32,604 nt of DNA, from contig CANRPQ010000002.1 in the NCBI GenBank assembly GCA_947632525.1, positions 1 to 32,604 of the forward strand, read 5' to 3'. The notes under the pieces are model-generated. The model was not told the DNA's origin, ran no database searches, and was given only the letters and a program-made list of their open reading frames with translations. The translations under genes and the position numbers were made by a program. Of this stretch, positions 1 to 32,604 are shown piece after piece; position 1 is the first letter of the stretch; each line of letters opens with the position of its first letter. This DNA comes from an uncultured Clostridia bacterium. GTDB taxonomy: Bacteria > Bacillota > Clostridia > TANB77 > CAG-508.

Positions 1-48
1 AAATTCATTAAGAATTATCCTCTACTCGATTATTAGAGATATTAGCTA

Positions 49-162
49 TTAGCAGCAACCTCCTCTACCGCCACCACAGCAGCAGATTAAAACAAGGATA
101 ATAATAATCCAAATGCAGCAATCATCACCGAAACCGCATCCACAACCTCTGTTTTCTGACAT
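49..162 (-). CDS. Tiny Cys/Gly-rich hydrophobic peptide (37 aa), YjcZ-like small membrane/sporulation-type peptide
   Basis: Hand translation of the minus strand gives MSENRGCGCGFGDDCCIWIIIILVLICCCGGGRGGCC*. The ATG (rc of 160-162) lies 7 nt after GGAGGG (rc of 170-175). It is below the ORF-track size cutoff. The family name comes from recalled resemblance only. Confidence 0.6.
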   Translation of the reverse strand: MSENRGCGCGFGDDCCIWIIIILVLICCCGGGRGGCC

Positions 163-198
163 AACTTTTCCCTCCTTTCAAATATAAGTAACTAGAAA

Positions 199-306
199 TT
201 AGCAACCACATCCATTGTTACATCCACAATTGTTTCCACCGCAGCAGAAAAGTAACAAGAATAGGATTATGAACCATAAAAGCTCTCCGTTATTACAACA
301 TCCCAT
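199..306 (-). CDS. Tiny Cys/Gly/Asn-rich hydrophobic peptide (35 aa), paralogue-like partner of 49..162
   Basis: Hand translation of the minus strand gives MGCCNNGELLWFIILFLLLFCCGGNNCGCNNGCGC*. The ATG (rc of 304-306) lies 7 nt after GGGAGG (rc of 314-319). It has the same architecture as the neighbouring peptide: Cys/Gly ends around a hydrophobic core. Confidence 0.6.
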   Translation of the reverse strand: MGCCNNGELLWFIILFLLLFCCGGNNCGCNNGCGC

Positions 307-521
307 TTCTATACCTCCCTATGAACATTAATTTTTTAGTTCTTTAGTATGGTATATAATATTCTTTTTTTAAAAAAGTGTTACTATATTGATAGTTGTA
401 CCTCAAGTATTAACCCAAGAACAAAAAAATAAAAAAACTGACTAAAAACTATACAAAAAATAAAAAAATAATGATATAATTTGTCCAAAGAAGAAAACGG
501 ATAAAATTGGGAGGAAAAAAA

Positions 522-2633
522 TTGGGAAATATAGTATTATTAGATGATAACACAATTAACAAAATTGCAGCAGGAGAAGTAATAGAAAGACCAGCATCTG
601 TTGTAAAAGAATTAATGGAAAACTCTATTGATGCGGGCTCAACTTCAATTAATGTAGAAATTAAAAATGGTGGTATTTCATACATTCGTATTACAGATAA
701 TGGAAAAGGAATAGCACCAGATGATATGGAAATAGCATTTGAAAGGCATGCTACTTCTAAAATTAGAAAAGCAGAAGACTTGGAAACAGTTACTTCTATG
801 GGATTCAGAGGTGAGGCATTAGCAAGTATAGCAGCAATTAGTAAAATTTCTATGACTTCTAAAACTGAAGAAAATGAAATTGGATATAAAATAGAAATAG
901 AAGGTGGAAAAATTATTAATAAAGAAGAAACAGGTTGCCCAAAGGGAACTACTATTGTAATTACTGACCTATTTTTTAATACACCTGTTAGATATAAATT
1001 TCTTAAAAAAGATTTTACAGAAGCAGGATATATTGAAGATGTTGTAACAAGAATTGCATTAGTACACCCTGAAGTTGCTATTAAATTAACCAATAGCGGA
1101 AAAACAATTATACAAACACCAGGTAATAATGAACAAAAAGCAACTATTTACAGCATCTATGGAAAAGACATTGCAGAAAATATTTTAGATGTAGACTATA
1201 CATATGAAGACATGCACATTACTGGAGTAATTGGAAAACCAGCGATTGCACGTTCTAATAGGACTAACCAATTATTTTTTGTAAATAAAAGATATATAAA
1301 GGATAAAACACTAACAACTGCTGCAGAACAGGCATATAAAGGCCTAATTACAATCGGAAAATATGGATTTTTAGTATTAAACATTGAAATGAATCCACAA
1401 AAAGTTGATGTTAATGTACATCCTGCAAAATTAGAGGTCAGATTCGAAGAAGAAAATAAAGTATTTAAAGCTGTATATCATGCTATTAAAGATACCATGC
1501 TAAAAGGAGATTTAGTAACAGACACCGAAAGAGAAAAAACAGATTTTGTAAATGATAATCCTATTTCAGAAAAAATCGATAATACAGCTACTGTTATGAC
1601 AACTGCAAAAGTTGCAGAAGAATTAAAATTTAATAAAAATATGGAAGATGATGAAGAAAAGAAATTTGGATTTGGTGGATTATTTAGAAGAATGAAAGAG
1701 AAGAATGAAGCAGAAGACCCATTTACAGTTCCAAAAAAAGCAGAAGTAATTACACAAGTTGAAGATACAAAGCAATTAGACAACATGGAAACTAAAGTAT
1801 TAGACACTAAAGAAGTTAATGAAAAATTAATGGAAGGTGTCAAACAATTAGAAAACTTAAAAATAGACCCACAAATAGAAGATTTTGACGAAATGTATAT
1901 ACGTACTTTTGGAAGCATGCCAGTAGAAGCTAAAAAAGAAGCTGAAAAGGAAGCGGAAAAACTTAAAGAAGAACAAGAAAAATATCAACTAAAACCAGAA
2001 GAATTGAAAACTGCAGAAAATGTTTCTATTTTTCCAAAGGAAGAAAAACCAGGAATTCCAGATTATAAATTTATTGGAATAGCATTTTCTACTTATATAA
2101 TTTTAGAATTAGACAAAGAATTATATATTTTAGATCAACATGCAGCACATGAAAGAATTTTATATGAAAAGGTAAAGAAAAATTATTACAGCGATGATCA
2201 AAAGGACTCACAACTAATGCTATTACCAGATATTATTAACTTGTCACATAAAGAAATGGATATTGCAAAAGAAAATATGGATATGTTCAGAAAAGCAGGA
2301 TTTACATTAGAAGAATTTGGAGAAAATACTATTAAATTAAGTGGAGTTCCTAATATTTGCTTAGATTTAGAAACAAAAGAATTATTTCTAGAAACTCTTG
2401 ATGAAATTAATACGATAGCAAGAACTGCAAAGCAAGAAAAAGAAGAAAAATTTATTGCAACAATAGCATGTAAAGCTGCAGTAAAAGCAAATATGGCATT
2501 AACAAAGGAAGAAGTAGATAAATTAATGGAACAATTATTAGTATTACCAAATCCATTTACTTGCCCACATGGTAGGCCAACTGCTATTAAAATGACAAAA
2601 AATGATATAGAAAGAAAATTTTCAAGAAGATAA
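522..2633 (+). CDS. mutL: DNA mismatch repair protein MutL
   Basis: N-terminal GHKL ATPase motifs (IAAGEVIERPASVVKELMENSIDAG). C-terminal endonuclease/dimerisation motifs (DQHAAHERILYE, FTCPHGRP). I place the start at TTG 522, 7 nt after GGGAGG (509-514). The ORF track starts at the in-frame TTG 507. Confidence 0.93.
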   Translation: MGNIVLLDDNTINKIAAGEVIERPASVVKELMENSIDAGSTSINVEIKNGGISYIRITDNGKGIAPDDMEIAFERHATSKIRKAEDLETVTSMGFRGEALASIAAISKISMTSKTEENEIGYKIEIEGGKIINKEETGCPKGTTIVITDLFFNTPVRYKFLKKDFTEAGYIEDVVTRIALVHPEVAIKLTNSGKTIIQTPGNNEQKATIYSIYGKDIAENILDVDYTYEDMHITGVIGKPAIARSNRTNQLFFVNKRYIKDKTLTTAAEQAYKGLITIGKYGFLVLNIEMNPQKVDVNVHPAKLEVRFEEENKVFKAVYHAIKDTMLKGDLVTDTEREKTDFVNDNPISEKIDNTATVMTTAKVAEELKFNKNMEDDEEKKFGFGGLFRRMKEKNEAEDPFTVPKKAEVITQVEDTKQLDNMETKVLDTKEVNEKLMEGVKQLENLKIDPQIEDFDEMYIRTFGSMPVEAKKEAEKEAEKLKEEQEKYQLKPEELKTAENVSIFPKEEKPGIPDYKFIGIAFSTYIILELDKELYILDQHAAHERILYEKVKKNYYSDDQKDSQLMLLPDIINLSHKEMDIAKENMDMFRKAGFTLEEFGENTIKLSGVPNICLDLETKELFLETLDEINTIARTAKQEKEEKFIATIACKAAVKANMALTKEEVDKLMEQLLVLPNPFTCPHGRPTAIKMTKNDIERKFSRR

Positions 2634-2643
2634 GGAGATAAAT

Positions 2644-3075
2644 ATGCTTACATTTATATATATTTGTATTTTATTATTGAACATAGTAGCAATTTTATTA
2701 ACATACCACTTTTTAGGAAAAGATATGGATAAGAAGTCAAAAGGAATATTTATTGTAGTGGCAATTGCAGTTATGTATGCTCTAGTTACATCTATTTATT
2801 GGATAGCAACAAAAGATATTGACTTAGGCAATGCAAAAGAAACATGCAAAAATCTAGTAACATTTGCTTTTGTACCAGTAAATATAATTATAATAATGCC
2901 ATTTTTAGCAAGCTCTTACAGAAAATTTCAAAATAAAAGTTTAAAATTCGAACCATTTAGAAATCGCTGTATTTTATTAGGTATTATTTTAATTATAGCA
3001 TTAATTATAGAATTTTTCTATTTTAAGGATATTCAAAATGGAATTACTGCTATTTTACAAACTGTAAGCAAGTAG
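2644..3075 (+). CDS. Small polytopic membrane protein, unknown function
   Basis: 143-aa ORF with about four hydrophobic segments. AGGAG RBS upstream. No recognisable family. Confidence 0.6.
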   Translation: MLTFIYICILLLNIVAILLTYHFLGKDMDKKSKGIFIVVAIAVMYALVTSIYWIATKDIDLGNAKETCKNLVTFAFVPVNIIIIMPFLASSYRKFQNKSLKFEPFRNRCILLGIILIIALIIEFFYFKDIQNGITAILQTVSK

Positions 3076-3087
3076 AGGGAGAATAAA

Positions 3088-4035
3088 ATGCAAAACAAGC
3101 CAAAAGTAATTGTTATCTGTGGTCCAACAGCATCTGGTAAAACAGGACTAGCTATTGAACTTGCAAAAAAAATAAATGGAGAAATTGTATCTTGTGATTC
3201 TATGCAGATTTATAAAGATATGAATATAGGTACAGCAAAGCCTACTCCAGAAGAAATGCAAGGAATACCACATCACTTAATTGATTTTATATCACCTGAT
3301 GAAAGATACAGTGTGGCAGATTTTCAAATAGATGCAAAAAATAAGATTGAGGAAATCTTGAATAAATGGAAAGTTCCTATTATAGTAGGAGGAACAGGAC
3401 TTTATGTTGATACTTTAGTATACAATATTAAGTACCCAGAAATAGAATTAGACATTGACTATCGTAAGTCATTAGAAAAAATGATAAATGATAAAGGATT
3501 AGATGAAGCATATGAACAAGCTAAGAAAATAGACCCAGAAGCAATTAAAAAAATAAGTAGCAATGATAAAAAACGCATTATGCGTATTTTAGAAATCTAT
3601 CATCAAACAGGAAAAACAAAAACACAACTAGAAATAGAGTCTAGAAATGAACAGCCACCTTATGACTATCTTATATATGCAATAAATATGGATAGAGAAA
3701 AACTTTATGATAGAATAAATAAAAGAGTAGACATTATGATAAAGCAAGGATTAATTGAAGAAGTTCAAAATTTAGTAAAAAAATATAATCATTTTCCTAC
3801 AGCTATGCAAGGGCTAGGATATAAAGAAGTAGTTAGCTATTTACAAGGAAATATAACTAAGGATGAAATGATTGAAATATTGAAACAAGAAACAAGAAGG
3901 TATTCTAAAAGACAGTTAACTTGGTTCAGAAAAAATAAAGATATAAAATGGATTAATGGATTAGACCCGAAAGAAAAGAATATACAAATGATTTTGGAGG
4001 ATTATAGTGGAGAGAAGGAAGAAAACCACAACTAA
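3088..4035 (+). CDS. miaA: tRNA dimethylallyltransferase MiaA
   Basis: P-loop GPTASGKT, the DSMQIYKDMNIGTAKP motif, and the typical position downstream of mutL. Confidence 0.93.
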   Translation: MQNKPKVIVICGPTASGKTGLAIELAKKINGEIVSCDSMQIYKDMNIGTAKPTPEEMQGIPHHLIDFISPDERYSVADFQIDAKNKIEEILNKWKVPIIVGGTGLYVDTLVYNIKYPEIELDIDYRKSLEKMINDKGLDEAYEQAKKIDPEAIKKISSNDKKRIMRILEIYHQTGKTKTQLEIESRNEQPPYDYLIYAINMDREKLYDRINKRVDIMIKQGLIEEVQNLVKKYNHFPTAMQGLGYKEVVSYLQGNITKDEMIEILKQETRRYSKRQLTWFRKNKDIKWINGLDPKEKNIQMILEDYSGEKEENHN

Positions 4036-5374
4036 GAAAACGCCAAAAAAGCAATCAGTAAGACAATCAAAAACGGTACAAAAAAGTAAAAAAACAAGAA
4101 AAAACAATAAAGGAATTACTATTAAAGATATTAAGGAAAATAAAAAATTATTGTTAATATTTTTAATCATACTAGTTCTTGTTATTTATTGTGCCTGTAA
4201 AGTTATAGCATTAATTAAAAATCCAACAGATACATTTACAGTAGAACAAGGAAAAATTGTTCAAGAAGAGTCTTCTGTAGGATATATAATTAGAGAAGAA
4301 ACAGTAGTAAAAGGTTCTAACTATAAAAATGGAATGGTTCAAATAAAAACAGAAGGAGAAAGAGTAGGAAAAAATGAAGCAATTTTTCGTTACTATTCTA
4401 GTGGAGAAGAAAGCTTAAAAAAGAAGATTGAAGATTTAGATGTTAAAATAGATGAAGCAATGGAAGAAACCATGACAGGAGAAAAAGGAATACTTACGAG
4501 CGATATAAGAACCTTGGAAAAACAAATACAAGAAAAAGTTACATCTTTAATGGAAGTAAATAATCTTCAAGACATTCGTGAAGCCAAAAAAGATATAAGT
4601 AATAATATAACTAAAAAAGCCAAAATAGCGGGTGACTATAGCCCAGCAGGGTCGTATTTAAAAAAACTTATTGATGAAAGAAGCAAATATGAAAATCAAT
4701 TAAATAAAGGCTCAGAGTATTTAAAGGCTCCAATTAGTGGAGTGGTTTCATACAAACTAGACGGATATGAAGAAATATTAACACCAAGTAATTTTAGTAA
4801 TTTAACCAAGGATACACTAAACAAATTAGATATAAAAACAGGTCAAGTTGTAGCAGATAGCCAAGAGGGCGGAAAAATTATAAATAATTTCAAATGTTAT
4901 ATAGCTTGTATTTTAGATTCAGAACAGGCAAAGAATGTAAAATTGGATGATAAAATAAAAATAAGACTTCCAAATAATGCAGAAGTGTATGGAACTGTAC
5001 AATATATTTCATATGAAGATAATGAAGTAATATTAGTATTAGAATTAACAGAACAAGTACAAGAGCTAGTAAGCTATAGAAAAATTTCATTTGACATTAT
5101 TTGGTGGAGTCATAGTGGTAAAAAGGTTCCAAATAGTGCAATAGGAACAGAACAAAAAGGAGATAATGAAGTATCATATGTAGTAAGAACTAGAGCAGGT
5201 TATCAAGATAAAATTTGGATTAAAGTAACCAAGAAAAATGAAAAATATTCTATTGTAGAAAATTATACAAACACAGAATTACAAGATCTAGGATATTCAG
5301 CAGAAGAAATAAATGGAAGAAAAACACTGACATTATATGACGAAATTTTAAAAAAACCGATACTAAACGACTAA
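4007..5374 (+). CDS. Membrane-anchored coiled-coil/beta-barrel protein, HlyD/membrane-fusion-like
   Basis: GTG start after GGAGG, overlapping the miaA 3' end. Lys-rich N-terminus, one TM segment (LLLIFLIILVLVIYCACKVIALI), a long coiled-coil and a beta-rich C-terminus. The family call rests on architecture only. Confidence 0.4.
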   Translation: MERRKKTTTKKTPKKQSVRQSKTVQKSKKTRKNNKGITIKDIKENKKLLLIFLIILVLVIYCACKVIALIKNPTDTFTVEQGKIVQEESSVGYIIREETVVKGSNYKNGMVQIKTEGERVGKNEAIFRYYSSGEESLKKKIEDLDVKIDEAMEETMTGEKGILTSDIRTLEKQIQEKVTSLMEVNNLQDIREAKKDISNNITKKAKIAGDYSPAGSYLKKLIDERSKYENQLNKGSEYLKAPISGVVSYKLDGYEEILTPSNFSNLTKDTLNKLDIKTGQVVADSQEGGKIINNFKCYIACILDSEQAKNVKLDDKIKIRLPNNAEVYGTVQYISYEDNEVILVLELTEQVQELVSYRKISFDIIWWSHSGKKVPNSAIGTEQKGDNEVSYVVRTRAGYQDKIWIKVTKKNEKYSIVENYTNTELQDLGYSAEEINGRKTLTLYDEILKKPILND

Positions 5375-5431
5375 AAAATATTACAGAAATATTACAATAA
5401 TATTAAATTATTATTACAAACAAAAAAACTA

Positions 5432-5460
5432 TTGACAAGAAAACAAAAAAGTTAGATACT
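5432..5460 (+). promoter_or_regulatory. Putative sigma-A promoter for sepF (TTGACA-17 nt-GATACT)
   Basis: Consensus -35 TTGACA at 5432-5437, a 17-nt spacer and a -10-like GATACT at 5455-5460, about 45 nt upstream of the sepF ATG. Confidence 0.45.
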
Positions 5461-5506
5461 AGTAGCAGAAAAACGAAAGACATAAAAAAATTAGGAGGGT
5501 AATTAA

Positions 5507-5992
5507 ATGGCAGGAGCTATTATGGAAAAAGTATGGGGTTTATTAGGAGTAAACCAAGCAGAAGAACCAGAAGATGAAGAAGAATTAGAAGGCTATGAAG
5601 ATGAAGAAGAAGTAGAAGAAGATTATGAAGAGCAAGAAGAAAGAAAATTATGGGGAAGAAAGAATAGTAAAGTAGTTAACATGCCACAAGTACAACAAGT
5701 AAAAATGGTTATTTCTCAACCAACCACTTTTGAACAAGCTGCTACTATTTGTGATTTATTAAAACAAAAAAAATCAGTTATTGTTAATTTAGAATATGTA
5801 AATAAAGATGTTGCAAGAAGAATCGTAGATGTTGCTTCAGGTGCTGTACGTGCTTTAGATGCACATATGGAAAAAATATCTAACTCTATTATTTTAATTG
5901 CACCAGTTAATTATGATATTGAAAATGAAATGGCAAGAGAAGAAGTTAAAAAATTATCTGTTTCATGGCTAAGAAATGGAAATAATCAATAA
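5507..5992 (+). CDS. sepF: Cell division protein SepF (YlmF)
   Basis: Acidic N-terminal linker followed by a conserved DUF552-like C-terminal domain (VVNLEYVNKDVARRIVD...G). AGGAGG RBS. Neighbour of divIVA. Confidence 0.8.
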   Translation: MAGAIMEKVWGLLGVNQAEEPEDEEELEGYEDEEEVEEDYEEQEERKLWGRKNSKVVNMPQVQQVKMVISQPTTFEQAATICDLLKQKKSVIVNLEYVNKDVARRIVDVASGAVRALDAHMEKISNSIILIAPVNYDIENEMAREEVKKLSVSWLRNGNNQ

Positions 5993-6003
5993 TAATGATA
6001 ATT

Positions 6004-6040
6004 GGATAGCAATAATTTAATGCTATCCTAATTTTATTTA
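6004..6040 (+). terminator. Rho-independent terminator after sepF
   Basis: 8-bp stem ggatagca/tgctatcc (6004-6011 / 6021-6028) followed by a T-rich tail, taattttattta. Confidence 0.55.
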
Positions 6041-6094
6041 TAGTAAAATAGGAAGAATTTTACTGTACAACAAGAAAATTTAGGAGGAATAATT

Positions 6095-6544
6095 ATGCTA
6101 ACACCTTTAGATATAGAAAATAAAAAATTTGCAAAACAAATGATGAATGGATATAGTGTAGAAGAGGTAGATGATTTCTTAGATGAATTAACAGCAGACT
6201 ATGAAAAATTATATAGAGAAATTACAGACAATAAAAATAAACTAGAGGAATTACAAGAGGGAATTGGAAAATATAAAAATATTGAAAGCACATTGCAAAA
6301 TACTTTAATAATGGCACAAACAGCAGCAGATGATATGAAAAATCTAGCAAAAAAAGAAGCAGAGCAAATAATCAATGAAGCACAAGCACAAGCAAAGCAA
6401 ACTGTTGTTGAATTAGAACAAGAAATTAATATGAAGAAAAAAGAATTAGACGAATTAGCTAAACAATTTGATGTATATAAAGCTAAAATGGAATCATTAT
6501 TAATTTCTCAACTAGAGTTATTAAAAGAAGTAAATAAAGACTAA
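6095..6544 (+). CDS. divIVA: DivIVA-domain cell division/septum-site protein
   Basis: N-terminal DivIVA signature MLTPLDIENKKFAKQMMNGYSVEEVDDFLDEL followed by a coiled-coil. Confidence 0.88.
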   Translation: MLTPLDIENKKFAKQMMNGYSVEEVDDFLDELTADYEKLYREITDNKNKLEELQEGIGKYKNIESTLQNTLIMAQTAADDMKNLAKKEAEQIINEAQAQAKQTVVELEQEINMKKKELDELAKQFDVYKAKMESLLISQLELLKEVNKD

Positions 6545-6547
6545 CAT

Positions 6548-6584
6548 AAAAATCTGCTATAAATAATAGCAGATTTTTTGTTGT
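6548..6584 (+). terminator. Rho-independent terminator after divIVA
   Basis: 12-bp stem aaaatctgctat/atagcagatttt with a 5-nt loop and a run of T residues. Confidence 0.75.
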
Positions 6585-6642
6585 CATATTTCATAGAACT
6601 AAGAATATTTAAAAATAAAATTTTTAAAATGACAAAAATTTC

Positions 6643-6671
6643 TTTACAATTAGACAAGCTTGGTATATAAT
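6643..6671 (+). promoter_or_regulatory. Putative sigma-A promoter (TTTACA-17 nt-TATAAT)
   Basis: -35 TTTACA at 6643-6648, a 17-nt spacer and a consensus TATAAT at 6666-6671, upstream of rsmD. Confidence 0.45.
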
Positions 6672-6733
6672 ACAAGTGCGATGTAATAATATTACAATTA
6701 CATTAAATAAATGTTACAATTTTATTAAAGCTA

Positions 6734-6761
6734 TTGACATATTAATAGAAAACTATAAAAT
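6734..6761 (+). promoter_or_regulatory. Putative second sigma-A promoter for rsmD (TTGACA-16 nt-TAAAAT)
   Basis: Consensus -35 TTGACA at 6734-6739 and -10 TAAAAT at 6756-6761, about 25 nt upstream of the rsmD ATG. Confidence 0.4.
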
Positions 6762-6785
6762 ATTATATATCATACTAGAGGTATT

Positions 6786-7340
6786 ATGAGAGTAATTAGT
6801 GGAACAGCAAAAGGAACTAAATTAAATTCCATTGAAAGTTTATCTACAAGGCCAACTCTAGATAGAGTTAAAGAATCTTTATTTAATATTATACAAAATG
6901 AAATACAAGATACTATTATATTAGATTTATTTTCAGGAAGTGGTGCAATTGCTATAGAGTTTTTAAGTAGAGGTGCTAAAAAAGCATACCTATGTGAAAA
7001 TAACCACTCAGCTACTAAGATGATATATAGTAACTTAAATAAAACAAGGTTAACAGATAAGGCTATTATTATTCAAAAAGACTATAGAAAAGCATTAGAA
7101 ATATTAAAACAAGAAAATATACAATTTGATTTTATATTTTTAGATCCACCTTATCAAGCTAATTTTGCTGTAGATGCTACTAATAAAATTTTGTCATTAA
7201 ATTTACTTAAGGAAAAAGGAACAATAATTATAGAAACCGATGATGAGAAGCGAGAATTACTCGAATTAAAAGAATTAAATGTAAAGATAGATGATATTAG
7301 AAAATATGGAAGAGTTAGTCTTATTTTTGTAAGAGTATAA
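6786..7340 (+). CDS. rsmD: 16S rRNA (guanine966-N2)-methyltransferase RsmD
   Basis: MRVISG...RPT.DRVKESLFN N-terminus, SAM-binding LDLFSGSGAIAIEFLSRGA and the DPPY catalytic motif. Confidence 0.88.
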   Translation: MRVISGTAKGTKLNSIESLSTRPTLDRVKESLFNIIQNEIQDTIILDLFSGSGAIAIEFLSRGAKKAYLCENNHSATKMIYSNLNKTRLTDKAIIIQKDYRKALEILKQENIQFDFIFLDPPYQANFAVDATNKILSLNLLKEKGTIIIETDDEKRELLELKELNVKIDDIRKYGRVSLIFVRV

Positions 7341-7376
7341 TTCTAAGCGTCTTAAAAATCGAAAGGGGTTAAACCA

Positions 7377-7814
7377 ATGGAAATATTTACTTTATTAGAA
7401 ACTTTAGAGGATATGCTAGAAAAAAGCAGAAATGTACCTTTTTCTAGTAAATGCGTAGTAGATAAAGAAGAAATTCTAGATATAATTAAAGAAATTAGGC
7501 TAAAGCTACCAGAAGAGCTAAAACAAGCAAAATGGGTAAAAGAAGAAAGACAACGTATCTTAGTTGAAGCTCAAAGCGAAGCAGACGAGATAATTAAGGA
7601 AGCTGAAAATAGAATTATTTCTATGATTGATGAACATGAAATCACAAGAAAAGCTTATGAAAAGAAAGTAGAAATTATTGAAACAGCTAATGAAATGTCT
7701 CGAGAGATTTCAAAAGGTACCAAAGACTATGCAGACAGTATATTATCTGGTATTGAAGTAGCATTAGAAGATGCGTTAAAAGTAATAAAAAATAATAGAC
7801 AAGAACTTAAATAA
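7377..7814 (+). CDS. Conserved hypothetical coiled-coil protein (ATPase subunit b/H-like)
   Basis: 145-aa Glu/Lys-rich predicted helical protein with an AAGGGG RBS. I recall similar proteins next to rsmD in Clostridia, but their function is unknown. Confidence 0.45.
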   Translation: MEIFTLLETLEDMLEKSRNVPFSSKCVVDKEEILDIIKEIRLKLPEELKQAKWVKEERQRILVEAQSEADEIIKEAENRIISMIDEHEITRKAYEKKVEIIETANEMSREISKGTKDYADSILSGIEVALEDALKVIKNNRQELK

Positions 7815-7823
7815 ATTTTTCGG

Positions 7824-7890
7824 AAGTCAGAAATCGGAAGTCAGAGATTAAAAATCAATGTAATGTTGATTTCCGATTTCTGACTTTTTA
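7824..7890 (+). terminator. Long compound stem-loop terminator
   Basis: aagtcagaaatcgga (7824-7838) pairs with tccgatttctgactt (7872-7886). An inner hairpin aaatcaa/ttgattt lies between them, and TTTT follows. Confidence 0.65.
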
Positions 7891-7946
7891 TGTTAGTTAG
7901 AACACATAACTCACATAATCACATAAACAATAGGAGGAATGTGAAA

Positions 7947-10361
7947 GTGGCAGCAAAACGCGGAAGAAAAAAGAAAAATAAAATAGATATAAATATAGCA
8001 GTAGTAGTTTTAGCATTACTTAGTATTTTACTTATGATTTTAATTTATACCAAATCAGGAAGTATTGGGGCAAAACTTAGCCCAATGCTTGGCGGAATTA
8101 TGGGGTTTATAAAATATATTATCCCAATTGGAACATTACTTATTGCTATTTATATGACACATAATGATAGAGAGTACATGACTCACAAACTAATTCAATA
8201 TGTCATTTTTCTTGCTTGTATTGCAGCAATGTTTAGCATATTTCAATGCAAAATAGATGCCAATAAAGAATTCTCAGATGTAATACAAGATTGCTATTAT
8301 CAAGGCGAAAGAGATGTAGGTGGAGGAGCAATTGGAGCAATCTTGGCGTTTCCTTTAATAAAAATGTTGGGCCCAGTGGGTGCAGCTATTTTAATGATTG
8401 GAATTTCTATAATTATGCTTATTTTCATATTTGGTATAAGACCAGCAGAATTAATTAGTAATTTTCTAGATGACATGCAATACAGAAAAGAAGAAAGAGA
8501 AGCAGAATATCAAAAAGAGATAAAGGGTAAAAAACATTATGATGAAATTGATGAAGAGCCACGCAGAGAAACAAAAAGAGAAAGAAGAATGCGTGAGAGA
8601 ATGGAAGCTGAAAAATTGGCAGCCCAATTTGAAGACCAATTAACAATTAACTTAAATGGTGCAGATGATAAAAAAATGGGTAAAAAATATGATCATACTA
8701 ATGATGAATTAGATATACCATTTTTAGGAAAGAAGAAAGAAAAAATTGACTCAAGAACAATGGATTCACCAAATGTAATAGATGCAAACTTATTTAAACA
8801 AGTTGAAGAACAAAAAGAAGATAAAACAAAAGAGGTACTACAACTAGAACATACTGTTACTGTTGAAGACGAAAATTATGAATTTCCACCAATTCAATTA
8901 TTGAGTGAGCCAGAAAAAAGAACAAGTAGGGGAAGCAAGAAAACAGTAGCAGATACAGCCACTCAATTACAAAAAACATTATATAGTTTTGGTGTTTCTG
9001 CAAAAGTAGAAGATGTTTCAGTAGGTCCAGCAATTACTAGATATGAACTAAAACCTGCAGAAGGAGTACGTGTTAGTAAAATAGCTAATTTAGCAGATGA
9101 TATTGCGCTAAATTTAGCAGCTGAAAGTATTCGTATAGAAGCACCAATTCCTGGTAAACAAGCAGTAGGAATTGAAATACCAAATAAAGAAAATGAAATG
9201 GTACATTTTAGAGAAGTTATTGAAGATAATAAATTTATAGAACACAAATCAAAATTAGCTTTCGGACTTGGAAAAGATGTTGCAGGGCAAGTGGTTGTAA
9301 CTGATATTGCAAAAATGCCCCATGTTTTAATAGCAGGTGCAACAGGTTCTGGTAAAAGTGTTTGCATTAATACATTAATTTCTAGCATTTTATATAAATC
9401 AAAACCAAGTGAAGTAAAACTACTAATGGTAGATCCAAAAATCGTAGAACTTTCAGTATACAATGGAATACCACATTTATTAATTCCAGTAGTAACTGAC
9501 CCTAAAAAAGCGGCAGGTGCTTTGGCTTGGGCTGTACAAGAAATGGAAGATCGTTATCAAAAATTTGCAGCAAAAGGAGTTAGAGATTTAAAAGGATATA
9601 ATGAAGCAATGAAAAAAGAAGAAGGAAATGCAACCTTACCTCAAATTGTTATCATTATTGATGAGTTAGCAGATTTAATGATGGTATCTCCAAAAGATGT
9701 TGAAGATTCTATATGTCGTTTAGCACAAAAGGCAAGAGCAGCAGGTATGCACTTAGTTATCGCAACACAAAGACCATCTGTTGATGTTATAACAGGTATT
9801 ATAAAGGCAAATATTCCATCAAGAATAGCATTCTCAGTATCTTCACAAGTAGACTCTAGAACTATTTTGGATATGGCAGGTGCAGAAAAATTACTAGGTA
9901 AAGGTGACATGCTATTTTATCCAGCAGGTGCTACAAAGCCTACTAGGGTGCAAGGTGCATTTGTATCAGACTCAGAAGTAGAAAAAATAGTAGACTTTAT
10001 TAAAGCAGAAGGTGAAGTTACATACAATGAAGATATTATAGAGAAAATAGAAAATGCAAACAAAACAGAAAAAGAATTAGAAGCAGAACAAGCTGCAGAT
10101 GATGACGGAACAGACCCACTTCTTATGGAAGCCATTGATACAGTAGTAGAATCAAGGCAAGCATCAACATCATTTATTCAAAGAAGATTTAAAGTAGGAT
10201 ATGCGAGAGCAGGAAGAATTATTGACCAAATGGAAGAAAGAGGGGTTATATCAGGATATCAAGGAAGTAAACCTAGAGAGGTTTTAATGTCAAAAGAAAG
10301 GTGGCAAGAATTAAAAATGGCACCAAGTACTAATAATGATACTGATATTAATCAAGAGTAG
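7947..10361 (+). CDS. ftsK: DNA translocase FtsK/SpoIIIE
   Basis: N-terminal TM segments, Walker A GATGSGKS, Walker [11 protein letters not shown] and a C-terminal gamma winged-helix domain ([24 protein letters not shown]). I place the start at GTG 7947, 9 nt after AGGAGG (7932-7937). The ORF track extends it to 7890. Confidence 0.92.
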
Positions 10362-10421
10362 AATTATTGATTAGATTTTAGAATGCCTAAAAAATTTAAC
10401 TAATGAAAAGAAAGAGAAAAA

Positions 10422-11987
10422 ATGGAGAAAAAAGAAAAAATTTTTTCAAAATTAAATATTAAAGATTATACAAATCGCTTAGAGAAGATTTTAGAGAAAA
10501 AGAAATTCTCATTAGATACAAAAAATCTTCTTTTAAGTATGCTATATAAAATAGAAAATGGATATAACGATTATTCTAAAACAAAAATTCAAGTTCCTAA
10601 TAAAAATGAATTTATACAAAATATTTTTAATATTATAAATAAAAAATGTAATCAAATAATTGTTGCTGAGTTTGATTCACAAGCAAGCAGTTTGCTAAAA
10701 AATAAAAATGTAAAGTATATAATAGACAAGGAAAAGCAAGAAATCATTGCAATTGCAAATGAACTACTAGTATTTAATTGTATTTTAAATATGCAAGAAA
10801 ATGAAATTATTATGCCACAAGAAAAACAATCTTTAAAAGTACCAGTTTCTAATTTGTTAAACATAGGAAACCGCATAAATCAAACAGAAGTTATACGTGA
10901 CTTTAATGGGTGGTCTTGGGACATAGTATTAAAAGAAATTGATAATATTAGTGTAAACACTGTTTTTCAAACAATATTATATTTAACAGGTTACGAATTT
11001 ATACAAAAATGGATAAATAACTCTAGTAATTTGGCAGATTACCTTGACTTATTTTCTTCTTATTTAAAAGAAAATTATGGTGAAAAAAGAGCTAATCAAT
11101 TTATTACCTTATTTTGCAAATTAGCTATAGATATATCAATATATGATAAAAATGAACAATATGAATTTTGGAAAGAAAAAAGAGACATTTTTAATCAGGA
11201 ATTAGAAAAATTACAGGATAAAGAAAATTATATAAGCAACAAAACAAAAGAAAAGAAAGAGTATACAAAACAAATTGAAGATATTGACAAAATAATAAAT
11301 AACAAAGAATTACTAAAAGAAGAATACACTAAAAGAAACGAAAAATTACCTAACAAAGAAAAAATCTTTAGCATAAGTCACTTAGTATTAAGATTAGAAA
11401 AAGAAAGAAATGATTTTTTAGAAAAGATAAAACAGTGTAACATATTAATTGAGCCAAAGGGATATGTAAAACGCAAACATGAGGTGGAAGCTAAGGTTCA
11501 ATTTTTAAACAAGTTAGATATTGATAAGAATCAAGATATAAGAAATACAATCATACAACTGTGCAATATATTTTTAAGTTGTTTTGAAATCAAAATTGCA
11601 AAAGCACAAACAAAACAAGAAGTATTAACATATATTTATGAACTACGCTATTATGGGTTTTTGCCATTGGACAAAGAAGGGAATACTTTAAAATCTATAC
11701 CAAAATTACAAATTGCTTTTCAAAAATGTAAAAAGAATTTGTTAGAAAAAGCAAGAAAGTTAGGTGTAATAGACGAAATAACAGAAGATGAAAAGGCAAA
11801 CTTTGAAATAGTAAGCAAAATTTTTGATAGTAAAATGATTGACTTAGACCATATGATAGTAGAAATAAAGATTATTGACGAAAAACTATATGTTGAATAT
11901 TATGATGAAAAAGTATTGGAATCAAGAATTCAAGTACAAAGTGATAAAACAATTAAACTAAAGAAAAAGACGAAACTATTTATATAA
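10422..11987 (+). CDS. Hypothetical protein (521 aa), soluble, Lys/Glu/Asn-rich with a central coiled-coil
   Basis: Long uninterrupted ORF with coding-like composition. I recognise no motif. Confidence 0.6.
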   Translation: MEKKEKIFSKLNIKDYTNRLEKILEKKKFSLDTKNLLLSMLYKIENGYNDYSKTKIQVPNKNEFIQNIFNIINKKCNQIIVAEFDSQASSLLKNKNVKYIIDKEKQEIIAIANELLVFNCILNMQENEIIMPQEKQSLKVPVSNLLNIGNRINQTEVIRDFNGWSWDIVLKEIDNISVNTVFQTILYLTGYEFIQKWINNSSNLADYLDLFSSYLKENYGEKRANQFITLFCKLAIDISIYDKNEQYEFWKEKRDIFNQELEKLQDKENYISNKTKEKKEYTKQIEDIDKIINNKELLKEEYTKRNEKLPNKEKIFSISHLVLRLEKERNDFLEKIKQCNILIEPKGYVKRKHEVEAKVQFLNKLDIDKNQDIRNTIIQLCNIFLSCFEIKIAKAQTKQEVLTYIYELRYYGFLPLDKEGNTLKSIPKLQIAFQKCKKNLLEKARKLGVIDEITEDEKANFEIVSKIFDSKMIDLDHMIVEIKIIDEKLYVEYYDEKVLESRIQVQSDKTIKLKKKTKLFI

Positions 11988-12019
11988 AATAAAAAAACAA
12001 GGAAAGGACTTATAAAAAT

Positions 12020-13669
12020 ATGAAAATTACATTTTTGGGGGCAACTAAAACTGTAACAGGATCTAACTTTTTAGTAGAAGGAGCAGGAAAAAAATTTTTA
12101 GTAGATTGTGGAATGTACCAAGGAAGCGCAAGAGATGAAATGGAAAATAGTGAGCCATTTGCTTTCAATATACAAGATATTGATTTTGTGCTATTAACAC
12201 ATGCACATATAGACCACTCAGGAAGACTTCCAAAATTATATGTAGATGGATACAGAAATCCAATTATCACTACAAAGGCAACAAGAGATTTGTGTTCTAT
12301 TATGCTACCAGATAGTGGTCATATTCAAGAACAAGAAAATGAATGGAAAAATAAGAAAAGATTAAGACAGGGTCAATCACCTTTACCACCTTTATACACT
12401 GCTCAAGACGGTATAGACTGTATGGAAATTTTTAAACCAGTTTCATATGATGAAATTATAGAAATCGATGAAAACATTCATGTACGTTTTAATGACGCAG
12501 GACACATGCTAGGGTCTGCAATTATTGAAATTTGGGTAAAAGAAGACGGAAAAGAAACCAAAGCTGTATTTACAGGAGATTTAGGAAATAATGACATTCC
12601 ATTATTATCATCTCCAACAATGATAGAAACCGCAGATTATTTAGTAATGGAATCTACATATGGCTCAAGACTTCACATGAGAAATGACGATAAAGCTAAC
12701 CTTTTTGTAGATATTGTTTCAGAAACTTTAGATAAAGGCGGCACAGTAGTAATTCCGTCATTTGCTGTTGGTAGAACTCAAGAGATATTATATGAAATAA
12801 ATAACTTGAAAGATATGCAAACTAGTGACGAATTTAAGAAAAAATATGAGAGCATAATGAAAGCACCAGTATATGTAGATAGTCCACTTGCAATATCTGC
12901 CACAGAAATTTTTAGAGAAAATGCTAATTTATTTGATGAAGAAACACAAGCTGTTATTGAATCAGGAGATAATCCATTAGAGTTTCCAGGACTTCAATTT
13001 ACCAGAACTGCAGAAGAATCAAAAGAATTAAATGCAAAGCAAGAGTCTTCAATTATAATATCTGCTAGTGGTATGTGTGAAGTAGGAAGAATTAAACATC
13101 ACTTAAAACATCATTTATGGGATCCAAACAGTACCATATTATTTGTAGGATATCAAGCACCAGGAACTCTAGGAAGAAGATTAGTAGACGGGGAAAAGAA
13201 AGTTAAGATTTTTGGAGAAGAAATTGCAGTAAACGCAAGAATAGAGTATATTGAAGGATACTCAGGACATGCAGATCAAGAGTGGCTTCTAAATTTTGTA
13301 TACTCATTTATTACAAAACCAAAACACATTTTTTTAGTACATGGTGAACCAGAAGGACAAATAGTATTAAAAGATAAAATATTAGAAAATACAAGTATTC
13401 CAGTAACAATTCCAAATTATGGAGAAAGCTATACACTAGATGATAAATTAACAATGACACAAGAAGTAGAACCAAAAGTAAGGAATAATACTGAACGAAA
13501 TGATGTAATAAATAGAATAAGAATATTAAAAGAAGAATTGGACGATATGGAAAATATCGTTAGAGAAGAATATTTAGGAAAAGAAGCAGATGACTATAGT
13601 ATTAGCCGTCTAAAACTAAGATTAAAAGAAATTGAAGAACAAATTGTAAGAATTGTGGAGAAAAACTAA
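12020..13669 (+). CDS. Metallo-beta-lactamase / beta-CASP family RNA-metabolising hydrolase
   Basis: MBL motif LLTHAHIDHSG and N-terminus MKITFLGATKTVTGSNFLVE...VDCGMYQG. The length and C-terminal H motifs (GYSGHAD, LVHGE) are typical of beta-CASP RNases. Confidence 0.78.
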   Translation: MKITFLGATKTVTGSNFLVEGAGKKFLVDCGMYQGSARDEMENSEPFAFNIQDIDFVLLTHAHIDHSGRLPKLYVDGYRNPIITTKATRDLCSIMLPDSGHIQEQENEWKNKKRLRQGQSPLPPLYTAQDGIDCMEIFKPVSYDEIIEIDENIHVRFNDAGHMLGSAIIEIWVKEDGKETKAVFTGDLGNNDIPLLSSPTMIETADYLVMESTYGSRLHMRNDDKANLFVDIVSETLDKGGTVVIPSFAVGRTQEILYEINNLKDMQTSDEFKKKYESIMKAPVYVDSPLAISATEIFRENANLFDEETQAVIESGDNPLEFPGLQFTRTAEESKELNAKQESSIIISASGMCEVGRIKHHLKHHLWDPNSTILFVGYQAPGTLGRRLVDGEKKVKIFGEEIAVNARIEYIEGYSGHADQEWLLNFVYSFITKPKHIFLVHGEPEGQIVLKDKILENTSIPVTIPNYGESYTLDDKLTMTQEVEPKVRNNTERNDVINRIRILKEELDDMENIVREEYLGKEADDYSISRLKLRLKEIEEQIVRIVEKN

Positions 13670-15612
13670 TGAAAAATAAATATAATAATGATGCAATTAT
13701 TGGTGGGAATAATATAACAGCAAGTTATACCGATAAAGGTGAATTGCTAAGGGTTATGTATCCTGCACCAGATTTTAGAAATTGGATAGATGAATTTGTA
13801 ACAGGAATAAAAATAAATGACTCTGCCATAATTTATCTACACGATGATATTAATAATGTATATGACCAATATTATACAGAAAATACTAATGTATTACATA
13901 CAAAAATAACCAATACGTATTTTAATCTAAACATAAAGCAAACCGACTTTGCCTTAATAAAAAATAGCGTCTTGGTTAAAAAATATGAATTTGAAAATAA
14001 AAATAATATAGATTTAAATGTTAATTTTATAGTACATGCTAAACTATTATCCGATATTAATAATATGGTAGGTTCTGAAATTAAAGACAATACTTTAATA
14101 CAATATTGCCATGACTATACTATGTATACATTTTCAAACACTCCATTACTTAGTTATCAACTAAACGATATTAAAGAAAATATAGGAAGCGGAGTAATAA
14201 GTGACAAAGATTACATAGGAATGTCATGTGACTCTGGAATTAGTTATGACATAGGAACTATAAAACCACAACAAAAAAAGGAACTTATAATATATTTATA
14301 TTTCAAAACAAACGAAGAAAAACAAACACAAGACAGTATAAAAAAAGAATTATCAGATATTCGTAAATTAGATGTGAACAAAGAACAACAATCTGTAGAA
14401 AAATATTGGAAAAAATATGTAAAAGAACATTTAGGAATACAACTAAAACCAGAAACCAGTGAATACAACAAAAAATTTAATCAAATATATCAAAGAAGCA
14501 TTTTGCTATTTCCACTTTTAACTAATTCAGAAACAGGTGGAATTTCAGCAGCAGTAGAAATTGATGAAAATATGACACAGTGTGGAAGATATAGTTACTG
14601 CTGGCCAAGAGATGCCGTATTTGTTACAAAAGCATTAGACTTATTAAAAATGACTAAAGAAGCAGAAAAATTCTATAAAAATTTTTGCAAAAATACACAA
14701 AGTAAAAATGGAATGTGGGAACAGAGATTTTACACAGATGAGAGACTAGCACCATGTTGGGGCTATCAAATTGACGAAACAGCCAGTGTTATATTTGGAG
14801 TTTATGAACACTACAAAGTAGTCAAAGATATTAAGTTTTTAAAAGACACATATAAAATGTGTGAAAATGCTGCTAAATTTTTATGCACTTATATGGACAA
14901 CATATTAGGAACAGTAGACAAATCAGATGTTGTAAAAAATGAAATTGAAGAAACATATCATACTCAAGACAGAAACAAATTGCCAGTAAGTTATGATTTA
15001 TGGGAAATGCATGAAGGAGTTCATCTATATTCTTTATCAGCAATTTATGCAGCATTCCAATCAATAAAAAACATACATGAAGTAATAAGACCAGAATATG
15101 AAGTTAAAAATCGTTTAAAAGTGGAAGCAATGAACAAATTAGAAGCAAAGACCACAAAATATCAAGAAGAAATAAAAGAGTACATATTACAACATTTATA
15201 TGATGAAAGAACAAAGACATTTTTAAGAAATCAAAATGACAATCGTACTGATATTAGTGAATTAGGAATAGTAATTCCTTTTGAACTATTTTCTCCAAAA
15301 GAAAAGAAAGTATTAAACACAATTGAAAAAATAAACATGACATTAAGAACATATACAGGGGGATATCTAAGGTTTGAAGAAGACCATTATCGCAAGGGAA
15401 ACAGCCCATGGCCAATTTCTACAGCATGGATGGGAATGTACTACCAAAAGGCAGGAGAAAAAAGAAAAGCAAAAGAATGTCTTGAATTTATTATAAACAC
15501 CGCTAATAAACATGGATTTTTATCAGAGCAAGTTAGCAATGAAACGATGCAACCAAATTGGGTTAATGGACTTGGCTGGTCTCACGCAATGTTTGTAAGT
15601 TTATGTCAGTAA
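13669..15612 (+). CDS. Glycoside hydrolase family 15 (glucoamylase/glucodextranase-like)
   Basis: Motifs YCWPRDA, DLWEMHEG and (alpha/alpha)6-barrel-like C-terminal WSHAMF. The ATG overlaps the preceding stop (TAATG). Confidence 0.7.
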   Translation: MKNKYNNDAIIGGNNITASYTDKGELLRVMYPAPDFRNWIDEFVTGIKINDSAIIYLHDDINNVYDQYYTENTNVLHTKITNTYFNLNIKQTDFALIKNSVLVKKYEFENKNNIDLNVNFIVHAKLLSDINNMVGSEIKDNTLIQYCHDYTMYTFSNTPLLSYQLNDIKENIGSGVISDKDYIGMSCDSGISYDIGTIKPQQKKELIIYLYFKTNEEKQTQDSIKKELSDIRKLDVNKEQQSVEKYWKKYVKEHLGIQLKPETSEYNKKFNQIYQRSILLFPLLTNSETGGISAAVEIDENMTQCGRYSYCWPRDAVFVTKALDLLKMTKEAEKFYKNFCKNTQSKNGMWEQRFYTDERLAPCWGYQIDETASVIFGVYEHYKVVKDIKFLKDTYKMCENAAKFLCTYMDNILGTVDKSDVVKNEIEETYHTQDRNKLPVSYDLWEMHEGVHLYSLSAIYAAFQSIKNIHEVIRPEYEVKNRLKVEAMNKLEAKTTKYQEEIKEYILQHLYDERTKTFLRNQNDNRTDISELGIVIPFELFSPKEKKVLNTIEKINMTLRTYTGGYLRFEEDHYRKGNSPWPISTAWMGMYYQKAGEKRKAKECLEFIINTANKHGFLSEQVSNETMQPNWVNGLGWSHAMFVSLCQ

Positions 15613-15646
15613 AAGTAATGTTTCAAACGGACAAGGGAGTGAAAAA

Positions 15647-17005
15647 ATGGCAAAATCAAAAACTGTATTTGTATGTAGTAATTGTGGATATGAATCTACA
15701 AAATGGCTAGGAAAATGCCCAGGATGCAATGAATGGAATAGCTTTTATGAAGAAAAAATAGCAAAAGATACGGGAAGTGTTGATAAAAAAAGCAAATCCG
15801 TTACTCCAAAACGATTAAATGAAGTCATTGGAAAAGACGCTGTACGTACTCATACTGGTATCGGAGAATTAGACAGAGTATTAGGTGGAGGATTAGTTAA
15901 AGGTTCGTTAGTGTTAGTAGGTGGAGAGCCAGGCATTGGTAAGTCTACCCTAATTTTACAACTTTGCAATAAAATACAAGGAGAAGGCAAAGTTTTATAT
16001 GTTTCAGGAGAAGAATCAGCAGAACAAATTAAATTAAGGGCAGATAGACTTGGCATTAATAATGACGATATTTTGTTTTTAGGAGAAACAGATATTGAAT
16101 TAATAGAAAATAATATATTGGAATTAAATCCAAAATTAGTTATTATTGACTCTATTCAAACCATGTATTCTGATGAAATCTCCTCTGCAGCAGGAACAGT
16201 AAGCCAAGTACGTGAAATTACAGCTCGTATTATGCGAGTATGCAAAAGCAATGAAATTACAACTATTATAATCGGACATGTTACTAAAGAAGGAAACATT
16301 GCAGGACCTAGAGTATTAGAACATATGGTAGATACAGTTCTATATCTAGAGGGAGAGAGATATTTTTCTTATCGTATTTTACGTAGTGTAAAAAATCGTT
16401 TTGGATCTACTAATGAAGTGGGAATGTTTGAAATGCAAAATGAGGGAATGGTTGAAATAACTAATCCTTCTTCAGTACTTATTTCAGAAAGAGAAGATAA
16501 TCCACCAGGCTCTGTAATTGTAGCTAGTATGGAAGGAACCAGACCATTACTTATAGAATTACAGGCTCTAACTACTCCAACCATATTTGGTTTTCCACGT
16601 AGAACTGCAAATGGACTTGATTACAATAGACTTACGATTTTAGTAGCAGTATTAGAAAAAAGAGCAGGACTATCACTAAGCTCGCAAGATATTTATCTAA
16701 ATGTAGTAAGTGGCATTAAAATTAATGAACCAGCAGTAGATTTAGGAATGACTTTAGTTTGTGCGTCTAGTTTTAAAAATATAAGTATTGATAAGAGAAC
16801 TGTTATTATAGGCGAAGTTGGGTTGACAGGAGAGGTAAGAGCAGTAAATTTAATAGATAAAAGGTTAAAAGAAGCAGAAAAATTAGGATTTAAAACCTGT
16901 ATTATACCAGAAAGTAATAAAAAACTATTGAAAGAAAAGTATAATTTAGATATAATAGGGGTTAGAAATGTAAATGAGGCAATGAAAGCAGTAGGACTAA
17001 AATAG
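15647..17005 (+). CDS. radA: DNA repair protein RadA (Sms)
   Basis: N-terminal zinc finger CSNCGYESTKWLGKCPGCNEWNS, Walker A GEPGIGKST, the KNRFG motif and a Lon-protease-like C-terminal domain. Confidence 0.95.
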   Translation: MAKSKTVFVCSNCGYESTKWLGKCPGCNEWNSFYEEKIAKDTGSVDKKSKSVTPKRLNEVIGKDAVRTHTGIGELDRVLGGGLVKGSLVLVGGEPGIGKSTLILQLCNKIQGEGKVLYVSGEESAEQIKLRADRLGINNDDILFLGETDIELIENNILELNPKLVIIDSIQTMYSDEISSAAGTVSQVREITARIMRVCKSNEITTIIIGHVTKEGNIAGPRVLEHMVDTVLYLEGERYFSYRILRSVKNRFGSTNEVGMFEMQNEGMVEITNPSSVLISEREDNPPGSVIVASMEGTRPLLIELQALTTPTIFGFPRRTANGLDYNRLTILVAVLEKRAGLSLSSQDIYLNVVSGIKINEPAVDLGMTLVCASSFKNISIDKRTVIIGEVGLTGEVRAVNLIDKRLKEAEKLGFKTCIIPESNKKLLKEKYNLDIIGVRNVNEAMKAVGLK

Positions 17006-17079
17006 ATTAAATATTTGTCCTCAAGCTGACAAAAGTGTCAGTAAAATAACGTCCAAAAACTGACAAAAGGGGGTAAGCA

Positions 17080-18159
17080 ATGGCTGTAAAAAAAGAAGAT
17101 ATAGTTATTACAGAAGTGCTAAAAATGATTGCGCCAGGTACACCAATTCGTGACGGATTAGAAAACATTTTAAAAGCAAAAACCGGTGCATTAATAGTCA
17201 TTGGAGATACAAAAGAAGTACTTGATTTAGTAGATGGTGGTTTTAAATTAGATATAGATTATACATCTTCTAGATTATATGAGCTTGCTAAAATGGATGG
17301 TGCTATAGTTTTAAGTAGTGATTTCAAAAAAATTCTATATGCAAATGCACAGTTAATTCCATCTTCAAACATCAGCACAACAGAAACAGGTACAAGACAT
17401 CGTACAGCCGAGCGTACAGCCAAACAAACTGGTGCTTTAGTCATTAGTATTTCACAAAGAAGAGGTGTTATTACTATATTTAAAGGAAATTGCCGCTATG
17501 TATTAGAAGACACATCAAAGGTAATAACAAAAGCAAACCAAGCATTACAAACTGTAGAAAAATATAAGAAAGTATTTGATGATAAATTAAGTTTATTAAA
17601 TGAATATGAATTTAATGATATAGTTACATTAGAAAATGTAATTAACAGTATTCAACGTGCCGAAATGGTAATGAAGGTAGTTGAAGAAGTTCAAAAAGCA
17701 GTATATGAGTTAGGAGAAGAGGGCAGATTATTAGATATGCAATTAGAGGAATTAACAGGTGATTTGGAAACAGAAGAATTACTTATTATCAAAGATTATA
17801 TTGCTCCTGGCAAAAAACGTGCAGCAGAAAAGATATTAGAAGAAATTAGAAAATTAGAACACGACGATTTATTAGTAACAGAAAAAATTGCAAAACATCT
17901 TGGATATGGTGACTTTGACAACTATGATGAAGTAGGAGTATATACTAGAGGGTATCGTGTATTAAATAAAATTCCAAGAATGCCAAGCAATATTGTAGAA
18001 AACTTAATTAGAAGTTTTAAATCTTTCCAACACATATTAGCAGCAGACTTGCAACAACTAGATGATGTTGACGGTATAGGAGAGATAAGAGCGCGTACTA
18101 TTAGACAATCTTTAAATCGTATGCAAGAGCAATTTGTATTTGACAATTTAATAATGTAA
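17080..18159 (+). CDS. disA: DNA integrity scanning protein DisA (diadenylate cyclase)
   Basis: DAC domain motifs (GALIVIGD, DGAIVL, TGTRHRTAER), a C-terminal HhH (GIGEIRARTI) and the classical radA-disA pairing. Confidence 0.93.
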   Translation: MAVKKEDIVITEVLKMIAPGTPIRDGLENILKAKTGALIVIGDTKEVLDLVDGGFKLDIDYTSSRLYELAKMDGAIVLSSDFKKILYANAQLIPSSNISTTETGTRHRTAERTAKQTGALVISISQRRGVITIFKGNCRYVLEDTSKVITKANQALQTVEKYKKVFDDKLSLLNEYEFNDIVTLENVINSIQRAEMVMKVVEEVQKAVYELGEEGRLLDMQLEELTGDLETEELLIIKDYIAPGKKRAAEKILEEIRKLEHDDLLVTEKIAKHLGYGDFDNYDEVGVYTRGYRVLNKIPRMPSNIVENLIRSFKSFQHILAADLQQLDDVDGIGEIRARTIRQSLNRMQEQFVFDNLIM

Positions 18160-18182
18160 TTATATAATTTATAATCATTATG

Positions 18183-18304
18183 TTTTTTTAGTAAACTATA
18201 TCATTTTGTAGTGAAACGAGGTATAGGGAATGCCCGTAGGGCAAGGGACCCTGTAGCGGAGCGTCCGAAGTGGAACGAAAAAATCATATAGTTTACTAAA
18301 AAAT
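18183..18304. repeat. Long imperfect hairpin: AT-rich palindromic arms enclosing a conserved GC-rich ~87-nt core (copy 1; candidate ncRNA or miniature insertion)
   Basis: Arms tttttttagtaaactatatcatttt (18183-18207) and aaaatcatatagtttactaaaaaa (about 18280-18304) are inverted repeats with one mismatch. The core 18197-18283 recurs inverted at 30718-30804 with 5 differences. Confidence 0.7.
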
Positions 18305-18337
18305 AAACAGAAAAATAACACAAATTATGGAGGAATT

Positions 18338-19162
18338 ATGAAAGGTGTATTTTTAAGAGCATTATTAGTTTTATGTATTATTTTAACATTAGCAGGAATT
18401 GGATTTGTAAGTTATGGATTTTATAAAAAACTTACTACAAATATTCCAAACCCAACAGCAACTATAAAAGTAAAAGATTATGGAGATATAACAGTAGAAT
18501 TATATCCAGATAAGGCTCCAAATACGGTAGCTAACTTTATACGCTTGGCACAACGTGGATTTTATAATAATCTAACATTCCATAGAACTATTCCAAACTT
18601 TATGATTCAAGGTGGAGATAAAGCAGGAAATGGAAGCGGTTCACCAAGTTTAAGTGATTTAAAAGATAATGTAGAAGTAGATAAAGAATATAATATTCCA
18701 GGTGAGTTCATTGCAAATGGTTATACAAAAAATAATTTAAAACATACTAAAGGCGTTATTTCTATGGCAAGAACAGATTATAGCCAAACTAGTTCTAGCT
18801 TAACACAATATGGTTATAATTCTGCAGGATCTCAATTCTTCATTATGACAGAAGATAATAATTCACTAGACGGACTTTATGCTGCATTTGGAGAAGTAAA
18901 AGACGGAATTGAAGTTGTAGAGAAAATAGCAAAAACAGAAGTTTATTATAGAGATAGTGAATTAAAAGACGGAGAAGAAGCTCCAAAAGATAAAGACGGA
19001 AACCAAATTAATTCTGATACACCAAAAAAACCACCAGTAATTGAAAGCATTACTGTAGAAACTTATGGTGTGGATTATGGAATTCCAGAAACAAACGATG
19101 TATTTGATTACTATACATGGTTAATGCAACAATACTATGGTAGTGGACTAAGCGCTGAATAA
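18338..19162 (+). CDS. Membrane-anchored cyclophilin-type peptidyl-prolyl cis-trans isomerase
   Basis: N-terminal TM/signal anchor and the cyclophilin signature FHRTIPNFMIQGGD ... GSQFFI. Confidence 0.88.
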   Translation: MKGVFLRALLVLCIILTLAGIGFVSYGFYKKLTTNIPNPTATIKVKDYGDITVELYPDKAPNTVANFIRLAQRGFYNNLTFHRTIPNFMIQGGDKAGNGSGSPSLSDLKDNVEVDKEYNIPGEFIANGYTKNNLKHTKGVISMARTDYSQTSSSLTQYGYNSAGSQFFIMTEDNNSLDGLYAAFGEVKDGIEVVEKIAKTEVYYRDSELKDGEEAPKDKDGNQINSDTPKKPPVIESITVETYGVDYGIPETNDVFDYYTWLMQQYYGSGLSAE

Positions 19163-19178
19163 AAATATAAATATAAAT

Positions 19179-19232
19179 AATCAGTTTGCCAGTTTAATGA
19201 CACTAATTTTACTGGCAAACTGATATTATTTT
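19179..19232. terminator. Bidirectional terminator between the convergent PPIase and mutS2 genes
   Basis: 14-bp stem atcagtttgccagt/actggcaaactgat (19180-19193 / 19211-19224), flanked by A-rich sequence upstream and T-rich sequence downstream. Confidence 0.75.
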
Positions 19233-19292
19233 GTGTATAAAAATTCTAGTGCATCTGTATATAAGTTTAGATTAAGCTAGCAATTCCAGTGA

Positions 19293-32604: not shown

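Follow-up and report, generated by a model that had tools for sequence, protein, structure and literature searches.

The GC-rich core at 18197-18283 of the window (the whole 32,604-nucleotide stretch of DNA analysed here, from an uncultured Clostridia bacterium) is, on sequence comparison, a member of a family of folded non-coding elements, low in copy number and not described before, that occurs in uncultured gut Clostridia; the evidence base for the family consists of four to five sequences. One strand of each element is modelled to fold as a three-way junction in which two hairpins (P2 and P3) are closed by a long helix (P1). Our preferred reading, a tentative one with a probability of about 0.42, is that the loops of hairpins are occupied by an element structured as a single strand, which is either mobile or homogenised; a host non-coding RNA is a close rival. 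The original prediction had posed a structured RNA family and an element at palindrome tips as alternatives; both are alive and they are not mutually exclusive.

Two copies of one core in unrelated palindromes

The core (+ strand) is the reverse complement of 30718-30804, with 82 of 87 nucleotides identical (94%), which agrees with the five differences counted in the original prediction: 18214 (A in copy 1/G in copy 2), 18235 (C/T), 18237 (T/A), 18239 (G/A) and 18276 (C/A). A 54-nt degenerate core pattern matches the window twice (n=2) and returns 0 matches in shuffles (n=100). No third copy was found in the window in a search with filters off or in the 7.8 kb past the window end, and the copy number in this genome is 2 within about 40 kb. 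The arms of each locus are inverted repeats of each other while being unrelated between the two loci, as had been claimed. At copy 1, TTTTTTAGTAAACTATAT (18184-18201) pairs with 18286-18303 as a perfect 18-bp inverted repeat (29 nt at 90% when extended), and at copy 2, AAAATGTTGTATATAT (30701-30716) pairs with 30800-30815 (22 nt at 95% when extended), the latter interval correcting the 30801-30816 given before. Despite the 94% core identity, 9 of the 14 modelled arm pairs differ between copies 1 and 2. The parts of both loci are as follows.

18140-18168, + strand: predicted sigma-70-type promoter TTGACA-17-TATAAT, 12/12 consensus, overlapping the disA stop codon
18184-18201, + strand: copy 1, P1 5' arm, perfect 18-bp inverted repeat with 18286-18303
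18184-18196, + strand: copy 1, outer 5' arm, locus-specific (TTTTTTAGTAAAC)
18197-18201, + strand: copy 1, inner 5' arm, family-conserved (TATAT; TATA columns invariant, n=4 members)
18202-18221, + strand: copy 1, 5' junction box CATTTTGTAGTGAAACGAGG, whose ATTTT lengthens P1 according to the family alignments
18222-18255, + strand: copy 1, variable hairpin P2 (outer UAUAGGG/CCCUGUA, inner UGCCC-GUA-GGGCA)
18257-18267, + strand: copy 1, invariant hairpin P3 (CGGA-GCG-UCCG), with a conserved UAG directly 5'
18268-18285, + strand: copy 1, 3' tail AAGUGGAACGAAAAAAUC, whose A run pairs with the 5' ATTTT
18286-18303, + strand: copy 1, P1 3' arm (ATATA, GTTTACT and AAAAAA in that order)
30701-30815, - strand (structured strand): copy 2, whole element (model R3: 119 bits, E = 4.5e-20)
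30800-30815, + coordinates: copy 2, 5' arm
30780-30799, + coordinates: copy 2, 5' box
30746-30779, + coordinates: copy 2, P2
30734-30744, + coordinates: copy 2, P3
30717-30733, + coordinates: copy 2, tail
30701-30716, + coordinates: copy 2, 3' arm
30614-30638, no strand assigned: outer perfect 25-bp arm, left, pairing with 30855-30879; TATAAT box
30639-30700, no strand assigned: GC-rich middle layer, left half, imperfect inverted repeat with 30816-30854
30816-30854, no strand assigned: GC-rich middle layer, right half, pairing imperfectly with 30639-30700
30855-30879, no strand assigned: outer perfect 25-bp arm, right, pairing with 30614-30638; TATAAT box

A covarying three-way junction on one strand

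In the modelled junction P1 is a long AT-rich helix, the inner 11-12 bp of which (TATAT-N-ATTTT / AAAAT-N-ATATA) are conserved across the family, with TATA and ATTTT invariant in all four members (4/4), while the outer 9-13 bp are different at each locus. Because the inner arms are family-conserved they belong to the element and not to the target, a point on which the original prediction is revised. A 5' box at the junction, UGRARCGAGGU, is conserved family-wide, P2 is a hairpin free in sequence and length, and P3 (YGGA-GCG-UCCG) carries UAG directly on its 5' side, the structure being completed by an A-rich tail. P3 is identical in copy 1, copy 2 and the element of a related genome (L106), and in that of a more distant relative (L052) U.G replaces the closing C:G. 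The elements measure 110-145 nt with arms and 85-115 nt without them. The 5' box is also Shine-Dalgarno-like.

The modelled helices covary. Across the four-member alignment 99.2% of 119 cells are paired and both sides have changed in 14 of 30 pairs, a level that 0 of 500 shuffles reach, slid controls being 40-53% paired; these figures come from only four sequences and from alignments fitted to the model. The 12-pair model of P2 (window and L106) has every cell paired with 7 pairs changed on both sides, and the P2 outer helix has both-side changes in 4 of 7 pairs across the four members. Between copies 1 and 2 the compensatory C:G to U:A change in the P2 inner hairpin (GCCC-GUA-GGGC against GCCU-GAA-AGGC) is real, and neither the CGGA-GCG-UCCG hairpin nor the UAUAGGG/CCCUGUA helix shows any difference, both as first noticed. 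The proposed helices thus gained strong covariation support once relatives were added. Taken together, helices seemingly kept by compensatory changes and unpaired boxes that are conserved make up the pattern of a generic structured single-stranded element. The core without arms has an unremarkable folding z of about -1.6, contrary to the idea that the core itself folds strongly, and the strong fold is contributed by the arms.

The fold is also strand-asymmetric. Wobble pairs in the modelled helices all lie on one strand, the minimum-energy folds contain 12 G.U pairs on the forward strand against 2 on the reverse with 0 A.C mismatches, and the forward fold is the stabler in 5 of 5 elements; the G.U asymmetry is partly expected because the forward strand has a G>C composition. 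Two other readings of the core were discarded: a small ORF (ATG CCC GUA ...), which is not conserved in L106, and a by-eye interpretation of the junction boxes as a hammerhead or K-turn, since the consensus positions vary (UGA versus UGG).

Members and absences in related genomes

The original prediction described a two-copy family, which further members in related genomes now extend, each within a different palindrome as that prediction had anticipated. In L106 (DisA 92% identical) the corresponding disA-PPIase spacer contains a diverged copy inside its own palindrome; model R1, for which the two window copies were the sole input, finds it at 68 bits (E = 1e-12) with 16 of 16 standard pairs. 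The L052 copy lies between a 145-aa gene and ftsK, upstream of ftsK (R3, 82.7 bits), and is likewise enclosed in its own palindrome, and a distant candidate is located upstream of lexA in L025 (E = 0.0026). The arms in members of other species are perfect or near-perfect inverted repeats, each locus having its own. Neighbouring genes vary (PPIase, truB, ftsK, lexA). At PPIase the element is forward and upstream of the gene in both the window and L106, and 3 of the 5 members (copy 2, L052 and L025) are antisense to both neighbouring genes.

The element occupies the same site in the window and L106, in the same orientation and with TC as the junction bases in each, and its boxes are 90-100% conserved while the remaining spacer is unalignable; boxes are conserved between species with 70-87% disA identity. 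Both arms have changed together (AGTAAACTATAT/ATATAGTTTACT against TGTAAATATAT/ATATATTTACA), so that the earlier argument from unrelated flanks, for insertion and against stem co-evolution, stands for copies 1 and 2 and fails for this pair, whose arms changed at the same site. At 13% coding divergence between the two, 4 of the 7 double changes in P2 are transversion pairs that have no wobble intermediate.

Absence is the commoner state. The sampled regions around disA from more than 80 relatives (1.4 Mb) contain about 3 elements, the core is absent from the disA-PPIase spacers of L109, L107, L012, L013 and others, and most relatives examined, both closer and more distant ones, have no element at either window locus. 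The nrnA-truB spacer is 391 nt here and 26 nt in L024. Comparison with an orthologous site for an empty palindrome, as the original prediction proposed, was partly successful: L115 has a 10-bp AT hairpin, TAGCAAAAAT-ATGG-ATTTTTGTTA, with no core and a left arm resembling the occupied arms, which from its sequence is a possible empty site. No unambiguous empty site was found in a close strain. L115 is a different species (disA nucleotide identity 82%), in which the hairpin could be independent or a scar.

Context of the two window copies

Copy 1 had been described as a palindrome downstream of disA. From the arrangement of sequence signals it is better placed in the predicted 5' leader of the PPIase mRNA, just downstream of the consensus promoter at 18140-18168, whose transcription start is predicted near 18175. 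TTGACA-17-TATAAT is kept in nine more sequences (L005, L106, L115, L107, L108, L109, L012, L013 and L074), and the forward strands of copy 1 and L106 lie about 15-30 nt 3' of the predicted start. The palindrome, which is not terminator-like, was rejected as a disA terminator, since it has no U tract and its arms are followed by A-rich sequence; a scan of both loci listed no intrinsic terminator-like site. No promoter-like site lies wholly within the core in either region; one 9/12 promoter-like site, at 18204-18177 of the minus strand, extends no further than the copy 1 arm. By eye, a hairpin and T run are visible just downstream of the L052 element on the forward strand, which the terminator scan did not list.

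Promoter-like boxes are present upstream of the copy 2 forward strand. Copy 2 lies inside a larger structure, 30614-30879, which on either strand folds as a single hairpin with an energy of about -100 kcal/mol. The outer arm recurs a third time, in direct orientation and in part, at 30577-30594. The GC-rich middle layer is doubtful as a family member, its match to L052 being weak and 3'-box-like (p about 0.013, uncorrected for 8 tests); judged by sequence it may be an older decayed element.

An inverted copy in a close strain

Strain L005, 98% identical across the locus, carries the exact reverse complement of 18184-18303, an observation from one strain and a single 2x-coverage contig. The flipped stretch keeps the junction TC and all five bases specific to copy 1, which makes an independent insertion unlikely, and an assembly fold-back was rejected because the downstream flank is a different sequence that does not fold back and is not the reverse complement of disA. 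The flip concerns a short segment, with only 84 bp between the copy 1 arms, and places the reverse strand, which is C-rich and G-poor (30 C versus 17 G), in the PPIase leader. L005 also has an extra 17-nt duplication of arm sequence.

Comparison with known families and systems

No known family was recognised in the original prediction, and the searches agree. The whole window has no match in Rfam 15 at gathering scores, relaxing E up to 10 around both copies gives chance-level matches only, and nothing overlaps the L052 or L106 elements at E up to 1. Enterococcus-1 RNA (cmscan) was rejected at 13.4 bits, far below its gathering score of 71.4 (E = 2.7). This RNA likewise has long outer stems and an AACGAGG word. 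Blastn against PLSDB plasmids and INPHARED phages gave no match, three scans of IMG/VR with core anchors found none, and the anchor TATAGGGAA followed by an 8-20-nt gap and AAGGGACCCTGTA is absent from 185,579 GTDB species genomes. Of two anchors run against JGI metagenomes one had no matches and the other had three chance matches in GC-rich coding DNA. An already described family (an Rfam RNA, insertion-sequence end, intron or REP), for which the sub-threshold Enterococcus-1 match is the sole indication and against which these database results speak, is therefore extremely improbable. The literature searched held nothing specific on small elements that insert into terminators or palindromes in Firmicutes. 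The window encodes no transposase or recombinase gene, Y1_Tnp included. In sister species inverted hairpins with the loop GGGGACGTTCC bracket a PF01797 Y1_Tnp gene; a link between these hairpins and the element was rejected, as the similarity is not significant.

Terminal repeats of the MITE kind amount to 11-12 bp with a central mismatch, beyond which the core ends match at about 60%. ATAT or TA flanks every copy, but both are palindromic and part of the arms, and a target-site duplication is thus indistinguishable from the palindrome. Correia, RUP, ERIC and bcr1 elements (PMC2229807) are similarly about 100 nt, intergenic, non-coding and hairpin-folding, with near-identical copies at unrelated sites, short terminal inverted repeats and junctions rich in TA that would suit a TA or ATAT target. 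In contrast to these, the present element is very low-copy, its terminal repeats are imperfect and 11-12 bp long, its GC-rich interior contains hairpins that covary and folds strand-specifically, and a perfect inverted repeat peculiar to the locus encloses each copy. We know of no parent insertion sequence for it. REPs are 20-40 nt long, have tens to hundreds of copies and conserved stems, and are served by RAYTs, which are Y1/HUH transposases. The element shares with REPs and REPINs an extragenic, hairpin-forming nature and a GTAG beside a hairpin (CUGUAG before CGGA-GCG-UCCG, adjoining the 4-bp P3), and strand-specific action as single-stranded DNA would apply to both, but its outer stems are unconserved and locus-specific and its copy number is low. 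Nor does it look IS200/IS605-derived, P2 and P3 being dissimilar and a fixed asymmetric flanking tetranucleotide lacking. The strand-specific fold is compatible with such an origin. IS1397 and ISKpn1 home to the loops of palindromic units and IS110-family elements target REP sequences, which parallels the notion that an element inserts at the tip of a palindrome already in place; those elements are autonomous and use one conserved palindrome family, whereas this one is non-coding and its palindromes are mutually unrelated.

Mobile GC clusters and double-hairpin elements populate AT-rich fungal mitochondrial genomes. They offer an analogy only, in their short GC-rich hairpin modules scattered in AT-rich spacers; hosts and sequences are unrelated and they are not known to be enclosed in a locus-specific palindrome. 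The T-shaped terminal hairpins of parvoviruses occur in flip and flop orientations. In chloroplast DNA small inversions at hairpins are frequent (PMC12371153). As in both, a long hairpin, here a long stem with two small hairpins at its tip, has an asymmetric apex that occurs in either orientation; those cases arise as by-products of mutation or replication in genomes of other kinds and serve as an analogy for the inversion only. The RecV-dependent switches of C. difficile (PMC5386303, PMC7446863) also concern a Clostridia host, a short segment between promoter and gene bounded by inverted repeats, and an exact reverse complement in another strain, and the flagellar switch acts after transcription starts. 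They measure 150-300 bp, have interiors unrelated between loci and a known recombinase (PMC5386303, PMC7446863). In the present element it is the interior that is conserved, the arms are only 84 bp apart, and the flip is between strains; the window encodes no recombinase, and the scans listed neither a terminator-like site at either locus nor a promoter-like site wholly inside the core. The constant orientation and single gene class of a cis-regulatory RNA are likewise missing, the element being antisense at the truB, ftsK and lexA loci.

Mobile element or host RNA

The element would, in our preferred reading, be a non-autonomous mobile or copy-converted unit ending in the loops of AT-rich intergenic hairpins. 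One copying event would have produced the two 94%-identical copies in unrelated palindromes of this genome, after which the asymmetric apex would flip through recombination between its own arms or through template switching from one arm to the other, and the selected fold would act as single-stranded DNA during copying and/or as RNA. We infer both the movement and the hairpin loops as its target; a Y1/HUH-type transposase as the responsible enzyme is a lead only. Besides the near-identical copies in unrelated arms, this reading draws on members at other loci and in other species that each lie within their own inverted repeat, the four-member covarying fold with its strand asymmetry and conserved termini, the signs of gain in this lineage (coreless disA-PPIase spacers and the short nrnA-truB spacer of L024), the candidate empty hairpin in L115, the L005 inversion, and a window without a coding partner. 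It is weakened by the want of an unambiguous empty site in a close strain (L115 being another species), by a target-site duplication that cannot be read since TA and ATAT are palindromic, by the low copy number (2 in about 40 kb; about 3 in 1.4 Mb), by a G.U asymmetry partly expected from composition, and by gene conversion between old paralogs, which could mimic transposition. Moreover, the common orientation, TC and conserved boxes of the window and L106 look like vertical descent under purifying selection for a host function. That is the substance of the close rival, in our estimate a lesser though substantial possibility, by which the family would be a vertically inherited host structured RNA, either a cis leader of the PPIase mRNA (copy 1 and L106) or a small stand-alone RNA, with P1 as a long covarying closing helix and gene conversion of the core keeping paralogs similar. 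The covariation seen in every variable helix, conserved junction boxes, wobble pairs on one strand and a forward fold that is always stabler suit such an RNA, as do the forward strands of copy 1 and L106 behind the kept 12/12 predicted promoter, their common locus, orientation and junction with boxes far above spacer conservation, and the promoter-like boxes at copy 2 and by-eye hairpin and T run at L052. Yet 3 of 5 members are antisense to both neighbours, in flipped L005 the PPIase leader contains the reverse strand, no gene is a consistent partner, and most relatives have no element at any of these loci. Near-identical cores in unrelated arms require core-limited conversion as an extra assumption, the transversion double changes in P2 (4 of 7) are hard to reach gradually at 13% coding divergence, and perfect 15-24-bp arms are unusual for RNA helices.

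The L005 inversion also admits an invertible switch, which we regard as unlikely, whereby the inner arms TATATCATTTT / AAAATNATATA would be recombinase sites, the apex would flip, and a fixed outside promoter would read either the G-rich structured or the C-rich strand, changing downstream expression. The position between promoter and gene, inner arms conserved across loci, and a reverse strand of the C-rich, G-poor composition that suits Rho loading fit this proposal, but 84 bp is short for recombinase synapsis, covarying hairpins with strand-specific wobbles are not a known trait of such switches, phase variation of truB or ftsK would be odd, the window lacks a recombinase gene, and loops between inverted repeats flip spontaneously too. 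The exact reverse complement in L005 is the same in-silico signature as that of the C. difficile flagellar switch, albeit known from a single inverted instance on a contig at 2x coverage and with about half the 154 bp of that switch between the arms (PMC5386303). Combining the two ideas, a mobile cassette could home to hairpin loops downstream of promoters and its apex invert between the inner arms, which we think a little more doubtful again. Less probable still is an account that grants neither function nor mobility, in which palindromes grow and homogenise by replication template switching and the core is a duplicate retained by chance. Template switching between arms would yield perfect arms, as found here, and extra direct arm copies do lie nearby (30577-30594 and the 17-nt L005 duplication); it leaves unexplained the boxes conserved between species with 70-87% disA identity, the P2 covariation with an invariant P3, and the same architecture at four unrelated loci, and covariation already disfavours it. 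The interpretation given in the original prediction is, overall, partly supported.

Implications

Low-coverage metagenome assemblies repeatedly break inside the element because coverage is low (2-5x) over a strong hairpin, and such elements are probably under-reported as a result. The breaks were rejected as a sign of high copy number, the breakpoints falling off the stretches common to copies 1 and 2. If the fold is real and selected, this would be a new structured non-coding element from small-genome uncultured gut Clostridia, a poorly known group, with an unusual architecture in which a conserved apex is carried on perfect arms that differ at each locus. It would bear on how short non-coding repeats choose their targets, the apparent target being a hairpin loop and not a sequence, and on how palindromes stay perfect. 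It would also bear on whether apex inversion is a mutational by-product only or has a regulatory use; were the mobile, inverting cassette described above to hold, one promoter would yield a leader that is G-rich and folded in one orientation and C-rich, unstructured and open to Rho in the other, and the element would be a transposable phase-variation switch acting after transcription starts.

Paired cores and their enclosing palindromes

The original prediction of paired GC-rich cores at palindrome apices was confirmed as a whole. Repeat searches and alignments of the window matched 87 nt at 18197-18283 (forward strand) to the reverse complement of 30718-30804 at 94% identity with only five differing positions, both as predicted, and a degenerate 54-nt core pattern found two matches in the window and none in 100 shuffles. 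Three of the five differences fall in one small hairpin, where two of the three preserve the closing pair (C:G to U:A), upholding the compensatory change read from the sequence. The flanks had been described as inverted repeats within each locus and unrelated between loci; both enclosing repeats are indeed perfect and share no relation.

Features of the two copies
18140-18168, promoter TTGACA-17-TATAAT (12/12 consensus), within the last disA codons and overlapping the stop codon
18184-18201 with 18286-18303, perfect inverted repeat of copy 1 (core on the forward strand)
18214, 18235, 18237, 18239 and 18276, the positions at which copy 1 differs from copy 2
30614-30879, nested hairpin, from outside in: perfect 25-bp outer arm, imperfect GC-rich middle, perfect 16-bp inner arm, core
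30701-30716 with 30800-30815, perfect inverted repeat of copy 2 (core on the reverse strand)

The cores reach 62-68% G+C (40-nt windows) in a window of 29%. Without its arms the core folds no better than shuffles (z about -1.6), and with them it folds better (z -5 to -7).

Copy 2 caps a nested hairpin of 266 nt (30614-30879), which folds at about -100 kcal/mol whichever strand is taken and lies in an nrnA-truB spacer of 391 nt, versus 26 nt in the relative L024. The motif CATAACTAGATTTGTATA occurs three times here (30577-30594, 30614-30638 and 30855-30879; two direct, one inverted), each time with a -10-like TATAAT or CATAAT box, so that promoter-like sites converge on copy 2. The outer and inner arms are separated by a GC-rich imperfect inverted repeat (30639-30700 and 30816-30854), which weakly matches the member in the relative L052 at a 3'-box-like stretch (AGAGGAGCAACGTCC); copy 2 may be nested in the apex of an older element, of which this middle layer would be the decayed remains.

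Members in relatives, and loci without the core

The element lies outside every family tested and is best described as a new small structured intergenic repeat, within that broad class. No Rfam 15 family reached its gathering score, nor did relaxing the cut-off to E up to 10 around the two copies yield a match; blastn found none in PLSDB plasmids and INPHARED phages, and the core anchors were not found in IMG/VR, in keeping with the original failure to recognise a known family. The anchors were absent from GTDB genomes (one per species), and in JGI metagenomes gave chance matches only, in GC-rich coding DNA. The 80 disA loci from GTDB genomes (1.33 Mb) hold no close copy, and their disA-PPIase spacers measure about 20 to 190 nt and lack the palindrome.

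Closer relatives were obtained by protein search, and here the proposal of a two-copy family gave way to a wider one, with further copies in different palindromes as anticipated. L106 (DisA 92% identical, disA 86.7% at the nucleotide level) carries a diverged member that shares its place, orientation and junction bases with copy 1; the model built from the window copies only (R1) scores this member at 68 bits (E = 1e-12; 16/16 pairs standard). Its 5' box, and its 3' box with the invariant hairpin P3, are conserved at 90-100% with the window, and its arms are recognisably orthologous, altered on both sides together. The variable hairpin P2 keeps the same architecture with a wholly different sequence, both in its outer helix (UAUUUGAG/CUCAAAUA vs UAUAGGG/CCCUGUA in the window) and in its inner hairpin (UUUUAC-GUA-GUAAAA vs UGCCC-GUA-GGGCA). 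L052 (disA 70% nucleotide identity) has a member with a 57-nt P2 on the opposite strand, in the spacer between ftsK and a 145-aa gene and in a fourth palindrome, ATAGACGAAATATAG; a distant candidate member lies upstream of lexA in L025 (E = 0.0026).

For the empty palindrome sought at disA-PPIase there is one possible case: in L115 (DisA 90% identical) the same 5' leader holds no more than an AT hairpin of 10 bp, looped over four bases, a candidate whose left arm is similar to occupied arms. The L109 leader has neither hairpin nor core. The L012 leader (3775-3815) has a different GC-containing hairpin, GTGTCACTATGGGGACACATGGTGACA. Just upstream of ftsK, the window spacer corresponding to that occupied in L052 holds a 20-nt inverted repeat at 95% (7824-7886, AAGTCAGAAATCGGAAGTCA / TGATTTCCGATTTCTGACTT). 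At 23202-23238, upstream of the rimP promoter, GGAACGAAAAAAT is identical to the copy 1 3' tail, probably by chance (model match 14 bits, E = 0.34).

Conserved fold and strand asymmetry

Conservation of the internal helices held up with relatives: across four distinct members, in an alignment fitted to the model, 99.2% of 119 cells are paired and both partners have changed in 14 of 30 pairs, values reached by 0/500 shuffles. L052 entered the later model (R3) with P2 shortened, and the R3 search then recovered its native sequence. Sliding the partners by 1-3 columns lowers pairing to 40-53%. Among the four members P3 is invariant bar one C:G to U.G change, and the TATA (four pairs nearest the core) and ATTTT/AAAAT pairs show no variation; thus the inner 11-12 bp of the arms are a family feature, leaving the outer 9-13 bp alone as locus-specific. 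The forward-strand fold is the more stable in 5/5 elements, and minimum-energy folds contain 12 wobble pairs on the forward vs 2 on the reverse strand, an asymmetry partly explained by the purine-rich forward strand, with no A.C mismatches.

Gene context, promoter and inversion of copy 1

The genes of the window, from an uncultured gut Clostridia bacterium, are of the housekeeping kind (mutL, miaA, sepF, divIVA, ftsK, an RNase J-like gene, GH15, radA, disA, PPIase, mutS2, rimP, nusA, infB, rbfA, nrnA, truB), with no transposase or recombinase among them. The ORF at 21682-23085 has no Pfam match and an unusually GC-rich 3' end (22980-23150; 68% at most over 40 nt); judged by eye, it seems to run on in another frame to about 23148, and it may therefore be frameshifted or pseudogenised.

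A promoter of its own, lying within disA, is predicted to drive the PPIase gene. Nine other sequences, from relatives and from the L005 strain, keep it regardless of what lies downstream, and the prediction therefore puts copy 1 in the PPIase 5' leader, forward strand transcribed. Copy 1 was rejected as a disA terminator, no U tract following it.

Look-ups by exact protein brought up short contigs of this organism at low coverage, many terminating inside the element. The break points mismatch the stretches common to both copies, so that they were rejected as a sign of copy number and put down to thin read coverage across a strong hairpin. One such strain, the single contig L005 (98% identical across this locus, 99.2% within disA), has 18184-18303 as its exact reverse complement. 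Since the five bases specific to copy 1 are all there and the junction TC has moved along, this is the same insertion as copy 1, inverted between its arms; a fold-back was rejected, the downstream flank differing from the window and not folding back. The surroundings of this palindrome (L005 1515-1575) are unstable: the right arm plus its flank is duplicated directly (17 nt, TTTACTAAAAAATAAAT), and the sequence before the left arm is 9 nt longer and partly different, ATAATTATTATA replacing ATG.

Sister species carry a 260-268-aa PF01797 gene (Y1_Tnp, IS200-like) between GH15 and radA, where the window has 35 nt only (15613-15646). It looks like a domesticated RAYT-type gene and is bracketed by inverted hairpins with a conserved loop, GGGGACGTTCC, and species-specific stems, similar to the L012 leader hairpin; the arrangement recurs in L110-L112, L012, L020 and L038.

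Hairpins bracketing Y1_Tnp
L109, 7420-7580 and 8555-8620
L107, 7360-7420 and 8540-8600

As these hairpins have no significant similarity to the element, Y1_Tnp is a lead only for its enzyme.

Interpretation

We rank first, tentatively and at a probability of about 0.4, a mobile structured element that occupies hairpin loops. Mobility or core copying is argued for by near-identical cores within unrelated outer arms in one genome, different loci in different species, both orientations relative to neighbours with no gene association, conserved termini, expanded host spacers and a possible empty hairpin. Hairpins being scarce in the roughly 3 kb of intergenic DNA, two chance landings at exact hairpin centres are very unlikely, suggesting that hairpin loops would be the target or that the arms may be built after insertion.

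A host function as RNA, ranked second and somewhat unlikely, draws on boxes common to the window and L106 at the same locus and orientation in an otherwise unalignable spacer, on the strand-specific fold and on the position of copy 1 directly behind a conserved promoter. An invertible switch, ranked third, is improbable; a reverse-complement signature like that of L005 was the first clue to the C. difficile flagellar switch, and the two are alike in showing an exact reverse complement between arms in another strain (PMC5386303). In chloroplast DNA, loops between inverted repeats flip spontaneously (PMC12371153). The original choice between a structured ncRNA and an element integrating at palindrome tips is thus partly supported and is extended by a wider family, a supported fold and an inversion polymorphism; the mobile-element and host-RNA readings both survive and are compatible with each other.
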